Sequence record: NC_022096.1
Length of the DNA stretch: 64,000 nucleotides
Reading direction: 5' to 3' (one strand)
Positions 1 to 64,000 of the stretch are shown piece after piece. The translations under genes were made by a program, and so were the position numbers. The notes below the pieces were generated by a model. The model was not told the origin of the DNA, searched no databases, and saw only the letters and a program-made list of their open reading frames with translations. Position 1 is the stretch's first letter. Every line of letters begins with the position of its first letter.

Positions 1-114
1 GTCCTTGATGAAGTCCGGGTTCTGGGCGTTCTGTTGGCAGATGATCAGCGCCTGAAACTGATGGTCTGTCATCTGAGACTGCGGGTACTGATACAGCAGC
101 TTGAGTTCGTTCAC
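1..114 (-). CDS. hypothetical protein, partial (runs off window start)
   Basis: GTG at 114 overlaps TGA of 111..845; frame open to position 1 (VNELKLLYQYPQSQ...). Confidence 0.55.
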   Translation of the reverse strand, partial: MNELKLLYQYPQSQMTDHQFQALIICQQNAQNPDFIKD

Positions 115-845
115 GGGCGCTTCCTCACGTTACCTTGGTGCGGGAAATACTCAGCCAGTTCTTCTTCGGTGATTTCCTGACGCAAGGTCAGGTACACCTT
201 GTAGGCGACAGCTTCGACATCCGCCTCGATGTTGTCCGCAAACACCAAGTTGCCGTATTGCAAGATGATGTCGTCGGTGTGCGCGTTGTGCGCCAGTGCA
301 ACGAGGTCTGCGCCATCAGGTCCGTACGCATACACGTCGATGTAGTCAGGGCTGCCCTCGTAGAACTGTTCCTTGCGAGAGCCAGTGAGTTGACGCTTGG
401 TCTTCACCCACTCATCGAAGTACAGCGTCCGATCAGGAGCACGCGAGTCGATAGCCAATTGGATGGCGTCTTCCGAGGCAATCGCAGCGTCCAGCGGAGT
501 GAGAGTGATCCAGGCGTCGCGCGGACGTGCTTCGCCGTGATGGGCGCTGCGCACATAACGCAGATAGGCCTGATACGCAGGCTCCATGCACAGGGCAGTG
601 CGCAGAGCATCAGCGTACGGGCAGTAGACCAAACCGATGACGATACGCTCAGCTCGACCACCGAAGGTTTGGCCACACTCGATCAGCCAGTGGGTTACGT
701 GTTCTTCACCGTCGTAGTCCTCGTTGCGCATGTTGTGGTATGCGCGGGTGAAGTTCGGGTCGGTGATGTCTGCGGCGAGCATGGAGCTCAGCGGGATGCC
801 GCTCTTGACGTGCAGGGTCTTTGCCAGTTGTCGATGCAGGTTCAT
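111..845 (-). CDS. hypothetical protein
   Basis: 244 aa ORF, GGAG RBS upstream, same strand as neighbours. Confidence 0.75.
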   Translation of the reverse strand: MNLHRQLAKTLHVKSGIPLSSMLAADITDPNFTRAYHNMRNEDYDGEEHVTHWLIECGQTFGGRAERIVIGLVYCPYADALRTALCMEPAYQAYLRYVRSAHHGEARPRDAWITLTPLDAAIASEDAIQLAIDSRAPDRTLYFDEWVKTKRQLTGSRKEQFYEGSPDYIDVYAYGPDGADLVALAHNAHTDDIILQYGNLVFADNIEADVEAVAYKVYLTLRQEITEEELAEYFPHQGNVRKRP

Positions 846-865
846 ACTACGTTCTCCAGTAGGTT

Positions 866-896
866 ATGGTTCCTGTGTCCAGTTATCAGGAACCAT
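866..896 (-). other. intergenic stem-loop (10-bp perfect stem, 11-nt loop)
   Basis: ATGGTTCCTG-N11-CAGGAACCAT; no U-tract. Confidence 0.6.
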
Positions 897-918
897 GTTG
901 TTGCCGGGCGCGGCAGAT

Positions 919-1194
919 TTAGCTCAGGTCAGCATTGACCAATTCGATGATTTGAGGGATCAGCTCGGACGCACACACGTTGCCGAGTTCACGCTGCATG
1001 GCGCGCAGCGGATTGGGTGTGCCATCTTCACGCAGAGTGAACGCCAGAGGAGCGTCGCCTGCCAGCTTCACGGCTTCCTCGGCGTTTACGTCACTGTGCG
1101 AAACGAACAGCGTGCGCTCCTCGCCTCCGTCAGTGTAGGTCAGTGCCAGATTTGTTGCGCGAGGTGCCACAGTTGCGATTACAAGACGGACCAT
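919..1194 (-). CDS. hypothetical protein
   Basis: ATG at 1194 overlaps upstream TGA (TGATG); 91 aa. Confidence 0.65.
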   Translation of the reverse strand: MVRLVIATVAPRATNLALTYTDGGEERTLFVSHSDVNAEEAVKLAGDAPLAFTLREDGTPNPLRAMQRELGNVCASELIPQIIELVNADLS

Positions 1195-2066
1195 CAGATA
1201 CTCCTTACGATGCTTGGGAATTGTACGCCCTCTACCCATTGCAGAGGTACGTTGAGGTTGTTGTGATAGTAGCGAGCCAACACGCGCTGGAAGCTGATGT
1301 CGGCTTGTGTGTAGTCACGGTTGCGGCCGCCAGGCACGCTGTTCAGATCGCACTGCATACGGCGTTGCATGTGCCCGTAGAACTCAAACACCTTGCGAAC
1401 GAGCCCGTCGCGGAGCAGAGTGTCTGCTGGCAGGTAGTGATTACCGCGCAGGTACTGTACCGTGGCGTTGACTGCGGACACGCTACCGAAGGCGCTGTAG
1501 TTCTCCATGTCATTGCGCTCGGTCAAACGCGGTTTGATTTCGTGCGTTTCGAGGATATGCTCGACCATGAGACCATAGCGCAGCGCATGGATGATGCCCT
1601 TGGCGGTCAGCTTGTTCTCGCGCTTGGGCTCCAGGTTACGGTGCATCTGCGAGAAATACGCATCGACCATGGCGCGCAGATCGATGTACGCGGCAGCCGT
1701 AGCGGAAATGTGGTCGATGCAATCGCCATGGGCGAGGATCGAACCGCCTGCGAGGATTTCGTGGATGAACGCATCGCTGCGCACCAGCATGCCCATGAAC
1801 TTGCGGAAGTCGAAGCCTTGCAGCTCGAAACGCAGTCCGCCTTCGTTCGGGAACTCCAAGTCCTGGCGGAAGGTATCGTCGGTGTTGGTGACGGTGCCCA
1901 TCCAAGGCTTCTTGATGTAGACGAAGCGGATGTCGTAGTCACTGCGGTCGGTACTGTAACCCCAACTGCGACTGCCAGCTTCCCACACTGCCATGGTCAC
2001 CAGGCCGTGATCCCGCTCCAGCATTGCGATGATGCCTTTCAGGCGATCAGTAAGTGAGTATTTCAT
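1194..2066 (-). CDS. Pol-beta superfamily nucleotidyltransferase (RlaP/YcgL-like, PF10127-type)
   Basis: motif WEAGSRSWGYSTDRSDYDIRFVY = GS-x(9-10)-D-x-D. Confidence 0.85.
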   Translation of the reverse strand: MKYSLTDRLKGIIAMLERDHGLVTMAVWEAGSRSWGYSTDRSDYDIRFVYIKKPWMGTVTNTDDTFRQDLEFPNEGGLRFELQGFDFRKFMGMLVRSDAFIHEILAGGSILAHGDCIDHISATAAAYIDLRAMVDAYFSQMHRNLEPKRENKLTAKGIIHALRYGLMVEHILETHEIKPRLTERNDMENYSAFGSVSAVNATVQYLRGNHYLPADTLLRDGLVRKVFEFYGHMQRRMQCDLNSVPGGRNRDYTQADISFQRVLARYYHNNLNVPLQWVEGVQFPSIVRSI

Positions 2067-2629
2067 CAGGCCTCCAAGGCGAAGCTATCGTCGTCTGCGC
2101 AGTCAGTGTATGGGATGTTGTGCGATTCCAGGTAGTTGATGATACCTTCGCGCCGAGCGGATTTCAGATGACGAGCCAGATCGTGAGCGTTCATCCCGTC
2201 CCGTTCGACGCCACTGCGTGCTACCATGATTTGACTGTCGATTGCCTGACACAGTGCCGTGACATCCACAATAGGCACTTCAACTTTGGGACTCTCGCCC
2301 ACGACGTGCAGGCAGTTGAGCGCAATCGGTCCAAGATACTTGCGCTTGAGTTCGCGGATGCGGTCATTGTTGCGAATGACGTTGAGGCCGGAAGCATAGC
2401 CGCCAGAGGCGCTGCTGAGTGTCAGCTTCTCCAGTTCGGCCCACGGACACACAGGAACGGCAGCTTCCTTGTCCGCTGTCAGATACCACACATGCGGATT
2501 GTTTGGTGCCGGGAACGCAGCCCACATACGAACACCGCCGTGGTTGGTGTAGCGATAAGAGCTGGACTGGATGCCGAGTTCTTCGGCAGTGTAGATACGA
2601 ACCGGTGTTCCAGAAACGATTTTGGTCAT
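2066..2629 (-). CDS. hypothetical protein
   Basis: 187 aa, stop coupled to next start. Confidence 0.7.
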   Translation of the reverse strand: MTKIVSGTPVRIYTAEELGIQSSSYRYTNHGGVRMWAAFPAPNNPHVWYLTADKEAAVPVCPWAELEKLTLSSASGGYASGLNVIRNNDRIRELKRKYLGPIALNCLHVVGESPKVEVPIVDVTALCQAIDSQIMVARSGVERDGMNAHDLARHLKSARREGIINYLESHNIPYTDCADDDSFALEA

Positions 2630-2638
2630 GGCCTTGCC

Positions 2639-3352
2639 TTATCCGAAGGGGTTGGTCTTACGTTCTACCAGGATGCCGTACTTGTCCAGTCGCTCGTACA
2701 ACAGGTCGAGTTCCTCTGGCTGCAACTGGCTCATCAGGTTCTCCAGTACCTTGCGCCATTGCTCGACCAGAACTTTCGGTATCTGCTGTATCTTGCCGAA
2801 GCGATCCGGCGCGTAGATCGCTTCCACAGTGTCAGCGATAAACTCGATGGTCTGCCGGCGCAAACGCATCGGGTCGGTATCGGACCAGTGTTCGATGACG
2901 TGAGGCATCAGCAATTGCGGAAGACCGTGGTGGCCAATCTGCGAATGCTCTCGGTGTGCCCACATCATCTTGGTAATGCTGTCGATGTTGTCGCGCACGA
3001 CATCCAGCGCGGACATCACCTCGCCCGCCTTGTCGTACAGCCCGTCGTGTGCAGTTTGCACCAACTCTTTGGCGGCAGCCAAGCCTGCAGCACGCACGGT
3101 GTCCAGCCCTTCTGCACGAAAGCGGTGATCGGCGTAGGCTTTGGCGAGACGCGAGACTACTTCCTCGAAGGAGCTGATCGGCAGCACGTAGCCGTTGACC
3201 TCGATCTTCACCGACATGGACTTAACATCGTACCCGGGCACCTTGACAACTTTCTCGATGAACTCGTCGCCACTGTGCAACAACAACCAAGCCAGTACAC
3301 TTTGGCGGTTACGCTCGGCTGCATGGAAGTCAAACTGTTCAGTGTTGCTCAT
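2639..3352 (-). CDS. hypothetical protein
   Basis: start moved to MSNTEQ (GGAG RBS); 237 aa. Confidence 0.7.
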   Translation of the reverse strand: MSNTEQFDFHAAERNRQSVLAWLLLHSGDEFIEKVVKVPGYDVKSMSVKIEVNGYVLPISSFEEVVSRLAKAYADHRFRAEGLDTVRAAGLAAAKELVQTAHDGLYDKAGEVMSALDVVRDNIDSITKMMWAHREHSQIGHHGLPQLLMPHVIEHWSDTDPMRLRRQTIEFIADTVEAIYAPDRFGKIQQIPKVLVEQWRKVLENLMSQLQPEELDLLYERLDKYGILVERKTNPFG

Positions 3353-3812
3353 ACGGGTTCTCCAGAGCACGGCGCAGCTCGACACTGCGGATGGGTTCTT
3401 GGTCAGCGACCGCTGCTGTGATTGCCATGCAGATGGCGTGCATTTCGGTGTAGTAGCCGCTGGTATCGACCTTGACGGTAAACTCACCACCACCAAGCCC
3501 GAAGCGCATGCCGATGACTTCAACGGAACACGGGTTCACCTTGAGGTCGTAACGCTTCGCAGCCAGCAGCATCATCGCCTGCTGGATATTGTTCGCAGGA
3601 TCAAACTCCAGCGTCAATCGGATGCTGCGATCAACGCTCATCGGGTCGATGTACGTCGCCATCCAACGGCCAGAGTTGGGTATCCCAGGTTGCAGCGGGT
3701 CGGGCTTCCACACAATCGGCAAGCCAACAGCCTTAGCTGCGCGTTCCACCATACGCTTGTATTGACTGTGCATCACTTCACCCCAGGCTTCTTGTCTTCG
3801 ATGGAAGTCCAC
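3339..3812 (-). CDS. hypothetical protein (weak resemblance to phage ABA-sandwich family)
   Basis: FDPANNIQQAMMLL motif; start may be the second ATG. Confidence 0.55.
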   Translation of the reverse strand: MDFHRRQEAWGEVMHSQYKRMVERAAKAVGLPIVWKPDPLQPGIPNSGRWMATYIDPMSVDRSIRLTLEFDPANNIQQAMMLLAAKRYDLKVNPCSVEVIGMRFGLGGGEFTVKVDTSGYYTEMHAICMAITAAVADQEPIRSVELRRALENPYEQH

Positions 3813-4399
3813 TCAAACCACACCTCGTACTCGCCAGGTTCGTTCAACCAGTAACTGAGTTCGAGGCCGGTGATATGGCCGAGTTCGTTGGTCTCGTTCT
3901 GCAGGTGTGTGACCGCACCCCAGCTGCCGTCTTCCCGTTCGCGCTTGAGTTCGCTGATCGGACAGCCTGGAATCATCTTGCCATCGACGTTCTTGAGGAT
4001 GCTGACCTGCGTTTTCCACGGGTCGCATTCTTTCGGGTACGGCACCTGAACAGTGGCAGGCACGTCGATCTTGAACGCGCTAGAGATACGGCGCTGCACC
4101 TCGTACACAGGCTTGCAGGACATAACCACGGCAGGCGCAGTGATCAGTGTGTGCGTACGGCGATCGGTGCGAACGTAACGCGCATAACCGCCGTAAGTTG
4201 ACGCCAGATGACGCGGACATGCTTCGTTGCGCTCAAACTCGAAGATGGTCGGACCTAGGGCATACTCCTTAGGCCAGGTATAACCGCCGTTGTACCCGAA
4301 GCTAACGCCAATCAACAGGTAGTCTTTGTGGCGTTGGTCTACGCTCATGGCGCTGTGCGGAATAATCAAACTCATCTGCAAACTCCTTATCCTTACCAA
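3773..4399 (-). CDS. hypothetical protein
   Basis: about 200 aa; AAGGAG RBS precedes MQMSL/MSL start; first gene after promoter P1. Confidence 0.65.
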   Translation of the reverse strand: MVRIRSLQMSLIIPHSAMSVDQRHKDYLLIGVSFGYNGGYTWPKEYALGPTIFEFERNEACPRHLASTYGGYARYVRTDRRTHTLITAPAVVMSCKPVYEVQRRISSAFKIDVPATVQVPYPKECDPWKTQVSILKNVDGKMIPGCPISELKREREDGSWGAVTHLQNETNELGHITGLELSYWLNEPGEYEVWFEWTSIEDKKPGVK

Positions 4400-4445
4400 T
4401 AGGTGTAACCACTATGCCATAGAGAACTTGCGCTCTCGCACGTCC

Positions 4446-4490
4446 AGTTTAGCATAACTGCAATCAGTAGTCTACGGCGATAGCGGTTAT
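4446..4490 (-). promoter_or_regulatory. promoter P1 (sigma70-like extended -10, conserved spacer, upstream box)
   Basis: minus strand ATAACCGCTA-N5-GTAGAC-N15-TGC-TAAACT; architecture repeated at 12779 and 20617. Confidence 0.7.
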
Positions 4491-4492
4491 GT

Positions 4493-4954
4493 TTATTGCT
4501 GAGGTTTCTCTCGCACCGACTCGACGGTGAAGCGCAGGTTGCCTTGCAGCGACATAACCAGCAGGCGAATCAAATCGGCAGTGTACCCGAGCCGCCGATG
4601 GGCGTTGTTCAATGCGTTTGAAACGATGTTGGTTTCCGTCGTGGAAATCTCTGCCAGCACTTTGCCGATGGAGTTGCGCGCCTGCGTTGCAAAGATCGTG
4701 ACCTGCATCGCCAGCGCTTGATACAGTGTTGCCTGTTGCCTGACATCGAACTCGATCTGGATAGGCAAGCGATCTTGCCAACCGTTGTCAACAATGGCGT
4801 GCAGTCGGCGAACAGCACGTCCGGTTGGGCAGTTTCCGAGTACACCATACTGGCCAATTAGCGGCTGCAAGATGTCTACAGCCCAAGCGCGATGTATTAG
4901 GCACTCTTGTACAGCCTGACCGGCCTGATCAATTACTTTGAAGTTGAGGTTCAT
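4493..4954 (-). CDS. hypothetical protein
   Basis: 153 aa, GGAGAAGG upstream. Confidence 0.7.
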   Translation of the reverse strand: MNLNFKVIDQAGQAVQECLIHRAWAVDILQPLIGQYGVLGNCPTGRAVRRLHAIVDNGWQDRLPIQIEFDVRQQATLYQALAMQVTIFATQARNSIGKVLAEISTTETNIVSNALNNAHRRLGYTADLIRLLVMSLQGNLRFTVESVREKPQQ

Positions 4955-5162
4955 TGCCTTCTCCTGCGTCGCTCCAGTAATACGCCATGATCGAAGTAAC
5001 AGTTCGTCCGACCTCGCGTTGCGCTTGCTGGTCGACCGTTGGCAGCTTGTTCCACCAGTTCATGGCAGCACGCATACGGTCTACGGTTGACGTGCATTTG
5101 GCGTTCCTAGCTCGATGAGCAGCCAGCCTATCGAACCATTCTTTCTCTGTCATCTGTTCCAT
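4929..5162 (-). CDS. hypothetical protein
   Basis: 77 aa; start lies inside a promoter-like repeat. Confidence 0.55.
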   Translation of the reverse strand: MEQMTEKEWFDRLAAHRARNAKCTSTVDRMRAAMNWWNKLPTVDQQAQREVGRTVTSIMAYYWSDAGEGNEPQLQSN

Positions 5163-5182
5163 AACTGCAATCAGTCGTCCAC
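5160..5182 (-). promoter_or_regulatory. degenerate copy P2 of promoter/operator motif
   Basis: 16-nt identity to 4453-4468 (CATAACTGCAATCAGT); GTGGAC at -35 position; no good -10. Confidence 0.5.
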
Positions 5183-5192
5183 AGTGGATAAG

Positions 5193-5227
5193 AAAAAGGC
5201 GGTGGGACCGCTAGATCGCACCGCCTT
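5193..5227 (-). terminator. rho-independent terminator
   Basis: AAGGCGGTG-N14-CACCGCCTT followed by TTTCTT on minus strand. Confidence 0.75.
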
Positions 5228-5230
5228 GGT

Positions 5231-5737
5231 TTAGTTGCTGACCCGATTGATCAGCCGATTGAAAAGCTGCGCCTCACGTTCGTGAGCCAGGTGCAGCCTC
5301 TCCATGGTAGCCTGCACGTCTGCAAAAGAGACGTTGCCGAGAATGACACGCGCCTCTTGGCAGTGAGTCTCGATGAACCGCAGTTTGTTTTGCACCACGT
5401 TGTGCCTGCCGCCGAGTTCTTGGTTCTCCAGCTCCTTCGCAACCATACTACGGGCGGCATCGATTTCGTTCAATAGCTGCATGGTCGCGGCAAGCGCCTT
5501 GGTGTACTGCTTGATGTCTTCCTGTCGGTACGCATAGAGCTCCGACGTGAAGGTCTGTGCCGTGGTGAGGGTGTCGTGGCACATGCTCTTTGTTTGATCA
5601 AACAGCGCCAGAGATTCGTTGCGTGCCGCGCGCAATGCGTTCTTGGCAATGCGCAGCTTGTTGTGCAGCACGGTCAGGTAGATCGCACCGCCAACAGCCA
5701 GGATGAGTGTGATGAAGTTGGCCCAGGAGAAGCTCAT
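5231..5737 (-). CDS. N-terminally membrane-anchored coiled-coil protein
   Basis: hydrophobic ANFITLILAVGGAIYLTVL then helical heptad-like region. Confidence 0.7.
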   Translation of the reverse strand: MSFSWANFITLILAVGGAIYLTVLHNKLRIAKNALRAARNESLALFDQTKSMCHDTLTTAQTFTSELYAYRQEDIKQYTKALAATMQLLNEIDAARSMVAKELENQELGGRHNVVQNKLRFIETHCQEARVILGNVSFADVQATMERLHLAHEREAQLFNRLINRVSN

Positions 5738-5765
5738 AGATAGTCACCGTACTGTTTTCAGTAGT

Positions 5766-6131
5766 TCACAGTTTCTTGTACGCCTGCGGGTCTTCGCGTG
5801 TTGGGTCGATCACGTACCCGTGCTTGATGCACCACTGCTGCAACGGAGGGTACCGCACCTCTTCGATGCGCACACCGTCGTAGCCGTGTTCTTTAGCCAA
5901 GCGCTCGATTGCTATGACCAGTTCTTTGAAATAGCCCTTGCCCTTGTCGGCTTCGCGGGTCAGGTAAACATGGCTGATGCCGACAGCCCACTTCCACTGT
6001 CGCGTTTCAACATCCAGATGGTACTCGCCAGCACGAAGGTAAATGTGGATGTTGTGATCTTCAAACCAAAGGGACCGCGTGTGGCTTGCGGTCCTTTGAG
6101 TTTCGATGAATTGGCGAATTGCCTCCATCAT
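5766..6131 (-). CDS. GNAT-like N-acetyltransferase
   Basis: HVYLTREADKGKGYFKELV (acetyl-CoA loop R/KxxGxG/Y-like) and terminal WCIKHGY. Confidence 0.6.
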   Translation of the reverse strand: MMEAIRQFIETQRTASHTRSLWFEDHNIHIYLRAGEYHLDVETRQWKWAVGISHVYLTREADKGKGYFKELVIAIERLAKEHGYDGVRIEEVRYPPLQQWCIKHGYVIDPTREDPQAYKKL

Positions 6132-6355
6132 ATGCGGATGACCTCAGGTTCGATGTCGAAGTTGTCGCGCACATACTGAACACCCATGCCTTTCGACACT
6201 TCCATGCTCAGCATCTGCGGACTTCCGTCGTACGGAAACACGGCGAGAGGCAGGTCCGTTTCGAGCCGCACAAGATCGGTACCGTGCTGCTCGATGACGA
6301 GGACTCGCGTGATCTTGAAGGGCGCGTTTGCACCCTTCCGATCTTTTCTACCCAT
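6128..6355 (-). CDS. hypothetical protein
   Basis: 75 aa, AGGAGAG RBS. Confidence 0.65.
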   Translation of the reverse strand: MGRKDRKGANAPFKITRVLVIEQHGTDLVRLETDLPLAVFPYDGSPQMLSMEVSKGMGVQYVRDNFDIEPEVIRI

Positions 6356-6364
6356 ACGCTCTCC

Positions 6365-6784
6365 TTAGCTACCGGCAGGCAGCGCTGCGCGATACAGGGT
6401 CGGACCCTTGGCGCCGTCTTTGCCCAGGTTGGTCAGGCCGGACGACGGCTCTTTCGCTGCCTTGGCGAACAGGCCGGCGTACTTGGTGACTTCTTTCGTC
6501 TCGGCACTCGCGAGCGGCTCGAAGCCTTCGATCAGGTCCTTGAAAGTGAACTTGCCTTCGCGCACGCGAGCCAGCGCCAGCAGTTGCTCGACGGTCTGCT
6601 GCTGCTCGGACTTCGGAGCTTCCGCCACAGTGGTCTTCACAGGAGCCAGCGTCGGGTCAGTAGTCAGCAGGAACTCGTTGAAGCGTTCGGCCAGGTGCTG
6701 GTTGAAGTCACGGCCGAGTTCTTCGGCTTCTTCTGCGGTTTTGATGATTGCACGATCTTCGACGATCAGGAGAATGAATGCCAT
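6365..6784 (-). CDS. hypothetical protein
   Basis: 139 aa, AAGGAAAG RBS. Confidence 0.7.
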   Translation of the reverse strand: MAFILLIVEDRAIIKTAEEAEELGRDFNQHLAERFNEFLLTTDPTLAPVKTTVAEAPKSEQQQTVEQLLALARVREGKFTFKDLIEGFEPLASAETKEVTKYAGLFAKAAKEPSSGLTNLGKDGAKGPTLYRAALPAGS

Positions 6785-6798
6785 GATGCTTTCCTTTT

Positions 6799-6927
6799 TC
6801 AGAGTTTGTGGAACAGTGCCATTAGGCGATCCAGTTCGCAGCTTTGCGGCTGCGGTTTCTGGGGTTGCTGTACAACAGGCTTCGCAGCCTGTTTGGGTTG
6901 AATCGGTGTTGCAGGTTTCTGTTGCAT
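6799..6927 (-). CDS. small Pro/Gln/Lys-rich protein (42 aa, absent from ORF track)
   Basis: MQQKPATPIQPKQAAKPVVQQPQKPQPQSCELDRLMALFHKL*; fills the gap; weak GGA RBS. Confidence 0.45.
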   Translation of the reverse strand: MQQKPATPIQPKQAAKPVVQQPQKPQPQSCELDRLMALFHKL

Positions 6928-6943
6928 TTTATTTCCATGCGGT

Positions 6944-6970
6944 AAAAGCGATGGGGCGATCCCATCGCTT
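6944..6970 (-). terminator. rho-independent terminator
   Basis: AAGCGATGGG-N5-CCCATCGCTT then TT on minus strand, after 6992..8608. Confidence 0.7.
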
Positions 6971-6991
6971 GTTTACACTACAGCAATGGCG

Positions 6992-8608
6992 TCACTCCAT
7001 ACGATCCAGAATGTAGACCGTCTTACCCGTCTTGGAAGTCACACGCACGCGCACCTGCTGGTTGGTATGCCCGATGAAGTGCAGACCAGCCGCCTCCTGC
7101 TCATCGACGTGCGTGAGCTGACCGTCGTTGCTGTACGCTTCGATGGTGGAGCGGATTTCGTGCAGTTCGTGGCGCAGGTCTTCGGCGAAGATGGCCAAGC
7201 CCGCATCCGAGGTGTCTTGTGCACCGTCGAGCACGAACAGCACGCCGTTCTTCGGGAAGCCCTGCGGATCATTCCACTCCCAGGGCATCTTGGCAATGCC
7301 GACGACCTCGTTGAAGTCGCTTTCGAGCAGACCGAAGTGTCGCCCGAACTGACCCTTGGTGTGAACGTAGAAGCTCACAGGGTTGCGAGCATCTTCGCGG
7401 TCCCAGCGCACAAGCGGCGGCGCGTCCTTGTTGACGGCAGTCACCATGGCACCCAGTGCATGGCGAGAGGAGCCGATGTAGACTTCCATCTTGAGGGCAT
7501 CAGGCAGAACGGTACGGGCAAACTTCGCCCAAGTGATTTCACCACCTTTGATCGTCGGCAGCTCTTTCGCCTGAGTGCGCTTCTCATCCTTCGTCACCAG
7601 ATGACCGAACACACCGTCCTTGGGTTTGCTTTGTGCAACTGCCTTCGGCGTCCAGAGAGTTTGAATCTCGGACATACCGGCCCAGCGCCGCTCCAGTGCC
7701 AGCTCCAGATTCAACTGGGAAATCAGCACTTCGGCGCGGCTCACATTGCCGGCAGTGGGTGCAGCCGTCGGCCGCATGTACTTGTCAGGAGCCGTACGCT
7801 CGTTGAAGTCGGCAATCGCAGCTTCAACGCTTTCACCGCCGATCAGGTCGTCCAGCAGTTTACCCAGAACGGTCGTCCGCGGCGAACATAGCGCACTGTT
7901 GGCCGAGGCCACGATGCGCCACAGCACGTTCGTACGGCGCGACTTGACTTTGCTTGCGTTGGCGATCTTGTTCTTGGCTTCGATCAGGAACTGGATCGTC
8001 GGCAGAAACTCCTGATGGCGATTCAGCTTCTCGGTCTTGAGCAGATGTTCTACCTGCTCCAAGTACACCATGTCGTACTCGCTGAGCGCACGCTTGAGGG
8101 TCTTGAAGTCCTCGCCTTTAGAGGCTTCCATAGCCATGGCCGTAGTGAGACTACCTTTCGGCATCTGCACGTTGCCGCCATCGAGGATGATGCCGAAGTG
8201 CGGGAAGCCATTCGTTTCGATGTGACCCAGAGTAGCGTACTCGCTGTATGCGACGCCCGTGACTTGCGCACCCTTGAGTCGCGTCTCCAGATGATGGATC
8301 GCGTCCTGGTAGTCGTCAGTCGCCTCGTCTGCATCCCAGAACGCTGGGACCAGATCACCGGCGGGTGTGATGAACACCAGATTGCCCCACTGGCGCATGA
8401 ACTCGCGGCAGGCGGTGCAGTCGTGCTCTTTGCGCAGCTCCGGCGTATCGAACGTCTCCAGATAGCCGCTGCTCAGGTGCTTGACGTGACCAACGCGGAA
8501 CAGGTTAGGGCCGTACTTCGCCATCTTGGCGTGGAAGGCCGCGTGCAGGTTGGTCGCCGTTTCGCGGAAGGTGTCGATGCTGTGTTGCGACGGTGTCTTC
8601 GATTTCAT
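6992..8608 (-). CDS. conserved large-phage hypothetical protein with CxxC motif
   Basis: 538 aa; KEHDCTACREFMRQWGNLV; GAGAGAAG RBS. Confidence 0.8.
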   Translation of the reverse strand: MKSKTPSQHSIDTFRETATNLHAAFHAKMAKYGPNLFRVGHVKHLSSGYLETFDTPELRKEHDCTACREFMRQWGNLVFITPAGDLVPAFWDADEATDDYQDAIHHLETRLKGAQVTGVAYSEYATLGHIETNGFPHFGIILDGGNVQMPKGSLTTAMAMEASKGEDFKTLKRALSEYDMVYLEQVEHLLKTEKLNRHQEFLPTIQFLIEAKNKIANASKVKSRRTNVLWRIVASANSALCSPRTTVLGKLLDDLIGGESVEAAIADFNERTAPDKYMRPTAAPTAGNVSRAEVLISQLNLELALERRWAGMSEIQTLWTPKAVAQSKPKDGVFGHLVTKDEKRTQAKELPTIKGGEITWAKFARTVLPDALKMEVYIGSSRHALGAMVTAVNKDAPPLVRWDREDARNPVSFYVHTKGQFGRHFGLLESDFNEVVGIAKMPWEWNDPQGFPKNGVLFVLDGAQDTSDAGLAIFAEDLRHELHEIRSTIEAYSNDGQLTHVDEQEAAGLHFIGHTNQQVRVRVTSKTGKTVYILDRME

Positions 8609-8643
8609 GTTCTTCTCTCTTTTTCAGTAGATAGCACGACTGT

Positions 8644-9093
8644 TCACAGTTTCAATTGTTCGTTGCCGCGAATATGGTCGGGCGCTTTCAGCATCTGGTC
8701 ATACAGCAGACCAAGCAGATCGCCTGTGTATATCGGCGGCAGATCACGCAACAGGTCTATGGCGGCACTGCAATAAGCAATGCGCTCCCGTTCTCGATGC
8801 TTGGCCGCTGGCTTATAGCACTCGACATCATTGAAGGCATGGCCGGCAAGCGTCACGATAGCCGTGGCATGAAATGTGTGGCTGGTTGGGATGAACTTGC
8901 GCAGCTCTTCCTTGCTCGGCGTGTGGCAGATGCTCATGCCGTTGTGCCTACCGATGACAAGCGCGAAGTGGTCGGCGGTTGCCGCATCTTTGCCTACGCG
9001 GACCTGTGTCAGATAACGCCGCAGATCGTGTGCGCCGCGAGTGGAGTTGAAGTTGTCGAACGTCGAAAAGAACAAAACGGTAAGCAGGTTCAT
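8644..9093 (-). CDS. hypothetical protein
   Basis: 149 aa, ATGA coupling. Confidence 0.65.
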   Translation of the reverse strand: MNLLTVLFFSTFDNFNSTRGAHDLRRYLTQVRVGKDAATADHFALVIGRHNGMSICHTPSKEELRKFIPTSHTFHATAIVTLAGHAFNDVECYKPAAKHRERERIAYCSAAIDLLRDLPPIYTGDLLGLLYDQMLKAPDHIRGNEQLKL

Positions 9094-9392
9094 TGTTCGA
9101 TCCTCTCCAGCGCGTCGTTGACAAAACGGATGGCGCGCTCCTCGCCAAACGCTTCGATCAGACGCTCTTTGTCAAACGAGTCTGCGGGGACCTCTTCAAC
9201 GCCAACCTTGGCGGCCTTGGCATCTTCGGGAACGCGCATGATGGTGAACGTGTCCTGGACGAAGCTGCTGTTGACCTTTCGCAGCGCCGCAGTACAGGTA
9301 GCCGTCGCCAGTTCAGCTTGCGCCAGAGCCATTCGCTCATCGACGGAAGTAACGAATAGCTCCAGCTTGATCTTGTAGATGTTCGGACCCAT
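9090..9392 (-). CDS. hypothetical protein
   Basis: start moved to MGPNIY (TAATG overlap); 100 aa. Confidence 0.65.
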   Translation of the reverse strand: MGPNIYKIKLELFVTSVDERMALAQAELATATCTAALRKVNSSFVQDTFTIMRVPEDAKAAKVGVEEVPADSFDKERLIEAFGEERAIRFVNDALERIEQ

Positions 9393-10402
9393 TAGCGCAG
9401 CCTCATATCGTTGGTAAAGGTAAACTCGCTGTCGTTCAGGCAGCGAAACTCGATCAGTTTCCACAGCGGCTTGGCAATACTGGCAGAAGACTGCACCAGC
9501 TCATCGGGATTGGCGTATCCGGAAGGACCTGGGTCGAAACTTTCACCGAAAGTGCCGTCTTCGAGATTCAGCCAGACAAGTTTGCTGGGTTGGGCGTCGA
9601 AAGCTGCCAGCATTTCCCGTGCATCCTCGACGGCCTTGACGAACTCGGGCTTGAAGCCGATGCGCGAATCGTTCGGGTCGTTGCTCACGTCGGCAGGGAA
9701 CAGAGCCAGCACGGCGCGCAGAGCTTCGACCGGATTGGCGACCTTACGCGCCACTGCGTGCTTTGCCAGGTAGTTGCGATACTCAGCGAACGCCAGCTTT
9801 TCATCGGCATGGAAGCGTTCAGCTTCTTGGCTGAATAGCGGTAAGTCCAGCAGGGCGCACACCAGTTCGCTCCAACTGAGGCCACCACGGCGCGCCAGCA
9901 TATCGGCTGTCTGGTTGTGGTTCTTCTCAAGGCGCTTTTCAACCTTGAGAACGAGTTCGAACGGTACGGCCTGGTTGGTAGTCAGCGCCGACTGGATCGG
10001 AAAAGTGCGGCGAACAGGCTCGGCTGGTTGCTTCTGCTCTCCGTTCTGCCATGCTTCGATCTGCGCCTTGAGCTGTTCTTTCTTGACTGCACACTCCTCG
10101 CGTAGTTTGGCGGCAGGCCGCTCCACACGCCCGGTGAGTTCAAAGCAGTCCACGTCCTCGTATTCGGAGTAGAGTTCGTACCACAGCGACAAACGACGTA
10201 CGGTCAGTATCACTGTACGGTCTTGGGCCGTCAGGGAGTCTAGCGTTTGCTTCAACTCAGGCGCACAGCGACGCATGGACTCTACCAGAGTGTGGCGATT
10301 TTCATTCACCACGGACAGCAACCAATCAGGCACTGGACGGTTCAGTCGGGTCAGCACTTCGTTGAGTAAATGGGCGGCGACACTATACGGCGGCATTCTC
10401 AT
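9392..10402 (-). CDS. hypothetical multidomain protein
   Basis: 336 aa; internal QTADMLARRGGLSWSEL segment and C-terminal WLNLEDG...WKLIEF segment recall separate small phage proteins. Confidence 0.7.
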   Translation of the reverse strand: MRMPPYSVAAHLLNEVLTRLNRPVPDWLLSVVNENRHTLVESMRRCAPELKQTLDSLTAQDRTVILTVRRLSLWYELYSEYEDVDCFELTGRVERPAAKLREECAVKKEQLKAQIEAWQNGEQKQPAEPVRRTFPIQSALTTNQAVPFELVLKVEKRLEKNHNQTADMLARRGGLSWSELVCALLDLPLFSQEAERFHADEKLAFAEYRNYLAKHAVARKVANPVEALRAVLALFPADVSNDPNDSRIGFKPEFVKAVEDAREMLAAFDAQPSKLVWLNLEDGTFGESFDPGPSGYANPDELVQSSASIAKPLWKLIEFRCLNDSEFTFTNDMRLR

Positions 10403-10465
10403 TGATCACTTCCTCGATGTTAGTGGTTTCCGATGGGCACTGTCGCCAATGCCCAAACGAAACGA

Positions 10466-10741
10466 CTAGCGCGCGGCAGAACGGCAGTAGCTGTCCGCGA
10501 TTTCATCGGCGGCAGCGTTTACTTTGTTGTTCTTGGCGTACCAGGCAGCTAGCTCCGGATCAGCTTTGAACACTTCGGCACGCTTGGTGTTACGCATCTG
10601 GTTGAGTGCGTCGAGCAGTTCCTTCTCTGCACGCTCACCGGAGGCGCGCTCGCCTGCGACGATTTCTTTGGCATACGCCGGCACCGACTTGCCCAGGCGA
10701 GTTTTCAGGTTGATCAGGTGTTGTGCGGCTTCTTTACTCAT
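10466..10741 (-). CDS. hypothetical protein
   Basis: 91 aa. Confidence 0.65.
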   Translation of the reverse strand: MSKEAAQHLINLKTRLGKSVPAYAKEIVAGERASGERAEKELLDALNQMRNTKRAEVFKADPELAAWYAKNNKVNAAADEIADSYCRSAAR

Positions 10742-11087
10742 GGGTGCGTCCCTCTACGCGGTTGGTTGCTTCGACGAAGGCCTCTTTCAGGCCGCAGCCG
10801 GTTGTTGCTCTGTACCACTTAATCCAATCGACATTTGGTCGACCGTTTGCTGCACGCAGCGCAGGCTCAGGTCCTGCGTTCTCGGCCTCTTCCCGACGAC
10901 GAGCAGCCTCACGTTCACGGTGAAGTTTAAAGTTAGCGCTCGCCGCCTCGTGGTGGAAGTCAATGCACAGCTTCGCCACTTCGACGGAGGGTACTTCCGC
11001 CACAGGAGTATTCTCCAAATAGACGCGCAGTTGGTCCTCTGCTTTGATGTTGAAGCCTCGGTAGTGCACCAGGGTGTACTCAGTCAA
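10734..11087 (-). CDS. hypothetical protein with C-terminal ribosomal bL12-CTD-like helix motif
   Basis: WIKWYRATTGCGLKEA resembles the bL12 IKxxRxxTGxGLKEA signature. Confidence 0.55.
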   Translation of the reverse strand: MTEYTLVHYRGFNIKAEDQLRVYLENTPVAEVPSVEVAKLCIDFHHEAASANFKLHREREAARRREEAENAGPEPALRAANGRPNVDWIKWYRATTGCGLKEAFVEATNRVEGRTHE

Positions 11088-11308
11088 CTTTTGCCTCCGA
11101 GCAATTGTGCCAGCATTTGCATTGGGTGCTGTTTGTCCCAGCCGACCTTGTTGCGAATCTCCATGGACTCGACAAGGTCTATGGCTTGTACGTGATCGGC
11201 GAGTTGCATTCGGTAGACGCTTTCGCTTTCACCTTCTACTGGCTCGCGGAACTTGTGGCGACGCGCAGCACCCACAAGGCTATCCATGTCAGGGAAGTCG
11301 CGAGGCAT
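11084..11308 (-). CDS. hypothetical protein
   Basis: 74 aa, coupled at both ends. Confidence 0.7.
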   Translation of the reverse strand: MPRDFPDMDSLVGAARRHKFREPVEGESESVYRMQLADHVQAIDLVESMEIRNKVGWDKQHPMQMLAQLLGGKS

Positions 11309-11850
11309 CAGTCGTCGTCCTCGCGGTAGCCGTCGGCAATCTTCTCGGCCAGCTCCGGATAGAGTTTGAAGATTTCGTCCTTGCGCGCGTTGAGCTCCTT
11401 GATTTCGCGGCTCAGACGCTTGCTGACCTTCATATCGCCGTAGCGACCTGCCAACTTCTCGCTGACCTTCTGGTCCTGCAGAAGCTCAGCCAGCTTCTGG
11501 TTGATGTCTTGCAGTTCAGTCACCGCCACGGCTTCGTCAACCAAACCAGCATAATGGACGAGCTGCTGCCAGTCGTAGCCCAGTTTCTTGAGCATGCCGC
11601 GGAAGCTGACTCGCGGATCGGTGCTTGGTCCGTCTGCGTGAGCCTTGCGCGGCTTTCTCGGCAGTTGGCGCAGCTCCAAGAACGGAGCGACCAGAAGGCG
11701 CAGTTGATCCGCGGTCAGAGGCGAAACGTGCGGCTGGAGCAGCTTCTCCATGGCATCCAGCACTTCGCCCATGTCCTCGCTGTTCATATACGGGTGCAGC
11801 AGATCGGCAAACTCGCTGCGCAGAATCAAAATGGTTTTCTGCGTGGTCAT
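11308..11850 (-). CDS. hypothetical protein
   Basis: 180 aa. Confidence 0.7.
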   Translation of the reverse strand: MTTQKTILILRSEFADLLHPYMNSEDMGEVLDAMEKLLQPHVSPLTADQLRLLVAPFLELRQLPRKPRKAHADGPSTDPRVSFRGMLKKLGYDWQQLVHYAGLVDEAVAVTELQDINQKLAELLQDQKVSEKLAGRYGDMKVSKRLSREIKELNARKDEIFKLYPELAEKIADGYREDDD

Positions 11851-12728
11851 TGCGCATTCTCCTTGTTATAGCTCGGCAGACTGGCCAGGTCTTCGCCGGT
11901 GATGAATTGGTAGAACTCGCGGCTGGGCAACACACCTGCTTTCAGGTAAGTGGAATAGCCAGCAGGCCAGCGCCAGTCGCGGAAGAAGAACTCAGTTGAG
12001 CCGTTAGCTTCGCCAGTCCAACGATGTTGACTCCAGCCGCGGTAACGATTCACCAGCGCCAGATGTTCAACTTCGGCGAGACGCAGCAGAAACTTACCCT
12101 TGGCAACCTTATCGTAGCCGCGCGCTGTGGTGACTACAGGGAACGGCAGCGTGTCGTCCCGAGTGAAGTTTACGTTCTGGCGCCAGAAGCCAGCGCGCTT
12201 GCCTTCCCAGTTGAGCAAGCGGCCATTGTCGTTGATAACGTCCATGGCCTGCTTACCTTTAGGTGCCTTACCCTTCTTGAAGAAGAACGCGGGCTTCACC
12301 TTGGTCTGGAGTTCTTTCGGACGCGGGTCCTTGGACGGACGCGCTTTGATTTCGGCGTTCAGGGCTTTAACGTCCTGCTGCGGCTTGATCAGCAGTTGAA
12401 GCACCTTATACTCGTCCAAGCGCAAGCCGCCGCGCTGCAAACATTTGACACCCCACGCATCGGTGAGGACCACGTCGTTGACTTCACCCAACACCTCGCA
12501 CTCGCAGAGTGTCGTCTTGCCCTTCACCTCGGTTTCCCACAGCGCCGTCAACGGGTCCATTTCTCCAGTTGGGGAATACACGGCGTGTGTGCAGCCCTTC
12601 GGGAGTTTCGGGATTTTGCCACGCAGCGCACCGTGCAGCATACGCATCAGCGCAGGCATGTTGATGATGTGGAATTTCGGCTCTTGGACTTTCTTGGCAG
12701 TCTTGACGCCCATGTTCGTTAACCTCAT
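11847..12728 (-). CDS. hypothetical basic protein
   Basis: about 290 aa, Lys-rich; first gene after promoter P3. Confidence 0.75.
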   Translation of the reverse strand: MRLTNMGVKTAKKVQEPKFHIINMPALMRMLHGALRGKIPKLPKGCTHAVYSPTGEMDPLTALWETEVKGKTTLCECEVLGEVNDVVLTDAWGVKCLQRGGLRLDEYKVLQLLIKPQQDVKALNAEIKARPSKDPRPKELQTKVKPAFFFKKGKAPKGKQAMDVINDNGRLLNWEGKRAGFWRQNVNFTRDDTLPFPVVTTARGYDKVAKGKFLLRLAEVEHLALVNRYRGWSQHRWTGEANGSTEFFFRDWRWPAGYSTYLKAGVLPSREFYQFITGEDLASLPSYNKENAQ

Positions 12729-12749
12729 CTATGATTGTCACCATTGAGC

Positions 12750-12783
12750 AAACTGGTAGTGGTTGCTCTCGCACTACCAGTTT
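12750..12783 (-). other. 5' leader stem-loop (12-bp perfect stem, 10-nt loop) overlapping the -10 of P3
   Basis: AAACTGGTAGTG-N10-CACTACCAGTTT. Confidence 0.7.
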
Positions 12784-12823
12784 AACACAACCGCGATTCG
12801 ACGTATACCCAGTTAGTGGTTAT
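12779..12823 (-). promoter_or_regulatory. promoter P3
   Basis: minus strand ATAACCACTA-N5-GTATAC-N15-TGT-TAAACT; same spacing as P1. Confidence 0.7.
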
Positions 12824-12832
12824 ATCCGTAGC

Positions 12833-13288
12833 TTAGGTATTCGCCCTACGGATGATCAGGCTGCCACGTTCGCGGATCGTACGGTAGCAGGCACGTTGTA
12901 TCGTGGCGTGCAGACGGCCGAGGCTAAATTCGGCGTTGCACTCGATGCTGGCGCAGATGTCCTCGCCCAGGAGTTTGTCACCGAGCATGGTGCGCAACTC
13001 GAAACTCAGGCGACGGTTGACGTTACTGGACGACTCGATTACCACGGAGTACAGCTCCAGAACTTCGCGCAGTTTGAACTCGACAACCAGGTTCTCGCCG
13101 CCGGCGGTATCATCCGCGAACTGGTGCAGCTCGGGAATCAGATCACGCAGATGGCTGGAACTGAACATCGGCACCACGTACGGGCGCAGCGCGTGTGCGA
13201 GCTTGGACAGGTTACTCGCCTCCATCGCAGCGACAGAGTGCGGGCGCTTGTCGTGCAGGCCCTTGAAGCAAAATTCGATCTGGCTCAT
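12833..13288 (-). CDS. hypothetical protein (paralog of 13297..13764)
   Basis: 151 aa; LSKLAHALRPYV...SLIIR. Confidence 0.7.
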   Translation of the reverse strand: MSQIEFCFKGLHDKRPHSVAAMEASNLSKLAHALRPYVVPMFSSSHLRDLIPELHQFADDTAGGENLVVEFKLREVLELYSVVIESSSNVNRRLSFELRTMLGDKLLGEDICASIECNAEFSLGRLHATIQRACYRTIRERGSLIIRRANT

Positions 13289-13296
13289 GTTCTCTC

Positions 13297-13764
13297 CTAG
13301 ACGACCATTCTGAGGTCGGGTGTGCGATATTCGCGGATGATCAACGACTTGCCGCCTTCAAGGAAGTGGTGTAGGCTACGCAACACCATACCCAAAACCA
13401 GCAGTTCTTCGTACTCGGCACTTTCGACAAAATCAACCACGCTGTTCTTGTCGATGGCCTTGGTTTTCAGAAGTTGGCTTGCATCGTAGGCAAGCGTATC
13501 GCACAGATCATGCAGCGCCATCTGTACGGCGTAGAACAAGGAGAGCACACCGCGGCGACCCAGCTGGACGCACTCGACCGGGCGTCCAGTGTACTCGTTG
13601 ATGCGGCAAACCGCTTCGAGCTTGCGACGAATGCCGGAGTACGGCAGCTTCTTCACGTACGGCTTAATCGCTGTAGCCAGCAGTTCGAGGTCGGCAGGGT
13701 AGAACGTGTTTACGTCAACCAAGCCGTTTTTGGACTTGGCAGAAAACTTCACCGTGTGCGACAT
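13297..13764 (-). CDS. hypothetical protein (paralog of 12833..13288)
   Basis: 155 aa; LELLATAIKPYV...SLIIR. Confidence 0.7.
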   Translation of the reverse strand: MSHTVKFSAKSKNGLVDVNTFYPADLELLATAIKPYVKKLPYSGIRRKLEAVCRINEYTGRPVECVQLGRRGVLSLFYAVQMALHDLCDTLAYDASQLLKTKAIDKNSVVDFVESAEYEELLVLGMVLRSLHHFLEGGKSLIIREYRTPDLRMVV

Positions 13765-14079
13765 TCAGTCCTCCAGGCTCACATGAACGGTGACTAGGAA
13801 ATACACGCCCGACGTAGGTACAGGTTGTGTCGGGTCTTCTGCCATGAGTTCGATTACTGGATGGTAGCGAACGAGCTGAGCTCCGATACGCTTCTCCTCC
13901 TCATCGATCTGGCGACTGATCTTCATGTACGCCTCGGCCAACCCTTCGTTTACTTCACACGGGATGCCGAGCAGCTTTGGCACGCCGCCATCCATGACAA
14001 CACCCCATTCGATGTTTGGGGTATACGCTGCTGCGTGAAATTCTGTTTTGTAGTGGGGTTGTTCGTATTCCATGTTCAC
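13765..14079 (-). CDS. hypothetical protein
   Basis: 104 aa, AAGGAG RBS. Confidence 0.65.
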   Translation of the reverse strand: MNMEYEQPHYKTEFHAAAYTPNIEWGVVMDGGVPKLLGIPCEVNEGLAEAYMKISRQIDEEEKRIGAQLVRYHPVIELMAEDPTQPVPTSGVYFLVTVHVSLED

Positions 14080-14100
14080 TCCTTACATACTGCGCGTGTT

Positions 14101-14496
14101 TTATACAACACCCAATTCTTTGAGGCGTTCTTCTACCAGCTCACTGGCGATGGCTTCGATACGTTCGCGGCGCTTGGTCTTCTTGATCTTCTTCAACGCC
14201 TTCACGCGGCGCTTCATCAGGCGGTCATGCGCCATCATACCGATGACCCAACCCACACCGGAACCTACGGCAGTGAAAGCGATAACGGCAGGCTCGCCGG
14301 TACGCGCCAGCATCAGCATAACCAGACCTTCAAACGCCGTCATCATGGCGCCACAGAAGAACGCCAGCTTCTTGTGCCCGCCCGCCACGTTCTTGTTCTG
14401 GAAGCCACGCAGAAACGTGGTTGCAAACATTGCAGCGAACGCCAAACCGAAGACAGCCAGCTTGTCGAAAGGTATCAGTGCGGGTAGGGTTTCCAT
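14101..14496 (-). CDS. membrane protein
   Basis: three hydrophobic segments, basic C-terminal tail. Confidence 0.7.
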   Translation of the reverse strand: METLPALIPFDKLAVFGLAFAAMFATTFLRGFQNKNVAGGHKKLAFFCGAMMTAFEGLVMLMLARTGEPAVIAFTAVGSGVGWVIGMMAHDRLMKRRVKALKKIKKTKRRERIEAIASELVEERLKELGVV

Positions 14497-14506
14497 GTTC
14501 GTATAC

Positions 14507-14851
14507 CTAGAGTTTGCGATAGACCTTGTAGGTGTCCTTGTACACGCCTGTGTACTCGGCCAGTACAGTTCGTCTGGCGATCAGCAGTGCCAGTACCTGC
14601 CCGTAGTTGCGACGCTGCTTCGGGTCGCGCTTGTGTACAGAGTCCATCGTATCGAGTACGGTGAACGTGGCACCAGACGCTATGCCCTTCATGTTGCCGA
14701 GGATGATTTCCTTATGGCTGGGTAGCGACTTGTCGTACTCCGCCTGAAAGTGGGCGTAGAGGACGTTTGACACGAAGACATCGGGCGTTATCTCGTCTTT
14801 GGCCGCAGCGCCTTCGACCTGTCGCATCAAATGCGGATGGAGCTTGATCAT
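14507..14851 (-). CDS. hypothetical protein
   Basis: start moved to MIKLHP (ATGA overlap). Confidence 0.65.
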   Translation of the reverse strand: MIKLHPHLMRQVEGAAAKDEITPDVFVSNVLYAHFQAEYDKSLPSHKEIILGNMKGIASGATFTVLDTMDSVHKRDPKQRRNYGQVLALLIARRTVLAEYTGVYKDTYKVYRKL

Positions 14852-15114
14852 TCTTTCGGCTCCTGCTTTTCGGCACGCCACGATTCGCGTATTGCCAACG
14901 CCTTGTGCAGCTCATACGCAGGCTTCAACGCGAAGTAGCCGAGAATTGCGAAGAAGACGACGATGCCGAGATAGACCCAATCACCGTTGTGGACAATCTC
15001 CAAGATGGCTCGCGCCAACATCAGCGCAATGGCCAGACCAGCAATTGGCCAGACCAGATGGAACACACCGGCCGGGTGCTTCTTCCAGTTGAAGACTTGA
15101 TCGAAGAATTTCAT
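14848..15114 (-). CDS. small membrane protein (2 TM)
   Basis: start MKFFDQ, GGAGGGG RBS; two hydrophobic helices. Confidence 0.7.
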   Translation of the reverse strand: MKFFDQVFNWKKHPAGVFHLVWPIAGLAIALMLARAILEIVHNGDWVYLGIVVFFAILGYFALKPAYELHKALAIRESWRAEKQEPKE

Positions 15115-15407
15115 TTCCCCTCCTTCGCTTGGCGTTCTTGGTACCATTCTGGTTTGGCAAAGCGGTCGGAGAACGAGTAGCTGTCCTCAGGATCGCCGCC
15201 CATGTCGATGTTGAGAGCATCCGGCCACAGCTTGAGGAGTTGCTCCTTGCTTTCGACGTAAGCGATCAGGATGGAACCCTCGGCGCTGTAACCACTGCAC
15301 CAGTACGGGTGATCGATCGGCCAGGTGACCGGACGATAGTCATCTTCCGGCACCGTGAAGCGGGCGCGATATACAGGCTTGCCGTTGTACGTCTTTTCGG
15401 TGTGCAT
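15111..15407 (-). CDS. hypothetical protein
   Basis: 98 aa, GGAG RBS. Confidence 0.7.
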   Translation of the reverse strand: MHTEKTYNGKPVYRARFTVPEDDYRPVTWPIDHPYWCSGYSAEGSILIAYVESKEQLLKLWPDALNIDMGGDPEDSYSFSDRFAKPEWYQERQAKEGK

Positions 15408-15427
15408 TCAAATTCTCCACGCGCCCG

Positions 15428-15730
15428 TTAGAAAGGCGCTGCCTCGGGTGAGGTCATTAGTTTCATCAGGCTCGGACTCGACTTAGCCAGCGTGCTCATT
15501 TCGATGTCCCACTTGCCGCCCTTTTTGATGCGCATGATGCCCAACTGAAAGCCCAGCTCATCAGCATGGAACTCCACGAAGTCGCCTTCGTTTGCGTAGT
15601 TCATTGCGAGCTGCACCATGCGCGGTAGAGCTGTATCGAAGTACGCGAACCGTCGCGTCAGGATCAGGTCCTTGGACAAGCCGCGATACATTGTGGCGAC
15701 TACGCGCCTTCTGTGTTTTACTTCCATCAA
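15428..15730 (-). CDS. hypothetical protein
   Basis: 100 aa. Confidence 0.7.
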   Translation of the reverse strand: MMEVKHRRRVVATMYRGLSKDLILTRRFAYFDTALPRMVQLAMNYANEGDFVEFHADELGFQLGIMRIKKGGKWDIEMSTLAKSSPSLMKLMTSPEAAPF

Positions 15731-16017
15731 GGGTTCTCCACTTTCCAGCGCAAGAAGTGTTCTGGGCGATGATACATTGTGTTGCCACCGCCCGTAGATC
15801 GGATCAGGATTCCTGCGGCCTTGCCGTCATCCACGAAGAACACAGAGTCTGTGTCGGGCTTGGTCAGACGGACAGGACGACGCACAAACACCAACTGATA
15901 CTCTGCCGTGGGTCCCATCTGCTTTTTCATGGAGCGTGCCATGACTTGCACACCAACCAGATACAGAAGAACGGGAGAAACAACGGCACCAGCCACGAAG
16001 CCAATGAGGAGGCTCAT
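15727..16017 (-). CDS. membrane-anchored hypothetical protein
   Basis: start MSLLIGF (TAATG overlap); N-terminal TM. Confidence 0.65.
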   Translation of the reverse strand: MSLLIGFVAGAVVSPVLLYLVGVQVMARSMKKQMGPTAEYQLVFVRRPVRLTKPDTDSVFFVDDGKAAGILIRSTGGGNTMYHRPEHFLRWKVENP

Positions 16018-16460
16018 TAGTCCATCAACTCCCGTGCTTTGCGAGCCTCGTGCTCGAAGTTGGCCTCGATGGCGTCCAGCACGTCGTAGATGTACGGGGC
16101 CAGATACTGGTCGACCTTGTCCATGGCTTTCTCGGCCTTGAACCACTTGCGCTCACGCTTTTCCATTTCCGGCCAGTCGTCAGCGTCTTTGACGTACTGC
16201 ATGGCGTACATGGTGACTTCTTGCATCTGGCCATTCTTGACGTAACGGTAGCTGCCGAGCTTCTGGCCAACATCGCCGAGGACGCCGGCCTCTTCGTAGA
16301 CTTCTTTCGCCGCGCTGGCGCGCTCAGTCAGATTGATTTCGACACCGCCCTTGGGGAACACCCATTCTTTGCCGTTGCTGGAAGTGACCAGCAGAATTTC
16401 AATCTTGTTGGAGTCAGTGATACGGAAAACCACACAGCCGGAAGATTTACGAGTACGCAT
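16017..16460 (-). CDS. Nudix hydrolase
   Basis: Nudix box FPKGGVEINLTERASAAKEVYEEAGV; LLVTSS as in DIPP/ApnA-type Nudix enzymes. Confidence 0.9.
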   Translation of the reverse strand: MRTRKSSGCVVFRITDSNKIEILLVTSSNGKEWVFPKGGVEINLTERASAAKEVYEEAGVLGDVGQKLGSYRYVKNGQMQEVTMYAMQYVKDADDWPEMEKRERKWFKAEKAMDKVDQYLAPYIYDVLDAIEANFEHEARKARELMD

Positions 16461-16474
16461 GTTTGAAACTCCAA

Positions 16475-17008
16475 TTAGTTGTCGTAGTCTTCGATGTCAT
16501 CACGATCATCGATTGGGCGAACGAGTTTGATGGTGATTGGTTGGGTGTTTTCGTCGATTTCCAACACATTGCCCACTAGGCGAGGGAACCCACGGTTGGT
16601 CTCGGTATCGACTTTACCGTTTGCGATCTGCCAGGCGCGGTAGCGGGCTTGGAGTGCGTTGAACTCAGCCTCTTCCTCGGGAGACTCAAAGATAGGACCT
16701 CCGAACTCCCAGGCTTCCGTGTCATCGAACGGGTCGCCATTCTCCTCGTCCTCTTCCGAGAAGAGGTAGTCAATTGGGTCTCCGTCCTCCTCTTTGTCTT
16801 CTTCGTCCGTGGCAAACTCATTTTCGTAGGCACGCACCGAATGCAGCTCGTTGATGTAAGCGTGGTAGTATGCCTCAGCCCGAGCTTTCTCGTTCTCGAT
16901 GCGCTTACCTTGGTAGTGGATTGCAAACTGCTGGGCTACCGCCATAACGCAGAGCGTAGGAATCAGGAAGTAGCCAGAGTTCTCAAACAGTGCGATCAGA
17001 AATTCCAT
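16475..17008 (-). CDS. acidic membrane-anchored protein
   Basis: N-terminal hydrophobic helix; D/E-rich middle. Confidence 0.7.
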   Translation of the reverse strand: MEFLIALFENSGYFLIPTLCVMAVAQQFAIHYQGKRIENEKARAEAYYHAYINELHSVRAYENEFATDEEDKEEDGDPIDYLFSEEDEENGDPFDDTEAWEFGGPIFESPEEEAEFNALQARYRAWQIANGKVDTETNRGFPRLVGNVLEIDENTQPITIKLVRPIDDRDDIEDYDN

Positions 17009-17017
17009 GTCGTTTCC

Positions 17018-17518
17018 TTATTCGGGCATAACCACGAGTTTGTTTGGTGCAGACATACGCAGGCGCGCAACCGGTACGACTAGGCCATTGTCGAGACGCA
17101 CAGAGCGCTCACCACTTCGGCGGACAACACCCACCACAGTGTGTTTCGAGTAGCGCGACGTGTACACATTGCATTTCATCAGGGTGCTTTTCGTCAGCTT
17201 GCCTTCGATGACTGTTTCGATAGCCTTGTGGACATCTTCGTTGCGCTTACGGCGATCAGTCTTGGACTCGCGCTTGACGGTTTGGCTGCGATCCTTTTTC
17301 TCGCGCTCCTTCTCGACCACTTTGGTGACGACCTTGGCCTCGACCGTCTTGGTGCCTGCCAGTTCTTTGCGGCGGTCGCTGCGCCATTTGAGCAGCTCCT
17401 TGGCGGACACGTCCTCGTCTTCAAACTCCGACAGGTCGAGGTCAGTGTTACGACGAACCCGGTAAAGGAGATTCGTTGCAGCAACCAGCATACGTTCCAG
17501 CTCTTTAACCTTGCTCAT
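17018..17518 (-). CDS. hypothetical basic protein
   Basis: 166 aa, GAGG RBS. Confidence 0.7.
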   Translation of the reverse strand: MSKVKELERMLVAATNLLYRVRRNTDLDLSEFEDEDVSAKELLKWRSDRRKELAGTKTVEAKVVTKVVEKEREKKDRSQTVKRESKTDRRKRNEDVHKAIETVIEGKLTKSTLMKCNVYTSRYSKHTVVGVVRRSGERSVRLDNGLVVPVARLRMSAPNKLVVMPE

Positions 17519-17720
17519 GATCGTTCCTCGCTAGTTTGTCCAGCTCAATGTGGGCACGTTGAGCGATTTCCCGATGTTCGGCAGCCCACTTGGCCAAGTC
17601 ATCGGACGGTCCTAATTCTTTAGCCACAGCCTCAAACGAATCAGCCAGGCGACTGTGGTAGGATGCAGTTTCGATCAACCTGCGTTTACGCCACTGTTGG
17701 AAAAGTTTGCGCAGGTTCAC
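17505..17720 (-). CDS. hypothetical protein
   Basis: probable GTG start overlapping upstream TGA; 71 aa. Confidence 0.5.
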   Translation of the reverse strand: MNLRKLFQQWRKRRLIETASYHSRLADSFEAVAKELGPSDDLAKWAAEHREIAQRAHIELDKLARNDHEQG

Positions 17721-17941
17721 GATTGCACCGTGGTCGTCCAGACCTTGTGTCCGGTAGTGCTGTCGTATACATCCCACCCGACAGGGTTGACTTCGAGCAA
17801 CTTTTGGGCGCAGGTTATCGCGAGGCTCAGACTATCAAACTCCGCGACGTCCAGATCGTAACCCGCGCGACTCAGCGAGGGTCCGCGATAGCCTTGCTCG
17901 GAAAACACACGACTACTTTTGAGCACACAGTACCGCTTCAT
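17717..17941 (-). CDS. hypothetical protein
   Basis: start moved to MKRYCV; 74 aa. Confidence 0.55.
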   Translation of the reverse strand: MKRYCVLKSSRVFSEQGYRGPSLSRAGYDLDVAEFDSLSLAITCAQKLLEVNPVGWDVYDSTTGHKVWTTTVQS

Positions 17942-18302
17942 TATACAGGCCCTCGTTTCTGCGGGTTTCATAAATTTCGTGGTCGTACCGTTTAACTTCC
18001 AGTACCTTGACCTTGTAGTCTTTCGCACCGTGCATCCAAGAGCGATCTTTACCTAAGTCGAACTTGCGGTGTACCCGATAGTTGCTGCTGCCGCGACGAT
18101 TCGCATACGCGCCCATAATGGAAAGAGCTTCTGTCAGAAAGTTTGCGCGGACGTGGCCTACGAAAAAGTACTCCTCGCCGTCTATCGTGGAGATGAACTC
18201 TATTCTGAAAAGCGACAGGATTTGCTGGGCAGTGCTCAAGCTGCGGGCTTTTGGTGTGGCACTGCGAATGCTGCGGCGATTCAGGTCTTTTCCAAAGAGC
18301 AT
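17913..18302 (-). CDS. hypothetical protein
   Basis: 129 aa, AAGGA RBS. Confidence 0.65.
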   Translation of the reverse strand: MLFGKDLNRRSIRSATPKARSLSTAQQILSLFRIEFISTIDGEEYFFVGHVRANFLTEALSIMGAYANRRGSSNYRVHRKFDLGKDRSWMHGAKDYKVKVLEVKRYDHEIYETRRNEGLYNEAVLCAQK

Positions 18303-18373
18303 CGTGTTATTCCTTATGGCATGTTCGGTACAATCCCACTAGCCACTCGTTGGAATGGCTAGGCTGATTTATC

Positions 18374-18775
18374 CTACTTCAATTCAAACGGCTTCGGCAG
18401 GGTGGAGAGCAAGACGTCCTCGAGAGTTAGCGGCACGTAGTCACTCATAAACCCGTCACGCCCATGCAAGGCATCGTTCACGATCTTGTAGGCGTCGCTG
18501 CCTGCGAGTACGTGCTGACCGCGTGCATTCTCGTTGATGACCTTCACCACGGTCTGGCTGGTGTCCGCCGGCACCACAGTGTGGATCGAGTAGCCTTGAC
18601 TGCGGAGTTCGTCGGCTTCACGGGCCATCCGCAGGCGACCTACGATGAAGCGCAATTCATCCGCAGCTTGGCGCTGCATGATACGATCGGCGACTTGAGT
18701 GCCGAATTTGGTGAGCGCGAAGTTGTACTCGTCTCGGGTAAGGCGCATGATAACCTCCTTATGTGTTCGGTTCAT
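18374..18775 (-). CDS. hypothetical protein
   Basis: about 124-133 aa; AAGGAGG precedes internal MRLT. Confidence 0.7.
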   Translation of the reverse strand: MNRTHKEVIMRLTRDEYNFALTKFGTQVADRIMQRQAADELRFIVGRLRMAREADELRSQGYSIHTVVPADTSQTVVKVINENARGQHVLAGSDAYKIVNDALHGRDGFMSDYVPLTLEDVLLSTLPKPFELK

Positions 18776-18809
18776 TCACGCTGCCCACTCCTCGAATGGG
18801 CAGAAAGAA

Positions 18810-19433
18810 TTATCCGTCAGCAAACTCCTCACGGTCCGCAGCACGGTTGCGGTCGCGGCAGGTCGTACACAACTCGTACAGTCGGCAGTTCCCCTCGGTA
18901 GGGTCACGATACTGCACGCGCTTGTCTACGCGGAGTTTGCACTTGTCGCAGTGCCCAGGGTTGTTCACCCGCAGGTAGTAGTGCTCACTCTTACCTTGTT
19001 CGTCGAACACAGGCAGCGGGTACTGGTCACCGTCGTCGTGGTGCGTGGTGATATAAGGCTCACCCAGCGACGGATTCACCACGCGGTAGTATTGCGCACG
19101 TGGCAAGCCTTTCGGTGTCACCCAGAGCACGCCCGGCTTCTCGGCGTACGGGTCAATCTCCGCCTCTGTATCAACCAGCTCCTCGATCGGGAGCGGGTTG
19201 TTATCGGCAAACGTGAAGATCGGAATCCACTCGTCTGTCTCGTAGCGATACTTCCAGAGGCTGTCAGCCATGCCCGGCACTTCGAGAAGCTGCGCTTCGG
19301 TGCAGTGCGAGTTCTGGATGACCTGGCGCGTATCGTTGGCCATGAAGCCCAGGTGCGGGCTGTCGCGCAGTTCCAGCTCTACGAAAATCTGGCGCAGTGT
19401 ATACACGTGGCCGGACTTGGGGTAGTTTTTCAT
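18810..19433 (-). CDS. hypothetical protein with C-terminal CxxC...CxxC zinc ribbon
   Basis: HCDKC...LCTTC; AGGAG RBS. Confidence 0.7.
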   Translation of the reverse strand: MKNYPKSGHVYTLRQIFVELELRDSPHLGFMANDTRQVIQNSHCTEAQLLEVPGMADSLWKYRYETDEWIPIFTFADNNPLPIEELVDTEAEIDPYAEKPGVLWVTPKGLPRAQYYRVVNPSLGEPYITTHHDDGDQYPLPVFDEQGKSEHYYLRVNNPGHCDKCKLRVDKRVQYRDPTEGNCRLYELCTTCRDRNRAADREEFADG

Positions 19434-19463
19434 GTGATTCTCCTAGCTCATCTAGTTGATTGG

Positions 19464-19907
19464 TTACTTGCCGATGTTGATGCTGCGTTCCTCGAAGATT
19501 ATCTCGGTCATCCCGTGATGCAGCGAGGGGCCGAAGAAGTTCATGAACTCCCACATCGGCATTTCCATGCGCCCGTCGTTGTCAGTAACGATCTGGCGCG
19601 GTTGAAGTTTGGTGCCTTGCACTTCGGCACGCGCCAGGGTCTTGAACAGGCGGCGACCATCTTGCGTTAGTTTGAACATCACCGCACTGTTCAGCGAAAC
19701 GACACGCGACGGTGTGATCGTGGTGCGCAACTGCGGGACGCGAATCTCCACGTCGTGCGGGATGACCACCCAGCGTTCGCAGAAGCACTGGAAGGGCTCG
19801 CCGATGCGGTGCCCGTCACTGCCCATAGACATCACGGTGTTGCAGTGCGGGCAGCGGAAGTTGATACTGGTTGCAGCGATTTCGGTGATCGGACGAATAT
19901 CTTTCAT
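19464..19907 (-). CDS. zinc-ribbon-containing hypothetical protein
   Basis: start MKDIRP (AAGGAG RBS); CPHC...CFC. Confidence 0.7.
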   Translation of the reverse strand: MKDIRPITEIAATSINFRCPHCNTVMSMGSDGHRIGEPFQCFCERWVVIPHDVEIRVPQLRTTITPSRVVSLNSAVMFKLTQDGRRLFKTLARAEVQGTKLQPRQIVTDNDGRMEMPMWEFMNFFGPSLHHGMTEIIFEERSINIGK

Positions 19908-19917
19908 GGTCGTCTCC

Positions 19918-20508
19918 TTACTCGCCACGACGATGGCGAGTGTGCAGTGCAACGAGCAGGTCATCTACCAGTTCGCCAACGTCGTCTTGGATATACGCAC
20001 GCAGGTCACGAACTTTTGCAGCCACGGTAACAGCATCCGAATTTTCAAGGATGCGCTTGAACGAAAGGCTGCGACCGTAGGTGTGGCTGAACGGCTTCAA
20101 CACCGCCTTGTTGTTGATCAATTGTGCAGTCAGAACACGACTGCCGTTAGATTGCAGCTCCAGTGTAACTGTGGCGACCGCACGCCCAAACTTCTTGGAG
20201 ACGATGCTCAGGACGTTGTCCTTACGCACAAGGCGGAACATTGCATCGTCACGAACCAACAGGCGCAGCTCGGACATACCGAACAGGCGGGTGATGCTCA
20301 GACGCGAAAGCAGCGCGCTGGTCTCGGCAGCCCGTTGTTGTGCGCGGGTCAGCGGCTTGGTCGAGGCAGCAGGCTTGCGTACTTGAGGCTTACGCGGTGC
20401 TTGCTTCTCCATGCGCAGTTCGCACGCAGCGAGGTGCTTCTTGTTGCCGAGTACAAACTTGTCGGCAGCGGCTTTCATGGAGGCGATAACGGATTCGGTA
20501 GTTTTCAT
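19918..20508 (-). CDS. hypothetical protein
   Basis: 196 aa, AAGGAG RBS; first gene after P4, with a leader of about 100 nt. Confidence 0.75.
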   Translation of the reverse strand: MKTTESVIASMKAAADKFVLGNKKHLAACELRMEKQAPRKPQVRKPAASTKPLTRAQQRAAETSALLSRLSITRLFGMSELRLLVRDDAMFRLVRKDNVLSIVSKKFGRAVATVTLELQSNGSRVLTAQLINNKAVLKPFSHTYGRSLSFKRILENSDAVTVAAKVRDLRAYIQDDVGELVDDLLVALHTRHRRGE

Positions 20509-20616
20509 GGAGAGACTCCTTACATGTTCGTAATGTGCAAACTTTTTGGCGTCTGCTTTACCTTAACTAAGATCGTAACCACTACTGGTTGAGCAGGGTC
20601 AGACTTTCGTAGTGTC

Positions 20617-20661
20617 ATTATCTCATAACTGCGATCAGTCGTCTACAGACTTAATGGAAAT
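20617..20661 (-). promoter_or_regulatory. promoter P4
   Basis: minus strand ATTTCCATTA-N5-GTAGAC-N15-TGA-GATAAT; spacer core 15/16 identical to P1. Confidence 0.7.
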
Positions 20662-20734
20662 ATTTGTAGTTAAGGTATGTAGCGACCGTACTGCGGTGAC
20701 TCGCAAACGCAGTGGTTACGGAGATAGCTGAGGA

Positions 20735-20763
20735 AACGAAAAAGGGAGCCCGAAGGCTCCCTT
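20735..20763 (-). terminator. rho-independent terminator
   Basis: AAGGGAGCC-UUCG-GGCTCCCTT then TTTCGTTTC. Confidence 0.9.
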
Positions 20764-20764
20764 G

Positions 20765-21100
20765 TCATAGCACCATGCCGATGCGAACCAGATACAGCTT
20801 GCCTTGGACGTGCAAACTTTTCTGGTCAGTGATTTCGTATGGCAGCAACAGGCCGGCATACTTGCGCCACTTCTTGTCCAGATACTTCACAGCATCCGGC
20901 TTGGTGATCGCGGCATTGAACACCTCGAACCGCTTCCACTGCTTCTCAGTCAGCTCATCCCCGTTGACTGTCAGACCGCGCAGAGCTTGCAGCGCTTTGA
21001 GCACCTTCTTATCCAGCTCCTTGTGGTCTGGGATGAAGAACATCTGGATGCCCTCGGGGATGGTTTCGTAGGTCAGCAGAATCGAACGGGACTCACTCAT
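20765..21100 (-). CDS. hypothetical protein
   Basis: 111 aa. Confidence 0.7.
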   Translation of the reverse strand: MSESRSILLTYETIPEGIQMFFIPDHKELDKKVLKALQALRGLTVNGDELTEKQWKRFEVFNAAITKPDAVKYLDKKWRKYAGLLLPYEITDQKSLHVQGKLYLVRIGMVL

Positions 21101-21641
21101 AGTCGAGTGCCTCGTAACGGTGCGTTGTGAACAGCTTGTGCTCTGCTATCTGCTCCACTTGGTGGAACTTCGGAGGCAGCGGCGGCATGAAGGTATCGCC
21201 GACGTAGCTGTACGTCAGGTGCGTGATGATCGCCTCATCGACGTGCACCTTACCTTCGAAGGCCGCTTCGTACAGGCTCTTACCGCCGATGATAAACACT
21301 CGGCCGTCTTCGCTCAACTGCACGGCTTGTTCGACCAGGCGATTCAGGTCGTCGCTGACGGTGAACAGCTTGATGTGGTCGAAGTTGACAGAGGTGACGT
21401 CCTGCGTGAGCACGCACGGGGCTCGCGTCTGCCAGACCGAACGCGGCATGGACTCGAACGTGCGGCGACCACAGATCAGTGGACTGGTGCCAGTGATCTT
21501 CTTGAACAGCGCCAGTTCTTCTGGGATGTGCCACGGCAGTTTGCCCTTGTCGCCGATGCAGTCGTTTGCAGCCACTGCGGCGATGAGGATAACCTTCGGA
21601 GTCTTCTCAGCTTCCACTGGTTGTTTCTTCTTAGTAGGCAT
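21093..21641 (-). CDS. folA: dihydrofolate reductase
   Basis: LIAAVAANDCIGDKGKLPWHIPEELALFKKIT, ICGRRTFES, FIIGGKSLY, GDTFMP. Confidence 0.95.
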   Translation of the reverse strand: MPTKKKQPVEAEKTPKVILIAAVAANDCIGDKGKLPWHIPEELALFKKITGTSPLICGRRTFESMPRSVWQTRAPCVLTQDVTSVNFDHIKLFTVSDDLNRLVEQAVQLSEDGRVFIIGGKSLYEAAFEGKVHVDEAIITHLTYSYVGDTFMPPLPPKFHQVEQIAEHKLFTTHRYEALDYE

Positions 21642-22086
21642 CCGGGTCTTCCTCGCTGTGTGCGCGACGCAAAGCCGAGAAGCCTTGCTGCAGGTGAGTG
21701 TTGGCAATGTTCAGCCAGCGGCCGTGTCCGCCCTGAACCAAATTGCGCGACATATCGACAGCATCTTTCGACAGTTGCGCGGCTGCATCAATCAGCAGCT
21801 CGATTTCCGCACGTACGGCTTCTTCGCGCTCGCGGATTTCGTTACCATCGATGGCGACTGTCATGCGGTTACCGCCAGTGAAGAACTCGACGTTCACACC
21901 GCCAGATCGAGGATTCCCAGCGACGGAGAAGCCCTGCCCGATCATCGGATGCACGTTGGCATTCAAGTGCGCACTCATTTCACGGTACAGCACTTCGTCC
22001 ATTTGCTGACCCTGGAAGACAGCCAGACGATCAGCCAGAATCAACTTCGCTACGTCGGCAGAGACGTTCAGATTGAGATGGGTCAT
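21631..22086 (-). CDS. Acb2/T4 Vs.4-like sponge domain with N-terminal extension
   Basis: C-terminal GRWLNIANTHLQQGFSALRRA matches the recalled Acb2 C-terminal helix; start MTHLN (TAATG overlap). Confidence 0.6.
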   Translation of the reverse strand: MTHLNLNVSADVAKLILADRLAVFQGQQMDEVLYREMSAHLNANVHPMIGQGFSVAGNPRSGGVNVEFFTGGNRMTVAIDGNEIREREEAVRAEIELLIDAAAQLSKDAVDMSRNLVQGGHGRWLNIANTHLQQGFSALRRAHSEEDPDAY

Positions 22087-22523
22087 TATACCTCCTGAAG
22101 GGTGTTGACGCGCCACGGGGCGGAAACAGATGAGGGCGACAGATCGGGCGAACCTGGCAAGCACATATCGCCACGTTGCAGCGACTTGTTCATGGACTCT
22201 GCGAAAGCCATGCCTGTTGCTTCGAGTTTACCCACAGGCATGGCACATGCGTAGATCGCAATGCCAATTCGCGGATCACTGTGGTAGGCATTCTTGGGCG
22301 CTACGATATTGCTGGGTAGCACATGGCGACCTCGCTTATCGATGCCAAGCTGCGAACTCACTGCGACCAGTTTGAGCTGGGCGTCTTCATCGATGTGTAG
22401 CACGACGAAAACATCCACAAGCGTCTGGCCATTCGCTTGGTGCAAACCCTTGGGATGGTACCAGGTGATTCTGCGACTAGCCCGACGACCGCACAGAGTG
22501 GTGCGATAGCGTTCCTGTTTCAT
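22086..22523 (-). CDS. hypothetical protein
   Basis: 145 aa, AAGGAG upstream, ATGA coupling. Confidence 0.55.
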   Translation of the reverse strand: MKQERYRTTLCGRRASRRITWYHPKGLHQANGQTLVDVFVVLHIDEDAQLKLVAVSSQLGIDKRGRHVLPSNIVAPKNAYHSDPRIGIAIYACAMPVGKLEATGMAFAESMNKSLQRGDMCLPGSPDLSPSSVSAPWRVNTLQEV

Positions 22524-22654
22524 TTGGTTCTTCGCTCCTTTCGCATACGAGCCTTCTCGCCCTTACTTCTTTTCCTGGGCTGGTGCGGATCGTCGGCGAC
22601 GTGCTGTGGGTTGGCAATGGCTTGAGCTAACGCCAAAGCGCTGAGCTTCATCAT
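22520..22654 (-). CDS. small basic protein (44 aa, absent from ORF track)
   Basis: MMKLSALALAQAIANPQHVADDPHQPRKRSKGEKARMRKERRTK*; GAGG RBS; stop overlaps next start. Confidence 0.55.
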   Translation of the reverse strand: MMKLSALALAQAIANPQHVADDPHQPRKRSKGEKARMRKERRTK

Positions 22655-22659
22655 GAGCC

Positions 22660-24198
22660 TCATCCCATGAGAATCCAGTCGAGCGAGACCACCTCGTCGA
22701 TGGCTTCGGCTATCGCTTCGTCCACGTCAATCCGCAGATCGCCGCGCTCCATGAAAACCCCAACGTCGAACGAACGATCCTGAGCTCCGTTGATTGCGGA
22801 CATCGGGAACTTCAGGTGCAGCACGCAGTTCTGCGCATCCGCCTGGAAGAACCGCTCGACGGGTGGTGTGACCATTCGATGGGTCACGAAGTGGTGCATT
22901 ACTTCCGACGCACGCTGCTGCAGGCTGAACCAGAAGCTGAGGTCGAACGGGCTGCCTTTGTCGCTATAGTCGCGGACATACTTGCTGACTTCGCGCAGCA
23001 CCGACACAACAACGATCAAGTCTGGAAGGACACCGCCGCGAACTGTTCGATTGCCCCAGACAACAGGGCCGCACATAGGCACCTGCCCGACGTAGTTCAT
23101 GCCATTCAGCGCGACGGTGTCACGCCAAGCTGCCGAACGCGGTTGCTTCCAGTCGAATTTGAATCGATCCAGGGCTTTGTCCGTCTTAGCTCCTGCAAGA
23201 GTACCGCCGACCTCCATCAGAATTGAGCGGATGGCCTCACTCGCCTGATCGATGAATATGTCGTTCGCGTTGATGCAGTACCACAGACCGACCTTGGGTT
23301 TGAGAGTTGCGTCGGTCGTGACATTGATCTTGAGAGGCGGGAACTCGATCTGCGAACTGGATGCGCTTTGGACTTCAACGATCTTCTGAATAGGATGCGT
23401 ATCCAGAGTCGCCACGTGCTTGGTGCAGCCGCGCAAGTTGTCGCGCCGAGTCTCCCACGGTCCTTTGGATTTCAGAGTGCGCTCTTGCACAGTGATCGAC
23501 TTCATGAGGACCATAGCCTCGTCGTAAGTCAACACGTCCTCACTCGCAGAACCCCAGCAATGCCTCCAGAGGTTCCACACCTCTTGGTACCCTGCAGGAT
23601 TCCAGCGACCAATCGCGTAATGTCCAGCCACACCATCCGCACGATCTACCAGATACGGCACCCAAGGCGTTTTGGTTTTCGCAGGCTTATCGGCATTGAT
23701 GCACGCAGGACACGTCGGACGAGAACCGCCCCAGAGTTCTTCTGGAGTGTACTCGCCGGAGTTGAGCAGCTCCAGATCACGCGCGGTTGGAACGCAGCAA
23801 AGAACGGCACTACTGTTCGTATGCGTGAACAGCAAGGCACGGAAGTCTTCGTGTTCAACGATCTGTGCAGCTACCCGTTCGTGCATGTTGCCGGCATCTT
23901 CACCTTGAGCGAAAGCGCGCTTCCACGCTTCTGCGGACAGCGCACTCGGGACCTGCAATATCGGCACGAAGCCCCACGCATCTGGACTGGGCTCCATGCG
24001 GTCCAAGAAATTGGCAAGCGACTTGCTCCACTTCTTGCCATTCATGCCGATATAGCTCACCGTGATCGGGTATTCCTCGTTACGGCCCGGATCAGCTTCC
24101 GCGTTCGTGATGTCATACACGGTGTAGCTGATCTTGTTCTTTTTGTGCACCCACGGACTACCGATTCGTGGAATGCCATTCTCGTCGCAGTTCATCAT
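22660..24198 (-). CDS. mosaic protein: N-terminal DUF1653-like domain, C-terminal tail-sheath-like domain
   Basis: GSPWVHKKNKISYTV...VSY...KWSKSLANF; RDTVALNGMNYVGQVPMCGPVVWGNRTV aligns with the sheath at 46753..48339. Confidence 0.7.
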   Translation of the reverse strand: MMNCDENGIPRIGSPWVHKKNKISYTVYDITNAEADPGRNEEYPITVSYIGMNGKKWSKSLANFLDRMEPSPDAWGFVPILQVPSALSAEAWKRAFAQGEDAGNMHERVAAQIVEHEDFRALLFTHTNSSAVLCCVPTARDLELLNSGEYTPEELWGGSRPTCPACINADKPAKTKTPWVPYLVDRADGVAGHYAIGRWNPAGYQEVWNLWRHCWGSASEDVLTYDEAMVLMKSITVQERTLKSKGPWETRRDNLRGCTKHVATLDTHPIQKIVEVQSASSSQIEFPPLKINVTTDATLKPKVGLWYCINANDIFIDQASEAIRSILMEVGGTLAGAKTDKALDRFKFDWKQPRSAAWRDTVALNGMNYVGQVPMCGPVVWGNRTVRGGVLPDLIVVVSVLREVSKYVRDYSDKGSPFDLSFWFSLQQRASEVMHHFVTHRMVTPPVERFFQADAQNCVLHLKFPMSAINGAQDRSFDVGVFMERGDLRIDVDEAIAEAIDEVVSLDWILMG

Positions 24199-24818
24199 GG
24201 CTTCAACCCCAAAATGTTGGCGTAGATACCGACATCGCGGCTTACACGGCCGCTCCAGCCGTAGTAAAATTCCTCGTCCTTCTGGCGCTTCTGGACGAGC
24301 TGCAGGTAGTGATGGCCTTGCTCAGCAAGTAGCGCGATGAGCATTCGGTTGACACCTTCAGCACCGCGCTTGGCGATGTAAGCATCGAGCGCTTTGAGGG
24401 TCTTGTCTCCGATCCAGCCATCGACTTTCAGGTCGGCGTACAGCGTACCCTGATTGTTGTTGGCGTTGAGCACCTGCTGGAAATACGACCCGGCGGTGGT
24501 CACGCCCATGTTGATCGCCATGTCGAACAACTTGTCGGCAAACAGCGCGTGACGCTTCATCAGATCGTCAGCATACAGGCGCGACCAGAAGTGGGTCTCG
24601 TACAGCCAGTAGGCCATATCGATGCTCAGGTTGCGCATCGTGCCGTCCCAGCCGAACTGCACAACTAGCTGGTCACGGTAGTCGTTGGCGAGAGCAGCAG
24701 TAATGCCATGGTTGGTCTCACCGCCGCTGTCCTTCTTGTTGTTGACGTAGCCGCCTTCGACCGCAGTCTTGTCTGCGATGATGGCACGCGGAGTGAAGTC
24801 TGCGTACTTGGAGAGCAT
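24195..24818 (-). CDS. endolysin, glycoside hydrolase family 108 with PG-binding C-terminal domain
   Basis: EGGYVNNKKDSGGETNHGIT; DLKVDGWIGDKTL; EEFYYGW. Confidence 0.92.
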   Translation of the reverse strand: MLSKYADFTPRAIIADKTAVEGGYVNNKKDSGGETNHGITAALANDYRDQLVVQFGWDGTMRNLSIDMAYWLYETHFWSRLYADDLMKRHALFADKLFDMAINMGVTTAGSYFQQVLNANNNQGTLYADLKVDGWIGDKTLKALDAYIAKRGAEGVNRMLIALLAEQGHHYLQLVQKRQKDEEFYYGWSGRVSRDVGIYANILGLKP

Positions 24819-25387
24819 CAGTACAAGCCTCCGTCTACGCCAGTCTCGAACGTGGTCTTCACGCTCTCGGACATGATGACAGGATAATCGTCCGGACCGC
24901 CGGCACAGCCGATGTTCAGCGTGGGCATACCCATGAGGCCGAGAATCCACTTGTCCGGTACTTGGCGAGCGCGCACGCAGGCGATCTGCTTGCGGTCAAT
25001 CAGCATCTTCTCGGCGTTCTCGAAGCCGCTGCGGCCCACGTCGATGATGTTGATGATCTTCTGGTAGATGGCAGGATCGGGCGCGACGTTGTGCTCTTTC
25101 AACATCAGGACGTAAGCCTTGTAGCCGCCATCGCCGGAACGCGCCTTGATCTGCTCGGTAACGGTCTGCTTGATGTCATCCACGCTGAGCTGGCGAATGC
25201 CGATCACCTCTTTCACCTTCTGGCTGAGGTTGTTCAGCACGGTTTGGCGCGAACGGTCGGAAGCAATGATGCCTTCCTCGATGTTCACGTAACCGTTGTA
25301 CTTGGAGACGAAGACGATCAGCAACAGTGCGGTCAGCGCACCGAGGACCATAGACACGACGAGGCCGGAGCCTTTTTGATTGTTCAT
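24818..25387 (-). CDS. LemA-like membrane-anchored protein
   Basis: N-terminal TM followed by KYNGYVNIEEGI helical region. Confidence 0.55.
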   Translation of the reverse strand: MNNQKGSGLVVSMVLGALTALLLIVFVSKYNGYVNIEEGIIASDRSRQTVLNNLSQKVKEVIGIRQLSVDDIKQTVTEQIKARSGDGGYKAYVLMLKEHNVAPDPAIYQKIINIIDVGRSGFENAEKMLIDRKQIACVRARQVPDKWILGLMGMPTLNIGCAGGPDDYPVIMSESVKTTFETGVDGGLY

Positions 25388-25404
25388 TCTGGAAATTCCT
25401 TTGA

Positions 25405-26433
25405 TCAGTAACGGTAACGGCGAAGGCCGTAATTGCGACGGCGGTATTCACGGACCGCGACAAACATCGCCAGTCCGATGATGAGTATGTGCAACGCAAC
25501 GGTCCACAGTGGAGGACGATAGGCGTCTGCCATGAAGTTGTATTTCGACAGGTCTTCACGCTCGAAGAACGGCAGCGCCGAATCCAACGCAGCGACTATG
25601 TGCTCCTCATTGAACACACCGATGCGAGAAGCCTGCTCACGCAAAATCAGGTTGAAGTCTGCGTACTCTGCGTTGCGCTTGTTGGACGTGCTTCTGCCGA
25701 AGACATCGGCGCGCTTAACCGTAAGGTCTTTGTCCACATACAGCACCAGCACCGTGTCGTTCTTCTTACCTCCAGTCCACTCGTTGCGCAGAGCATCTGC
25801 GAAGCCTGCTGCCTTCTCATGGACAATGGCGACCATGGCATTCACTTGATACTTAGGTCCCCATTTCTGGTGTGCGACTCGCAACTGCCTGCCGAGTTCT
25901 TCGCAGTCTACGACGTTGCTCATGCAGCGATTGATGTGGTAGCCGTAGTAGATCGACGGGTACTGCGGCAACCAGCCGGCGTAACGAGCGTCCTTGTCGA
26001 ACAGCACGCTCTGGTCGTGGACATACTGGAAGTTAAAGAACAGCTTGTTACGAGCGAACGGTTGGCCTTTTTGGGCGGCATCCCAGATGTCAGGCGAGGT
26101 CTTGACGTAGGTGTACTCAGTGTAAGGGGCGCCAGTGTCAGAGTGGACGTCCCAGCGCCAGCGTGGTATCTCGCGGTAGCAAGTGTCTTTGCCGTCAGTG
26201 CCGCAACTGTACGACTCTTCCTCTGGGTCATAGGCCCAGGACTTCCCAGTAACACTACCGGACAACACCTCGAACGAAGACGCCTGTAGCATCAGCGAGC
26301 CGAAGTAAACCACGAATGCGGTGAGGATACCAACGCCGATGCCCAGAGCAAACTCCGTCTTGTCCTTGTATCGTTGGTAGACGAGGCACATGACGATAAT
26401 AGACAACAGGCTGTAGAAGAAAATTTCAATCAT
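25405..26433 (-). CDS. membrane protein with large extracytoplasmic (TPM-like) domain
   Basis: two N-terminal TMs and one C-terminal TM; WTGGKKNDTVLVL. Confidence 0.7.
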   Translation of the reverse strand: MIEIFFYSLLSIIVMCLVYQRYKDKTEFALGIGVGILTAFVVYFGSLMLQASSFEVLSGSVTGKSWAYDPEEESYSCGTDGKDTCYREIPRWRWDVHSDTGAPYTEYTYVKTSPDIWDAAQKGQPFARNKLFFNFQYVHDQSVLFDKDARYAGWLPQYPSIYYGYHINRCMSNVVDCEELGRQLRVAHQKWGPKYQVNAMVAIVHEKAAGFADALRNEWTGGKKNDTVLVLYVDKDLTVKRADVFGRSTSNKRNAEYADFNLILREQASRIGVFNEEHIVAALDSALPFFEREDLSKYNFMADAYRPPLWTVALHILIIGLAMFVAVREYRRRNYGLRRYRY

Positions 26434-26849
26434 TTGTCAGCGTTCCTCATCATTGGAAACACGCAGTTATCTGGGACACGGGCGATAACGTAGATTGCGT
26501 TGTCTGCCACGGGGATCGCAACATCGAAATCGTGTGTTACACCGGAGTGTACACCTATGGCAATGCCTTCCACGGTCTTCACTTCTCGAACGGCCTGTTC
26601 GTCTTCCGGGTCGCTATCGAGCATGACCACGACTCGCCAGCCTATCTGAATACGTGCCGGCAGTGCTTCGGAGTTTTTGGCTTCGGCGATAATCTCCAGC
26701 AGCGCAGCGTGGTTGATGAAGGTGCCGTTGAGCCAACACATCGACATCGGAGGTTCCTCGTGCTGAGACTCCTCTTCCTGTGCAGCTTCCCGAGCAGCTT
26801 TGAGTAGTGCCTCGCGCTTCGAGTCCAACTCGATGATATTGCCGTCCAT
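26430..26849 (-). CDS. hypothetical protein
   Basis: 139 aa, GAGG RBS. Confidence 0.7.
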   Translation of the reverse strand: MDGNIIELDSKREALLKAAREAAQEEESQHEEPPMSMCWLNGTFINHAALLEIIAEAKNSEALPARIQIGWRVVVMLDSDPEDEQAVREVKTVEGIAIGVHSGVTHDFDVAIPVADNAIYVIARVPDNCVFPMMRNADK

Positions 26850-26857
26850 AGATCACC

Positions 26858-27322
26858 TCAGAACATGCGGAAGATAATGTCGGAGCTGTAGAGCTTGGCG
26901 TAGTGTGACAGCGATACCATGCCAATGCCATCGCGTATCTGCTGCTTAGCCCACACTGGAAGCAAGCCGCCTTCGAACTGGAAGTCTTTCTGGTATGTCA
27001 GAGTGCCGCTGCCGATGAGGCGCCGACCGGTGAACGTAACCCGCGCAGCACCCTTGGGCAGACTGCGAATCGAGTAGTCAGTAAACACTGCCGCCGTGAC
27101 CGTGTGTACCACGCGCATGGTCAGCAAATGACACAACATATCGCGCAGTGCGGCCTCCATGCAGCAACGTGTCACTAGGTCATGCGGCTCGAATATTGCC
27201 TGAGCCTTGATATTCTCTATCGCCTCGATCACCACATTCTCGACCGTGGTCTGCTCCAGACGAGTGCGCAAGTCAAACGCTGGGGCGCCAACGTCATCGC
27301 GTATGCTAATCGGCAAGCTCAT
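26858..27322 (-). CDS. hypothetical protein
   Basis: 154 aa. Confidence 0.7.
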   Translation of the reverse strand: MSLPISIRDDVGAPAFDLRTRLEQTTVENVVIEAIENIKAQAIFEPHDLVTRCCMEAALRDMLCHLLTMRVVHTVTAAVFTDYSIRSLPKGAARVTFTGRRLIGSGTLTYQKDFQFEGGLLPVWAKQQIRDGIGMVSLSHYAKLYSSDIIFRMF

Positions 27323-27531
27323 ACGAGTATCGTCCCTTCTTCGTAGTAAATCCAGTTTGGGTCGGCAGTTGGGTCTTTTGCCAACTCTTCCGCGACAATG
27401 CGCTTGGCAATTTCCTCGTCTTCGACTTCTTGGATGATGTCGCGCGTCAGATCACCTTCTCGGCCTTGCGAACCATCGTGTACGCGGTTCTTATACACGA
27501 TGAAGCCCGGGACAGACATAAACTCAGCCAT
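27319..27531 (-). CDS. hypothetical protein
   Basis: start MAEFMS, GGAG RBS; 70 aa. Confidence 0.65.
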   Translation of the reverse strand: MAEFMSVPGFIVYKNRVHDGSQGREGDLTRDIIQEVEDEEIAKRIVAEELAKDPTADPNWIYYEEGTILV

Positions 27532-27985
27532 TGATGTTCTCCGCATCGACCGTGATCTTGAGTGCAACTTTGGGCTGCATGTCATAGTCGATGTTTACAA
27601 TTCCGCTGTTGGTCAACTTGCGAACCAAGCGAGCGGCATGTCTGGCGCTACGGGCGTGCAGTGTCGAATGCTGCGTGCCATCATCATACAGCACGTGGGC
27701 GACGACACCTCGCTTTTGAAACACCAGACGGAACCGATCAACGATGCCGCCGGTGATGTTGGTGTATCCTTGGACTTTCAGGTGCTCCTTGAAGGCAGCA
27801 GTGACCCTGCGCAGTTCTCGCAGATCATTCGACGCTTGCCTGCGCTTCAAGTGAGCCGCAAGGTCGCGCTTGAGTCGGGTCAACAAGCGTCGAACCTGAA
27901 TCTGTTTCAGCACTTCTTGCTGCTCTGGCGATACCGCCACTTTATCACCCCAGAGCAAGTGCCCCTTCGAAATCGAATTTGACAT
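27524..27985 (-). CDS. hypothetical basic protein
   Basis: 153 aa. Confidence 0.6.
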   Translation of the reverse strand: MSNSISKGHLLWGDKVAVSPEQQEVLKQIQVRRLLTRLKRDLAAHLKRRQASNDLRELRRVTAAFKEHLKVQGYTNITGGIVDRFRLVFQKRGVVAHVLYDDGTQHSTLHARSARHAARLVRKLTNSGIVNIDYDMQPKVALKITVDAENING

Positions 27986-28358
27986 CCAGCACCACCGATT
28001 CTGTGTACTCGAATTGAAGATCGTGCGCGCTGGGTTCTCCTTCGGCAGCGCGGACGCTAGTGGGGAAGCAGCCCTTGAACACCGTCACTTTGATACGGTC
28101 GAGCTGCTGGCGCATGTACTTCTTGGCGATGCGGCGCTTGCGGAATCGACGCTGGAGCAACTGGTCGCCGGTCATGCGCACTTCAAAGCGCTGACGTCCG
28201 TTGGATTCAACGAGGACTGACATCGTGCCTTTCTTGAAAAGCGGTTCAGACACGGCGATGTCTCTTCGGTACTCATCCAGATTCGGAGCTGGCCGGCCGA
28301 GCTTGAGCCACTCTTTCATCCAGTTCTCCAGTATAGGATTTTCGATGCTGCTATCCAT
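27945..28358 (-). CDS. hypothetical protein
   Basis: 137 aa, RRFRKRRIAKKY basic patch. Confidence 0.65.
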   Translation of the reverse strand: MDSSIENPILENWMKEWLKLGRPAPNLDEYRRDIAVSEPLFKKGTMSVLVESNGRQRFEVRMTGDQLLQRRFRKRRIAKKYMRQQLDRIKVTVFKGCFPTSVRAAEGEPSAHDLQFEYTESVVLDVKFDFEGALALG

Positions 28359-28644
28359 AGTAAACCTCGCAGTGCGAAAGGGTTATGGGAAATCTGCTGG
28401 TGTCGAACATCGAGTCGAAGAACTCCTGAGCACCAAAGCCAAGGTCGAACGCAAAGCGCGTGGCAGCATCAGGCACGACATCGATGTTGCGTACCTTACC
28501 GACGGCACAGTTGCGCAGGTTGTACAGCCAGATGCCGTATTCGACATCCTCGTCAGGCTGCTTGGAACAAGTCTTCTGCAAGGACTTGTGCTCCGTGCTC
28601 TTTCGAGAAGTGCATGCCTGAGGTGTGGTCGTAGTGGAGACCAT
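28351..28644 (-). CDS. hypothetical protein
   Basis: up to 97 aa; start uncertain because of overlap with the SLOG gene. Confidence 0.5.
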   Translation of the reverse strand: MVSTTTTPQACTSRKSTEHKSLQKTCSKQPDEDVEYGIWLYNLRNCAVGKVRNIDVVPDAATRFAFDLGFGAQEFFDSMFDTSRFPITLSHCEVYYG

Positions 28645-29194
28645 ATTCGTTTTCCTTTTTCTGACACCAGCGCACCACTTTTGCCCTGTGGTCTTTGCGC
28701 TGCAGGTTGAGTACGTTTACCTTGTAGATGCTTGCGACGTTGATGGCGATGCCAGTGCCGCCTGTGATACCCACCTGATAATCGTCTATACTCACAGCAC
28801 CATCAGGTGTCCAGCATACAACGTAGTCGCTCTTAACGACATCGGACTCCGTCTCGCACACACCAAGGACTTGCCAGCAGTTGCGACGGAAGAACTCGCG
28901 GGTCTGCTGCGTCTGGATGTCGTACGGGAACACCTCTTTCAGCAACCGATCTGCGAAGTCTATGGCAGCATCGCTCCAGCGCCAGAAGCCTTCCTTGCCG
29001 CGCCACTTCATGTGCGGCAGGTAGATCATAGGGTCCCAGTTGGTCTCAAAGGCTTCGTCAGCGCCGCGGGCACCTCCTGTCCTGCACTTGCGACGCTGTA
29101 GTCGAGAAAAGCGACTCATGAGCCTGAGGATCACATACGGTGTATCTCGACTACCCACGCCTGTGAAGAAGCGGTCATCGTCTACCACGATCAT
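28553..29194 (-). CDS. SLOG superfamily (DprA/Smf-like Rossmann) nucleotide-binding protein
   Basis: FTGVGSRDTP, RTGGARGADEAFE, VVCWTPDG...GGTGIAI. Confidence 0.8.
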   Translation of the reverse strand: MIVVDDDRFFTGVGSRDTPYVILRLMSRFSRLQRRKCRTGGARGADEAFETNWDPMIYLPHMKWRGKEGFWRWSDAAIDFADRLLKEVFPYDIQTQQTREFFRRNCWQVLGVCETESDVVKSDYVVCWTPDGAVSIDDYQVGITGGTGIAINVASIYKVNVLNLQRKDHRAKVVRWCQKKENEYGLHYDHTSGMHFSKEHGAQVLAEDLFQAA

Positions 29195-29438
29195 GGCGAG
29201 GCTTCCAATTGTCCACGATACCAACGGAGTAGCGGCCGAGTTCCCAGTCGAGTTCGCACTGCAGGTCTTTGATCTTCTCTCTGACCATGACCTGCTTGCA
29301 GATCAGGTTGCAGTAAGACAGGCGCTCCCACATGGTCTTGTTGTCACCTTTCTCGGAGAGTTCGGCGCAACGTGCGGTTATGTGAGCCAGCTTGCGCTTA
29401 CCGCGCTTGATTCTCCAGCGAAGTATTGACGCTATCAT
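29175..29438 (-). CDS. hypothetical basic protein
   Basis: start MIASIL, AGGAG RBS; 87 aa. Confidence 0.55.
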   Translation of the reverse strand: MIASILRWRIKRGKRKLAHITARCAELSEKGDNKTMWERLSYCNLICKQVMVREKIKDLQCELDWELGRYSVGIVDNWKPRHDRGRR

Positions 29439-29607
29439 GTTCGGTCTCCTTTGCGAGAAGTTTCTCGGCACACTCAAGGCAGCAAGATGCGCGCTTGTCG
29501 CAGTCGATGGCAGGATGATCCCCAACTCGACATACGATCATGTAGCCGCCGGGCGCGTAGCCGAACTTTCGCAAGTCTTCGCGCAGCGGCAGATCAGAGT
29601 GGGACAT
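29398..29607 (-). CDS. small Cys-rich (zinc-finger-like) protein
   Basis: GYAPGGYMIVC...DKRASCCLECA. Confidence 0.6.
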   Translation of the reverse strand: MSHSDLPLREDLRKFGYAPGGYMIVCRVGDHPAIDCDKRASCCLECAEKLLAKETEHDSVNTSLENQAR

Positions 29608-29863
29608 CGCCGCGCACCTTGTGTTGCGCCGAGACGAACACACCACCCTCGAAAACGAGCTGGTCGCCAGCACCTACGAGAGTGGCTGCCGGGAACTCGC
29701 GTTTGTTGAGCTTGTTGTCCTTGTCGAACCAGATACAGCACACGTTGCCCATGCGCGATACGCAGTGTACCGTCATGGCGATGTTGGTGCCCTTGACCGC
29801 AGTGAGCAAGCCCGTGCGGAATTTGTCTTTGATGCCGTCAAGTTCGAGCTGTTCCATAATCAC
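29594..29863 (-). CDS. DUF2158/YodC-like protein
   Basis: MTVHCV...VCCIWFD...REFPAATL. Confidence 0.65.
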   Translation of the reverse strand: MIMEQLELDGIKDKFRTGLLTAVKGTNIAMTVHCVSRMGNVCCIWFDKDNKLNKREFPAATLVGAGDQLVFEGGVFVSAQHKVRGDVPL

Positions 29864-29864
29864 C

Positions 29865-30242
29865 TCACAGTGCTTTGATGTATGCGTTTGGGTTGTGTTC
29901 TTGGTAGAGGAACACGCGGAAGCGCAGCGCCAGAGTGGCTTGACGCTGGCCGTTCTTCTCCAGGTACGCGAAGGCGAGTACGCCAGCCGCCGAATACTTG
30001 TCTTCCGGGTCCACAGCTAGGCGGTCGTACTGAATGTTGTACACGACGATACGTTGGCTGTTGTCATGTGCCTCTTCGCCATTATCCATGACGGATACAG
30101 GCAGATGGTGCATGTTCTCTGGACCGCTACCGCGCAGCTCAACCTTGCCATCGTACAAGCCAGAGATTTGGCGCAGGACGTCAGCGCGAACGTAGCCAAC
30201 GAACGATGAAGGTAGAACCAATGTAGAGTGAGAAAGAGTCAT
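29865..30242 (-). CDS. hypothetical protein
   Basis: 125 aa, AAGGA RBS. Confidence 0.7.
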   Translation of the reverse strand: MTLSHSTLVLPSSFVGYVRADVLRQISGLYDGKVELRGSGPENMHHLPVSVMDNGEEAHDNSQRIVVYNIQYDRLAVDPEDKYSAAGVLAFAYLEKNGQRQATLALRFRVFLYQEHNPNAYIKAL

Positions 30243-30256
30243 CTGGGTTTCCTTGA

Positions 30257-31006
30257 TTAGACCACGTCGAAGTTGTCGCCGACTGGCTTTGGCTCCACGG
30301 TTTCGGCATACGCCAAGAACGCTTCTTTCAACGACGGCAGGAGCGCTTCGTGAAGCTGCTTAGCGGTGTCGGTGAAGAACTCGATGCCGTCCAAAAACTT
30401 GAGCTGGCCCTCAGCCATTTCTCGGCGACTGATCTGCTTACCCATGGAGACCTGCATTTCAGTACGCAGACCTTCCATGATGATCGACACGCCGTCAGGC
30501 TCGAAAGACTGCATGGCGTCCGCATCACGCAAGCATGCCTGCTCCATGTTCTGCGGCGTATACACGAAGGGATACTGCGTGCAGCGAATGTGCTGGATGA
30601 CTCGGTCCGTGAAGCCTTTACCGAACTGGTTTTCCAGGGATTCGTACATTTCACCGATGCCGGTTTCGATGGCGATTTCGATGTTCTTCTCGTCGTCCGC
30701 CTCGCCGGCGGTGTGTCCGTAGTCATGCAAGAGCGCAGCAACCACAATCTCTGCCAATCCGGTCTCCTCGTAGCCACCACGAGGGATGTTCTCCATCATG
30801 TAGAGCTGCGCTGCGGAGAGGGCAACGTACTGCATGTGCGTGTTGCTGTGATACGGGTTACGCCCACCTGGATTGTTCTCCAGCACCCATTGCCAAATCC
30901 AAGTGATGCGCAGTTGCTCCAACAGGCGCGTAAACTGAACCTTTTTCGCTACCTGCGTGGAGCGCAATGGATGCGCCATGGTTGTTTGTACTGCCGTCAG
31001 GTTCAT
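30257..31006 (-). CDS. HD-domain phosphohydrolase with class I cNMP-phosphodiesterase-like motifs
   Basis: NPYHSNTH, AALLHDYGH, LRDADAMQ; GGAG RBS before MNLTAV. Confidence 0.85.
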   Translation of the reverse strand: MNLTAVQTTMAHPLRSTQVAKKVQFTRLLEQLRITWIWQWVLENNPGGRNPYHSNTHMQYVALSAAQLYMMENIPRGGYEETGLAEIVVAALLHDYGHTAGEADDEKNIEIAIETGIGEMYESLENQFGKGFTDRVIQHIRCTQYPFVYTPQNMEQACLRDADAMQSFEPDGVSIIMEGLRTEMQVSMGKQISRREMAEGQLKFLDGIEFFTDTAKQLHEALLPSLKEAFLAYAETVEPKPVGDNFDVV

Positions 31007-31535
31007 ATCGAACTCCAAGGTGAATGGCTGGATAGTTGCGAGTTGAAATGCCGAACAAGAACTCAGGCACTTCGCGGCGGGTGAAGCAGGTACGCATAGG
31101 CTTAGGGCGCTTCTGCCATGAAGCGAGCTTCGCCCTGAGGTATCGTCGATACGCTAGATGTGGTTTGTTGCTGCGGAACTCTTCCGGCATTGCCTGTGCG
31201 AAAGCTGTCATACCGACGTTAGGCAGGTCAGGGATCGCGCGCAGTGCTTCGGCGTGTACAGTAGTTGCGTGGATTTTGTTGAAGCGGAAGGTGTACTCGT
31301 CCAGCAGCGCGTCTAATAGTCGGACGGTCCATTCGTAGTTGTATCGAGATTGCCGTAACCAGACCGCACACGGATGATGCTCATGTGTCTTTCGGTAAGC
31401 CACTTGTTGGCCGGTGACAACAACGTGCGTGGTCGAGAGTAACTGTGCCGTTTCCACGATCATCTTGATGACATGGACATCGCAATGCTGGCGAGCGCAA
31501 ACAATCGGGTTATGATGCGTCGCAAAGATGTTCAT
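30858..31535 (-). CDS. pyrimidine-dimer DNA glycosylase/endonuclease V-like family protein
   Basis: MNIF...CDVHVIKMIVETAQLLST, YRKTHEHHPCAVWLR, FAQAMPEE. Confidence 0.75.
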   Translation of the reverse strand: MNIFATHHNPIVCARQHCDVHVIKMIVETAQLLSTTHVVVTGQQVAYRKTHEHHPCAVWLRQSRYNYEWTVRLLDALLDEYTFRFNKIHATTVHAEALRAIPDLPNVGMTAFAQAMPEEFRSNKPHLAYRRYLRAKLASWQKRPKPMRTCFTRREVPEFLFGISTRNYPAIHLGVRYEPDGSTNNHGASIALHAGSEKGSVYAPVGATAHHLDLAMGAGEQSRWA

Positions 31536-31560
31536 AGTTCACCTCTGACTGTAGTTTACA

Positions 31561-31590
31561 GAAAGCGAAAAGGCGACCCTAAGGCCGCCT
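31561..31590 (-). terminator. rho-independent terminator
   Basis: AGGCGGCC-UUAG-GGTCGCCT then TTTCGCTTTC. Confidence 0.8.
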
Positions 31591-31596
31591 CTTGCG

Positions 31597-31839
31597 TCAG
31601 TCAGATACTGGAACCCAGCGTTGTTCGCACTTCACGCCGTACTTCTCCGCACATGCCTTACTCTCGCTGAGCGTGTTGAGGTCCGCAATAAGTGGAATCA
31701 CGACGAATACCATCAGCAGGAACAGCAAGAATGACCAGGCTATGGCGTCGGCCATCCAGAGCTTCCACTTAGGAGCACCGCGCCAGTCTTTCTTTTTAGC
31801 ATACTCCAGGAAGTGGGCGAGCACATACAAGGCCTTCAT
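31597..31839 (-). CDS. small membrane protein
   Basis: 80 aa, one strong TM. Confidence 0.65.
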   Translation of the reverse strand: MKALYVLAHFLEYAKKKDWRGAPKWKLWMADAIAWSFLLFLLMVFVVIPLIADLNTLSESKACAEKYGVKCEQRWVPVSD

Positions 31840-32639
31840 TGTCTAATCTCCACGGCCTTCTGCTCACACGGCTTGCTGTCGAAGTACGCGATCCGCCGGG
31901 CGTCCCCTTCCAGGTAGTTGTAGATGTTGCGCCACACATCGAAGTGCAGCAGCACATTCAAGCCAGTGCTACGCAAACCAGTTGCCAGTTTGAACAGCAG
32001 GCTGCCGTCGAGCACTGACAGGCTTTCGTGCATGTGAACACGGCATCCGGAACCGACAGGGCCGTCAGTGCAGATGAATTGCTCGACTGCGACATTTGCG
32101 GCGCGGAGCTTAACGTAGTCGTCGAATGTGAATACGGAGCGGTCGTCGTCCGAGGCCTTTTCGTGGGACTCTGCACCAGGCACTTGGACAAAAAACTCCC
32201 CGTTGTTGCGTCCCATGTAGGCGATCATGTCCTCCATGAGTTCGTAGTAGCCGACCGTGGCAGGCAGCAGTACCGTCAGGTCGTGCTCATGCTTTGAAGC
32301 GTTGGCGAGTGTGTTGAGGGTCTCAATCACGTTACGGCGGGTACGGTCATTCGCAAAACCGAGTTCCGGCGTAAGAATCACCATGCCCTTAACAGGGGCG
32401 AGGTCTTGGTCTGGGACGTGATCTACGCCCAAGCAGACAATGTTCGAGATTTCCCATTGAGAGCGCAAGTGCTCAGACACGAACGCACGTGCGGTTGATG
32501 CCAACGTGCCGATTACAAACAAGGTAGAGCGCACGTAATTCGGATCAGCGTACTCGTTAGCGCTGTCCTTCTTGTGCCCGATGATCCAGCCGTTGACTGT
32601 GATCGAATACCGCTCTTTTGCGGCCGTGATGATTTGCAT
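31836..32639 (-). CDS. hypothetical protein
   Basis: 267 aa, AAGGAG RBS. Confidence 0.75.
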   Translation of the reverse strand: MQIITAAKERYSITVNGWIIGHKKDSANEYADPNYVRSTLFVIGTLASTARAFVSEHLRSQWEISNIVCLGVDHVPDQDLAPVKGMVILTPELGFANDRTRRNVIETLNTLANASKHEHDLTVLLPATVGYYELMEDMIAYMGRNNGEFFVQVPGAESHEKASDDDRSVFTFDDYVKLRAANVAVEQFICTDGPVGSGCRVHMHESLSVLDGSLLFKLATGLRSTGLNVLLHFDVWRNIYNYLEGDARRIAYFDSKPCEQKAVEIRQ

Positions 32640-32678
32640 ATGTAGCTCCTTCGCTTTTGCGATTGCGGATGCTTGGAT

Positions 32679-32707
32679 ACACGCACCAGACTGTGCCTAG
32701 TGCGTGT
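32679..32707 (-). other. intergenic stem-loop (8-bp stem, 13-nt loop)
   Basis: ACACGCAC-N13-GTGCGTGT. Confidence 0.5.
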
Positions 32708-32722
32708 GGTGTTGCCAACCGA

Positions 32723-33565
32723 TTACTCGGCGTCGATCATTGCCTGTGCAACGATACGGGTCCAGTTCTCGATCTTCGGGTTGTCGAGAATCTGACGTGC
32801 GGTAGCCAGTGGACGTGCGAGCAGTTGTGCTTCACGCGGCACGGCAGTGATGCCGGACGGGATGTCGATGACGCTCACGATGCCCAGGTGCAGATGGCCG
32901 ACATCGTCGCTCTGGTCCCAGATCAGGCCCTTGAACTTCGGCTCCAGCTTCGGGCGCTCGGTGAGTTCCACGCCGTTGCTGTCCAGCAGCAGAACTTCCT
33001 GATCGAACTCACGACCGGCGCTGATGCTCAGGGTTGCGACGACATCCACGGTGCTGTACGCTTCTTCGGTGATGTCGCCGAAATCTGCACCGTTCTCTTT
33101 GGCGACCAACTGCAGGTCACCCACGGACATGAAGTCGGCATGATCGACGTGGCCGCCGTAGCCGACACTGTCGTTACCTGCGAGGCGCGATTCACCGACA
33201 CCCTTGCCGCGCTGGTACATGAAGTAGTAGTACGTGCCTTCGATGATGGTGCGAAGAACGCGATACGGAAGCAGTTGCAGCTTGGTACGGTCGCCCAGGT
33301 AGTTGATCGGCGGGACGCGCTTGTAGTCAAGCTCGATGCCGTGCATGTTGGCGATGTGGTCGATCAGGCCGATGATTTCTTCGCGGCCGGTCTTGCGGTT
33401 GTCGAGTACGTCGCGCAGGCCGCTGATCAGGTGGGTACGAGTCGCTGCGAGGAAATCATCCTCGAATACGGAGTTGAACCCGTTACGCAGACCGAGCTGC
33501 TTGATGAACGGGAAGGCCTCAACGGCCAGAATGTGTTGTGGGTGCTTCATTCGATTGGCTTCCAT
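32723..33565 (-). CDS. Nudix-fold phosphoesterase (COG4112-like MutT family)
   Basis: QLLPY...YQRG...ESRL...SVGYGGHVD...GREFDQEV...DDVGHLHLG. Confidence 0.75.
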   Translation of the reverse strand: MEANRMKHPQHILAVEAFPFIKQLGLRNGFNSVFEDDFLAATRTHLISGLRDVLDNRKTGREEIIGLIDHIANMHGIELDYKRVPPINYLGDRTKLQLLPYRVLRTIIEGTYYYFMYQRGKGVGESRLAGNDSVGYGGHVDHADFMSVGDLQLVAKENGADFGDITEEAYSTVDVVATLSISAGREFDQEVLLLDSNGVELTERPKLEPKFKGLIWDQSDDVGHLHLGIVSVIDIPSGITAVPREAQLLARPLATARQILDNPKIENWTRIVAQAMIDAE

Positions 33566-33601
33566 GTTGGGTTGAACAGCGATACTCGTTTACAGTTCCG
33601 C

Positions 33602-33636
33602 AGAAACGAAAATGGGAACCCGAAGGCTCCCATTTT
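33602..33636 (-). terminator. rho-independent terminator
   Basis: AAAATGGGAGCC-UUCG-GGTTCCCATTTT then CGTTTC. Confidence 0.85.
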
Positions 33637-33637
33637 C

Positions 33638-33919
33638 TTACGCTGTGGTCGTCGGTGCGCAGAGGACTTGCACACCCTGGAGAAAGAACGAGGTGATCTT
33701 CTCGTTGGCGTCGTTCTGAATGTGCATCAGCGCAGGCACGTCAGCATCGCCGTAGAACTTACCGACACCGCCCTTGAACGGATGCTTGGCGATGAACTCG
33801 TCCATTTCGGCGCGGGTCAGAACGATGGAGCTCACCGTGGACAGTGGGCCTTCGAGGTACGCCGCGTTGATGGCATCGATGACTTGCTGCACGATGCCAG
33901 TGTGGTTGTTGATTTCCAT
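33638..33919 (-). CDS. hypothetical protein
   Basis: 93 aa, GAGG RBS. Confidence 0.7.
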   Translation of the reverse strand: MEINNHTGIVQQVIDAINAAYLEGPLSTVSSIVLTRAEMDEFIAKHPFKGGVGKFYGDADVPALMHIQNDANEKITSFFLQGVQVLCAPTTTA

Positions 33920-33940
33920 GGTTTACCTCTGGAGTGAATG

Positions 33941-34486
33941 TCAGCCGGCTACGGCATTCAGGAAGATCGTCGGGAGCATGTGTTCTTCGACATCGACGGC
34001 GAGAATGCGGGCCTGGCCATTGGTTTCACGAATCAGGCGCTCGGCCGCCAGGATGCCGTAGTAGTCAGCGATAGGGTCGCTGATGGTCTTGACTTCGTGG
34101 CGACTGTCACCGGAGCGTGCCGTTTCAGCAAAGCGGCTACGGTACGCCGAGAGCGTTGGGTACACGTCCGCCGCGTGGGCGTTGATGTCGCCAGGACCAG
34201 CAATGCCGAGCTGGACCATATGCTCGTTGGTCTGCACCTGCTCACGGACGCAGTCCATAAGCGGGTTGTCGCTGTCCGCGATCAGAGTGTACAGGACGGA
34301 CACGGAGAACATGCGGATGCCGGTGTGCATCGTGATTTCTTCGGCGAACGGAGAGTCCGTGAACTGGTGTTCTTTCGGAACTTCTCGCGCATACGCCTCA
34401 CGCACAGGAGCGGTTTTCTTCGGACCCGCCTTTACGGTAGCGGACTTGCTGGCGGCTTTACCTTGCTTCTTGTCTTGGTTACGCAT
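33941..34486 (-). CDS. hypothetical protein
   Basis: 181 aa, GAGG RBS, Lys/Ala-rich N-terminus. Confidence 0.7.
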   Translation of the reverse strand: MRNQDKKQGKAASKSATVKAGPKKTAPVREAYAREVPKEHQFTDSPFAEEITMHTGIRMFSVSVLYTLIADSDNPLMDCVREQVQTNEHMVQLGIAGPGDINAHAADVYPTLSAYRSRFAETARSGDSRHEVKTISDPIADYYGILAAERLIRETNGQARILAVDVEEHMLPTIFLNAVAG

Positions 34487-34536
34487 TTCGATTACCTCAT
34501 GAGAGTTTCTTACGATTTACACTTCACTCTATGGTG

Positions 34537-35103
34537 CTAGTGCATGTGGACTTCCAACCAACTCGGCATTTCAGGCAACTCGCCGCGACGGATCAGTTCG
34601 ATGTCTAGGCGTGCCTTGCACAACTTCTGGACGAGCCGTTCCAGCAGATCGATTGCTTGGTTGAGTGTTGCTGGCCGAATCGGCGCTGGGTTTGCGCACA
34701 CGGTAATGCCGTACGCTCGGCGCCCTTCAAACTGCAACTCAACGAACTGCTGATGGACCGTTTCGACGCGCCCCAGGATAGCGATAAGAGCCGGGTCTTG
34801 CTGGTCAATGTCTATCTGGGCGAGAATGCCGAGTTCGTTCGCAATCGCAACAATCTCTCGGCCGGGGTCTTCCGACGGGGCCGGGTGTTTGCATTCCCGC
34901 AGATTTGCGATCTGCAAGGTGACGATGTTTATCTGATTGCGAACAGAGCGCAGTTCGTGCAGTACGGAGGAAAGCGATTGGTAGTAAGCCTGACCACGCG
35001 GACCACGCACGCCTTCATGTGTCAAACGCGCCCGTTCATCGATCAGCGCATCCAGCTTGGTGTACGCTGCATCCAGAAGTTTGTGAGCGTAGGAGATTTC
35101 CAT
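34537..35103 (-). CDS. hypothetical helical protein
   Basis: 188 aa. Confidence 0.65.
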   Translation of the reverse strand: MEISYAHKLLDAAYTKLDALIDERARLTHEGVRGPRGQAYYQSLSSVLHELRSVRNQINIVTLQIANLRECKHPAPSEDPGREIVAIANELGILAQIDIDQQDPALIAILGRVETVHQQFVELQFEGRRAYGITVCANPAPIRPATLNQAIDLLERLVQKLCKARLDIELIRRGELPEMPSWLEVHMH

Positions 35104-35106
35104 AGG

Positions 35107-35433
35107 TCACCCGACGAGTCGATTGGATTTGACCAACATGTGGCGAATTGCGTGCAGGGCACTTTTCACCTCGACATCTTCCAAGCGCATCATCACCAAA
35201 GCATCCGGCTCAAGCAGGCTAGCAAGCGCCTGGGCATGATCAAGCTCCAGAACGATCGGCTCATCTTGCTCCTCAGCAGGCGCGTATTTCACCGCGGTCT
35301 GATGCCAGCCGTCGCCGCTTCTTGGCTGGGCGTGACCAATAGGTTGCCAACCAGCAGCTAGGTGCTCACGCATTTCTCGATTCAGGTCAGCAATGGTTAT
35401 GCCGTGAACGACGCAGTAGTCAATGACTTTCAT
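35107..35433 (-). CDS. DUF1737-like domain protein
   Basis: YCVV...LNREMREHLAAGWQPIG...HQTAVK. Confidence 0.55.
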   Translation of the reverse strand: MKVIDYCVVHGITIADLNREMREHLAAGWQPIGHAQPRSGDGWHQTAVKYAPAEEQDEPIVLELDHAQALASLLEPDALVMMRLEDVEVKSALHAIRHMLVKSNRLVG

Positions 35434-35437
35434 GGCG

Positions 35438-36106
35438 TCACGCTTTCGGACGGGTCACACCCGTCTGGCCCTGGTATTTACCGCCGCGATCCTTGTACGA
35501 GATTTCGCAGTCCTCGTCACTCTCGAAAAACAGCATCTGCGCCACACCTTCGTTCGCGTACACACGCGCCGGCAGGTTGGTAGTGTTGCTGAACTCCAGA
35601 GTCACATGACCTTCCCACTCAGGTTCCAGCGGCGTCACGTTGACGATGATACCACAGCGCGCGTAGGTGCTCTTACCCAAACACACCACGAGGACGTTGC
35701 GCGGAATGCGGAAGTATTCGACCGTGCGTGCCAGAGCGAAGCTGTTCGGCGGAATCAGGATGCTGTCAGCCTTAACCGGCTGCAGGCACTTGGGATCGAA
35801 GTTCTTCGGATCAACCACTGCGCTGTTGATGTTGGTGAAGACTTCCCACTCATCGGCAGCACGCACGTCATAACCATACGACGAGTTGCCGTACGAGATA
35901 ACGTGCTGACCGTCGATGTTGCGCACTTGCGACTCTTGAAAGGGTTCGATCATCGGGCGCCAGTCACGCTGCCACTGGCTGGAAATCATCGACTCGATTG
36001 GCTCTGCCAGATTACCTTCGCCGAAGTTTCGGTTGTTCTGGAAGAACAGTTGACGGGTCGGGTGGATGCTCTTGCGAGCGATCCACTTGTCGGGTTTGAT
36101 GCTCAT
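35438..36106 (-). CDS. dcd: dCTP deaminase (with N-terminal insertion)
   Basis: [49 protein letters not shown]. Confidence 0.97.
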
Positions 36107-36130
36107 GTTATTCCTTTACGAATGATTAGG

Positions 36131-36571
36131 TCAGCGGTCGACGAATGGGCCGATCACCGCCTTTGGGTGGCTGATATACATTGGGTCGATCAATGACGAA
36201 TCTTCACAGGCCAGTACGTCCATGTACTGGAAGCGCAGATTGTTGCCAAGTTCGTTGTTCTCGAACACGGTGACACCACATACGGAACCGAGCATACCAC
36301 GCCAGCGCAGCGCCCGGTAACGACTGAGACGAAAGGCTGGAAACGCATGATGCAGCGAGACCAGTTCGTCAAACTTGTCCTTGGACATTTCCACGTGCCT
36401 GAGTCTGACACGTCCACACTCGTTCTTCAACGCTTGTCGCTGCCCGTGAGTACGGAAAGCCCTGACAAGAATATCTGCCGCATCTTCGTGGTGCTTCTGG
36501 TTGAACCGTAGCTCAACCTGGACAGTATTACTGCTTACGTCCATACGTACCGCCATGTTCGATTTCCCCAT
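36131..36571 (-). CDS. hypothetical protein
   Basis: 146 aa. Confidence 0.6.
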   Translation of the reverse strand: MGKSNMAVRMDVSSNTVQVELRFNQKHHEDAADILVRAFRTHGQRQALKNECGRVRLRHVEMSKDKFDELVSLHHAFPAFRLSRYRALRWRGMLGSVCGVTVFENNELGNNLRFQYMDVLACEDSSLIDPMYISHPKAVIGPFVDR

Positions 36572-36574
36572 TTG

Positions 36575-36835
36575 TCAGTTCTTCACAGTTTCGCTGACTG
36601 CCTTCTTATTGGCACAGTACAGCTCATACTTCCGAAGTTGTTCCAGCGCATTTTCGTAGCTAACCTTCTCGCCGATGGACTTCGTGTATTTCTCACGGAA
36701 GACGCAATGGCTTTCACCGACCACCGGAAAGCCTCCAACGGTCAGTGTGCAGACCGTGGTGGTGCCACGGTACTGGAAGGTTGTGTTCTCGATGAGACCA
36801 AGCAAGTAGTCCCTTGTTATCAGCTTTGCATCCAT
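36575..36835 (-). CDS. N4 Gp49/Sf6 gp66 family protein (PF13876-like; candidate Acb4-type sponge)
   Basis: TTVCTLTVGGFPVVGESHCV...SIGEKVSYENAL...YELY. Confidence 0.7.
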   Translation of the reverse strand: MDAKLITRDYLLGLIENTTFQYRGTTTVCTLTVGGFPVVGESHCVFREKYTKSIGEKVSYENALEQLRKYELYCANKKAVSETVKN

Positions 36836-39294
36836 TTTTGTGTACTCTCGTTGAACTCTGTGGCGTTCCCGTTTGTCACGTCACCTGCTGCTATTGGCTC
36901 ACCCGGGAACTGGAACGGGAAGTTCCACTTATCCACAGCAGTTGCGAGCTTAGCACCCATTGAATAATAGGTGGCCCATGTGACCAAGTCCTTAGAGGTA
37001 GTTACGTCGTGATACTCGCCGTAGTCAACGATGCGTTCGACCGAATCAACAACAGGTGTGATGGTCGGGTCGCCAAACGTGAAGGCAATGTCCCGAGCGA
37101 GGTCGGCTTGGGCGCGGTCCGTCAGTCCAGAGTCAACGAGCAGTTCGTTGCGTCCGTACATCAGGCCTACTTCTGCCGCCAGCTTACCCAAGTCCGAGAC
37201 TTGTGTAGCTGCTTCTGTGGGAGATACATGTCCGAAGGTGTTGATGTATGCGCGGGCTCCTTGTTCTACCAAGAGTTTGGCTGGATCGGTTTCACGCGAC
37301 CAGCGTTCGATATTGCGTGCGGTCTGATACGGATGGATCAGGATGTTGCGTCCGTCGTAACCCATACCGGTTGCACTGTACAAGAACGAGCCGCCAGCTT
37401 TAAGCAGCGGGTTCTCGATCACTTCCAGCTGTATGGGCAGCGGGACGGTGACAGTGCTCGGACTGATGCCGGCAGCACGCAGGTCATCGGCCCAAAGACC
37501 ACCATTCAGCACGTCGCCTACAATGGCACCTGCATTCACCCTACGTCCAGATGCGGCTGACACAATGTTGTGCATACGCACGCCAGTGATGTCGCTGCCG
37601 ATGTTCGTCACTCGGTTGATCGCGGTGTTCTTCAGGTACTCTGGGTTGTTGCGGTAACGCTCAATCTGGCGAGCAATTGCAACCGGATCGTTCTGGTTAC
37701 CTGCGATACCCTTGATGAAGTCGGCCGCGTACTTCTTGAGCGTCATGTACCCGTCGAGTGTGCCAGTGCCGTTGCTGTTTACCAGTTGGTTGCGCAACGG
37801 GCCTTGCGACTGTGCGAACTGGGCAACCGAGTTGCGCAGCTTGTCCTGTGTTGCGAACAGATTGCTCGGAACACCAGAGCGGTCGATCGGGTTCACAGGG
37901 ACAATCGGGTTCTTGTTCCCGAATTCCTTGAGAGCGTTGAGCGTGTTCGATGCGCCCTGCGCAGCAGGCACGGCCTTGGGCGTTGCCGTCGATACAGCAG
38001 GCGGCGTAGCCACGGTTGTCTCAGCCTGTGCCACCTGCTCTTCGGCGAGGTTGATCGGGCCGTTGTTTGCCTTAGCGTTCTGCTGGCTGCTCGATTTCTC
38101 AGCACCTGCTGCACTGCTTTCGCCTGTCTCCATGACAGCGGGACGGTACAGGTAGTAGATTTCGCTGTACTTGTGACCAGCTTTGATCCACATGGTCTTG
38201 CCGCCAATCAACCATTTGCCACCGAGCGCCTTGGAAGGCTTGAACTCTTGGTTGTCTTGGTCAGCGTGTTGATACTCGCAGCAGTCGAACGTGGTGACTT
38301 CCGTGTACTCATCGGACAGCAGGTTGATGCGCTCGCTGAACAGCGCCAGATACCGAGCGTTCTGGTACAACGCCTTCTCGTAATACTGGTGCAAGTTGGA
38401 TGCAGGCGCAGGTTCAGTGCCTGTGTCGAAGCCAGTGTAGTTGACCTTGGCGCCACGTTCTGCGACTTGGCCGCGCACGTCCTCGTTCACAGGAAGCGCC
38501 GAACCCAGCAGAGGAGCGTCCAGTGTCAGGGTGTTCAACTGGCCGCTGTTATTCAAGCTGTGCTCGTACTGCTTCTGACCGTAGTTCATCATGTGCGTGC
38601 CGAAGCCCGCGGACGACGCATCCTGAGTTTCGCGGATCACGACCGGAGTAGCTTTCGCTGCCTCTTCGGACGTGTTCTGCAACATGCTCCACTTCGGCTC
38701 TTTCTTGAGCACGTCGAACAAATCCTTGTACTTCAACTCGTAGTCCATGGTGACCAAGCGCGCCATGCACGTCTGGTTGCTGCCATAGCCGCGCATCGCC
38801 ACGTCTTCGCTGAACGCGCTGCGAGTTTTGTTGACGTTCAACCACGTCATCACGTCATCCGTGGACGTAGGTCCGTCGTACTTCAACCCGGCGCGAGCGG
38901 CGAGCTGCCCCATGACAGAGCTGCTGGTGCCGCGGAACGATTCGGTGAACACACCTGCTGTCCACTTGGGTGCGTCGAGAATGCACGTCACCACGAGCTT
39001 TGGACCTGCTGCCGTCGTCTCTTTCTTGAAGGAGAACACCCTGAACTTGCGGGTCACCGTCTTCTCACGGGTCTTGGCGAGCTTGATCGTAACCAGCGTA
39101 CCATCCTGCAGGTTCATATCCTCGGACAGGGTGCCGCGCTGATCGTTCAGGATCATTTGCAGCACCGGAATCGGGATAGCGAACCCGTCTTGGATGAAGA
39201 TGGTGTCCACGAAGTTCATCGTCGGAGGGACTCTCGATCCCTCAATATCTAGCGTGCAGTACGCGATGTTCTGCACATCCAATGTCGCTTCCAT
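36820..39294 (-). CDS. baseplate hub/tail structural protein
   Basis: 824 aa at the end of the tail operon; N-terminal gp27/GpD-like organisation (IPIPVLQMILNDQRG); assignment positional. Confidence 0.6.
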   Translation of the reverse strand: MEATLDVQNIAYCTLDIEGSRVPPTMNFVDTIFIQDGFAIPIPVLQMILNDQRGTLSEDMNLQDGTLVTIKLAKTREKTVTRKFRVFSFKKETTAAGPKLVVTCILDAPKWTAGVFTESFRGTSSSVMGQLAARAGLKYDGPTSTDDVMTWLNVNKTRSAFSEDVAMRGYGSNQTCMARLVTMDYELKYKDLFDVLKKEPKWSMLQNTSEEAAKATPVVIRETQDASSAGFGTHMMNYGQKQYEHSLNNSGQLNTLTLDAPLLGSALPVNEDVRGQVAERGAKVNYTGFDTGTEPAPASNLHQYYEKALYQNARYLALFSERINLLSDEYTEVTTFDCCEYQHADQDNQEFKPSKALGGKWLIGGKTMWIKAGHKYSEIYYLYRPAVMETGESSAAGAEKSSSQQNAKANNGPINLAEEQVAQAETTVATPPAVSTATPKAVPAAQGASNTLNALKEFGNKNPIVPVNPIDRSGVPSNLFATQDKLRNSVAQFAQSQGPLRNQLVNSNGTGTLDGYMTLKKYAADFIKGIAGNQNDPVAIARQIERYRNNPEYLKNTAINRVTNIGSDITGVRMHNIVSAASGRRVNAGAIVGDVLNGGLWADDLRAAGISPSTVTVPLPIQLEVIENPLLKAGGSFLYSATGMGYDGRNILIHPYQTARNIERWSRETDPAKLLVEQGARAYINTFGHVSPTEAATQVSDLGKLAAEVGLMYGRNELLVDSGLTDRAQADLARDIAFTFGDPTITPVVDSVERIVDYGEYHDVTTSKDLVTWATYYSMGAKLATAVDKWNFPFQFPGEPIAAGDVTNGNATEFNESTQKWMQS

Positions 39295-39295
39295 G

Positions 39296-39631
39296 TCAGA
39301 TGCTCACTATGCGATTGCCTGTGGGCTGTTCGGAAAGAATTCCGTTGAGGGCCGAAACAACCAGGGCGAGGTTCGGAATCTTTAGTCGCATGCCTTCCTT
39401 GACAGCGAACATGTCGGCGATGTCGTTGTAAATCTGGATGACTCGCCAGTATTCCTCGTTGAGGTAGGCGTTGTACGCGATCAAAGGCAAGTTGAACTGC
39501 TCACCAGCCTTGACCGTGTAATACTGGAACGAAGTTACGCCACGAATAGCCTCGAAAGACTTGTCGCGCAACGGGTCCACGCCAAACTCATCGATGACAG
39601 CAAAGGTTCGGGCGCGTGTGATGTCAGCCAT
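39296..39631 (-). CDS. baseplate wedge / tail X (LysM-like) protein
   Basis: YTVKAGEQFNLPLIAYNAYLNEEYWRVIQIYN...EGMRLKIP. Confidence 0.7.
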   Translation of the reverse strand: MADITRARTFAVIDEFGVDPLRDKSFEAIRGVTSFQYYTVKAGEQFNLPLIAYNAYLNEEYWRVIQIYNDIADMFAVKEGMRLKIPNLALVVSALNGILSEQPTGNRIVSI

Positions 39632-40377
39632 TAAGCACCTCCACCAGCACCAGCGCCACCACCAAGAGAAGGAGCGAAGAATCGATCCAAGTCCTCCTGC
39701 GTTGTGGTGAAGAAGCTGATCACCGAGACGTTGATGGTCACGCCGATCGGATTACCTTCTCGGTCGAACTGGGTATCGAACGTCTCCGTCACGTTGTCGA
39801 TAATGCACGGTGACATCGTGAAGAACTGGCCGATGTTTACCGTAATCATATCGCCAGCTACGCCACCCGAATTCGGGGCACGCATGTACGGACCGGGCGC
39901 TCGCAGGAATTGCCCAGCGTATTCACTAGGCGCAACCAGCTTCATCAGGTCACGCATCTTCTTGACGACCTCTTCGCGCGGATTCTCATACGCCTGAATG
40001 ACGAATGGGATGTCCAGCTTCATCATCGAGCCGCCAGTCCACACGCCGCCCGACAGCCACTTGTTCAGAGTGGTGAAGCCGGTTGCCGCAGTTACGCCCG
40101 TAGACGCAATGTCAGCAGCTTTACCCGGAAGACCACCTGCACCTGTAGCGAAGTTGGACAGAGGTTGGTTGAACGGGTTATCCCACGACGTTGCAAGCGA
40201 GAGCATGTAGTTCTCAGGCAAGGGAGTGTCGATGCGGAGAAACTCCGCACCATCACGTTGCACGATTAGCTCTGCCCGATAGATCGGTGGGACGTTGGGT
40301 TTGACTGCACCTACGCGACCTGCGGGGTTTTCCGCAAAGAGCAACGTAGGCGAGTGCATACTTCCAATTTCTGCCAT
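39631..40377 (-). CDS. baseplate tail-tube initiator-like protein
   Basis: 248 aa after tape measure; PCIIDNVTETFD...GNPIGVTINV. Confidence 0.55.
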   Translation of the reverse strand: MAEIGSMHSPTLLFAENPAGRVGAVKPNVPPIYRAELIVQRDGAEFLRIDTPLPENYMLSLATSWDNPFNQPLSNFATGAGGLPGKAADIASTGVTAATGFTTLNKWLSGGVWTGGSMMKLDIPFVIQAYENPREEVVKKMRDLMKLVAPSEYAGQFLRAPGPYMRAPNSGGVAGDMITVNIGQFFTMSPCIIDNVTETFDTQFDREGNPIGVTINVSVISFFTTTQEDLDRFFAPSLGGGAGAGGGA

Positions 40378-43300
40378 CAGATATACCCCGTCTGGAGAAG
40401 TACCAGACCAGAATCGCTAATGACCGCAGGTGCGTCGTCCAGCGTCTGACGAATCGAGTTACCCTCAGATACGCCGCGCGCGGAGATACGCTCACCTGCA
40501 GGCTTAAAGCGATCAGGCATCATGGTATTTTGTTGTTTAGGCTCAAGCGCCATGACCGTCTTCACCGGCTCGTACGGAGTGCGCTCAACGGGCTCAGCGC
40601 TACCACCGACAGAGGTCACAGGACTAGGCGTTGCTGCTGCGGCTGTCGAAACAGCACCAGCGGGCACAGGTGCGGAAAGCGCACTCGCCTGCGGCGAAAC
40701 ATCTGACCCTGTGTAGAACCCAGGGTTGGCTGGGCTGTTCAATGGGACATTCTGTGACGACGCAGGCGCCGTAACAACTGGAGAGTTGGCTTGTGACGAC
40801 GGCAGCTGGGGCTTGTCCGCAGGGTTTGCAACTGGTGCGGTAGCCACGTCCGATGTAGTCTGCGAAGACAACGGAGACTGGTAGTTGGCAAACGGCACTG
40901 GAGGCGTCGAATTGATACCCTTACCGTTACCAGACATCGCAGAGTCGATTTGCGCCTGCGCACCAGCATACCCGGAAGCAATCTCGGACGCCCAGCCTTC
41001 AGGCAATCCCATACCTGCAATACCGCTCGCAACGCCTGCAACTGCACCAGCAACCTTGGACAACATACCGCTGCCGGTCTGCGTCGTTTGTGCTGCCAGA
41101 TTCGTCACATTGGGTACAGCAGGCATTGCAGAAGACACAGCACTCGTGGCCGCTGCCGTAGTCGCAAGCGCGGCAGCCGTCGTAGACATTGCTTGGTTTG
41201 CATCCGCCACGATTGGCTTAGCAGCATCCGCAGCGATCTGAGCAGCTTGTGTCGTTGCATCGGCGACGTTGACACCTGTGTCGGTTGCCTGAGTCGTCTT
41301 ACCTGTTGCCTGGTTCACCGCAGTTGCGACTGTGTTGCTGATCTGGTCTGGCGTAAGTGGCTTGTCGGACTGCACAGTAGCCGTCACTGGCTTGATCGAC
41401 GCAGCAGCTTGCGTGGCTGTTTGTCCAGAGTCGTTCGCCGCCATTGGGAAAACTAGAGGCGTTGTAGGTACAACGGATGCACCGGACACTGGAGCGTTTG
41501 CTTTGGCTGCTTCCGCTGCTGCCTGCTCTTCCGGGGTACCCGCGGCTGCATCATAGATTGCACCACCGGCTTCGGAACCTCCCCAGTACCCGAGGGCGCC
41601 ACCACCAAGACCTCCGATGAATCCGCCGATAGCCGCACCCGGGACAGCACCCACTCCGAAGAAGAAGGAGCCAATGCCGGCACCAAGGGCAGCACCGCCT
41701 GCGGCACCCGCCTTAGCACCAACAATCATACCGGCTGTGCCACCAGCAAGCTCACTGCCAGCGCGCTCTTTCTCGGCACGGGTGGCCTCTTCGTCCATCA
41801 GGATAGAAGCGCCTTCTGCTGCGGTGATAGCAGGCCCAACGTATGGGATTGCCTTACCGACGGTCCTAGCTGTGCCTTTAAGCAAGCCCTTGCCTGCGCC
41901 CTTCTCAGCAGCTTCTAAAACAGGAGCAGCCGCGGACGAAGCAGGCGTTGGCGTAACGCGCGGAGCCTCCAGATCAATCTTCGGAGGTGTCCGCGTCCGA
42001 GTCATGAAGTCGCCTGGGCCACCTACCCCGTCATCCGGAAGGGCGCCTGCTTCGGCAGTCGTCTCATCCGATTTCATCGGAGCGAGTAGCGGTGGGACAG
42101 TGGGTGTGGTGCTTGTTACTTCACCTGCAGGCTTCATCGGGGCGAGCATCGCCGGCACTTGCGGTGTCGTAGTAGAAGGATGACTAGCAGCCGCAGCTTG
42201 CGTGCCTGTCACACCCTCAGCGCCAGTCAGCGCTTCCTGTTTCTTCTCATCCTCACCATTCGCTTTGGCTTGCAGCTCTTGCGTGTTCAACGCCAGCAGC
42301 TTCGCCTTCTCCCGAGCTGTGCGGTTAGCAATCGACTGCTGTACGTTAGGTGCCGAGGATCGGAAATACTGACCGACTGTTGCGCGCTTGTAGTCCTGCA
42401 CGGCGATGATCAGGTCAGCATCGCTCATTCCAGCGACGTTTTTCCCTTTCAAAGCGTTGGCGATAATCGAGGTGCTACCGCCATACTGCACGCCTGTCGA
42501 GTACAGCATTTCCTGCACAGCCTTGCCGCGCGTGGACATATCGACACCGGTCGAACGGCTAACCTTCTCCAGCTGCGGCTGATAGTGCGTACGGGCAATG
42601 TAGTCGCCCTGCGCCTTCTCAAAGCCGGCTGCGTCGCGCTGTGCGATTTCACGGTACTTCTGCGTGAACTGGGCACTACCCGGCTGCATGCCTGCAAACT
42701 CGGCTGCATACTTCTGCCCTTCTTGGGAGTTCAGGAAGCGCGACATACTGCCGTTACGCGAAGCCAGCTGGTGCTTGCCATAAGACACGCCACCATGATC
42801 GCCCTTGCCGGACGAGACAGTGAACACGCCTTTGTTACCTGACTCTTCGGAAGCACTGATGCTGCCGAGACCGGAGTAGTTGACCGTACCAGACAGTACA
42901 GGGTTGTATCCGTAGTCGTTCTGCTTGCCTGCGGGGGTCGGGAACACACTGCCCTGAGAGGACTGAGAGGTCCAACCAGTGGGCATGTACGCGCCACCCG
43001 AGTACGGGTTGTACATCTGGTTCGCGTAGTGCTGCCACGGAACATTGCTACCCATACCGCCCATGGCACCCAACATGTGGGCACCGCCATTCATGGCTTG
43101 GCGCTTCGGGTCTATATCGGAGCCTTCTTCCTCGTCTCCAGTGATCCAGTCCCAAAGTTCGCTACCGCCATACGCTACACCGCCGAGCAGCGCTGCGATG
43201 GCTGCGGCTTTACCTCCGCGAGGCAGTTTGATGCGCGAACCAGCACCACCGCCTCCGATGCGAGCTTTGATCTTGTCCCACATACCTGGGGAACCAGCGC

Positions 43301-43907
43301 GACCACTGCGGCCAGTCCTACCACTGCGACCCCCACGGCCGCTGCGACCTCCGCGCCCACCGCGGCGATTTCCACGACCGCCGAGCAAGTCACCTAGACC
43401 ACCACCGAGGCCACCGAACAGATCACCAAGGATGCTGCCCATCTTGTCGATCATGCCGTCTTCAGGAGTGCCGAAGTACGGATCGTTGGCTTCACCTTTG
43501 GCAAACTGCTGGTAGTTCGGGCTGAGCTTGTTCTGCTCCTTGGTCAGCAACTGCAGGATTTGCTCCATGGTCTGATGGACCTGGCGCATCGTCATTGCTT
43601 GCTGCTTGGCCAGACCTGCCTGTTGGTGCATCAGCTTGGTCTGTTGGTTGGCAGCATCCAGTTGCTTATCACCGGTGAGCGCTGCACGCTGTTGCGTCTT
43701 GAGCGCCTGTGTAGCCTGATTCGATGCTTTGACCGTATGCTCTTGGCGCTTAGAGTACGAACCAAAGACGGCGCCACGCTTACCTTTGCTGGATGCGTTG
43801 CGAACGTCAACAACGTCTTTCTGATCGTAGGACATATCCTGCATCAGGTCAGACGACTGCTGGAACTTCTCCTGCACGCCTTTCATTTTCTCAAGTGCGG
43901 ACGCCAT
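40377..43907 (-). CDS. tape measure protein with muramidase-like (VgrG3-CTD-like) domain
   Basis: 1176 aa; helical N-terminus, GLGSISASEESG...GDHGGVSYGKHQL, glycine zipper, Ala/Thr-rich C-terminus. Confidence 0.75.
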   Translation of the reverse strand: MASALEKMKGVQEKFQQSSDLMQDMSYDQKDVVDVRNASSKGKRGAVFGSYSKRQEHTVKASNQATQALKTQQRAALTGDKQLDAANQQTKLMHQQAGLAKQQAMTMRQVHQTMEQILQLLTKEQNKLSPNYQQFAKGEANDPYFGTPEDGMIDKMGSILGDLFGGLGGGLGDLLGGRGNRRGGRGGRSGRGGRSGRTGRSGRAGSPGMWDKIKARIGGGGAGSRIKLPRGGKAAAIAALLGGVAYGGSELWDWITGDEEEGSDIDPKRQAMNGGAHMLGAMGGMGSNVPWQHYANQMYNPYSGGAYMPTGWTSQSSQGSVFPTPAGKQNDYGYNPVLSGTVNYSGLGSISASEESGNKGVFTVSSGKGDHGGVSYGKHQLASRNGSMSRFLNSQEGQKYAAEFAGMQPGSAQFTQKYREIAQRDAAGFEKAQGDYIARTHYQPQLEKVSRSTGVDMSTRGKAVQEMLYSTGVQYGGSTSIIANALKGKNVAGMSDADLIIAVQDYKRATVGQYFRSSAPNVQQSIANRTAREKAKLLALNTQELQAKANGEDEKKQEALTGAEGVTGTQAAAASHPSTTTPQVPAMLAPMKPAGEVTSTTPTVPPLLAPMKSDETTAEAGALPDDGVGGPGDFMTRTRTPPKIDLEAPRVTPTPASSAAAPVLEAAEKGAGKGLLKGTARTVGKAIPYVGPAITAAEGASILMDEEATRAEKERAGSELAGGTAGMIVGAKAGAAGGAALGAGIGSFFFGVGAVPGAAIGGFIGGLGGGALGYWGGSEAGGAIYDAAAGTPEEQAAAEAAKANAPVSGASVVPTTPLVFPMAANDSGQTATQAAASIKPVTATVQSDKPLTPDQISNTVATAVNQATGKTTQATDTGVNVADATTQAAQIAADAAKPIVADANQAMSTTAAALATTAAATSAVSSAMPAVPNVTNLAAQTTQTGSGMLSKVAGAVAGVASGIAGMGLPEGWASEIASGYAGAQAQIDSAMSGNGKGINSTPPVPFANYQSPLSSQTTSDVATAPVANPADKPQLPSSQANSPVVTAPASSQNVPLNSPANPGFYTGSDVSPQASALSAPVPAGAVSTAAAATPSPVTSVGGSAEPVERTPYEPVKTVMALEPKQQNTMMPDRFKPAGERISARGVSEGNSIRQTLDDAPAVISDSGLVLLQTGYI

Positions 43908-43918
43908 GATGCCTTCCT

Positions 43919-44866
43919 TTATGCCAAGGGCTTGAAGCCGTTCTTCCGCTCAGCGGCGTCACGTCTGTCCTTGGCAAGGCTGCTGTAGTTGAACAGGAAG
44001 AGCTTGGCAGGCATGTTCATGTCGAACGGCATACCGAACTCTGACAGCAGGTTGTATTGGATTTTGAAGATGTCCTCTTCCGTGTTGTCGGCGAAGAACG
44101 AAAGGATGTGCGGTGCTGTTTGGTGCTCCCAGCGATGGTCGCAAACACGGCAGCGCAGGTTCATAACCTCGATCACACCATGATGGTAGCGCTTTCTGCA
44201 TTCTTGGATGCGCTCATACAGGTCGTTATCCCGCATGTTCAGCAGATACACCATCTTGGCACGGAACGTCGAACCTTTCTTTACCCAACGCGCGCACTCA
44301 GCCATGTGGCGGTCGTGCGGGTTTTCTTCAACGTGCATGTGGAAGTCAGACATTGTGGCGACACGCGGAAAGTCGATGTCGTCGTATGGCAGATACAGGT
44401 CGTCATCATCCAGACTGACAATCTTCGTGCGATACGCCTGCACCGTCTCCACGTTGTTCGTTTGGCACACCTCAAGCTCGATGCCTTTGAGAGCCATGTC
44501 TCTCGGGCTTAGCTTTGGTCCACGCCAGAAGTCGCGCCCTTTCTTGTAGACAAGGTTCTCCTTCATGCACTTCCAATTGACCTGCAGGGGAGCTTTTGGA
44601 TAGCTGTGCATCCGCAACCATGCCAGCAGAAACTCGAAGTCGCCGTCGGTCAGTTCTCCAACTGGGACTGTACAGCAGTGCTGCACGGCACGGACTATAT
44701 GCTCGATTGGCTTGGTCCGACTGTGCATACCAATGTACAGGAGCTTCAACTCGGCGAGCGTGAACTCGCGGACGTATAGCTCCTTGAATCCGTACGGCGT
44801 GAATCCTGTAGGCAAGTCTCCGATGTTGACGAAACGCACGTCCAACGCGGGAGGCTGCATCGTCAT
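43919..44866 (-). CDS. baseplate hub/tail assembly chaperone (T4 gp26-like), paralog A
   Basis: DLPTGFTPYGFKELYVREF, CRVCDH; directly upstream of tape measure. Confidence 0.6.
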   Translation of the reverse strand: MTMQPPALDVRFVNIGDLPTGFTPYGFKELYVREFTLAELKLLYIGMHSRTKPIEHIVRAVQHCCTVPVGELTDGDFEFLLAWLRMHSYPKAPLQVNWKCMKENLVYKKGRDFWRGPKLSPRDMALKGIELEVCQTNNVETVQAYRTKIVSLDDDDLYLPYDDIDFPRVATMSDFHMHVEENPHDRHMAECARWVKKGSTFRAKMVYLLNMRDNDLYERIQECRKRYHHGVIEVMNLRCRVCDHRWEHQTAPHILSFFADNTEEDIFKIQYNLLSEFGMPFDMNMPAKLFLFNYSSLAKDRRDAAERKNGFKPLA

Positions 44867-45648
44867 AGGAAGAACGCTCGCGGGTCAATGGTGAAGGTCA
44901 GCGGATGCTTATGTCCGCACGCGGCGCACTCTTTGTTAAAGGTGCGCAGGATGCCGTGCTTGATGTCACGGTTTGCTTCACACGCCAGCTCCAGCAGCTC
45001 GGTATCTTCCGAGTCCAGGAGCATTTGAATGCGCTCTTGCAGGGTACCTGGGTGCTTGATCCACTGCGCAGCTTCTGCCAGCATACCCACGTCTGGGTCG
45101 CGCTGGAGCTTGACGAACTCGGCGAGCGTGGCACAGCGAGGGAAGTCGAGGCGTGGGTCCAGAACAACGTCAGCATCCAGCTTGACGTAGGAGAAGTCGC
45201 TCATCTTGACTTCGGTGTAGTTCTGGTGGTTGCACTGATCGCCGTCGAGAATGATCTTGTCTGGGTCGCGCAGTTCCTTACGCGCTTCCTCGTCAGCACT
45301 CTCCCAGTTTTCGACCATGACTTGCAGGCTACGTGGCGTCAGTACCTCATCAGTACCTCGCACAACGAACACCGCCCCAGGGCACTCCCAATTCGTGAAG
45401 ACGGGATTGCGCTTGAGGCTGTGAATGCGCTGCCAAGCCAGCAGGTAGAAGAAGTCGCCAGTGGTCAATTGGTTGACGTCCAGGTTGGACATACACTGAC
45501 CCATCGCATCGATGGCCGGCTGGTAGTCGTCGAGCATGACTGACTTGGACATCAGTGCCAATTGCTTGGGGCGAAACTCGCGCAGGTCGATCTGCTTGAC
45601 AGGATATGGGCGAGTTACGGACGGGAGATTCGTTTCGTCGAAGATCAT
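44863..45648 (-). CDS. baseplate hub/tail assembly chaperone (T4 gp26-like), paralog B
   Basis: NLPSVTRPYPVKQIDLREF, CAACGH. Confidence 0.6.
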   Translation of the reverse strand: MIFDETNLPSVTRPYPVKQIDLREFRPKQLALMSKSVMLDDYQPAIDAMGQCMSNLDVNQLTTGDFFYLLAWQRIHSLKRNPVFTNWECPGAVFVVRGTDEVLTPRSLQVMVENWESADEEARKELRDPDKIILDGDQCNHQNYTEVKMSDFSYVKLDADVVLDPRLDFPRCATLAEFVKLQRDPDVGMLAEAAQWIKHPGTLQERIQMLLDSEDTELLELACEANRDIKHGILRTFNKECAACGHKHPLTFTIDPRAFFL

Positions 45649-45660
45649 TTCTGGATTCCT

Positions 45661-46164
45661 TTAGGCCGTGAGCTTGATTCCATCACACGAGAAGTTTTGG
45701 TGCACCTTGATCAGTCCATTGGTCGAGGTGTAGTTCAAATCCCAGTTGCCCTTTGTGCTGGGCCAGCAGTTCTTGCACGTCGCCGTTAGAATGGGCGAGT
45801 TGTTGTTGCTCAACAACTGAAACACGAGGTCGTGCTTGTAGTTGGTAGGCAGGTAGAAGGCACCAGTTTCAGGATCGCGGATGCGTTCCTTCCACGATGT
45901 CAGCCACTTCATTGTGCGCAGCGCTTCGTCTTCGTGGAACTGGCAATCGAATGCCTGAATCTCCTCGAAGCCTGGGTAGTAGGTGAACGTACCAGCGCCG
46001 AACAAGGGCTTGATGTTGAACGACGGGAACGGCAGGCTAACTGACTCGCAGTAGTCAGTGTCCATGCCAAAGGGCAAGCTGATGCAGTGCCACTTCCAGT
46101 CGTGGATCGGCTGTCTGTCTCCGGACCGCCGTTGTACAAATTCTTCGATGTCGTAAATGGGCAT
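45661..46164 (-). CDS. tail-tube-fold protein (second copy)
   Basis: 167 aa; DYCESVSLP...CQFHED...WKER...NCWP; adjacent to tube gene. Confidence 0.65.
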   Translation of the reverse strand: MPIYDIEEFVQRRSGDRQPIHDWKWHCISLPFGMDTDYCESVSLPFPSFNIKPLFGAGTFTYYPGFEEIQAFDCQFHEDEALRTMKWLTSWKERIRDPETGAFYLPTNYKHDLVFQLLSNNNSPILTATCKNCWPSTKGNWDLNYTSTNGLIKVHQNFSCDGIKLTA

Positions 46165-46183
46165 GCTGCACCCCGCAGAAAGG

Positions 46184-46217
46184 AAAAAGGCCCTGAGCCC
46201 GTTACCGAGCTAGGGCC
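46184..46217 (-). terminator. rho-independent terminator after tail tube gene
   Basis: GGCCCT...AGGGCC with bulged inner stem, followed by TTTTT. Confidence 0.65.
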
Positions 46218-46224
46218 CATTTCA

Positions 46225-46731
46225 TCAGGTGCGCTTGTAGTAGTCGTAGGCGAAGGTCGCATCGACTGTCATCGCGGTACCACCCGAACCATCGAACTGA
46301 GCGTCAGGAACTTCTGTCGGCCAGATGTTGTAGATGGTGTAGTTCAGAGCCTCAGCACCAGTCTGGTCGTAGATGGTCATGACGGCGTTCGTGGCGTAGT
46401 CGCGCTTGAAGTTGCCGGACTGCGTGTCGGTCTCCCGGCACATTTCGCTCCAGTCTTCCAGCGTGGTGTTGATGACACCGTCGTAGGATTCGTGGAAGGA
46501 AATGCTCATGGAGTTGCTGAAGGTCTTGCGGGCAGCGTGGACAGTCTTGTGACCGAACAGCTCCATTTCAGCTTGTTGCACCGACATACCGGGTTTTACG
46601 CCGGACTTACATTGCACGCGCAGCGTACGGTTGTCACCGCCGCCAGGCACTCGCGTGAATACCAGGTCGAAGTTGTCGTTGAGCATCGGGTCGCCGACGT
46701 TCAACACCTCGTCAAGAGACGGCTTGGGCAT
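46225..46731 (-). CDS. tail tube protein (T4 gp19-like)
   Basis: 168 aa immediately after sheath; CKSGVKPG, ISFHES, YNIWPTEV, ATFAYDYY. Confidence 0.85.
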   Translation of the reverse strand: MPKPSLDEVLNVGDPMLNDNFDLVFTRVPGGGDNRTLRVQCKSGVKPGMSVQQAEMELFGHKTVHAARKTFSNSMSISFHESYDGVINTTLEDWSEMCRETDTQSGNFKRDYATNAVMTIYDQTGAEALNYTIYNIWPTEVPDAQFDGSGGTAMTVDATFAYDYYKRT

Positions 46732-46752
46732 AGATCACCTCAGAAGTGTGGA

Positions 46753-48339
46753 TTACTGCGTACGGTCGTTGACGCTGATGGCGTACTGAATCTGACCGGT
46801 GCGCGGCACGATTGCGTTCAGGTGGATACGCTTGGCAATCATCATCGGATCGACGTAAACGTCGAGGACACAATCACCGGACGCTTCCAGCTCGGGCGGG
46901 TTGTTGCTGGAGTCGCAGATGATCTCGTAGCCATACAGACCACGGCCACGCTTGACTGGACCCAGAATGTCTTCGGCGATACCAGAGAGCTGCAGGCGCA
47001 GCGTGGCATCGTTTTGCTCGAACACACCCGCGAGGGCAGCGATCTTCAACTGGGCCATCAGGCTGTTCATCAGGCGGCGAACGTGAATGTTCGATAGCGC
47101 AGACGCGAAGCCTTGCAGGGTCTCTTGCGACCACAGTACCAAACCGTAGTTCGGCATCTTGTGGATGAAGTTGACCTGGTTCTGATCCAGCGTGTCACGG
47201 TCGCCTTGCTTGTACACTTGGCGAACGCCGTTTGCCAGAATCTTACCGCGGGTCACACCCGCAGGTGCGAACCACTCGGCAGCGACGCGATCGGTCCGAG
47301 CGTAGCACGCGGCGACATAGCCCGAGGGCGGGCAGAAGATCGTCACGTTGTCTTCGTTGGTGATCGACAAATCCGGCGTGTAGATGCCGGCGAAGGAGCT
47401 GCTCAGGTTCAGCGTGTTGCGGCGGTAAGCCACAGCTTGCTGGGTGCTCTGGAAGTCTGAAGGCATATCGAGAATGGCGAACGCATCGCCACGCTGTTCT
47501 GCCACTTCCGCCATCTTCAGGTGCACTGCCGGAGAGGCATAGCCGCCGTTGATCAGCAGGGTGACAGTGATTTCCTCGGTGTCCGCGTAGGCGTCCCAGC
47601 CATCGATGATGTCGTCCATCGTGATGGCGTCACCGTCATTGCCGTGAGTCAGATCACCAGCGATAACCGAGTTCACCAAGCGCACGCGCTCGTTGTCACG
47701 GTACTTCGGATGGTCACGATTCACGCGGGCGCGCAGGCGGGAGCTTTTCTGCTCCAGTTGATCTTCGATGCTCAGTTGGCGGCCGTAACCATCGACAGTC
47801 TCGCGCAGGGTAGCGCGGTAACTTTCGACGGCGATAGTGGCGCTGCCTTCGTAGACATCGAGGACGAACAGTTCGTTGGCGATATCGGAAGTGTCCGGGT
47901 ACGCCACGATGCGCAGGTCGTTGTTCCAGTTGCCAGGGTCAGCAGCGTACAGGAACAGGACATCGTTCTCGTTGAAGGAGTAGTCGTCGGGAGTATCGAA
48001 ACCCTCGACGCTGTTCTGGATGGTTGCGAACTCGTTGACAGTGGCGATCCGTACAGAACCGAACTTGGCGTTGCGGGCCACGCGCAGGTAGTACAGTTGG
48101 CTGGCTTCCGACAAGAACTGCTCCGCACAGAAGTGTGCGAAGGTCAGCTTAGCGTCAGGCGCGCCGAACTTGGATCGGAAGTTTTTCTTGTCAACCGTGA
48201 GTGTCGGTACACCGACAGGGCCGCGCTTCGACGGGCCCACCATGGCACCAATCGACGACGAAACGGCGACACCGCGGACCGACTGGTCATCGATGGCACC
48301 GTAAACGCCGGCGCTGGAGCTGCTGCCGTTGTTCAACAT
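46753..48339 (-). CDS. contractile tail sheath protein
   Basis: 528 aa; GPSKRGPVGVPT, PPSGYVAA, WFAPAG, IHVRRL. Confidence 0.93.
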   Translation of the reverse strand: MLNNGSSSSAGVYGAIDDQSVRGVAVSSSIGAMVGPSKRGPVGVPTLTVDKKNFRSKFGAPDAKLTFAHFCAEQFLSEASQLYYLRVARNAKFGSVRIATVNEFATIQNSVEGFDTPDDYSFNENDVLFLYAADPGNWNNDLRIVAYPDTSDIANELFVLDVYEGSATIAVESYRATLRETVDGYGRQLSIEDQLEQKSSRLRARVNRDHPKYRDNERVRLVNSVIAGDLTHGNDGDAITMDDIIDGWDAYADTEEITVTLLINGGYASPAVHLKMAEVAEQRGDAFAILDMPSDFQSTQQAVAYRRNTLNLSSSFAGIYTPDLSITNEDNVTIFCPPSGYVAACYARTDRVAAEWFAPAGVTRGKILANGVRQVYKQGDRDTLDQNQVNFIHKMPNYGLVLWSQETLQGFASALSNIHVRRLMNSLMAQLKIAALAGVFEQNDATLRLQLSGIAEDILGPVKRGRGLYGYEIICDSSNNPPELEASGDCVLDVYVDPMMIAKRIHLNAIVPRTGQIQYAISVNDRTQ

Positions 48340-48390
48340 GAAATGGTCTCCATGGGTGGATAGGTATAGTTCTTCATACCTGCATAGAAA

Positions 48391-49776
48391 TTAGCTTGCC
48401 TGCAGGATGGAACACCGTACAGTTTCGTCTTCTTTGGCGTACAACTTGACGATGCCGCTAAACTTTCCGTTGAGGGTGAACAAGCCGTTGATTTCCAGTT
48501 GCAGTGCAATTTGCTGCACGACATCCGTCTCAGGCTCGTCCGGTGTTTCTGGCTGCTCTGGTTGCACAGGACCGCTACGAAGAATGGGCGTCTCTTCCCG
48601 AATGATCGTAGGCGCTCCGCCAACATTGGAGTCGGCGTAGGTGACAGTCAGCACGGTGTCTTGGTCGAAGATCGAACCCAGCGTGTAGCGTGCCTCGTAG
48701 ATGCCTGTGTTCAACCCGACACGATTGGCACGCACGCGGACAAACTTGTTGGTCTGCTTGCCTGCGATAACCAGATCGACGTACTCTGTGAGGACGTCCG
48801 GATCATCCACACGGAACACGGCTTCCAGAGTAGGCTGCACATTCTCCGGCACCGTGAGCACACCCAGAGTGGGTTGCTGTGTGATCTGGATTTGCTTGGT
48901 AATCGTCTGGAGACTACCGTACATGTCGGCGAAAGCGTACTCAGTGATCAGGGTGTCGCCTTCTTGGGTGTCGAGCAGGTGCTGCGACAGATCAACGCTC
49001 TGTGCCCAATGGCCACCATCGGCAGGCATCAGGTACGACACCAACCGCTCGCCTGTGCGCTGTAGTGTCAGAGTGACGAATGGCGTACTGCCGTTGTTCT
49101 CAGCAAACAAGGCAATGCCGAGTCGACCATTCGGAGGGCACGCCCGACGCGCTTCCAGTACAGGCATCTGGAACGCGCTAACGACAGTGATGTTCTTCAC
49201 CACGTTCACAGGTTCACCGGAGCTGCCGCGGCCGTCTTGGTAGATGACCCGTAGGACATCATCAGGTGAGGCGTGCATGATCCCGTCGAAGTCTTCGCCT
49301 CGGATAGGCTTGAGTTCGATGTAGATGGTGCTGCGGTACATGCTGTCCGCAATCTTATCCAGCATCAGGTACTCGGTCTCGCCCGTTGTCGCATTGAACA
49401 CCGTGACCTGTAGCTTGTCCTTGACGACATCAGGATCGTACACTGCAATCTGCAGGTGGGCGTTGGTATTGACCTCACTCTCCGCATAGATCACACCAGT
49501 CGTATAGGTCGTACCGGGCTCTTCCGGATACTCCACGTCGGGTGGGCCGGGGATCAAGTGTGCGATCACCGGGAAGGCAGTGGCGATCTGCAAAAACTTG
49601 TTGGAGTTGCGTGTGATGATATGCGGCTTGGTGCGTGTGACTTCGACGTCCAGTTGGCTGATCGAGCTGGACTTGGCGCTCACCATGGCACGCTTGGCGC
49701 TTTTCTTACCCAAGCGATCCACTAGATACGTCCTGGATTCAGTGACGACTGTGGTGTCTCCGAGTAGCTTATCCAT
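48391..49776 (-). CDS. virion protein with Ig-like repeats
   Basis: 461 aa; repeated V-x-D-P-D-V...V-x-Y-x-D beta-rich units; between tail completion gene and sheath. Confidence 0.6.
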   Translation of the reverse strand: MDKLLGDTTVVTESRTYLVDRLGKKSAKRAMVSAKSSSISQLDVEVTRTKPHIITRNSNKFLQIATAFPVIAHLIPGPPDVEYPEEPGTTYTTGVIYAESEVNTNAHLQIAVYDPDVVKDKLQVTVFNATTGETEYLMLDKIADSMYRSTIYIELKPIRGEDFDGIMHASPDDVLRVIYQDGRGSSGEPVNVVKNITVVSAFQMPVLEARRACPPNGRLGIALFAENNGSTPFVTLTLQRTGERLVSYLMPADGGHWAQSVDLSQHLLDTQEGDTLITEYAFADMYGSLQTITKQIQITQQPTLGVLTVPENVQPTLEAVFRVDDPDVLTEYVDLVIAGKQTNKFVRVRANRVGLNTGIYEARYTLGSIFDQDTVLTVTYADSNVGGAPTIIREETPILRSGPVQPEQPETPDEPETDVVQQIALQLEINGLFTLNGKFSGIVKLYAKEDETVRCSILQAS

Positions 49777-50428
49777 TCTTCACCTCAATGCCGGTGGTGA
49801 CTTCGCCGCGATTGTTGACCTTCGGCACGTCGCGCATCGCACCAAGCTTGGTGTTGATTGTGAAGGACAGTACGAGGTCCATGCCCTCAGGGTCGGCCTC
49901 GAGGTCCTTGTCCGAACGAGGAATCGGAATGCTCTCCGAGTCCAGTTTGACTTCAACGATCCACGACACGCCTTCGTATTCAACTCGGGCGTTCATCTTA
50001 CCCGAATGGGCGACGATGAGGGCACGAGTGCAGAAGTTCATGGCATCGATGATGTCTTTGGTGACGTAGTGCACCTCGGCCTGAATAGAGCACGGGAACA
50101 GAAACGCCTTCTTGAGTACAGCGTTTGCCAACTCATCGAATGTGGCGCCCATGCTATGGCGAGCTGCTGTCTTGACTGCTTGCTGGTCCTTGACCAATCC
50201 AAGGCTACCCAGCGAGTAGTACGAATACGGGTAAAGGTCGGCGACGTTGATGTTGGCGTCGTCCACACCTTTTTTCAGGTGACGCTTGACGTCCTGCGAT
50301 TGCACCAGAGGCAATGCCTCAAGAGCGAAGAACCGCTTCACCGCTTCACGGAACGTGTATAGCGTGATGTATGCAGGACTGTTCTTTTGGAGAATGCGTT
50401 CCGTGTTATCGGTGAGCTGTAACGACAT
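49769..50428 (-). CDS. tail completion / sheath terminator-like protein
   Basis: start MSLQLT; position between head genes and sheath. Confidence 0.5.
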   Translation of the reverse strand: MSLQLTDNTERILQKNSPAYITLYTFREAVKRFFALEALPLVQSQDVKRHLKKGVDDANINVADLYPYSYYSLGSLGLVKDQQAVKTAARHSMGATFDELANAVLKKAFLFPCSIQAEVHYVTKDIIDAMNFCTRALIVAHSGKMNARVEYEGVSWIVEVKLDSESIPIPRSDKDLEADPEGMDLVLSFTINTKLGAMRDVPKVNNRGEVTTGIEVKNG

Positions 50429-50442
50429 GGAAAATACCCCAG

Positions 50443-50472
50443 AAATGAAAGTGGCGACCCTAAGGCCGCCAC
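50443..50472 (-). terminator. rho-independent terminator after head operon
   Basis: GTGGCGGCC-UUAG-GGTCGCCAC then TTTCATTTC. Confidence 0.75.
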
Positions 50473-50475
50473 AGT

Positions 50476-50949
50476 TCAACTCTTGTACCGAATCGGACCA
50501 CTCAGGACAGCCTGGGCGGTAGAAGCCACAGCTTCCTCTTCTTCGTCCGCTTCTTCCTCATCCTCTTCGAGGTCTTCGTCGACCCCGTTCACGTCTTCGT
50601 CGTCTTCGAGGAAATCCTCGTCGAGCGCTTCATCCGCGAAGTCATCACCGTCCAGCTCATCACCCTCGTCGAGGAACGACGCAGTTGCGAGTTGGCGAGA
50701 TACACGATTGGACAGGGAAACGAAATCAGTTGCGGAGGCTGCTGCCAGAGACGGCGCAAGTGTGTTTTCCGCTTGTGGCGTAGAGCCATCATTCCGCACC
50801 GCAGTGGGCGCAGGCTTCATCACCTCAGACACGAACTGGGTAAGGTCGTCACCGAACTCACCAGCTTTGGCCATGTACTTGAGGCAGTCTTCCTGGTTGC
50901 CCTGCTGAAGGGCGATAACGGCAAGCGCGAGAAACTGTTTGCCGCTCAT
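50476..50949 (-). CDS. acidic head-associated protein
   Basis: start MSGKQF (AGGAG RBS); D/E-rich C-terminus; follows the capsid gene. Confidence 0.7.
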   Translation of the reverse strand: MSGKQFLALAVIALQQGNQEDCLKYMAKAGEFGDDLTQFVSEVMKPAPTAVRNDGSTPQAENTLAPSLAAASATDFVSLSNRVSRQLATASFLDEGDELDGDDFADEALDEDFLEDDEDVNGVDEDLEEDEEEADEEEEAVASTAQAVLSGPIRYKS

Positions 50950-51055
50950 CGTTCGTACTCCTGCAAAGGGTGTAGACTGAAACGCAGGCGGGTCGGAGGG
51001 CGCTCTCCTAACCGCCTGCATCATGTACTACACGCAGCACGCTGTCCCAGTGGGA

Positions 51056-52162
51056 TTAGGCGCGCTTGCCCTTGACGACGGAGCGAACGTTGGCCAGGAC
51101 GAGCGAGAACGGCTCGACCATGAACCAGCCGCGGGTGCTGTTACCGGCATCGGCGCCGTTGGTCGGGGTGGACTGGATGCCGCCACGAGTGGAGTAGGCA
51201 CCGTGGTTACGCGGATCGGAGACCACGTAGATTTCGCCCGGGTTCAGGACCTTCTGGTTCGGCTGGCGGAAGGCATCGGTGATGATGTTCATGCCGACCA
51301 GGGTACCGATCTGACCGTTCAGCACCAGGTCATACTTGGTGATCGGGTCGAAGAAGGTGGCGAAGTCGTTGCTGCCGATCACGTCGGCCCAGTAGTCGTT
51401 GGCCAGCAGGATGTGAGTAGCCGGCAGGCCCCACTTGGCGATTTGCTGACGCAGACGACCCAGGTTCTTGGTGGTCAGTTCGCCGGCGATCAGCTCCAGG
51501 TTGTTGACGACGCCGACGGTCTGGTCAGCGGCCTTCTTCCACAGGCGGTCTTCGGCAACCATGATGGCTTGCAGACCGTCGTTGTAGGCGTGGTCCAGCA
51601 GGTCACCGTTGACTTGTTGGATGTCCAGGTTTTCAACGCGAACGTTGGCCTGAATCTCGAACTCGTCCGGGGTGAACACGCGCTGACGAATGGTCTGGTA
51701 GCCGGTGTTGCTGGAGCTGGTGGCGACCACGGCCATGGTGTCGTGAGCGGGCATCGGAACGCGCTGTACTTCGCCTTGCTTGAGGGTGTTACCCACCATC
51801 AGCTTGCGGACGAAGCCTTCGCGGTCAGCTTGGTCGCTGATCTGCTGAGCCAGGCTGGCACCCAGAGCGGACCACTTCTGCGGGTCAACCATGGCTTCGC
51901 GCAGCACTTCGCGGCGAGCTTCGGCAGCAGCCACAGCTTCTTCGCGGGCGCTCGGAGCGCGACGTTGTTCGATGATTTCGCCGGAAGCGTAGGCGGACAT
52001 CATCTGGCCGATGACCTGCATGGCCTCCTTGACGGAACCGGCGTTGATTTCGCCAGTCGAGGAGCTCAGGGCCAGCTCGCGGCCTTTGCCGAGACGCAGG
52101 TCTTCCAGGGGCGAGCCGTCCTTCAGGACCATGCGGGCGCCGGTGAATGCGTGTTGAGTCAT
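51056..52162 (-). CDS. major capsid protein
   Basis: 368 aa; HK97-like region FVRKLM...VPMP...FEIQANVRV...AIMVAEDRLW; strong codon bias; GGAG RBS. Confidence 0.85.
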   Translation of the reverse strand: MTQHAFTGARMVLKDGSPLEDLRLGKGRELALSSSTGEINAGSVKEAMQVIGQMMSAYASGEIIEQRRAPSAREEAVAAAEARREVLREAMVDPQKWSALGASLAQQISDQADREGFVRKLMVGNTLKQGEVQRVPMPAHDTMAVVATSSSNTGYQTIRQRVFTPDEFEIQANVRVENLDIQQVNGDLLDHAYNDGLQAIMVAEDRLWKKAADQTVGVVNNLELIAGELTTKNLGRLRQQIAKWGLPATHILLANDYWADVIGSNDFATFFDPITKYDLVLNGQIGTLVGMNIITDAFRQPNQKVLNPGEIYVVSDPRNHGAYSTRGGIQSTPTNGADAGNSTRGWFMVEPFSLVLANVRSVVKGKRA

Positions 52163-52213
52163 GTTCGTTTTCTCCAAAAGGAATTGATGCGACGCAGACG
52201 GACTGGCGCGCGA

Positions 52214-52900
52214 TTACACGTTGACGCGCAGGACCAGCGCGGCGTTCTCGGCGCTCGGGGCGCTGATGATCTGGACGTTGGTCAGCAGGGTGCCGCTACC
52301 GCCGACGGTGAAGCGACCGTCCGGGCCGAGGCGCGGAGTGATCTGACCAGCGAAGTCGGCACTGGCGTCGAAGAAGGTGGTAGCCACTTCGCCGCGGGTG
52401 ATGACGCCGGTAACGCCCTGGTAGGAAGCGGAGATACCGCCGATCGGTGCGTCGCCCAGAATCTGACGAGCTTCGCTCAGGGTCGGCTCGTAGGCCATCT
52501 GGATGCTGTAGGAAGCACCGACGTGATCGCCGTGGAAGGTCACGACTTGGCCAGCCAGTTGAACGGCAGTGGCATCAGCCGGAGCGCCAGCACCGACGGT
52601 AACCTTGGTGCCTTCGACCTTGACCAGCACTTGGCCAGCCAGCGGCAGACGCGGCAGTTCGATGGCGCCCGAAGCCGGGACGACGCCTTCGCCAACCCAG
52701 GGCAGGATTTCCGGCGGGCTATTGCGGGTCATGGCGATACCAGCGAAGACTTCGCCGCTCGCGCCAGTGGACGGCTTGACGACGGTCTCGTTGCCTTCGA
52801 CCACGTTGACCAGGGCAACGCCTTCTTCACGGATGATGCTGCCAGTTTCGACTTTGCGGTGCTCGGTCAGGAACAGGCGAGTGTATTTTTGAACCAGCAT
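52214..52900 (-). CDS. head decoration/cement-like structural protein
   Basis: 228 aa between scaffold and capsid; SGEVFAGIA. Confidence 0.65.
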   Translation of the reverse strand: MLVQKYTRLFLTEHRKVETGSIIREEGVALVNVVEGNETVVKPSTGASGEVFAGIAMTRNSPPEILPWVGEGVVPASGAIELPRLPLAGQVLVKVEGTKVTVGAGAPADATAVQLAGQVVTFHGDHVGASYSIQMAYEPTLSEARQILGDAPIGGISASYQGVTGVITRGEVATTFFDASADFAGQITPRLGPDGRFTVGGSGTLLTNVQIISAPSAENAALVLRVNV

Positions 52901-52917
52901 GGTGTGTTCTCCAGGTA

Positions 52918-54849
52918 TTAGCGCTTACCGAGACCAGCCAGTGCGAGAGTCATACGCGCGGCGAAGTCTTGGGGCTGATGGGTGGACGCAGTGGCTTCTT
53001 CGCGCACCGTTTCCTTCTTCTCGACCTGCACCGGACGACCGAGTGGCATCGGGGCAGAAGACGCGTTGGCTTCTTCGCTGGCATTGGTGCCGGCGAGAGC
53101 CTCGGCGATTTCGTTCTGGGTTTCGAGGCTGTAACCCATGATCTGGTTCGCCTTGGCGAGCAGCATCGAGTGGTAGGCGTCGCTGTGTTGCGCGAAAGCC
53201 TTGGCCACCAGGGCGGAAGCGTTGTCGAGACCCACAGAGGACAGCGATTCGATCAGCGATTGCTGGATCGGGTTCGACTGGCCTTTGAAGAAGTTCTTGC
53301 TGTAGCCCAGGGCGGCAGTAGCGAGGGCGCCGTTCAGACGGTCCTGCAGTTCTGCTTTGTCGCGCTCGGCGCTGGCAGTGACTTCTTGGGTACGTGCAGC
53401 GACTTGCTGGGCAACCTCGGCCTGGACATAGTCCGCGACCTGGATTTCAGGCTTGATTTCCTGGAAGCCCATGTTCTCCAGCGCGGCAGGAACACCGTGC
53501 TGACTGGCTTGCGCTTTGAAGGCGCGGCCGAACACTTCGCTGTTGAAGATTTCCTTGTGCTTGTCGCAGGCGGAAGCCATTGCGATAGCCATCGGAACGC
53601 GGTCGTAGAAAGCGACCCAGGCGTTTTCGCCTTGAACGTTGGCATACGCCACGTCCAGCTTGCTCACGTCCATGTCGCCGCTCAGGGCAACGAAGGAGGC
53701 GGCAACGGCGACCATGCGCTCAGGCTCTTGGACGGAAGCAGTAGCTTCTTCGACACGAGGCTTACGATTGCGAGCGCGGCCGTTGTCGGCGTAGCGGACG
53801 CTGGAGACGGACAGGGTGAGGGAATCGTCTTCCTCATCATCCTCTTCTTCGTCTTCTTCGTCGAGGTCATCCTCGTCCTCATCGGACTCGTCTTCTTCCT
53901 CTTCCTCGTCGTCTTCTTCCTCGTCTTCTTCGGACTCATCGTCCTCTTCGTCGAGGTCGTCCTCTTCTTCCTCATCCTCATCCTCGTCGTCCTCATCGGA
54001 CGCCAGGGCAGGATTCAGATCGTCGCGGACTTCGCCAACATCGGAGTCGTCTTCGACACCGGCAGTGGCTTCTTCGTCTTCCGGGTCCAGCAGGCCGGAC
54101 GAGCAGCTCGGGCAGAAGACCGGCATGTCGTCGCTGGATACCACGTGGGCACCGCAGGCGCTGGAGGCGCAGACGAAGTGGTGGGCGTCCAGCTCGGCGC
54201 CGGAACTGGAGAGGGACTCCAGAATGCTCGGCTGCTGGTCAGCGACCACAGTGGCTTCATTGCCGGTGTACACGTCGTAGTTGGCGTCGCCAGCTACAGC
54301 GATCAGCACGTCGCCAGACTTGATGGTACGGGTTTCACCTTCACCGCTGATAGCGGCGCGGTAGGCGGCAACAGCTTCTTCCAGGGTCTTACCGGAGGCG
54401 ATGGCGCTTTCCTGAACCTGGCAGCCGTCGCATTCGCCGTCTTCTTCACCAGCCGACAGGGCAGCGATCTGCTCGTCGGTCAGGTCTTCGAGAACGGAGG
54501 CGCAGGCAGGGCAATGCTTGAGCAGCTCGGCGTCATCCGCGAGGATGTGCGCGTTGCAGCCGGCGGTGCACACGGTGTAGTTGACGTTGACGGCGTCGCT
54601 GTCGGACGACAGGAACTCCATTTGCTCGACCAGACCATCACCAACTTTCAGGTCATCCACGCCGGTCAGCGGGTTGAGCATGTTGATGTCGGAGCTAGCG
54701 GACGACAGGACGACGAAAGAATCGTCTGCGGTGTGCAGGGCCTGTGCGTCTTGGCCAGTGGCCACAGCGCGATAGAGTTCTTGAACGTCTTCCAGAGAGT
54801 TGCCGGCAACCACGATACCGCGGATGGGGGTACGTTGATGCTTGGACAT
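52918..54849 (-). CDS. prohead core/scaffold-like protein with zinc ribbons and long acidic tract
   Basis: 643 aa from MSKHQ; two C...C-x(12-14)-CPxC units; D/E run at about 53820-54000. Confidence 0.7.
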   Translation of the reverse strand: MSKHQRTPIRGIVVAGNSLEDVQELYRAVATGQDAQALHTADDSFVVLSSASSDINMLNPLTGVDDLKVGDGLVEQMEFLSSDSDAVNVNYTVCTAGCNAHILADDAELLKHCPACASVLEDLTDEQIAALSAGEEDGECDGCQVQESAIASGKTLEEAVAAYRAAISGEGETRTIKSGDVLIAVAGDANYDVYTGNEATVVADQQPSILESLSSSGAELDAHHFVCASSACGAHVVSSDDMPVFCPSCSSGLLDPEDEEATAGVEDDSDVGEVRDDLNPALASDEDDEDEDEEEEDDLDEEDDESEEDEEEDDEEEEEDESDEDEDDLDEEDEEEDDEEDDSLTLSVSSVRYADNGRARNRKPRVEEATASVQEPERMVAVAASFVALSGDMDVSKLDVAYANVQGENAWVAFYDRVPMAIAMASACDKHKEIFNSEVFGRAFKAQASQHGVPAALENMGFQEIKPEIQVADYVQAEVAQQVAARTQEVTASAERDKAELQDRLNGALATAALGYSKNFFKGQSNPIQQSLIESLSSVGLDNASALVAKAFAQHSDAYHSMLLAKANQIMGYSLETQNEIAEALAGTNASEEANASSAPMPLGRPVQVEKKETVREEATASTHQPQDFAARMTLALAGLGKR

Positions 54850-54997
54850 GTGGTTGTCTCCAAGGAAGTTTGCAGGGTTGGCAGGACCAACAGCCTGCGA
54901 CTTGTTATCGCAACTTCTGTCACGATACGCATAAATTGCAAAAAGCAAAAATGCGCTCCAAATCGCAGATTGTCAGCAAGTTGTATAAACAGCAGAA

Positions 54998-55960
54998 TTA
55001 GGCCTTCTGCTGCTTGTTGCGCATCCGAGTGAGTTTCTCCAGCAACGCCTTGCGTTCAGCCTTGTTGGTGGCCTTACCGATGGTAGTAACAGCAATGCTT
55101 CCATCGAGGCGCCGGCGAGCACCTGCCTTGTTGCGGAAGACGTGAAGGTCCCCGTTCGGATGGATAACGATTGGCAGGTAACCAAAGGCGGTAGTCAGTA
55201 CGCCTTCGATGGCATAGGGCGTACGGCCGCCAGGATGCTTCTTGAACACGTTTTTGATTCGGAAACCGTATTCCTTGAACTCAGCTTTGATCGGATCGAC
55301 CACGCTCTTGGGTGCAGTTACCCAAGTAGACGGTTTCTTATCCGGCTTGGCTACCGAAGCCTTGGGTGTGATCGTCGCTTTCGGCTTGAACGTGTCCGCG
55401 GAGAGGCGCTTAACGGCACGATTCGGTCGCACACCCATACGGGATTCTGCGGCGGCTTTGTCCGGATATGGACCAGAGAGCGGCGTTGCAGGGCGCGTGG
55501 ACGTATCCACCACGAACCAAGCTTTGTCACCAGCGGGTGTTGCAGCTTTCGCCTTCGCTTTCAACAAAGCCAGTTTGTTCTCCAGCTTGGCACGATCTTC
55601 AACCTTCAAGCGAACTCCTGTGATCTTTCCGTCGAGGGCGGCTTTTATCAGGCCCTTTAAGTCGGTACGCTTGAATTTTTTCAGCTGGGTATCTGACAGA
55701 ATGTGCCGCTTGCTGCTCCACATGTTACGAAGGTCGCCATCAGCCAGATAGTGCGTATAGCACGGAGAGGCTGCGAAGCCTTCGATCTTGATGCGATCCA
55801 CTTTCGGGTCACCGATACCACGAGCTGCACTGGTGCGACGGGCGCCCAGTTTCCAGACATTCATGGAATCGATTTTGCCGTTCTTTTCCGTGTAAACGAT
55901 GTCACCTGACTGGAGCGCTTTCGCAGCCACCGCTTCCAGAAGATTGATTTTGATGAGCAT
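54998..55960 (-). CDS. basic hypothetical protein, candidate internal head protein
   Basis: 320 aa Lys/Ala-rich; N-terminus MLIKINLLEAVAA. Confidence 0.7.
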   Translation of the reverse strand: MLIKINLLEAVAAKALQSGDIVYTEKNGKIDSMNVWKLGARRTSAARGIGDPKVDRIKIEGFAASPCYTHYLADGDLRNMWSSKRHILSDTQLKKFKRTDLKGLIKAALDGKITGVRLKVEDRAKLENKLALLKAKAKAATPAGDKAWFVVDTSTRPATPLSGPYPDKAAAESRMGVRPNRAVKRLSADTFKPKATITPKASVAKPDKKPSTWVTAPKSVVDPIKAEFKEYGFRIKNVFKKHPGGRTPYAIEGVLTTAFGYLPIVIHPNGDLHVFRNKAGARRRLDGSIAVTTIGKATNKAERKALLEKLTRMRNKQQKA

Positions 55961-55969
55961 GGTAGGTCC

Positions 55970-56212
55970 TTATTGGTTGTACGCTTTGGAATTTTTCATC
56001 AGACTGTCGTATACGACAGGTGAGATGGCAAACACCTCGTCGTTCAGTTTGATCTGACGACCCTTATTAGTGATCGCTAAGCTGAACACTTGGCCGGTTT
56101 GTACCGTACCGATGTCCAGCTGAGTGTCGCGTCCTTTGTACACGCGATGGAACCATCGCGGCTCATCGCCGGCCAGGGCTTCATTCAGGTTGATCTTGAT
56201 GCGCACGATCAC
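55970..56212 (-). CDS. small hypothetical protein, candidate internal head protein
   Basis: GTG start overlapping TopIB stop; N-terminus VRIKINLNEALAG. Confidence 0.65.
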   Translation of the reverse strand: MIVRIKINLNEALAGDEPRWFHRVYKGRDTQLDIGTVQTGQVFSLAITNKGRQIKLNDEVFAISPVVYDSLMKNSKAYNQ

Positions 56213-57897
56213 TCTTCCTTCTTGGTGGAGTCGATGGCTTTCTGCACCTTGGCACTCGGGCGAATGCCCAGCTTGGTGTAAAACTCCGCCAGAATCTCCG
56301 GGCTGATGTAGTTTTGAATAGCCGTGTTGCTGGTGATCTTGTCGCCACTCATGTGACCAAGCTCGGCACCGATCTTGAGCAGTTCGGTCTCCAACCACTT
56401 GTGGACATCACGATCTTTCCAGTTGCCGCCTTTCTTGAACGGGCTGTCCTTGAGCAGCGCCAGTGCCATCTCAGTACCGCGCGCCGTACGCAGCTTGTGC
56501 ACCGTGAAGGCTTTCGGGAAGCCTAGGGTACGCATGTAGCGGTTGATCATGGCGCCAGTGACCTGAGCGTTCTTGAAGGTGAACACGTGGTCGTTCGAGC
56601 CTTTGCCTTCGATCAGCTTGTGCAGAGCATCGCCCAGTTGCTTGCCACGCGCCGAAGTGAACTTGAGCTTGTGGGCCTGCTTACCGCCGGACTTGCCGAT
56701 GTAGGTAACAGTGGCGCCATTGCCTTGGGTGTTGAACTTGAAGTGCTTGACCAGAAGCTGCGTGGCGCCGTACGTCTTCTCGCCACCTGTGGCTGCATTC
56801 TTGTTGCCGACGCGAGCGCTGGTGTCGTAGATGAACTCGCACAGTGTCGCCAGCACACCTTCTTTCGACTTGTTGACCTTGCGCAGATCAGGCAGCCACT
56901 TCTTGGTCAGTTGGCTGAGCTTCGGCATGACTTCGGCCACGACGTTGAATTTCTCGGCCTTGGCGCCAGTACGGTACGACTCGGTGTAACCGCGGGTCGC
57001 GTTCTGGGCGAACGGCGGCGTGAACTCGCAGACGTATGCGTTGTCCTCGTCGGCGTTGTACTTCGGATTCATCTTCACTTCACCGCTGGGGCTTTGCAGC
57101 AAACGCTTGCCGGCAGTGGTGTAGAAGCGGCCCAGGTCATCGATGTTGCCAACGAATCCAGTAGGTAGGTTGTGGACGATACCCAGCGACTTGAGCTGGG
57201 AGATAACGTCACGCAACGGCAGATATGGCTGGCCAGATGCACGCACCAGATTCGCCAGAGCCTTCTTGAAGATGTCGTTGACTTCCCGGCGGAGCTTCAG
57301 GTACTCGGTATGGCCCTGGGTTTTCTCACCCTTGGCTTTGTTGTGTGCCTGCCACTTCTCCAGAACTTCGGTGGGCATGATGTAGCCAGATACGCCACCA
57401 TGGCGCTTCACCAGAGCTTGCAGCTTCTTGTACACGTCGCCGGTATCGATGCCATCAACGTCGTGCGTGTAGAACTGCGTAACCATCGGATCGCCGATGG
57501 CCGTGACGCCGCGCAGCAGTCGCTTGGCGGCAGACTCGCTACCAAAATGCGCCAGACGGAAGTCTTTGAGTAGCCCGAGTTGGGCGCGGCTGATGTCCGT
57601 TTCCTTCTCGAATGCCTGGGTCTTGGCTTTCAGTGCTTCCAGCAGCTCGGTGATGGCAGCATCTGCGGTATCGTCTTCTGCTGGATTGGCGCCACCAACC
57701 ACAGAGCGCACGGCAGCGCTGGTGAGTTTGGTGAGTTTGAATTTGGTCAGAAACTCACCCGCATCGCGCTCCCACATGTTCATGCGGCGCAGTTGCTCTC
57801 GATTGAGCTTGATGTCGTAGGTGACGTAGAGGGTTGCCAGTAGCTTTAGGAAGGAGACAACCGAATCCTTCTGTACGGCGCTAAGACTGGTGTGCAT
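56209..57897 (-). CDS. type IB DNA topoisomerase with long N-terminal extension
   Basis: ARVGN (Arg), TYGATQL, GKSG (Lys), KLRT (Arg), ELGH (His), NYISP (Tyr). Confidence 0.85.
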   Translation of the reverse strand: MHTSLSAVQKDSVVSFLKLLATLYVTYDIKLNREQLRRMNMWERDAGEFLTKFKLTKLTSAAVRSVVGGANPAEDDTADAAITELLEALKAKTQAFEKETDISRAQLGLLKDFRLAHFGSESAAKRLLRGVTAIGDPMVTQFYTHDVDGIDTGDVYKKLQALVKRHGGVSGYIMPTEVLEKWQAHNKAKGEKTQGHTEYLKLRREVNDIFKKALANLVRASGQPYLPLRDVISQLKSLGIVHNLPTGFVGNIDDLGRFYTTAGKRLLQSPSGEVKMNPKYNADEDNAYVCEFTPPFAQNATRGYTESYRTGAKAEKFNVVAEVMPKLSQLTKKWLPDLRKVNKSKEGVLATLCEFIYDTSARVGNKNAATGGEKTYGATQLLVKHFKFNTQGNGATVTYIGKSGGKQAHKLKFTSARGKQLGDALHKLIEGKGSNDHVFTFKNAQVTGAMINRYMRTLGFPKAFTVHKLRTARGTEMALALLKDSPFKKGGNWKDRDVHKWLETELLKIGAELGHMSGDKITSNTAIQNYISPEILAEFYTKLGIRPSAKVQKAIDSTKKEE

Positions 57898-58852
57898 GGC
57901 CTATCTCATCGTATTGGGCGAAGTAGTCGCGCAGGCGCACTGGACCTTTGTCGGTCACAACGCACCCGTCCTCGACCTTAACTGCCGATTGAATGGAACG
58001 GAAGCGGCACACATGGAATGCCATAAACTGGTCAAATTCATGCGTGCCAAATTCAGGAGCTTTCACCATGGCTCGCCACTTGACGAGAATCGGGTGCTCC
58101 AAATCGCAGGCCTCAGGCAGTTCGCCGTATGCGTAGGCATGTTCCAGCCACGACAGTACGTCCGTCTTCTTGCCGTCAGCAGAGTAGATTGGGCGTTGGA
58201 ATTTGAACAAGGCTGTGGTCGAGTAGTATCCGGTGTCCACGGAAGTTCGGCAGAACAGAGCCAGATCGTGGTAGTTGACCTGAGATACTATCTCGTCCAT
58301 GCTGTAGGCGCGCATGGACATAACGCGCCACATGGCGTCGTCAGGAACGATGAAGGCATACTGCTCTTTGCGGATGCTCTTTTCCTGAATACGCTTTAGA
58401 TCAGCCTCGTTGAGCTGTATCTCGAATTGCTGGTGTGCCAACGACAAAAGGTCACCCGACCTGCGGATAACCAGTTCTTCGTTGGGCATAATGCCGATGT
58501 TGTTCGTGAGGATAGGTGCGTTGGTCCGATACACCTCTTCGCTGCACTCACTTCGGTTTTGCTGCACTGTCTTGATCGGGATGATGTTGTTCAGGGTTAC
58601 GGCAATCACGTCATCGAGTCCGGCAAAAGGCACACCGGACTTCATGATGGCAGTAACGCGCATCTGCAAGACAATGAGGGATTTCACCACGTGCCTGTGG
58701 GAGAGAACGCTTCCAACCAACTCATACTGGGAAGTTTCCTTGGGCTTGATGCCCAGACTTTCCAGTAACTGCTGAGTCTCAGGCGTCAGAATGACGTCCT
58801 TGTTAAGGACGATTGAGACGGTGAAATTGTCGGCCTGAGACATGATGTGCAC
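57881..58852 (-). CDS. hypothetical protein
   Basis: about 320 aa, GAGG RBS. Confidence 0.75.
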   Translation of the reverse strand: MHIMSQADNFTVSIVLNKDVILTPETQQLLESLGIKPKETSQYELVGSVLSHRHVVKSLIVLQMRVTAIMKSGVPFAGLDDVIAVTLNNIIPIKTVQQNRSECSEEVYRTNAPILTNNIGIMPNEELVIRRSGDLLSLAHQQFEIQLNEADLKRIQEKSIRKEQYAFIVPDDAMWRVMSMRAYSMDEIVSQVNYHDLALFCRTSVDTGYYSTTALFKFQRPIYSADGKKTDVLSWLEHAYAYGELPEACDLEHPILVKWRAMVKAPEFGTHEFDQFMAFHVCRFRSIQSAVKVEDGCVVTDKGPVRLRDYFAQYDEIGHAHQS

Positions 58853-58853
58853 C

Positions 58854-59324
58854 TCATAGATTGTCCAAGAGGTAGCTCATCCGCTCGAAGAGGCTCAGAT
58901 ATTTCATCTGATGGATGTCTTTCTTGGGAACACGGAAACCAAGGTAGTAAACCTTCATCTTGCTCCAATCGCGACCTTCTGTCGGATCGATGACGCGGTC
59001 GTCGTCTTTCCGAACACAGAACGAATGGGGTTCGATCTTCCATGGGATCATCGGCTCTTCTCGCCAGATGATGTACCCAACGCACAGGTCGAGTTCATCA
59101 GCATTGCGGCGCTGAAACTCTACGGCGTTTTCGTGCGGCGTGTTTTCCGGCATGGTGCCGATGTATCGGCCTTTGTGTACGACTGGGAGAATGGCCAAAC
59201 GCTTCGGCAGGTCGCGCCAAAACTTGCGATTCTCGATCAGCGAATCGATGATGTTCTGAGGCAGTCGGTTTGTGGACATGCTCAGGCTGGCCAGTCGTCC
59301 TTTGAGACTGAATGAGACCTTCAT
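58854..59324 (-). CDS. hypothetical protein, possible transglutaminase/papain-like fold
   Basis: HENA...CVGY...PHSFCV...VIDPT...YYLG. Confidence 0.55.
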   Translation of the reverse strand: MKVSFSLKGRLASLSMSTNRLPQNIIDSLIENRKFWRDLPKRLAILPVVHKGRYIGTMPENTPHENAVEFQRRNADELDLCVGYIIWREEPMIPWKIEPHSFCVRKDDDRVIDPTEGRDWSKMKVYYLGFRVPKKDIHQMKYLSLFERMSYLLDNL

Positions 59325-59950
59325 GCAAAGTTCCTTAGGAAGTCATCAACGTGGCGGATGGATTCCGCAAAGACATCGTCCAGCGGCTTTGAGGCGTCGA
59401 TAATGATGAAGCTCGGATCGTCGGCGGCCCATGCGTGAAAATTAGCTCGGACCTTGGCGAAGTATTCAACGCCTCGGCTTTCGATCTGATCCAACTTGCC
59501 GTCACGATTTAGGACGCGCTGTTCGTAGATTTCGACAGGGATGTCATAGAACAGGGTCAAATCTGGCTTGACCAGCAGAGATTCCGCCAGCGCATGGACG
59601 GTCGGAACCTGTTCAGTACGCGCACCCTGGTACGCCGCAGTCGTGGCACAGTAGCGATCAGAGACCACCAGATAGCCACGATCCAAATACGGTTGAATGA
59701 TGTGCTTGGTGTGCTCGATACGGCTGGCGTAGAACAGCATGGTCTCGGTGATCGGGTCCAGCTGCGGATTTTGATTGTTCAACACCGTGCGAAGTTCACG
59801 ACAGAACTGGCTGTCCTTGTACTCACTGGCGACGAAGTGTGGAACATCTGAGTGGCTCAGGTAGTTTTCAATGTTGCGGGCATTGCTATCTTTTCCCGCC
59901 CCGTCGAGGCCCTCAAGCACAAGGAAGGCCCCACGTTTCTTGGCAGTCAT
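59321..59950 (-). CDS. tmk: thymidylate kinase
   Basis: LEGLDGAGKDS P-loop, LFYASR, VSDRY...AYQG, PDLTLFYDIP. Confidence 0.95.
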   Translation of the reverse strand: MTAKKRGAFLVLEGLDGAGKDSNARNIENYLSHSDVPHFVASEYKDSQFCRELRTVLNNQNPQLDPITETMLFYASRIEHTKHIIQPYLDRGYLVVSDRYCATTAAYQGARTEQVPTVHALAESLLVKPDLTLFYDIPVEIYEQRVLNRDGKLDQIESRGVEYFAKVRANFHAWAADDPSFIIIDASKPLDDVFAESIRHVDDFLRNFA

Positions 59951-59953
59951 ATC

Positions 59954-60442
59954 TTACTCCTCGAGGTAGAAGCGTTTGCGGCGTTTGCCTTCTGGGCAAT
60001 TTCTTCGTGAAGCACCGCCACGCCATGCCATCTTGATCAGCAGCTTCATCATCACCTTGTCGGCAACTTCGCGCCGTTTGGCAGGCTTGATGACCTTGAC
60101 GTTACCCATTGGAGTAAGCGTCATGACACCAACGCCGTAGGGCTTGATGTCGTTCAGGATTTGCTGATAGAACTTCGATTCGATCAACTTCGGAGGGAGG
60201 AATAGATACAGCTTGTTGGTGAACGGTAGGTACTCCATCCACTTGCTGTCCGACGTGTAGTCGGCTTTGCAGCTCTTAACCTCGACCCCAACAAGGTTCA
60301 TCTTGGTATTCATGCACAGCAGGTCGAGTCTACGCTCTCCTCTGCGGCCAACACCAAACTCGAAGAAGACGGCATACAGCTTTCGTATGTAGTAGTGCGA
60401 CGCAGCATCGGTCAGCACCTTTGTAACTTCCTTGCGACCCAT
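59954..60442 (-). CDS. MmcB-like PD-(D/E)xK endonuclease
   Basis: RRLDLL...VEVKSCKADYTSDSKWMEYLPFTNKLY. Confidence 0.8.
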   Translation of the reverse strand: MGRKEVTKVLTDAASHYYIRKLYAVFFEFGVGRRGERRLDLLCMNTKMNLVGVEVKSCKADYTSDSKWMEYLPFTNKLYLFLPPKLIESKFYQQILNDIKPYGVGVMTLTPMGNVKVIKPAKRREVADKVMMKLLIKMAWRGGASRRNCPEGKRRKRFYLEE

Positions 60443-60444
60443 GG

Positions 60445-61791
60445 TTAAATCCCCAACTGCGGGTACCGAAGCAGCGCATCCAGCTTGCGCCGTGTGATGA
60501 TTTCGCGCATCTTGGCGCGATAGTCGTACTGGGAGCAGCGCCCATCGAACCGTGCGAACACGGCTGTCAGCTTGCGTTTGACCTCTTGGTCGGCAAGCCC
60601 GCGAGCAATCGCCTTCTCGATGTCGATGAGTTCTTCTTCCGCATACGGGAAGATTTTGACAGCTGGGAAGTGCTCCCAGATGGCACGAATCTGATCGTCG
60701 GTACCAGAAGCCTTTTCCTTACGCATCCACGATGCAAACATCGGGAACGGCTGTGCGTAGTACGGCTCTTCCTTCTTCGACACCTTTAGCTTGCCAATGG
60801 CTTGCGAAGCGCCCTGCTCTTTGACATCGAACGTCTTTATCAGGCGACCTTTGGGGTCGACCACTTTCCACCAGAGCGGGAGCTTGCTCGGCGGAATCTT
60901 GCCGTTCTTGCTGATCTGTGGATAGTCGCGCATGGACGTCTGCGATGTGGTGACCAGGTCGATGACGTAGGACTTGGTAGGATCATTCTCACGTACCTGT
61001 CTGACCAGATCGTCGAACCTGTCTTCCAGGTCGAGGACGCTCCAGTAGTATTTGGCGTGGTTCGGATACTCAGGCGAGAACACGCGCAGGACGTGAGTCT
61101 CAACGTCGGAGGCCGCTTCTCGCTTCTCCCAGTCGAGGAGAATGCTGATGTTGAATCCGGCGCGATTGATCCGCTGCATTTCGGCTTGGAAGTATCGCCC
61201 GTGGCCGTCGTGCAGGATCGAGTTGTTGCCCTCGTCTATGCCTTTACGGAACAGATACAGGTGGATCATTTCGTGAAGCAGCGTGTCCACAAACAGGATC
61301 ATGTCCGCACTGATGCGCTTCATGTTCACGGTCATACGGTACAACGGCTTGCCACCCACAGAGTTGAACTGCGCCAATCCGAAGGGCGAGCTGGCGCCCT
61401 GGGACTTCTTGAACAGAAGGGACTTCGGGCACATGCCGTTGAAGTATTTCTCGTTGAAGTAGGCGTAGAGTTTCGGGATCAACTCGTAGGTCAGGTTGGG
61501 GATAAACGGGTAGGAAGGGTATTTCGGATGCGGAACGAATTGGAAATCGTCTGGCGTGCTGGACTTCATCAAGCGCAGATACGCTTTGTCCGTGGTGGTT
61601 GCACGAAATTTCAGCTTCGGCTCATCCAAGTGAATGATCGTGACCTTGGTGCCTTCGACCTTCACCTTGAATTGATCATTCGTCCCGACATCGATTTCGT
61701 ACTCATCGTTGTGCTTGTCGAGGACGATCGTGGCACGCCCATTATAGGTGTACGTCACGAATCCATTGTCGGATGCGATTGCAAGTTCCAT
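60445..61791 (-). CDS. SprT-like zinc metalloprotease domain protein
   Basis: start MELAIAS (GGAGG RBS); YAYFNEKYFNG, TLLHEMIH (HExxH), HGRYFQAEM. Confidence 0.85.
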   Translation of the reverse strand: MELAIASDNGFVTYTYNGRATIVLDKHNDEYEIDVGTNDQFKVKVEGTKVTIIHLDEPKLKFRATTTDKAYLRLMKSSTPDDFQFVPHPKYPSYPFIPNLTYELIPKLYAYFNEKYFNGMCPKSLLFKKSQGASSPFGLAQFNSVGGKPLYRMTVNMKRISADMILFVDTLLHEMIHLYLFRKGIDEGNNSILHDGHGRYFQAEMQRINRAGFNISILLDWEKREAASDVETHVLRVFSPEYPNHAKYYWSVLDLEDRFDDLVRQVRENDPTKSYVIDLVTTSQTSMRDYPQISKNGKIPPSKLPLWWKVVDPKGRLIKTFDVKEQGASQAIGKLKVSKKEEPYYAQPFPMFASWMRKEKASGTDDQIRAIWEHFPAVKIFPYAEEELIDIEKAIARGLADQEVKRKLTAVFARFDGRCSQYDYRAKMREIITRRKLDALLRYPQLGI

Positions 61792-61836
61792 GACTGGCCT
61801 CCAGTAACTTACCGTTAAATTACTTTGGATGGTGCG

Positions 61837-61869
61837 GAAACGAAAAAAGGCGACCCGGAGGCCGCCTTT
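61837..61869 (-). terminator. rho-independent terminator
   Basis: AAAGGCGGCC-UCCG-GGTCGCCTTT then TTTCGTTTC. Confidence 0.85.
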
Positions 61870-61876
61870 CATTGCG

Positions 61877-62347
61877 TCATGTTTCGCTCTTGTGTTTAGA
61901 CTCCAAAGCCCAATGTCGGTGTTCGCGCCATCCGATGGTTTCAGCAACTCGGAGTAACGCAACCACGTCCATGCCATTCGCCGGATCGCACTTCACCCAC
62001 TTCGACGAATCGATAGGTGGAGCGCAATGCTCGTCGTCCAGCACCAGATAGTCTTCAGGATTGTCGTGCCTATCCAACCACGCAGCAATCTCGTTATGCC
62101 TGCCGTCAATGTGGTCGCCAGTTGACCAGTCATCATGAAGCGTGCAGAGTATCCCGCGATCCTGCAGGTGCTTCTGCATACGTTCACGCGACTTGCCTTT
62201 GCGGACTGTCGAACTCACCACCACTCGCACGCGTGGTAATGCGAACAATTGATTCAAGACCGCAACAGCGACCGGGTCCGAGACCATACCCGCTAAATCT
62301 GAGCGCGGGTGGACGAACACTCCATCCTGATCGAGGAAGACTATCAT
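61877..62347 (-). CDS. HAD-superfamily phosphatase (Swiss Army Knife RNA-repair-like HAD)
   Basis: FLDQDGV, VVVSSTVR, EIAAWL, YLVLDD. Confidence 0.85.
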   Translation of the reverse strand: MIVFLDQDGVFVHPRSDLAGMVSDPVAVAVLNQLFALPRVRVVVSSTVRKGKSRERMQKHLQDRGILCTLHDDWSTGDHIDGRHNEIAAWLDRHDNPEDYLVLDDEHCAPPIDSSKWVKCDPANGMDVVALLRVAETIGWREHRHWALESKHKSET

Positions 62348-62787
62348 CTACCTAGTGCCTTTGCCATGTTCGTGAGGACGGTTTTGAAGTCGCCCTCGTG
62401 GGCGTAGTTGAAATACACTACGGAGTTTCGTTCCGCAATGAAGGAGACCTTCATCTTGGGCTTCGGAACTGCTCTCACTGGACGCGGCATCCACGGCGGC
62501 GGCGTAATACGCATCACCGTGGACGTCGGCCAGACCTCGAACTGGAAGGTGTAGGTACACTCGTCCTTCTGCGGCGTTGCGAATCGGAACACTACCAGGA
62601 GTGCAGGACTCTTCGCCTCGAGGGTGTCCACGACGACCGCAGGCTGCTGAATCAGCGAACCTTCGATCTGGACATCCTTGAACAAGGCGTGGGCCATGTT
62701 GCGGAGCGCAATCTTTTCAAAGTCTCGAATAGACGACTTGACGACCACGTCCTGAACGACGGTGTTTATTGAACTAAGGGAATACAC
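62344..62787 (-). CDS. hypothetical protein
   Basis: 147 aa, GGAG RBS; N-terminus MYSLSS. Confidence 0.7.
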   Translation of the reverse strand: MYSLSSINTVVQDVVVKSSIRDFEKIALRNMAHALFKDVQIEGSLIQQPAVVVDTLEAKSPALLVVFRFATPQKDECTYTFQFEVWPTSTVMRITPPPWMPRPVRAVPKPKMKVSFIAERNSVVYFNYAHEGDFKTVLTNMAKALGR

Positions 62788-62808
62788 GGTCTACTCCATG
62801 CCGTTGTT

Positions 62809-63240
62809 TTACGGAGCAGGCTCTTCAGGAACCGGAATGAAGAACAGGACTACGTGACCTGCACTCGCTTCGAGCACCGTGATGGTAACCGTATTGGCTG
62901 CCACCACGATTTCGTCCGGCGTGAACGCCTTGCCATCCGCATCATATACGCTCACGGAGACGTTTACATTATTGCGGTTGTGAGTGATGGTCCACGTGGT
63001 CGCCGGAGTTTCCTGAACGAACGAAACGGCATCTGCACCAGTACCGCCAGCACCAGCAGCGACACCTTGCAGCACGCCGTCCTTCATACCCAGGACTTGC
63101 CCTTCACCGAGCACCACACCTTGCAGTTGACGAGGGCCCGCACCGCGACGAACGATCACGGACTCCTCTTGCACGTCTGCTGCCATCCAAGGACGCTTGG
63201 GGAGTTCCAGCTGGATGAAGTCTTCGAATGGATTGGCCAT
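62809..63240 (-). CDS. virion structural protein (tail fibre-associated)
   Basis: C-terminal TWTITHN...VSVYD...TVTIT beta domain typical of fibre/whisker proteins. Confidence 0.6.
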   Translation of the reverse strand: MANPFEDFIQLELPKRPWMAADVQEESVIVRRGAGPRQLQGVVLGEGQVLGMKDGVLQGVAAGAGGTGADAVSFVQETPATTWTITHNRNNVNVSVSVYDADGKAFTPDEIVVAANTVTITVLEASAGHVVLFFIPVPEEPAP

Positions 63241-64000
63241 TACAGGGTCTCCTCAACAAGAACTTGCAGGGTACCCGAAGTGTTGGAGCCAGCGAACGCA
63301 GCATCATTGAGGAACAGATGCGTACCGTTCGCGTCAAACACACCGCCGGAGTTGACGATGGTGAACGCAGCGGCCACGTCGGTGGTGTCCGAACGACGGG
63401 TGAGGTCGGTGCCCTGGCCGTTGTAGCGAGCACGCACTTTGGTGAAGTCCACGACGCTGGTACCAATTGCCATGAAGCGGGCGAAGGCGTCGAAGGTGAT
63501 TGCACGCTCAACGAAGCCGCCGATGGTGAAGTTGCCGTTGGCTGGGCTTTCAGCATTGGCCAGGTTGGTCAGCGTAGCGTCAACGGCAGTCACGCCGCGA
63601 GCGTCGGAGTCACGGATGAGCACCTGACGCGAGTACACGCCACCAGCGAAGCTCCAGTTGCCGGAGAACTCGCCTGCGGCGAGGACAACGACCGGTTCGC
63701 TCGCCAGTTCTTGGTTGGGCTGAACGCGCAGAGTGTACGCATTGCCAGCTTCGGAAGAGCGCAGACGCGACGGGTTGCCGAGGATGCTGATGGTTGCAGT
63801 AGCTGCGGCTTCGGCAATCTTGATGATGCCTTGACGCGAGGCGACCGCACCGTTCGACGCCTTGGTGGCCGTGACGGTGTAGTTGTTGGTGACGAAGTAC
63901 GTACCGTTGTTGAGGGTGACGTCCTTGCTGACGGCGTACACTTCCGGATCGGTGATCGACGCATCCTGGCCAGCAGCCGAGAACGAGTACGACACGCTGT
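63240..64000 (-). CDS. virion structural protein, partial (starts beyond window)
   Basis: open frame of more than 250 aa, Ala/Thr/Gly/Ser-rich beta sequence, TAATG coupling to next gene. Confidence 0.65.
   Translation of the reverse strand, partial: SVSYSFSAAGQDASITDPEVYAVSKDVTLNNGTYFVTNNYTVTATKASNGAVASRQGIIKIAEAAATATISILGNPSRLRSSEAGNAYTLRVQPNQELASEPVVVLAAGEFSGNWSFAGGVYSRQVLIRDSDARGVTAVDATLTNLANAESPANGNFTIGGFVERAITFDAFARFMAIGTSVVDFTKVRARYNGQGTDLTRRSDTTDVAAAFTIVNSGGVFDANGTHLFLNDAAFAGSNTSGTLQVLVEETL

Follow-up and report, generated by a model that had tools for sequence, protein, structure and literature searches.

Sponge proteins are a main means by which phages disarm signalling immunity, whether CBASS, Thoeris, Pycsar or type III CRISPR. 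Two of them, Acb2 and Tad1, are built on the same two-helix hairpin. In Acb2, residue Y11, which lies in a Gly-Tyr-Arg-x-Leu motif, and K26 belong to the cyclic-dinucleotide pocket, mutation of R67 or T74 abolishes or weakens cA3 binding, and the T4 protein illustrates that trinucleotide binding does not follow from the presence of one of these last two (PMC10312549). The same seven-residue spacing occurs in Tad1, as R88/T95 in CmTad1 and R90/T97 in CbTad1, and the pair is also required for formation of the Tad1 hexamer; the gcADPR/CDN pocket of Tad1 is made by the beta2-beta3 and beta4-alpha1 loops together with the C-terminal tail. Small additions to the Acb2 hairpin alter the signal that is captured, Acb2 homologues with added beta-strands binding 3'cADPR and not CBASS signals, and a role for P90 of Acb2 has been described in the same work (10.1101/2025.08.24.671296).

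The stretch of DNA analysed here (64,000 nucleotides, the window) corresponds to bases 1-64000 of Pseudomonas phage PaBG, with 100% identity to PaBG. At 21631..22086, on the minus strand, it carries PaBG_00041 (gp41; AGS81925.1), which has an ATG start, encodes 151 aa followed by a TAA stop, and is annotated in GenBank as 'hypothetical protein'. A sequence-only reading of this locus had described an open reading frame with an FFTGGNR motif (residues 68-74) and an A78-A142 stretch, all of which are present in the sequence, and had proposed a diverged Acb2-like sponge with a long N-terminal extension.

The C-terminal hairpin and its candidate ligand residues

The C-terminal helical hairpin of gp41 occupies residues 86-143 (21658..21831, minus strand), with helices at 88-114 and 122-143, as defined by Pfam, PDB alignment, BLASTP, hhalign and a shuffle control. 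On sequence grounds this hairpin is homologous to the Acb2/Tad1 hairpin domain, as the following results indicate. First, the top Pfam match of gp41 was PF24729 (Acb2_Tad1_hairpin, formerly DUF7681), which is the Acb2/Tad1 hairpin family, with E 3.7e-5 and 24.3 bits over residues 82-142, a score just below the curated gathering cut-off of 27 bits. The same entry was the top Pfam match for 10 of the 13 members of the gp41 family, with a best E-value of 1e-5; the relatives P0009, P0136 and P0006 scored 19.2, 22.4 and 18.9 bits, none of the bit scores printed reaching 27, and for P0008 and P0136 the protein collection lists a precomputed match to PF24729. Second, the top PHROG match of gp41 was PHROG 717, the Acb2 phrog, which is matched by JBD67 Acb2 at 1.4e-28. 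Third, the closest solved structure by sequence was PaMx33 Acb2 ('p26'), aligned over residues 92-145, with an E-value that fell as the profile was deepened, from 0.5 to 0.076 and then to 0.004 with profile A2. E-values at this level are normal within the Acb2 family, because a genuine Acb2 profile retrieves T4 Vs.4 at E 0.0027 only.

More direct evidence came from a 74-aa protein of Aeromonas phage GomatiRiver_11, which matches PF24729 end to end (1.4e-14). BLASTP aligned gp41 with this protein at 51% identity over 45 residues (98-142; E 7e-12), hhalign gave a probability of 96.8% for the pair, and tblastn against 2.3 Gb of phage DNA also retrieved it (E 3e-3). Against the Acb2 alignment, hhalign scored 34.3, compared with a maximum of 21.0 in 60 column shuffles and 9.5 for the reversed alignment, and the gp41 family profile retrieved the true PF24729 proteins P0014 and P0015 from 1.84 billion representatives. 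The detectable likeness centres on helix 2 and the end of helix 1, over 36-45 columns, and the AF2 monomer model has two long antiparallel helices at 88-114 and 122-143 (pLDDT 84).

An NCBIfam search with gp41 returned nothing, and Foldseek against the PDB placed no Acb2 or Tad1 among its best 50 matches, none of which had E <= 0.001; the GyrB fragments at the top of this comparison (TM ~0.3) are not meaningful. A narrow JBD67-type Acb2 HMM gave gp41 an E-value of 0.033, which is not separated from that of PaBG_00050 (0.021); the latter, suspected of being another hairpin gene of the window, is without Pfam support and was taken as chance. T4 Vs.4 (7UQ2) was not retrieved by the gp41 family profile in the PDB sequence search. 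The specific likeness to T4 Vs.4 claimed in the sequence-only reading was not detectable, the relatives found being PaMx33/JBD67-type Acb2 and the Aeromonas phage hairpin protein. The broader claim of that reading, namely, that the C-terminal ~60-65 aa are Acb2-like, held up, with PF24729, PHROG 717, p26, BLASTP, hhalign and the shuffle control in agreement; the HMM search it had suggested likewise bore out the homology (PF24729, PHROG 717), though with gp41 under the 27-bit cut-off.

Within the hairpin, the two residues with which Acb2 binds cyclic trinucleotides are conserved. R123 (codon at 21718..21720, minus strand) aligns with Acb2 R67, the ligand of the cyclic-trinucleotide phosphate, and is Arg in all 13 members, and T130 (codon at 21697..21699, minus strand) aligns with T74, the second cyclic-trinucleotide ligand at seven residues after the Arg, and is Thr in 12 of 13. 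R140 is likewise kept in the gp41 family, and P148 shares its MAFFT column with the Pro that Acb2 conserves at its C-terminus (alignment A4). Acb2 alignment A3 shows no variation in the Gly-Tyr-Arg-x-Leu motif or at K26, and no gp41 residue aligns to this motif in the profile alignments. The column opposite K26, at gp41 position 92, holds Arg in just 2 of 13 members; because of this variability the Acb2 dinucleotide site is not conserved in the gp41 family. The earlier proposals of a motif replaced by FFTGGNR and of a conserved Lys changed to Arg fared accordingly: no tool aligns FFTGGNR with the Acb2 motif, and HMMER does set K26 opposite R92, but in a column that varies.

The N-terminal domain and the gp41 family

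The residues that precede the hairpin, 1-85 (21832..22086, minus strand), were analysed by means of an AF2 model built with alignment A2, together with column counts. This model (pLDDT 84, pTM 0.73), which replaced a first run with five close sequences as input that was discarded for its pLDDT of 51, shows an alpha-alpha-beta-beta-beta domain, with helices at 10-24 and 31-44 and strands at 51-58, 63-70 and 73-79. The independent model of the same protein in BFVD superposes on it with a TM of 0.92. Positions conserved in the family include L21, F24, D30, E36, L41 and V66, as well as a G71-G72-x-R74 turn. The extension, estimated previously at ~80 aa, is about 85 residues long, and as modelled it is a confidently predicted folded domain and not a loose extension. 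FFTGGNR, which had been read as a replacement for the N-terminal Acb2 motif, is placed by the model in this separate alpha/beta domain and not in an Acb2-type N-terminal helix; there it would form the beta-hairpin turn between strands 63-70 and 73-79 (pLDDT 84).

The domain has no match in Pfam, PHROGs, NCBIfam, PDB sequences, the best 50 Foldseek matches in the PDB or BFVD, the sole Foldseek match to the gp41 model in BFVD being gp41 itself. The suggestion of a sponge fused to a second functional domain was not supported: the N-terminal part is predicted to be folded and is conserved in the family, yet these searches connect it with no known domain. The domain is previously undescribed and was found in a small clade of PaBG-like phages only. 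The gp41 family amounted to about 10 clusters among 1.84 billion representatives, with PaBG as its sole isolate. A scan of IMG/VR returned only PaBG itself, and a scan of JGI metagenomes returned no gp41 relative. A further candidate, P0012 (2377 aa, with eight 'matched stretches'), is a repetitive secreted Kelch/T9SS protein whose match was rejected as spurious, because each repeat scores ~1.6 bits against A2.

The family diverges fast. Between PaBG and the relative L003, identity is 61% for gp41, 78% for dihydrofolate reductase (DHFR), 84-96% for four other flanking genes and 45% for the upstream gene 43. Across relatives, the gp41 and DHFR identities compare as 61% versus 74-78%, and as 25-34% versus 37-44%. 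gp41 outpaces most of its neighbours in divergence, gene 43 excepted, which is what an arms-race gene would be expected to do. In the literature found, no counter-defence gene is named for the PaBG jumbo phage lineage, and PaBG identifiers were absent from the supplementary files of the sponge-diversity preprint in the form available, which may be incomplete.

The gene and its surroundings

A Shine-Dalgarno-like AGGAGG, read from the sequence, lies 4 nt upstream of the gp41 ATG (22091..22096, minus strand), and the same start Met is present in all gp41 homologues (24-98% identity). The ATG is overlapped by 1 nt by the stop codon of PaBG_00042 (22086..22523, minus strand; 145 aa, function not assigned), a variable neighbour that is present, absent or moved, and that the closest relatives lack at this position. 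At the other end, the C-terminal tail of gp41, residues 144-151 plus the stop (21631..21657, minus strand; alignment A4 and overlap reading), is dual-coding with the ribosome-binding site and start codon of PaBG_00040, a DHFR (21093..21641, minus strand; Pfam DHFR_1, 1.3e-30) that starts within gp41, 11 nt from its end. The apparent transcription unit ends with PaBG_00039 (20765..21100, minus strand; 111 aa, phrog_4658), and directly 3' of this gene a consensus scan detected, as a pattern match only, a terminator-like hairpin with a 9-bp stem, six G-C pairs and a T-rich tail (20742..20763, minus strand).

DHFR follows the gp41 family gene in all contigs that carry members, and it overlaps the stop of the family member by 11-14 nt, also where identity is as low as 25-30%; the exception is contig L010, with a gap of ~115 nt between the two genes. 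The synteny spans a whole block across contigs, in which the GH108 lysozyme, the C-terminal part of gp43, gene 39 and gene 36 are kept. Since the block is syntenic throughout, the adjacency of gp41 and DHFR reflects common descent in one phage clade, and we gave it little weight as proof of a functional tie.

A probable sponge on a new plan, rival readings and known relatives

Our preferred reading, held with moderate confidence, is that gp41 is a sponge that belongs to the Acb2/Tad1 hairpin superfamily and follows a new plan, for which we infer the oligomer, the ligand and the anti-defence role. As judged from sequence, it is best read as a new architectural variant of this sponge superfamily that probably binds cyclic trinucleotides, and the earlier idea of a sponge that has diverged and changed its ligand range, in which nucleotide binding is presumed, stands as the best reading. 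The transcription unit formed by gene 42, gp41, DHFR and gene 39 would supply gp41, whose hairpins would assemble it into a trimer-of-dimers hexamer, as in Acb2 and Tad1. R123 and T130, contributed by adjacent protomers, would then face a pocket at the three-fold axis, which could hold the three phosphates of a cyclic trinucleotide, for example the cA3 or cAAG of type III CBASS, and the sequestered signal would no longer activate its effector. Against this reading stand the missing Thr of the closest bona fide relative, the constant pairing with DHFR, which could indicate a different role, and the isolation host of PaBG, PAO1, which is described as without known cyclic-nucleotide signalling systems. 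The Acb2-type dinucleotide pocket of Tyr motif and K26 is absent, and a second pocket, if any, would have to come from the N-terminal domain. Conserved there are the loop between helices 1 and 2 and the beta-turn G-G-x-R, to which the C-terminal tail with its Pro is added; they would be analogous to the beta-sheet loops and C-terminal tail of Tad1. It is tempting to speculate, though quite tentatively, that in gp41 an Acb2-type hairpin was elaborated independently in the manner of Tad1, with a new domain that would create a second pocket for a signal class not so far known to be captured by the superfamily, so that one protein would neutralise two pathways; or else that the coupling with DHFR ties counter-defence to folate and nucleotide metabolism.

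Other explanations compete with a trinucleotide sponge. It is unlikely, in our judgement, that gp41 captures only other kinds of signal, with the N-terminal domain and tail forming, where the two subunits of a dimer meet, a pocket of the Tad1 kind that takes up ADPR-derived Thoeris signals or cyclic dinucleotides, and with an R/T pair that mainly holds the oligomer together. The architecture, with its beta-sheet N-terminal domain, two long helices and ~150 aa, does parallel Tad1 (142 aa), where the R/T pair is needed for the hexamer too; the conserved G71-G72-x-R74 turn and Pro tail correspond in kind to the ligand loops of Tad1, and the beta-strand-extended Acb2 homologues provide a case of 3'cADPR being bound in place of CBASS signals. 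However, no Tad1 was found by sequence (E <= 10) or among the best 50 Foldseek matches, and the alpha-alpha-beta-beta-beta topology differs from the four-stranded sheet of Tad1. A little less likely again is a hairpin that serves as an oligomerisation scaffold for a protein of nucleotide or folate metabolism, for example an accessory or regulatory subunit of the translationally coupled DHFR. This would agree with DHFR being the next gene in every contig (11-14 nt of overlap, and the ~115 nt gap in L010) while other neighbours such as gene 42 vary, and with the Aeromonas phage hairpin gene being directly upstream of nrdB. Nevertheless, common descent of the syntenic block explains the adjacency, gp41 diverges faster than DHFR, which would be unusual in a dedicated partner, and the literature found records no such role for characterised members of the hairpin superfamily.

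It is improbable that gp41 binds a host or phage protein directly and so inhibits it, or that it serves some unrelated function, with a hairpin that is a generic helical module by ancestry. Just ~45 residues are demonstrably homologous and novel sequence makes up more than half of gp41, as such a role would allow, but among the kept residues R123, T130 and R140 is precisely the pair with which Acb2 binds its ligand, and the characterised relatives are all small-molecule sponges. Finally, a chance resemblance of amphipathic helices in a protein unrelated to Acb2 is close to refuted. The score under the Pfam gathering threshold, the failure of the narrow Acb2 HMM to separate gp41 (E 0.033) from PaBG_00050 (E 0.021) and the silence of Foldseek all point that way; yet three independent libraries concur, a bona fide member is matched by BLASTP (E 7e-12) and hhalign (96.8%) and reached again by tblastn in 2.3 Gb of phage DNA (E 3e-3), the hhalign score of 34.3 exceeds the shuffle maximum of 21.0, and PaBG_00050 is without Pfam support.

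With gp41 the same hairpin is seen in a third architecture, beside Acb2 and Tad1. If it has indeed kept the three-fold trinucleotide pocket and gained another in the new domain, sponge specificity would be seen to evolve by domain accretion, and there would be an annotation handle on 'hypothetical' proteins that lie below current family cut-offs. The practical impact is modest for now, because the family is very small and its function is deduced only.

Compared with Acb2 (PaMx33 8H2J and 8IXZ 'p26'; JBD67 YP_009625958.1), gp41 has in common the two-helix hairpin core, with ~40-50% identity over 21-36 residues of the second helix. The R67/T74 pair that binds the cA3 phosphates in Acb2 corresponds to R123/T130 of gp41, seven residues apart in both, and the two proteins also share a conserved Arg close to the end of the helix and a Pro at the C-terminus. 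The phages PaMx33 and JBD67 share their host genus with PaBG. The proteins differ in that Acb2, of 92-108 aa, has a short N-terminal helix with Gly-Tyr-Arg-x-Leu and K26, where gp41, of 151 aa, has the 85-residue alpha/beta domain instead. The closest bona fide relative found, the 74-aa WKW84351.1 of GomatiRiver_11 (Straboviridae), is half the size of gp41 and has the Acb2-type N-terminal Tyr motif, but neither a Thr equivalent to T130 nor the N-terminal alpha/beta domain; its gene is directly upstream of nrdB, a nucleotide-metabolism gene, just as gp41 is upstream of DHFR.

In its overall layout gp41 broadly resembles Tad1 (SBSphiJ7 Tad1; CbTad1, 7UAV/7UAW; CmTad1, 8KBB; 142 aa), which also has a small beta-sheet-bearing N-terminal domain followed by two long helices, in ~140-150 aa, and whose hairpin belongs to the same Pfam family. 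The Arg/Thr pair of Tad1, seven residues apart, takes cyclic trinucleotides on the three-fold axis of the hexamer. By its published description, however, Tad1 has a four-stranded antiparallel sheet and no N-terminal helices, whereas the gp41 model has two helices and a three-stranded sheet, and no Tad1 chain appeared at E <= 10 among PDB sequences with the gp41 single sequence, profile A1 or profile A2. Acb2_43 (10.1101/2025.08.24.671296) provides the precedent of an Acb2 hairpin core to which extra terminal elements were added, leading to a remodelled pocket with 3'cADPR specificity; set side by side by description, Acb2_43 adds two short beta-strands only, and gp41 a whole 85-residue domain.

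Gene 41 and its neighbours

The bases of the window are identical to bases 1-64000 of KF147891.1 / NC_022096.1, the genome of Pseudomonas phage PaBG, a jumbo myovirus (genus Baikalvirus, 258 kb) whose isolation host is P. aeruginosa PAO1. The open reading frame picked out by the sequence-only reading coincides exactly with the annotated CDS PaBG_00041 (AGS81925.1, 'hypothetical protein'), which lies on the minus strand with its ATG at 22086 and its TAA stop at 21631-21633, encodes the 151 residues of gp41, and is unmentioned in the PaBG genome paper (PMC7412058). An AGGAGG box lies 4 nt upstream of this ATG. On the upstream side, gene 42 ends with a stop that shares 1 base with the same ATG; on the downstream side, PaBG_00040 (minus; DHFR, Pfam DHFR_1 1.3e-30) has its ATG 11 nt before gene 41 ends. 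Directly after PaBG_00039 a pattern scan places a strong terminator-like hairpin (20742-20763, minus) with a 9-bp stem, 6 G-C pairs and a T-rich tail. Because of the gene overlaps and this hairpin, genes 42-41-40-39 appear to form a single, closely coupled unit. Between the hairpin and gene 38 lie 256 bp of non-coding DNA, and none of the genes in the region of gene 41 is broken.

DHFR is the next gene in every contig that carries a member of the gp41 family, namely, gp41 and its full-length relatives, with an overlap of 11-14 nt in all of them except L010, where it starts after about 115 nt. This overlap is kept in relatives at only 25-34% identity (L002, L005, L009 and L011 compared), and in PaBG the DHFR start is preceded by GAGGA within Glu-Glu-Asp codons of gene 41 (21631-21641, minus). 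The C-terminal tail of the family is thus dual-coding and under extra constraint from the DHFR start, and its conservation therefore cannot be ascribed to protein function only. By tblastn, these contigs show synteny over the entire block, retaining gene 36, gene 39, the C-terminal part of gp43 and the GH108 lysozyme, so that the simplest explanation of the DHFR adjacency is descent within a single clade of phages related to PaBG.

PaBG_00042 (22086-22523, minus; 145 aa, with neither a Pfam nor a PHROG match) is a mobile neighbour inside an otherwise syntenic block: L002-L004, the closest relatives, lack it at this place, L005 has it at another site (51% identity), and in L011 it is adjacent (45%). 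In PaBG_00043 (22660-24198, minus; 512 aa), only the last ~70 residues are conserved in distant relatives (58-64% identity), where they form small stand-alone genes (L005 5789-6004, 71 aa; L011 2-403, 133 aa, the match being limited to the last ~72 residues). In the closest relatives the gene product has 426 aa and is only 45% identical. Gene 43 has apparently grown by accretion at its N-terminal end. P0011, a family member, is followed by a DHFR of 289 aa (L011 1294-2163), with its DHFR domain at residues 115-249 only and an N-terminal extension of ~110 residues. Gene 41 lies in an array of small early-type genes that also includes the NUDIX hydrolase genes PaBG_00030 and PaBG_00060 (16017-16460 and 32723-33550, minus) and the metal-dependent phosphohydrolase gene PaBG_00057.

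Homology of the hairpin and extent of the family

The likeness to Acb2, previously proposed from the sequence, is real for the C-terminal part of gp41, as Pfam, PHROGs, solved structures and direct comparison agree. The top Pfam match is PF24729, 'Acb2/Tad1, hairpin domain' (residues 82-142, E 3.7e-5), at 24.3 bits, just below the cut-off of 27 bits. The top PHROG match is phrog_717 (E 7e-4), which is the Acb2 phrog, since JBD67 Acb2 scores 1.4e-28 against it. The best solved-structure match is 'p26', the PaMx33 Acb2 (8H2J, 8IXZ), whose E-value fell from 0.5 with a single sequence to 0.076 with 5 and 0.004 with 13; for comparison, genuine T4 Acb2 (Vs.4, 7UQ2) is reached at only E 0.0027 by a profile built from genuine Acb2 of the JBD67 type. 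A tblastn search of 50,697 phage genomes returned PaBG and a 74-aa protein of Aeromonas phage GomatiRiver_11 (E 3e-3), itself an end-to-end PF24729 match (1.4e-14), which is 51% identical to gp41 over residues 98-142 (pairwise BLASTP, E 7e-12) and aligns with the family at 96.8% probability (hhalign). This protein, annotated 'hypothetical', is encoded directly upstream of nrdB (1417-1641, OP967013.2), and Aeromonas phage AhFM11 has a near-identical match.

That the similarity is due to chance is nearly excluded. In favour of chance, plain HMMER with a narrow JBD67-type profile did not separate gp41 (E 0.033) from an unrelated ORF of the window (E 0.021), and the signal thus needs broad or profile-profile models. 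Two controls speak against chance: hhalign of the family against an Acb2 alignment scored 34.3, whereas the reversed alignment reached 9.5 and none of 60 column shuffles exceeded 21.0, and the family profile in turn pulled the true PF24729 proteins P0014 and P0015 from 1.84 billion representatives. At the sequence level, we regard the homology of the hairpin to Acb2/Tad1 as established. The unrelated ORF, PaBG_00050 (27524-27985, minus), another small protein of the same gene array, was considered as a second hairpin gene and taken as a chance match (E 0.021 among 907 window ORFs, without a Pfam match). P0014 (89 aa, metagenomic) has the second-helix motif of the hairpin twice in tandem, with two PF24729 stretches by Pfam, an unusual duplication.

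The family is small. Close homologues form four clusters (61-98% identity), and the whole comprises ~10 clusters of 145-158 aa among the 1.84 billion representatives; a profile search of a 5.8-billion-protein collection gave eight proteins, P0136 being the single new one. IMG/VR yielded PaBG alone, a JGI metagenome scan recovered no relatives, and PaBG is the sole isolate with a family member among deposited phage genomes. In the 13-sequence alignment all members are full length and co-linear, and PF24729 is the top Pfam match in 10 of them.

Predicted fold and candidate ligand sites

The AF2 monomer, built from the 13-sequence alignment, is confident (pLDDT 84, pTM 0.73), with helices at residues 10-24 and 31-44, strands at 51-58, 63-70 and 73-79, and long helices at 88-114 and 122-143; the independent BFVD model superposes on it with a TM of 0.92. 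Foldseek against PDB and BFVD gave no significant matches, and neither Acb2 nor Tad1 is among the 50 matches listed. The N-terminal 85 residues, previously read as an extension or a second, fused domain, are thus modelled as a folded domain without a detectable relative, neither a disordered extension nor a known fused domain. FFTGGNR, which had been taken as a replacement of the Acb2 GYRxL motif, is a beta-hairpin turn within this domain, kept in the family (G71 in 11/13, G72 and R74 in 9/13 each), as is the loop between helices 1 and 2 (F24, D30, E36).

In Acb2, R67A abolishes and T74A weakens cA3 binding (PMC10312549), and Tad1 uses an Arg/Thr pair at the same 7-residue spacing (R88/T95 in CmTad1). 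HMMER alignments place R67 and T74 on gp41 R123 and T130, two of its most conserved positions (13/13 and 12/13 members). The Acb2 dinucleotide site, the Tyr of Gly-Tyr-Arg-x-Leu and K26, is invariant in the Acb2 alignment, and comparison of the alignments found no counterpart of it in gp41; the supposed Lys-to-Arg exchange is not supported, as the column facing K26 has Arg in just 2 of the 13 members. Acb2 has a conserved C-terminal Pro that in PaMx33 Acb2 contacts the cGAMP base (10.1101/2025.08.24.671296), and a Pro in the gp41 tail falls in the same alignment column. By analogy with the ligand loops and tail of Tad1, the turn, the loop and this Pro could form a second pocket.

Proposed mechanism and relation to known sponges

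Most likely, gp41 sequesters cyclic trinucleotides, a reading in which we infer oligomer, ligand and anti-defence role alike. The protein would form a hexamer in which R123 and T130 line a pocket at the three-fold axis, and cyclic trinucleotide signals would be sequestered there; a second, different pocket may be built by the new domain. The competing explanations are a Thoeris-type or dinucleotide sponge, a protein-binding role, and a role linked to DHFR, its constant neighbour. On the last of these bears the rate of change, gp41 being among the fastest-diverging genes of the block. In the relative L003, identity is 61% for gp41, 78% for DHFR, 84-96% for four flanking genes and 45% for gene 43; in distant contigs it is 25-34% for gp41, 37-44% for DHFR and 66% for GH108 (in L005 only). 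This pattern fits arms-race pressure, and fits a dedicated DHFR partner less well.

The hairpin of gp41 is Acb2-like in sequence, but the protein departs from Acb2 in the dinucleotide site and in size, both of which were tested; its general plan, an N-terminal domain and then the hairpin, is like that of Tad1, but it falls short of the similarity to Tad1 for which it was tested. Since it thus lies outside both Acb2 and Tad1 in the strict sense, the most fitting description of gp41 is a variant of the Acb2/Tad1 sponge superfamily with a new architecture.

Follow-up and report, generated by a model that had tools for sequence, protein, structure and literature searches.

The gp43 locus in phage PaBG

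The window, that is, the whole stretch of 64,000 nucleotides that was analysed, comprises the first 64 kb of the genome of the jumbo Pseudomonas phage PaBG. On its minus strand, between a GH108 lysin gene and a DHFR gene, lies O152_gp043 (gp43), which encodes a 512-aa protein of 57.4 kDa. The genes considered here are the following:

22660-24198, minus strand: gp43, a mosaic protein (open reading frame list; identical to the PaBG record; match to phrog_4767)
24195-24818, minus strand: gp44, an endolysin with GH108 and PG_binding_3 domains, whose stop overlaps the gp43 start in an ATGA (Pfam, annotation, reading of the junction)
22520-22663, minus strand: an unannotated, conserved 47-aa open reading frame with ATGA overlaps to gp43 and gp42 (sequence reading)
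46753-48339, minus strand: gp76, one of the two PaBG tail sheath proteins (PF04984/PF17482, phrog_23)

A PHROG profile search aligned residues 2-512 of gp43 to positions 1-505 of phrog_4767 with 1143 bits, and each module of the protein also matched this profile separately. PHROG 4767 is labelled as being of unknown function, and gp43 is a hypothetical protein both in RefSeq and in the 2020 re-annotation. To the sequence-only reading that singled out the gene, a protein fused in this way was not known to have been described, and we likewise found no account of one. Searches of Pfam, NCBIfam and PDB sequences, with single sequences as well as the family profile, returned no sheath and no other named family; for gp43 itself, Pfam gave no match at E <= 1. 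The best PDB-sequence matches were antibody chains, which matched by chance. No likeness of gp43 to an anti-defence family was seen in Pfam, NCBIfam or PHROG annotation, and its sequence contains no signal peptide or membrane segment.

The operon is densely packed. The ATG of gp43 overlaps the lysin stop, as the sequence-only reading had it, and the gene does lie some 22 kb from the tail operon, with gp76 22.5 kb away. A special translational coupling of gp43 to the lysin was rejected, as overlaps of 1-4 nt are common along the operon. Indeed, the same ATGA overlap joins gp43 to the 47-aa frame and the 47-aa frame to gp42, which marks the overlap with the lysin as generic operon packing and nothing special. 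The 47-aa frame, directly after gp43, has a hydrophobic N-terminus and a very basic tail, and two membrane proteins, gp45 (LemA-like) and gp46, are encoded upstream of gp43. Promoter and terminator scans gave counts that were not above those of shuffled sequences; the sole convincing terminator-like hairpin lies downstream of gp39.

Modules of gp43 and the relationship of its C-terminal domain to sheath proteins

Five modules and the sheath-aligning core within the last of them were delimited in gp43:

23974-24198, minus strand: N-terminal domain, residues 1-75, a predicted small SH3-like beta barrel (alignment, tblastn, AF2, Foldseek)
23674-23973, minus strand: insert, residues 76-175, with Cys134/135 and CPAC (alignment, pLDDT 28-45)
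23488-23673, minus strand: Trp-rich mobile module, residues 176-237, with 5 Trp (BLASTP, Pfam, PHROG)
23353-23487, minus strand: variable linker, residues 238-282, predicted to be disordered (pLDDT 24-38; length varies in the alignment)
22663-23352, minus strand: C-terminal domain, residues 283-512, with a predicted sheath-related fold and a family of its own (AF2, HMM search, alignment A4)
22870-23244, minus strand: core aligning to sheath, residues 319-443, with a helix, an 'AG' loop, a hairpin and two long helices (hhalign)

The N-terminal domain is conserved in all close relatives, with 25 invariant columns in alignment A1, and was also detected by tblastn in proteins of Lu11 and of Vibrio, Acinetobacter and Xanthomonas phages. 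AF2 predicted four strands and a helix (pLDDT 63-87), and Foldseek matched the model to HspQ, Tudor, PWWP, CAP-Gly and eS4 barrels. An earlier reading of this end as a DUF1653 SH3-type domain agrees with these matches to SH3-like barrels; the likeness to DUF1653 (PF07866) itself is weak, with no match for gp43 and E 0.031, far below threshold, in one of the nine family members.

The middle of the protein contains the CPAC motif (residues 163-166, window 23701-23712) and the Trp-rich segment that had been pointed out before. The insert carrying the motif occurs only in PaBG, P0002 and P0003 and is largely disordered or of low confidence in the AF2 model; for its residues 134-169, tblastn gave matches in proteins of the phages Psp6 and pEp_SNUABM_08. 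The Trp-rich module, which has no family name, showed 43-69% identity over about 56-100 residues to P0010-P0020 (BLASTP) and is common to otherwise unrelated proteins, one with a Lar restriction-alleviation domain (PF14354) and one with DUF551. At the distant locus L016, it forms a separate 151-aa gene beside the lysin (phrog_4767 positions 118-231, E 5e-22), two genes away from a protein that combines the SH3 and C-terminal domains. Modules of gp43 thus fuse and split within the same neighbourhood.

The PaBG sheath is built of two paralogs (PMC7412058), gp76 and a second protein that is gp213 in that publication and O152_gp273 in RefSeq. The claim that first linked gp43 to a sheath was a gapless match of 28 residues, and both peptides do exist: gp43 residues 359-386 (23041-23124), which fall in the hairpin of the core, and gp76 residues 381-408 (47116-47199) share 10 of 28 residues. 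In each direction, one shuffle out of 2000 attained the Smith-Waterman score of this pair, 65 (Gumbel p ~3e-4, for one pair), and pairwise BLASTP of gp43 against gp76 gave E 3e-4. When gp43 was compared with all 344 open reading frames in the window that encode 80 aa or more, its best non-self match was the sheath, with E 0.027, followed by a match with E 1.1. The pair therefore stands out from shuffled controls, and the pairwise match is nonetheless marginal, because multiple testing has to be counted (E 0.027 window-wide).

The decisive evidence came from profile-profile comparison, which, at the level of sequence, makes homology to sheath proteins solid. With hhalign, an alignment of 9 family sequences matched a 43-sequence sheath alignment with a probability of 86.5 and E 4.5e-6 over 108 columns, and a family alignment of 32 sequences did so with a probability of 92.8 and E 4e-7 over 103 columns, so that the score rose with the deeper alignment. 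The controls stayed far below the observed score of 58.1, with 14-18 for three reversed alignments and at most 24.6 for 40 column shuffles. Furthermore, sheath-conserved columns were aligned to 8 of the 13 family-conserved columns and had the same residue in 7 (A335, G336, R359, D360, N368, W381 and L391). Accordingly, the C-terminal third of gp43 is, as had been proposed, a sheath-related part fused into a mosaic protein.

The aligned segment of gp76 comprises residues 344-469 (window 46933-47310), with ~20% identity over the core. It includes the helix-helix continuation that had been noticed from the letters: the gp43 helices predicted by AF2 at 391-413 and 420-439 were aligned by hhalign to sheath residues 414-469. 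The placement of the 28-residue motif in the sheath C-terminal domain PF17482 had to be corrected. This domain spans gp76 residues 414-507, and the motif lies at the end of PF04984 (238-405). The C-terminal end of gp43 is a conserved, family-specific tail, predicted to be helical, that does not align to the sheath end. Since the counterpart in the sheath is limited to residues 344-469 and the N-terminal two thirds of a sheath subunit are missing, gp43 is not itself a sheath subunit; what precedes its residue 283 consists of modules unrelated to sheath.

The divergence is considerable. The sheath models PF04984 and PF17482 recognised none of the 9 family members at E <= 10 and none of 10 stand-alone relatives, the PDB profile search returned no sheath, and the family HMM did not detect gp76 at E <= 10. 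The sole non-self PHROG match was a tail-sheath family, at E 0.3. Modelled alone by AF2, the domain reached a pLDDT of 79.3 and a pTM of 0.79, in predictions that rest on 9 sequences. Foldseek superimposed it on PaBG gp76 with an rmsd of 3.5 A over 111 columns (probability 0.94), and sheath proteins made up at least 12 of the top 50 BFVD matches and at least 8 of the top 50 PDB matches. These were the best matches outside the family, yet weak (E 0.03-2, query TM 0.24-0.35), and none outside the family was found at E <= 1e-3. Among the BFVD entries, I1TQW6, with 256 aa, has the same length as Lu11 gp315 and is putatively identical to it. An IseA-like endopeptidase inhibitor was considered and rejected, its fold matches being weak (E 0.35-1.3) and confined to 47-58 columns.

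Distribution of the family and cassette exchange

The family of the C-terminal domain, which is small and has had no name, consists of the C-terminal half of PHROG 4767, the stand-alone protein gp315 of Pseudomonas phage Lu11 (YP_006382845.1) and ~20 metagenomic proteins. An exhaustive HMM search of 1.84 billion proteins yielded ~22 relatives of 219-339 aa that stand alone or are fused differently, and no true sheath. This speaks against the proposal that the domain is a copy of the phage's own sheath, as does the finding that both PaBG paralogs matched the family profile equally well (hhalign scores 32.6 and 32.3) and that no member matched a sheath Pfam model. Rather, the C-terminal domain evidently forms an old separate lineage that also stands alone.

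The distribution of the gp43 family is sporadic. In a tblastn search of 50,697 phage records, the full protein was found only in PaBG, and what other phages have in common with it is confined to the N-terminal domain or to 36 residues of the insert. When IMG/VR, JGI metagenome contigs and GTDB genomes were scanned, the only matches were PaBG, two close relatives and two loci with the N-terminal domain alone, with no match in the bacterial genomes of the GTDB scan. The diversity of the family profile precludes pattern scans; no further family members came from a second, word-indexed profile search. Homologues were found in the company of DHFR, GH108 lysin, Tad2-like, BrxR winged-helix domain, nudix and SNF2 genes and of weak matches resembling the Acb2/Tad1 hairpin. 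The best-resolved distant loci again contain DHFR, and one contains a GH108 lysin. Anti-defence-type matches occur only in neighbours and module partners (the weak Acb2/Tad1 hairpin, Tad2-like, Lar), and the neighbourhood takes its counter-defence flavour from matches below threshold, such as the Acb2/Tad1 hairpin match of 24.3 bits against a cut-off of 27, and from a few short contigs.

Comparison with the metagenomic phage L005 delimited a further feature within gp43:

22701-23457, minus strand: cassette, residues 248-500, without nucleotide similarity to L005 (blastn, per-domain identities)

The flanks of this cassette are 93.2-93.7% identical in DNA between L005 and PaBG, the neighbouring proteins are 93-100% identical, and residues 1-237 of gp43 are 94-100% identical. 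In contrast, the C-terminal domains are 25-29% identical. The last 12 codons of gp43 and the sequence beyond them are again conserved. Because flanks that are ~93.5% identical in DNA enclose a domain with only 25-29% identity, the C-terminal domain appears to have been replaced as a cassette between near-identical phages. The L005 domain is 21-27% identical to all other alleles and falls outside the clade of all eight other fused alleles. Conversely, the C-terminal domains of L002 and L006 are 91% identical, while their lysins are 67% and 93% identical to that of PaBG. In closer relatives, gp43 is the fastest-evolving protein of its gene block.

Possible roles of gp43 and comparison with known systems

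Taken together, two conclusions are well supported: gp43 is a soluble, non-core accessory protein built up from mobile modules, and its C-terminal family branched off long ago from the conserved inner core of contractile-sheath proteins and has strongly diverged since. It is equally well supported that the helix, 'AG' loop, hairpin, pair of long helices, small sheet and seven sheath-conserved residues are retained in the family.

What such a protein does can be read in several ways. It is conceivable, though rather unlikely, that gp43 belongs to the tail as a minor component or helps to assemble it, and that it caps, terminates or templates the two-component sheath of PaBG by letting the exchange arms of true subunits engage its sheath-like hairpin and helices. 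The homology covers exactly the inner, polymerisation-related part of the sheath, the conserved residues are kept, and the sheath initiator T4 gp25/TssE is a stand-alone sheath-like piece used in this manner. An operon common to gp43 and the lysin would suggest late expression, and the PaBG sheath, with its two paralogs, is unusual (PMC7412058). The published PaBG proteome consists of 14 gel bands analysed by MALDI and does not list gp43; at 57.4 kDa, the protein would co-migrate with, and hide under, the sheath and tail bands of 57.2-58.5 kDa, so that the gel study leaves room for a structural role. Were gp43 a tail part, it would bear on how a two-paralog sheath starts or ends. However, gp43 and all relatives examined (8 close and 5 distant) lie outside tail modules. 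The full gp43-type protein is absent from Lu11, the sole cultured relative examined that also has sheath and tail genes, and the sheath-like hairpin motif is degenerate in Lu11 gp315. Moreover, a domain with only 25-29% identity in a near-identical phage is hard to square with an almost unchanged sheath partner, which makes capping of, or co-polymerisation with, the phage's own sheath, as suggested by the sequence-only reading, less likely.

Less probable still is that gp43 serves as an accessory of the lysis cassette, a soluble protein that assists or regulates either the GH108 endolysin or the disruption of the envelope. Its gene directly follows the lysin gene, with the lysin stop overlapping the start of the gp43 homologue in PaBG, L003, L005, L006 and L008 and adjoining it without overlap in L007, and a lysin is near the homologue again in the distant L016. 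The genes for gp45 and gp46 upstream and the hydrophobic and basic 47-aa frame directly after gp43 would fit such a cassette, and SH3-like domains often bind cell-wall material. On the other hand, the coupling to the endolysin that had been proposed for gp43 does not hold across relatives: a DUF1353 gene separates the two in L002, no lysin is found at that place in L009, and the lysin is likewise absent or separated in L017/L018, L010, L011 and at the Lu11 gp315 locus. DHFR is as constant a neighbour of gp43 homologues as the lysin, and start/stop overlaps are generic in the operon. Furthermore, gp43 has neither a signal peptide nor a membrane segment, and its C-terminal domain bears no likeness to known lysis regulators beyond the weak and short IseA matches.

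We consider it very improbable that the sheath likeness reflects chance or convergence and that the C-terminal domain has an unrelated alpha/beta fold. The window-wide pairwise E value of only 0.027, the lack of an HMMER-level link to sheaths and Foldseek sheath matches that all have E > 0.01 would be compatible with this, but the profile score is more than twice the best of the 40 column shuffles and three reversed controls and rises with a deeper alignment, conserved residues coincide, and sheaths are strongly over-represented among the best fold matches of both independent libraries. The best pairwise match in the window might suggest that PaBG's own sheath gene was recently duplicated and the orphan copy fused to other modules; this was rejected, given the ~20% identity over the aligned core, the equal distance to both paralogs, the same domain standing alone in distant phages and the failure of the family HMM to detect gp76.

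We tentatively favour an accessory protein with a non-polymerising, sheath-derived binding module that acts in host interaction or counter-defence and is not a tail part, although this reading falls short of being probable. In such a scheme, which we put forward with low confidence, the sheath-derived domain would offer a surface for a protein partner that changes from one host or competitor to the next, further surfaces for binding or tethering would come from the other modules, and gp43 would act outside the tail. We favour it because of the cassette exchange between near-identical phages and the fastest evolution in the gene block, and because modules fuse and split locally in a neighbourhood with accessory, counter-defence-like genes. 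Against it, the place of gp43 in a densely overlapped operon together with the lysin points to co-expression with a late function, an arrangement atypical of counter-defence genes. The earlier proposals that gp43 poisons the sheath assembly of competitors or acts as a decoy for defences that sense tail proteins are speculative. A 2026 preprint names the tail sheath as a possible, not a demonstrated, target of bacterial sensors (10.64898/2026.01.04.697583), and a counter-defence role is further weakened in that a defence system recognising sheath proteins is not known. A more specific version, in which the sheath-core domain was recruited as a swappable specificity cassette, is speculative: as a mimic, it would engage a host sensor or a rival contractile machine, and near-identical jumbo phages would exchange alleles to follow changes of the target. 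If the partner were indeed a host or competitor protein, gp43 would represent a new class of structural-protein mimic, and the mimic reading, if true, would make it the first sheath structural-protein mimic in phage-host or phage-phage conflict.

Whichever role applies, gp43 would be a third sheath-related gene in a phage noted for its two-component sheath, and an uncharacterised family (PHROG 4767, Lu11 gp315 and the metagenomic proteins) acquires a name and a handle for tests. Sheath proteins count as parts made solely for the tail and injection machine, and the range of uses known for their fold would widen with a diverged, non-polymerising sheath-core domain found away from tail modules. 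The domain resembles sheaths with PF04984 and PF17482 (gp76, O152_gp273 and T4 gp18-type proteins) in ~105-125 core residues that align with a probability of 87-93%, in the order of hairpin, two long helices and small sheet, in the seven conserved residues and in that sheaths are its top fold matches. Unlike sheaths, it fails both Pfam models and has no N-terminal two thirds; it is encoded away from the tail module, its fusion partners are unrelated modules, and it is swapped as a cassette and occurs sporadically. With the stand-alone relatives of PHROG 4767, gp43 shares a P-x-K/F-x-V strand, a G-L-x-Y-Y strand, the AG loop and the hairpin motif, and PaBG gp43 differs from them in its extra insert and Trp-rich module. 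The latter is shared with Lar (PF14354) and DUF551 proteins, although gp43 has neither a Lar nor a DUF551 domain, and the N-terminal domain resembles DUF1653/SH3-like barrels as a predicted small beta barrel with a DUF1653 score far below threshold. In concept only, the closest parallel is T4 gp25 and TssE of the T6SS, a stand-alone piece with a sheath-like fold that starts sheath polymerisation; in both cases, a short protein makes use of a portion of the sheath core without being a full subunit. Unlike T4 gp25/TssE, gp43 is encoded outside tail and baseplate modules, and PaBG has its own annotated sheath initiator, O152_gp247, in the baseplate module.

Modular architecture of gp43

The window is the opening 64 kb of the genome of Pseudomonas phage PaBG (genus Baikalvirus; NC_022096.1, 258,139 bp), identical to it in both sequence and coordinates. 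The genes considered here are as follows.

22660-24198 (-): gp43 (O152_gp043), 512 aa, annotated 'hypothetical protein'
Upstream of gp43: gp44, endolysin with GH108 and PG_binding_3 domains
46753-48339 (-): gp76, tail sheath, 528 aa, with PF04984 at residues 238-405 and PF17482 at 414-507
165256-166899: O152_gp273, second sheath paralog

A 2020 re-annotation keeps gp43 as hypothetical (PMC7412058 supplement). Among 50,697 cultured-phage records, the whole protein was found in PaBG only, and a search of 5.8 billion proteins yielded eight close relatives, all from metagenomic contigs, the longest of them 245 kb, with identities of 43-71%. Alignment and BLASTP divide gp43 into five parts.

Residues 1-75: conserved small domain (N-domain), also in Lu11, Vibrio, Acinetobacter and Xanthomonas phage proteins
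Residues 76-175: insert, only in three members
Residues 176-237: Trp-rich module, 43-69% identical to otherwise unrelated proteins
Residues 238-282: variable linker
Residues 283-512: conserved C-terminal domain

The CPAC motif (residues 163-166) and the Trp-rich stretch (176-237) noticed from the sequence alone are present; carriers of the Trp-rich module include one protein with a Lar restriction-alleviation domain and one with DUF551. AlphaFold2 modeled the C-terminal domain, folded alone, confidently (pLDDT 79.3, pTM 0.79), and confidence was low for the insert and linker. The N-domain is predicted to be a small barrel. Its proposed SH3-type character agrees with SH3-like fold matches (HspQ, Tudor, PWWP, CAP-Gly), whereas the assignment to DUF1653 gained just E 0.031 with Pfam, in one relative.

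Relationship of the C-terminal domain to the tail sheath

The sequence-only reading had taken the C-terminal third of gp43 for an orphan copy of a tail-sheath domain. The peptides on which it relied do exist (gp43 359-386 and gp76 381-408, ungapped, 10/28 identities), and the two genes are 22.5 kb apart as described, but the motif belongs to the end of PF04984 and not to PF17482, where it had been placed. Pairwise BLASTP of gp43 with gp76 gave 11/30 identities (E 3e-4), and the Smith-Waterman score of 65 was matched by 1/2000 shuffles in each direction. Since any reading frame could have been compared, gp43 was also searched against every stop-to-stop ORF of 80 aa or more in the window (344 in all). 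The sheath was the best non-self match (E 0.027; next E 1.1), and the pairwise sequence signal is therefore real but marginal.

Profile-profile comparison was positive. The sheath alignment comprised 43 sequences of the gp76 family, both paralog types included. The nine-member C-terminal alignment matched it over 108 columns (gp43 333-443, sheath 358-469; probability 86.5, E 4.5e-6); with distant relatives added, the match covered 103 columns (gp43 319-426, sheath 344-450; probability 92.8, E 4e-7). The observed score was 58.1, compared with 14-18 for reversed alignments and at most 24.6 for 40 column-shuffled sheath alignments. Of the 13 family columns with 70% or more conservation in the aligned region, eight pair with sheath columns that reach the same level, and in seven of these eight the residue is identical (A335, G336, R359, D360, N368, W381 and L391). 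The sole non-self PHROG match of the domain was a tail-sheath family (E 0.3).

Fold searches returned nothing outside the family at E 1e-3. The best non-family matches of the model were sheaths, among them gp76 (rmsd 3.5 Å, 111 columns, probability 0.94); at least 12 of the top 50 BFVD matches are named tail sheaths, and the PDB top 50 includes eight sheath chains, which come from phages and from contractile injection systems. The fold matches point towards sheath kinship, but weakly. Neither of the results named as counting against the sequence-only reading, a lack of sheath topology or a score no better than shuffles, was obtained. A chance similarity would accord with the lack of any match to the Pfam sheath models in nine family members even at E <= 10, with PDB sequences, none of which matched the domain, and with the 27 matches of an exhaustive profile search across 1.84 billion representatives, which included no true sheath protein. 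Set beside the shuffled and reversed controls, chance is very improbable, and we conclude that the C-terminal domain is genuinely, though very remotely, related to the inner core of the sheath.

It had been supposed that the domain is a copy of PaBG's own sheath; it is not. The family profile scores both PaBG paralogs equally (32.6 and 32.3), gp76 goes undetected by the family HMM, and stand-alone relatives exist; a recent copy of gp76 therefore deserves practically no credence. The exhaustive search added ~22 proteins (219-339 aa), built either from the C-terminal domain alone or from the N-domain plus the C-terminal domain; they match no Pfam family, and their sole match is PHROG 4767, the gp43 family of unknown function. 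Lu11 gp315 (256 aa; L020:14524-15294 (-), Lu11 244524-245294), from a cultured phage, is a very diverged stand-alone member beside a nudix hydrolase (hhalign probability 90.4 with the gp43 C-terminal family) and is probably the BFVD entry that matches the C-terminal model at E 2.6e-8. Because of the equal paralog scores and stand-alone relatives such as Lu11 gp315, the domain is an old lineage in its own right. The sheath-like hairpin motif is degenerate in gp315. Lu11 gp054 (L019:25617-25943 (-)), a 108-aa ORF in the Lu11 tail module annotated 'tail sheath', is a further short gene of this phage group to bear a sheath label.

Cassette exchange and gene neighbourhood

In L005, a 136-kb metagenomic contig from a near-identical relative of PaBG, DNA identity is 93.7% to window 27000-23458 and 93.2% to window 22700-21000, and between these (L005 6742-7432 against window 22701-23457) no DNA similarity was detectable. 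The last 12 codons of gp43 and both flanks stay ~93.5% identical. At the protein level, neighbours are 93-100% identical and gp43 residues 1-237 are 94-100% identical, compared with 29% for the C-terminal domain. As the L005 domain is only 21-27% identical to every other allele, it falls, by sequence, outside the clade of the other eight. Conversely, the C-terminal domains of contigs L002 and L006 are 91% identical to each other, although against the PaBG lysin their own lysins show 67% and 93% identity. In L005, L006, L003 and L007, no protein of the block is more diverged than gp43. Replacement and divergence of this kind are usual in modules that are often exchanged or that evolve under diversifying selection.

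Six of the eight close relatives have the order lysin, gp43 homolog, then small genes and DHFR where the contig is long enough; in PaBG, gp42, gp41 and the DHFR gene lie downstream. L002 has a DUF1353 gene (5609-5998 (+)) inserted between lysin and homolog, and in L009 a LemA-like gene (5429-6001 (+)) abuts the homolog directly and no lysin is seen at that place. The distant locus L016 encodes, in this order, an SH3 plus C-terminal-domain protein, a protein with a weak match to the Acb2/Tad1 hairpin, a GH108 lysin, a 151-aa protein and DHFR. The 151-aa gene (10080-10532 (+)) is the Cys/Trp-rich middle module of gp43 (PHROG 4767 positions 118-231, E 5e-22), and the SH3 plus C-terminal-domain gene lies two genes upstream of it; this arrangement is fission/fusion inside a conserved neighbourhood. 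Other distant members are found after DHFR (L017, L018), close to a pair of Tad2-like genes (L011) or close to a giant SNF2 protein (L010), and none of those examined is in a tail module.

gp41 (21631-22086 (-)) weakly matches the Acb2/Tad1 hairpin domain (E 3.7e-5, 24.3 bits against a Pfam cut-off of 27) and may, on this match, be a cyclic-nucleotide sponge of the anti-CBASS or anti-Thoeris type. Similar proteins occur beside the distant homolog in L016 (E 7e-4) and, faintly, in L004.

Candidate roles of gp43

Taken together, it is highly probable that gp43 carries a sheath-core homolog that lost the rest of the subunit, undergoes modular fusion and fission, lies outside the tail context and is replaced as a cassette. 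How it works is more tentative: the C-terminal domain would offer a binding surface for a variable partner, with gp43 possibly acting in host interaction or counter-defence.

A minor tail protein or an assembly factor for the two-component sheath is an unlikely alternative. Both PaBG sheath paralogs were detected in virions, whose proteome comprises 14 gel bands with sheath and tail bands at 57.2-58.5 kDa (PMC7412058). Because gp43 (57.4 kDa) would co-migrate with these bands, the published proteome is undecided on it. The cassette pattern, however, fits poorly with a partner that shows the conservation of PaBG's own sheath.

That gp43 is an accessory of the lysis cassette is a decidedly poor prospect. 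Its start does overlap the lysin stop (ATGA), but the special coupling read into this does not hold: the same ATGA joins gp43 to an unannotated 47-aa ORF (22520-22663 (-)) and this ORF to gp42, and neighbouring genes of the operon often overlap by 1-4 nt. The 47-aa ORF, hydrophobic at its N-terminus and ending in a very basic tail, could encode a small lysis-related peptide two genes past the lysin; genes of 43-52 aa with conserved protein sequence occupy the same place in L002, L004, L005 and L006. The endolysin frame (24195-24950 (-)) is open upstream to a GTG at 24950 (251 aa; 207 aa from the annotated start at 24818), and this extended start, which overlaps gp45, is probably not used. gp45 (24818-25387 (-)), directly upstream of the lysin, is a LemA-like 'virion structural protein' (phrog_1383), and gp46 (25405-26433 (-), 342 aa, phrog_2087, unknown function) has hydrophobic ends as judged by eye; the two might serve the lysis genes as membrane partners.

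In the available sources, no description was found of the gp43 family, or of a sheath-core domain encoded anywhere but in tail or injection-machine genes. Work on bacterial sensors that recognise the core phage proteome (2026 preprint, 10.64898/2026.01.04.697583) mentions the tail sheath only as a possible further target, and the idea of a decoy is thus so far without precedent. The sheath homology and cassette behaviour of gp43 are solid and somewhat surprising.

Follow-up and report, generated by a model that had tools for sequence, protein, structure and literature searches.

Internal proteins of phage T4 reportedly carry a capsid-targeting sequence (Mullaney and Black 1996, cited in PMC10052503), and the prohead protease of T4 is gp21. 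Known gp21-type enzymes cleave after Glu and read the residue at P3. The maturational protease of herpesviruses, assemblin, has the consensus (V/L/I)-x-Ala|Ser and also cuts the C-terminal tail of the scaffold, which binds the capsid protein. In encapsulins, a short terminal peptide on unrelated enzymes directs cargo inside an HK97-fold shell. Among giant phages, phiKZ gp175 and SPN3US gp245 are head proteases that cut after A-X-E or (S/A/G)-X-E (PMC10052503).

Here we analysed the window, the whole stretch of 64,000 nucleotides corresponding to bases 1–64000 of the record of Pseudomonas phage PaBG, a giant phage. A sequence-only reading had proposed that a recurrent short motif containing Glu marks packaged cargo, and every peptide quoted in it was found in the sequence, on the minus strand, where all features of the window described below also lie. 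We regard it as reasonably probable that the motif is part of a ‘load and cut’ signal that works in the manner of T4 but has a specificity of its own, not described before, in which the motif would be the protease site and would also close a packaging leader. The likeness to T4 consists of a short N-terminal peptide common to unrelated, basic and fast-evolving proteins, which ends in what would be the head protease's own site, of the same protease fold, and of a predicted maturation that removes an N-terminal pro-piece from the capsid protein and breaks down the scaffold. The leader sequence, however, is unrelated to that of T4, the core in the PaBG family is small-x-small-small whereas that of T4 is (L/I)-x-Glu, and the PaBG carriers seem to include enzymes such as the type IB topoisomerase (TopIB). 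Like phiKZ and SPN3US, PaBG is a giant myovirus with many head proteins. In those phages portal, capsid and internal proteins lose N-terminal pro-pieces, some of them short (about 20 residues), with several sites per pro-piece, a small residue at P3 and Ser preferred behind the cut (PMC10052503), and PaBG is predicted to resemble them in this. PaBG is nevertheless not a phiKZ-like phage, and in its family small residues are conserved instead of Glu.

The motif E[ASV][LTVN][AS][SAG] occurs nine times in the scaffold-like protein gp082 (52918..54849; phrog_20988), whereas its amino acid composition predicts 0.36 matches. Composition-preserving shuffles of gp082 (20,000 in all) averaged 0.35 matches and never gave more than 5, so that the recurrence noticed in the scaffold proved to be real. 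Over the rest of the genome the same expression was not enriched (12 matches versus 8.9 expected), and when every protein was restricted to its first 20 residues the enrichment was only weak (4 versus 1.5, P = 0.06). A looser form of the core was not enriched at N-termini genome-wide either (23 versus 20.6 expected). The short x-SLS N-termini, which the sequence-only reading had counted as related, do not match the Glu motif, although as a class they showed a modest enrichment (7 versus 2.3) for a pattern picked after the data had been seen; the leader patterns enriched at N-termini were likewise written after seeing the data.

gp082 is annotated as ‘ATPase’, for which we found no domain support in Pfam: it has no convincing Pfam domain, and the sole match was a sub-threshold one to CDC45 over a run of about 100 acidic residues, which accompanies two Cys4 ribbon-like motifs. 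Its motif copies start at residues 158, 211, 260, 368, 489, 534, 583, 593 and 618 and are spelled EAVAA, ESLSS (twice), EATAG, EATAS (twice), EVTAS, EALAG and EANAS. In an alignment of 75 scaffold homologues, five of them stay in fixed columns with a small-x-small-small core, although the linkers that hold them are rich in indels. These are site 211 (ESLSS, 54205..54219), in a linker, where the small-x-small-small column is kept despite flanking indels; site 260 (EATAG, 54058..54072), at the start of the acidic run, where homologues have ATAS-D or SLSS-D; site 368 (EATAS, 53734..53748), right behind the acidic run, where they have A-x-A-S; site 593 (EANAS, 53059..53073), where they have ATAS, AVAS or SVSS; and site 618 (EATAS, 52984..52998), a conserved tail site 21 residues short of the C-terminus. 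At the last position, relatives in nine phages and in the family at large have ATAS, AVAS, SQSS or SVSS 15–23 residues ahead of the C-terminus. The other four copies, 158 (EAVAA, 54364..54378), 489 (53371–53385), 534 (53236–53250) and 583 (53089–53103), lie in helices that are themselves conserved, but only the PaBG clade retains the motif there, which makes them doubtful cleavage sites. In 60 tabulated scaffold homologues the core was 1.3–3 times over-represented (about 2.5 times in most), with the residue before it switching between E and V/I by clade. The order protease, (slot), gp082 homologue, gp081 homologue, capsid is found in Lu11, HRDY3, Alexandra, JA11, Yoloswag, fHe-Yen9-02 and Afa-NA1. 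gp082 was not among the 14 virion bands of the published PaBG proteome, which covered Coomassie bands only.

In the major capsid protein gp080 (51056..52162), a copy missed by the sequence-only reading, EAVAA at residues 75–79 (51926–51940), follows an N-terminal pro-piece of residues 1–74. In the AlphaFold2 (AF2) model of this protein (pLDDT 84), HK97-fold chains, encapsulin shells being among the best fold matches, align to residues 75–368 only, and the alignment with the phage G capsid chain 6wkk begins at PaBG residue 87, paired with residue 13 of 6wkk. The mass loss computed for cleavage at residue 75 or 78 is 20.0–20.6%, and the published mass loss of the capsid protein is about 20%. Relatives have ATAS, STSA or SESS in this column. 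ELALSS, pointed out earlier near the capsid N-terminus, is indeed present inside the pro-piece, but it belongs to a block conserved in most relatives and is not a clade-specific site. The portal protein, whose gene lies outside the window, has EATAG at residues 42–46, where both homology and the PHROG match start, and the Lu11 portal has ATAAG in the same column. The acidic head-module protein gp079 (50476..50949) consists of a conserved N-domain, an acidic tract, the motif and a basic tail; the EAVAS reported for it was confirmed at residues 139–143 (50521–50535), preceding a 14-residue basic tail that ends in IRYKS. In nine phages the gp079 protein has its clade's own motif (EAVAS, VESESS, FESSSS and others) followed by a short tail of the [LI]-R-[LIY]-[KR] type. 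The virion structural protein gp081 of the head module (52214..52900; phrog_16710), published as virion band 12 and also detected in several bands, has no copy of the motif.

The PaBG head protease gene lies outside the window at 181459–182223 (phrog_18299 ‘head maturation protease’, E = 2.9e-116), about 125 kb from the scaffold gene, a separation that differs from T4. Its AF2 model (pLDDT 87.6) had T4 gp21 (5jbl) as its best fold match among 48,161 chains (Z 11.7, rmsd 3.2, 149/165 residues), followed by the proteases of VZV (Z 6.0) and HCMV (Z 4.8), all others scoring 4.8 or below; Foldseek also placed 5jbl on top (E = 8e-4). As modelled, the PaBG enzyme thus has the T4 gp21/herpesvirus assemblin fold. 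Its putative catalytic pair, His121 and Ser177, is invariant in 37 homologues. Another difference from T4 is the absence of a Pfam S77 match: Peptidase_S77 (PF03420) had no matches in the whole genome at E ≤ 10, and the protease protein itself matched no Pfam family. Towards assemblin there is no sequence similarity, and the PaBG protease is a separate gene while assemblin is fused to its own scaffold, but V/I-A-T-A-S of the Lu11 clade and E-A-T-A-S of PaBG would both fit an Ala|Ser cut. Scaffold enrichment, the capsid and portal boundaries, the clade-specific spelling and the gp21-type fold all speak for the head-maturation signal that had been proposed, except at the four scaffold copies not kept outside the clade. 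The motif most likely indicates where the head protease trims the scaffold, capsid and portal proteins.

Judged from alignments, Glu does not appear to be the conserved determinant; what the family shares seems to be the core small-x-small-small (A-x-A-S or S-x-S-S), which occupies the same position in 75 aligned scaffold homologues, in the capsid proteins of nine phages and in the Lu11 portal. Glu ahead of the core is specific to the PaBG clade, and Lu11 has Val or Ile there; taken together, V, I, Q, K, T or D stands before the core in Lu11, HRDY3 and the Erwinia/Dickeya clade, where the core itself remains in the same columns. Since it is not Glu that the family shares, the parallel that had been drawn with the Glu-cutting T4 gp21 and phiKZ gp175 may fail where the cleaved bond is concerned.

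The shared IKINLxEA noticed at 54998 and 55970 held up, and the sharing is far beyond chance. In a six-frame translation of the 258 kb PaBG genome, I[KH]IN occurs four times and nowhere else, each time within residues 2–7 of an ORF, with residue 3 or 4 as its first position and E-A behind it; the carriers are gp083, the ORF at 55970–56206 and two genes at 176296 and 176730. After removal of 18 residues the protein bodies are unrelated to each other, the leader codons vary synonymously and the DNA upstream of the leaders differs. The leader itself is real, and it is as a peptide that it is conserved among these otherwise unrelated proteins. All of the leader candidates (9/9) are basic (P about 1e-4). 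The leaders are 6–18 residues long, with alternating hydrophobic positions that number at most 3–5. In the PaBG clade, 10/10 leaders end in [AS]-x-[AS]-[ASG], and in 9/10 Glu is found before or inside this core; in one leader Gln replaces the Glu, and in two the Glu falls within the core itself (A-E-A-S, A-E-A-A). The spelling of the leader end is the same as in the phage's own scaffold and capsid, EAVAA in PaBG, A-V-A or A-T-A in Lu11 and S-I-S in NCTB, and the PaBG spelling recurs in gp082, the capsid protein, the portal and gp079.

Leader genes adjoin the scaffold gene in PaBG and its close relatives. In the latter, genes that start with the leader form a variable array between the TopIB and scaffold genes, with eight carriers (three in L013, three in L015 and two in L012). 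In Lu11, at least 13 genes in a row, TopIB included, have an MKIQLAVA-type leader, or 14 with one that adjoins the scaffold gene; most lie in the array after TopIB, and no such leader is found in Lu11 gp159–gp201.

The case for a leader is strong for gp083 and for the 78-residue ORF. gp083 (54998..55960; leader MLIKINLLEAVAA at nt 55922–55960) is a basic protein of pI 10.3 identified in purified virions by MALDI as band 9 of the published PaBG proteome; that proteome was shallow, and the other leader carriers are absent from its 14 Coomassie bands. An orphan among sequenced phages, gp083 has three metagenomic homologues in which the leader is unchanged save residue 2; because the first 70 residues are almost invariant, this conservation may partly reflect a conserved domain. 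The 78-residue gene at 55970..56206, absent from the RefSeq annotation, has a GTG start, the leader VRIKINLNEALAG and an upstream ribosome-binding site, AAGGAAGAG; in L013 a 79-residue homologue with the leader MHIKISLKAEAS is called. The case is moderate for TopIB and gp086, which gain support because their orthologues in other phages carry the leader of their own phage. TopIB (gp084, 56209..57897; PF01028) starts with the short candidate leader MHTSLSA (nt 57877–57897), and its orthologues in Lu11, HRDY3 and NCTB each start with their own phage's leader, homology beginning only after it. gp086 (58854..59324; candidate leader MKVSFSLKGRLASLS) has its orthologue in Lu11 gp202 (E = 8e-11, alignment from residue 29), with the N-terminus MKLYLTTASA, and an HRDY3 protein at the matching place that resembles Lu11 gp202 starts with MEMMLALAAA. 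The SprT-like metalloprotease gp089 and gp091 are weak candidates. gp089 (60445..61791) has an 11-residue N-terminal extension, MELAIASDNGF, before its KMPT-N domain (residues 11–74; SprT at residues 107–215), and its MELAIAS start is the RefSeq start; the Lu11 SprT orthologue gp199 has no leader and starts at the domain. The long form of gp091 (62344..62787) would start at a GTG at 62787 with the N-terminus (V/M)YSLSS; this is not the RefSeq start, but GGAG lies upstream, whereas no ribosome-binding site precedes the RefSeq ATG at 62697, and a 147-residue form is called in relatives. The N-terminal targeting proposed earlier thus gained from the published virion protein gp083 and from the orthologues of TopIB and gp086, and stayed weak for SprT and gp091.

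Which bond is cut can be argued in two ways. Conservation across the family would favour A-x-A|S, the alternative being Glu|Ala. A cut after Glu (E|A-x-A-S) by the same mechanism, as in T4 gp21, phiKZ gp175 and SPN3US gp245, with A-x-A-S as a primed-side preference, is possible but doubtful: the closest solved fold is that of gp21, SPN3US gp245 cleaves after A-X-E with Ser preferred at P1', and Glu directly precedes the core in 12/12 copies of the PaBG head proteins and stands before or inside it in nearly all PaBG-clade leaders, yet the core persists without Glu in Lu11, HRDY3 and the Erwinia/Dickeya clade although the proteases are 42–47% identical, the leaders with Gln or with an internal Glu do not fit, and the residue three before Glu is not conserved in the PaBG copies. 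Known gp21-type enzymes cut after Glu and read P3; with Glu as P1, the residues conserved here would fall on the primed side, so that any specificity assigned to the PaBG enzyme is tentative. It is very improbable that the motif carries no signal and simply arises from the composition of linkers and helices rich in Ala, Ser and Glu. In its favour, A, S and E are abundant in gp082, four of the nine copies there sit in conserved helices and are lost in other clades, and outside gp082 the expression stays at background level; this composition-only reading is nevertheless contradicted by the shuffles and by positional conservation, five sites keeping their place through indels and the motif falling exactly on the capsid and portal pro-piece boundaries.

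As for the leader, the sites in the head proteins might be real while the leader is no packaging address but a folded element, a stability or translation signal or another assembly tag, its small-x-small ending arising from composition. We consider this unlikely. It would agree with the lack of enrichment of the loose core at N-termini, with the conservation of the first 70 residues of gp083 as a block, with gp083 being the one leader protein proven in the virion and with the leaderless SprT of Lu11; against it, leaders in PaBG, Lu11 and NCTB end in the same phage's scaffold and capsid spelling, the carriers are unrelated and keep the leader through synonymous codon changes, and leader genes adjoin the scaffold gene in PaBG and close relatives, as one does in Lu11. 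Still less credible, indeed the remotest of the readings, are export or membrane signals cut by the host signal peptidase, which also follows an A-x-A rule. The A-x-A ending and hydrophobic start do resemble the end of a Sec signal, but a Sec-type signal peptide has a hydrophobic core of about 10–15 residues before A-x-A, which these short leaders lack; moreover, the carriers include DNA enzymes such as TopIB, and the same motif recurs within cytoplasmic head proteins.

In the load-and-cut reading that we prefer, the motif would be the recognition site of the PaBG prohead protease acting in the assembled prohead. The capsid protein would lose its first 75–78 residues and the portal about 42–45, gp082 would be cleaved at about five linker sites, one of them severing the 21-residue amphipathic C-terminal tail, and gp079 would lose its basic C-terminal tail; the fragments could then exit the head. 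The leader, built of alternating hydrophobic residues and then small-x-small-small and closed by the protease motif, probably addresses unrelated basic proteins into the capsid, by analogy with the T4 capsid-targeting sequence: it would dock them in the scaffold core during assembly and then be removed. If the leader is the cause of packaging, the cargo would remain in the head and be ejected with the DNA. Encapsulins offer a likeness in the short terminal peptide on unrelated enzymes, but their cargo peptides mostly sit at the C-terminus and stay attached, and encapsulins have no protease, portal or DNA. Since the leader ends in the motif, the packaged cargo of these phages could be read from sequence.

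The window corresponds exactly to positions 1–64000 of the genome of Pseudomonas phage PaBG (258,139 bp, genus Baikalvirus). Motif occurrences were counted in this genome on a gene prediction of our own (288 proteins) that matches RefSeq over 30–70 kb, and all peptides quoted in the sequence-only reading were present in the sequence. The scaffold-like protein gp082 (52918–54849, minus strand) bore nine matches to E[ASV][LTVN][AS][SAG] versus 0.36 expected, and the maximum in 20,000 composition-preserving shuffles was five, so that a composition artefact was rejected as the origin of the motif. Over the whole genome 21 matches were found versus 9.3 expected, with no general enrichment outside gp082 (12 versus 8.9). 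The matches outside gp082 were non-random, including the acidic head-module protein gp079, the basic virion protein gp083, a 78-residue ORF (55970–56206), the portal and residue 75 of the capsid protein gp080, the last of these a copy that the first reading had overlooked. Regarding the protein N-termini, where the motif had been proposed to mark packaged cargo, the original pattern was only weakly enriched (4 versus 1.5, P = 0.06) and the loose core [AS]-x-[AS]-[SAG] was not enriched at all; the N-terminal signal is limited to composite leader patterns, which were composed after seeing the data.

Scaffold tails were compared among nine phages (PaBG, Lu11, HRDY3, NCTB, Alexandra, JA11, Yoloswag, fHe-Yen9-02 and Afa-NA1). 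In 9/9 the scaffold C-terminus was preceded at 15–23 residues by the motif in the phage's own spelling, the Pseudomonas phages using ATAS or AVAS and the remaining phages SQSS or SVSS. In the gp079 family of the same phages, the short basic tail likewise follows a similar motif. Among 75 aligned metagenomic scaffold homologues, the small-x-small-small core was kept at the same columns for gp082 sites 211, 260, 368, 593 and 618, all of which sit within indel-rich linkers. Sites 158, 489, 534 and 583 lie in conserved helices, the motif being absent there outside the PaBG clade, and these copies are doubtful as cleavage sites. Ahead of the core, PaBG-clade sequences have Glu and Lu11-clade sequences mostly have Val or Ile. 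Since this position switches by clade, the Glu of the first reading is a clade feature only, and the family-wide code, as judged from these alignments, is [AS]-x-[AS]-[SAG].

RefSeq and PHROGs name gp082 'ATPase', and GenBank names it '60S ribosomal-like protein L2-A'. Neither name found domain support, the sole Pfam match being a sub-threshold one of the acidic run to CDC45, and gp082 is probably not an ATPase. It has two C-x2-C ... C-x2-C ribbon-like motifs, each following a similar small domain. The scaffold gene of phage HRDY3 (L003:7001–8976) is annotated as two ORFs, the second of which opens with M-A-T-A-S, its start coinciding exactly with the conserved site that follows the acidic run; a frameshift or sequencing error may explain the split.

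In the capsid protein and the portal, the motif sits at the boundary of a putative pro-piece. Solved HK97-fold chains align to residues 75–368 only of the capsid protein (AlphaFold model, pLDDT 84), and the alignment with the phage G capsid chain 6wkk starts at residue 13 of that chain and residue 87 of the PaBG protein. A small-x-small-small sequence was present near the capsid boundary in 65/134 sequences of the wider family (raw count), with a spelling that clearly differs by clade. The portal (70355–72232, outside the window) carries EATAG at residues 42–46, its homology to the Lu11 portal begins at residue 47 and its PHROG portal match at residue 45; in the column of EATAG the Lu11 portal has ATAAG, about 15 residues ahead of a conserved block.

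In the relatives, a gene annotated as 'head maturation protease' lies directly upstream of the scaffold gene. Its PaBG orthologue (181459–182223, outside the window) matches phrog_18299 and shares 42–47% identity with its Lu11, HRDY3, Alexandra and JA11 counterparts. The Pfam S77 model did not match this protein, and a sequence search against solved structures gave chance matches only. The best structural match of its model (pLDDT 87.6) was T4 gp21 (Z 11.7, 149/165 residues), followed by the VZV and HCMV proteases, with no other match above Z 4.8. Pairing of protease and scaffold clusters for specificity-determining residues yielded too few independent pairs from the Glu-type clade. For the second gene upstream of the protease (179714–181105, plus strand, outside the window), the RefSeq start (180227) loses about 170 residues; the N-terminus of the longer form, MLLSLSLASK, is kept in the close metagenomic relative L012 and resembles that of Lu11 gp074.

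In the relatives the genes form one unbroken series: ligase, glycosyltransferase, two genes, protease, variable slot, scaffold and capsid. In PaBG and its close relatives this block is split (genome 174356–182223 versus window 52918–56206), the protease side lying about 125 kb off, and a block running from SprT to the type IB topoisomerase (TopIB) is now joined to the scaffold side. As judged from this gene order, a rearrangement in PaBG parted the ligase-to-protease block from the scaffold-capsid block. Every gene of the motif and leader region in the window is on the minus strand, transcribed in the order gp093 (tail), gp092, gp091 and a HAD-like protein; SprT-like gp089, MmcB-like gp088, thymidylate kinase, gp086 and gp085; TopIB gp084, the 78-residue ORF and gp083; and gp082, the virion protein gp081, gp080 and gp079, with tail genes next. 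In the close relative L013, an inserted GIY-YIG (LEM-3-like) endonuclease gene (L013:12660–13493), which PaBG is without, separates the capsid gene from the gp079 homologue.

The sharing of an N-terminal IKINLxEA leader, claimed from sequence alone, is real and extends beyond the genes first named. A six-frame translation of the whole genome contains four I[KH]IN sequences, each within ORF residues 2–7 and followed by E-A: in gp083, in the 78-residue ORF, at 176296 (MAAIKINLAEAA) and at 176730 (MALIHINADGSFEAVAA). The leader codons vary synonymously and the upstream DNA differs, so that conservation acts at the peptide level and a DNA-level repeat or cassette was rejected as the leader's origin; a Sec signal peptide was likewise rejected as its identity. 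After removal of the first 18 residues the carrier proteins are mutually unrelated. In addition, the nine PaBG leader candidates are basic (pI at least 8 in 9/9 and at least 9 in 8/9; proteome background 36% and 27%, respectively; P about 1e-4), and gp083 is among the 14 proteins identified in purified PaBG virions (PMC7412058). No phage homologue of gp083 was found, and a protein atlas search with it gave no usable match; Pfam and PHROGs returned nothing for gp079, gp083, the 78-residue ORF, gp085, gp086 and gp091, nor for the genes at 176296, 176730 and 177732.

The 78-residue gene (55970–56206, minus strand) starts with GTG behind a good ribosome-binding site, and close relatives conserve and call it; it is absent from RefSeq NC_022096 and from the 2020 re-annotation. 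Adjoining the leader genes at 176296 and 176730, the gene at 177732–178082 (plus strand, outside the window) starts with MQLLIAMASA, which resembles MKVYLAIAAS of Lu11 gp068, a neighbour of the Lu11 scaffold gene. The virion protein gp191 (139631–140629, plus strand, outside the window) is extremely basic and Ala-Lys-Pro-rich with histone H1-like repeats, and is a possible internal protein for DNA condensation.

In metagenomic relatives, the stretch between TopIB and the scaffold gene contains a variable array of leader genes: three in L013 (starts MLIKINMLQAVAA, MHIKISLKAEAS and MLIKINLLEAVAA) and three in L015 (VRIKINMLESTSA, MRIKLNLNEAVAA and MLIKINLLEAVAA); L012 has two, placed after the ligase gene. 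In Lu11, a MKIQLAVA-type start is found on TopIB and twelve other genes of gp202–gp219, and one further leader gene adjoins the scaffold gene, a count that covers 50 kb plus the head locus with patterns defined after seeing the data; no leader-type start was found in gp159–gp201. The starts are of the MEMMLALA type in HRDY3 and of the MKI(I/V)SISA type in NCTB.

The shorter SLS-type N-termini, also proposed as signals, fared unequally on orthologue checks, which make TopIB and gp086 moderate candidates as leader carriers and SprT and gp091 weak ones. In PaBG (MHTSLSA), Lu11, HRDY3 and NCTB alike, TopIB opens with the local leader, homology beginning only past it. The Lu11 orthologue of gp086, gp202, bears a clear leader, as does the HRDY3 protein in the matching place. 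The PaBG SprT has an 11-residue extension with A-I-A-S ahead of its KMPT-N domain, and the Lu11 orthologue gp199 has no such extension. For gp091 (62344–62787, minus strand) there is only a better-supported start: GGAG lies upstream of GTG 62787, the RefSeq ATG at 62697 is without a ribosome-binding site and the gene is called with 147 residues in relatives, making an error in the annotated start probable.

The KMPT-N domain (PF20294) spans SprT residues 11–74, following the N-terminal extension (60445–61791, minus strand). It also opens the gene at genome 173160–174350 and, in Dickeya and Erwinia phages (L005:4026–5129 and L004:5714–6910), the gene between the head protease and the scaffold; an L015 leader protein has a weak match directly after its leader. 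KMPT-N may be linked to head incorporation.

Which bond would be cut was weighed against the known enzymes. Herpesvirus assemblin has a small residue at P1. The head proteases of T4, phiKZ and SPN3US cut after Glu (A-X-E; PMC10052503), and a cut of this style is possible in the PaBG clade, where Glu precedes the core. The capsid protein becomes about 20% lighter upon maturation, and several PaBG virion proteins are processed (SDS-PAGE/MALDI, PMC7412058); the computed mass removed is 20.0% for a cut at Glu75|Ala76 and 20.6% for one at Ala78|Ala79. Family-wide conservation favours the cut at A-x-A|S, a reading that fits 10/10 leaders of the PaBG clade, including one with Gln for Glu and two reading A-E-A-S and A-E-A-A. 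A cut at A-x-A|S would retain the P3-x-P1 layout of phiKZ-type enzymes, but with a small residue at P1 in the PaBG family.

The load-and-cut principle, a leader paired with a head protease, has a precedent in T4. Cleavage of pro-pieces has one in phiKZ-like phages (PMC10052503). The literature searched contained no description of a leader or of a cleavage code in PaBG, Lu11 or related phages. In the mechanism that we consider most likely, the leader would dock cargo proteins in the scaffold core during prohead assembly, and the protease would then cut at the motif, taking off the leader, the pro-pieces of both capsid protein and portal, and the gp082 and gp079 tails; the scaffold, once chopped, would be able to leave the head. 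Taken jointly, our tentative reading, to which we give somewhat less than an even chance, is that in PaBG, Lu11 and Erwinia-Dickeya jumbo phages a portable N-terminal address of 6–18 residues loads a hypervariable set of basic proteins, including TopIB, the SprT-like metalloprotease and acetyltransferases, into the capsid for injection with the DNA; that the gp21-fold protease switched from Glu to small-residue cutting (A-x-A|S), converging on the assemblin rule; and that the residue in front of this core, E or V/I, co-evolves with the protease clade by clade.

For annotation, the corrections concern the name of gp082, the gene missing from RefSeq and, probably, the start of gp091. Poxvirus virions would offer a parallel for a type IB topoisomerase packaged by the phage. 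If the joint reading is true, the packaged, probably ejected, proteome of a whole jumbo-phage group would be legible from gene starts alone, giving a candidate list of early-acting host-takeover or anti-defence proteins and a short tag to load foreign proteins into large capsids, and the family would present a natural specificity change within the gp21/assemblin fold, with substrates and enzyme co-varying between clades.
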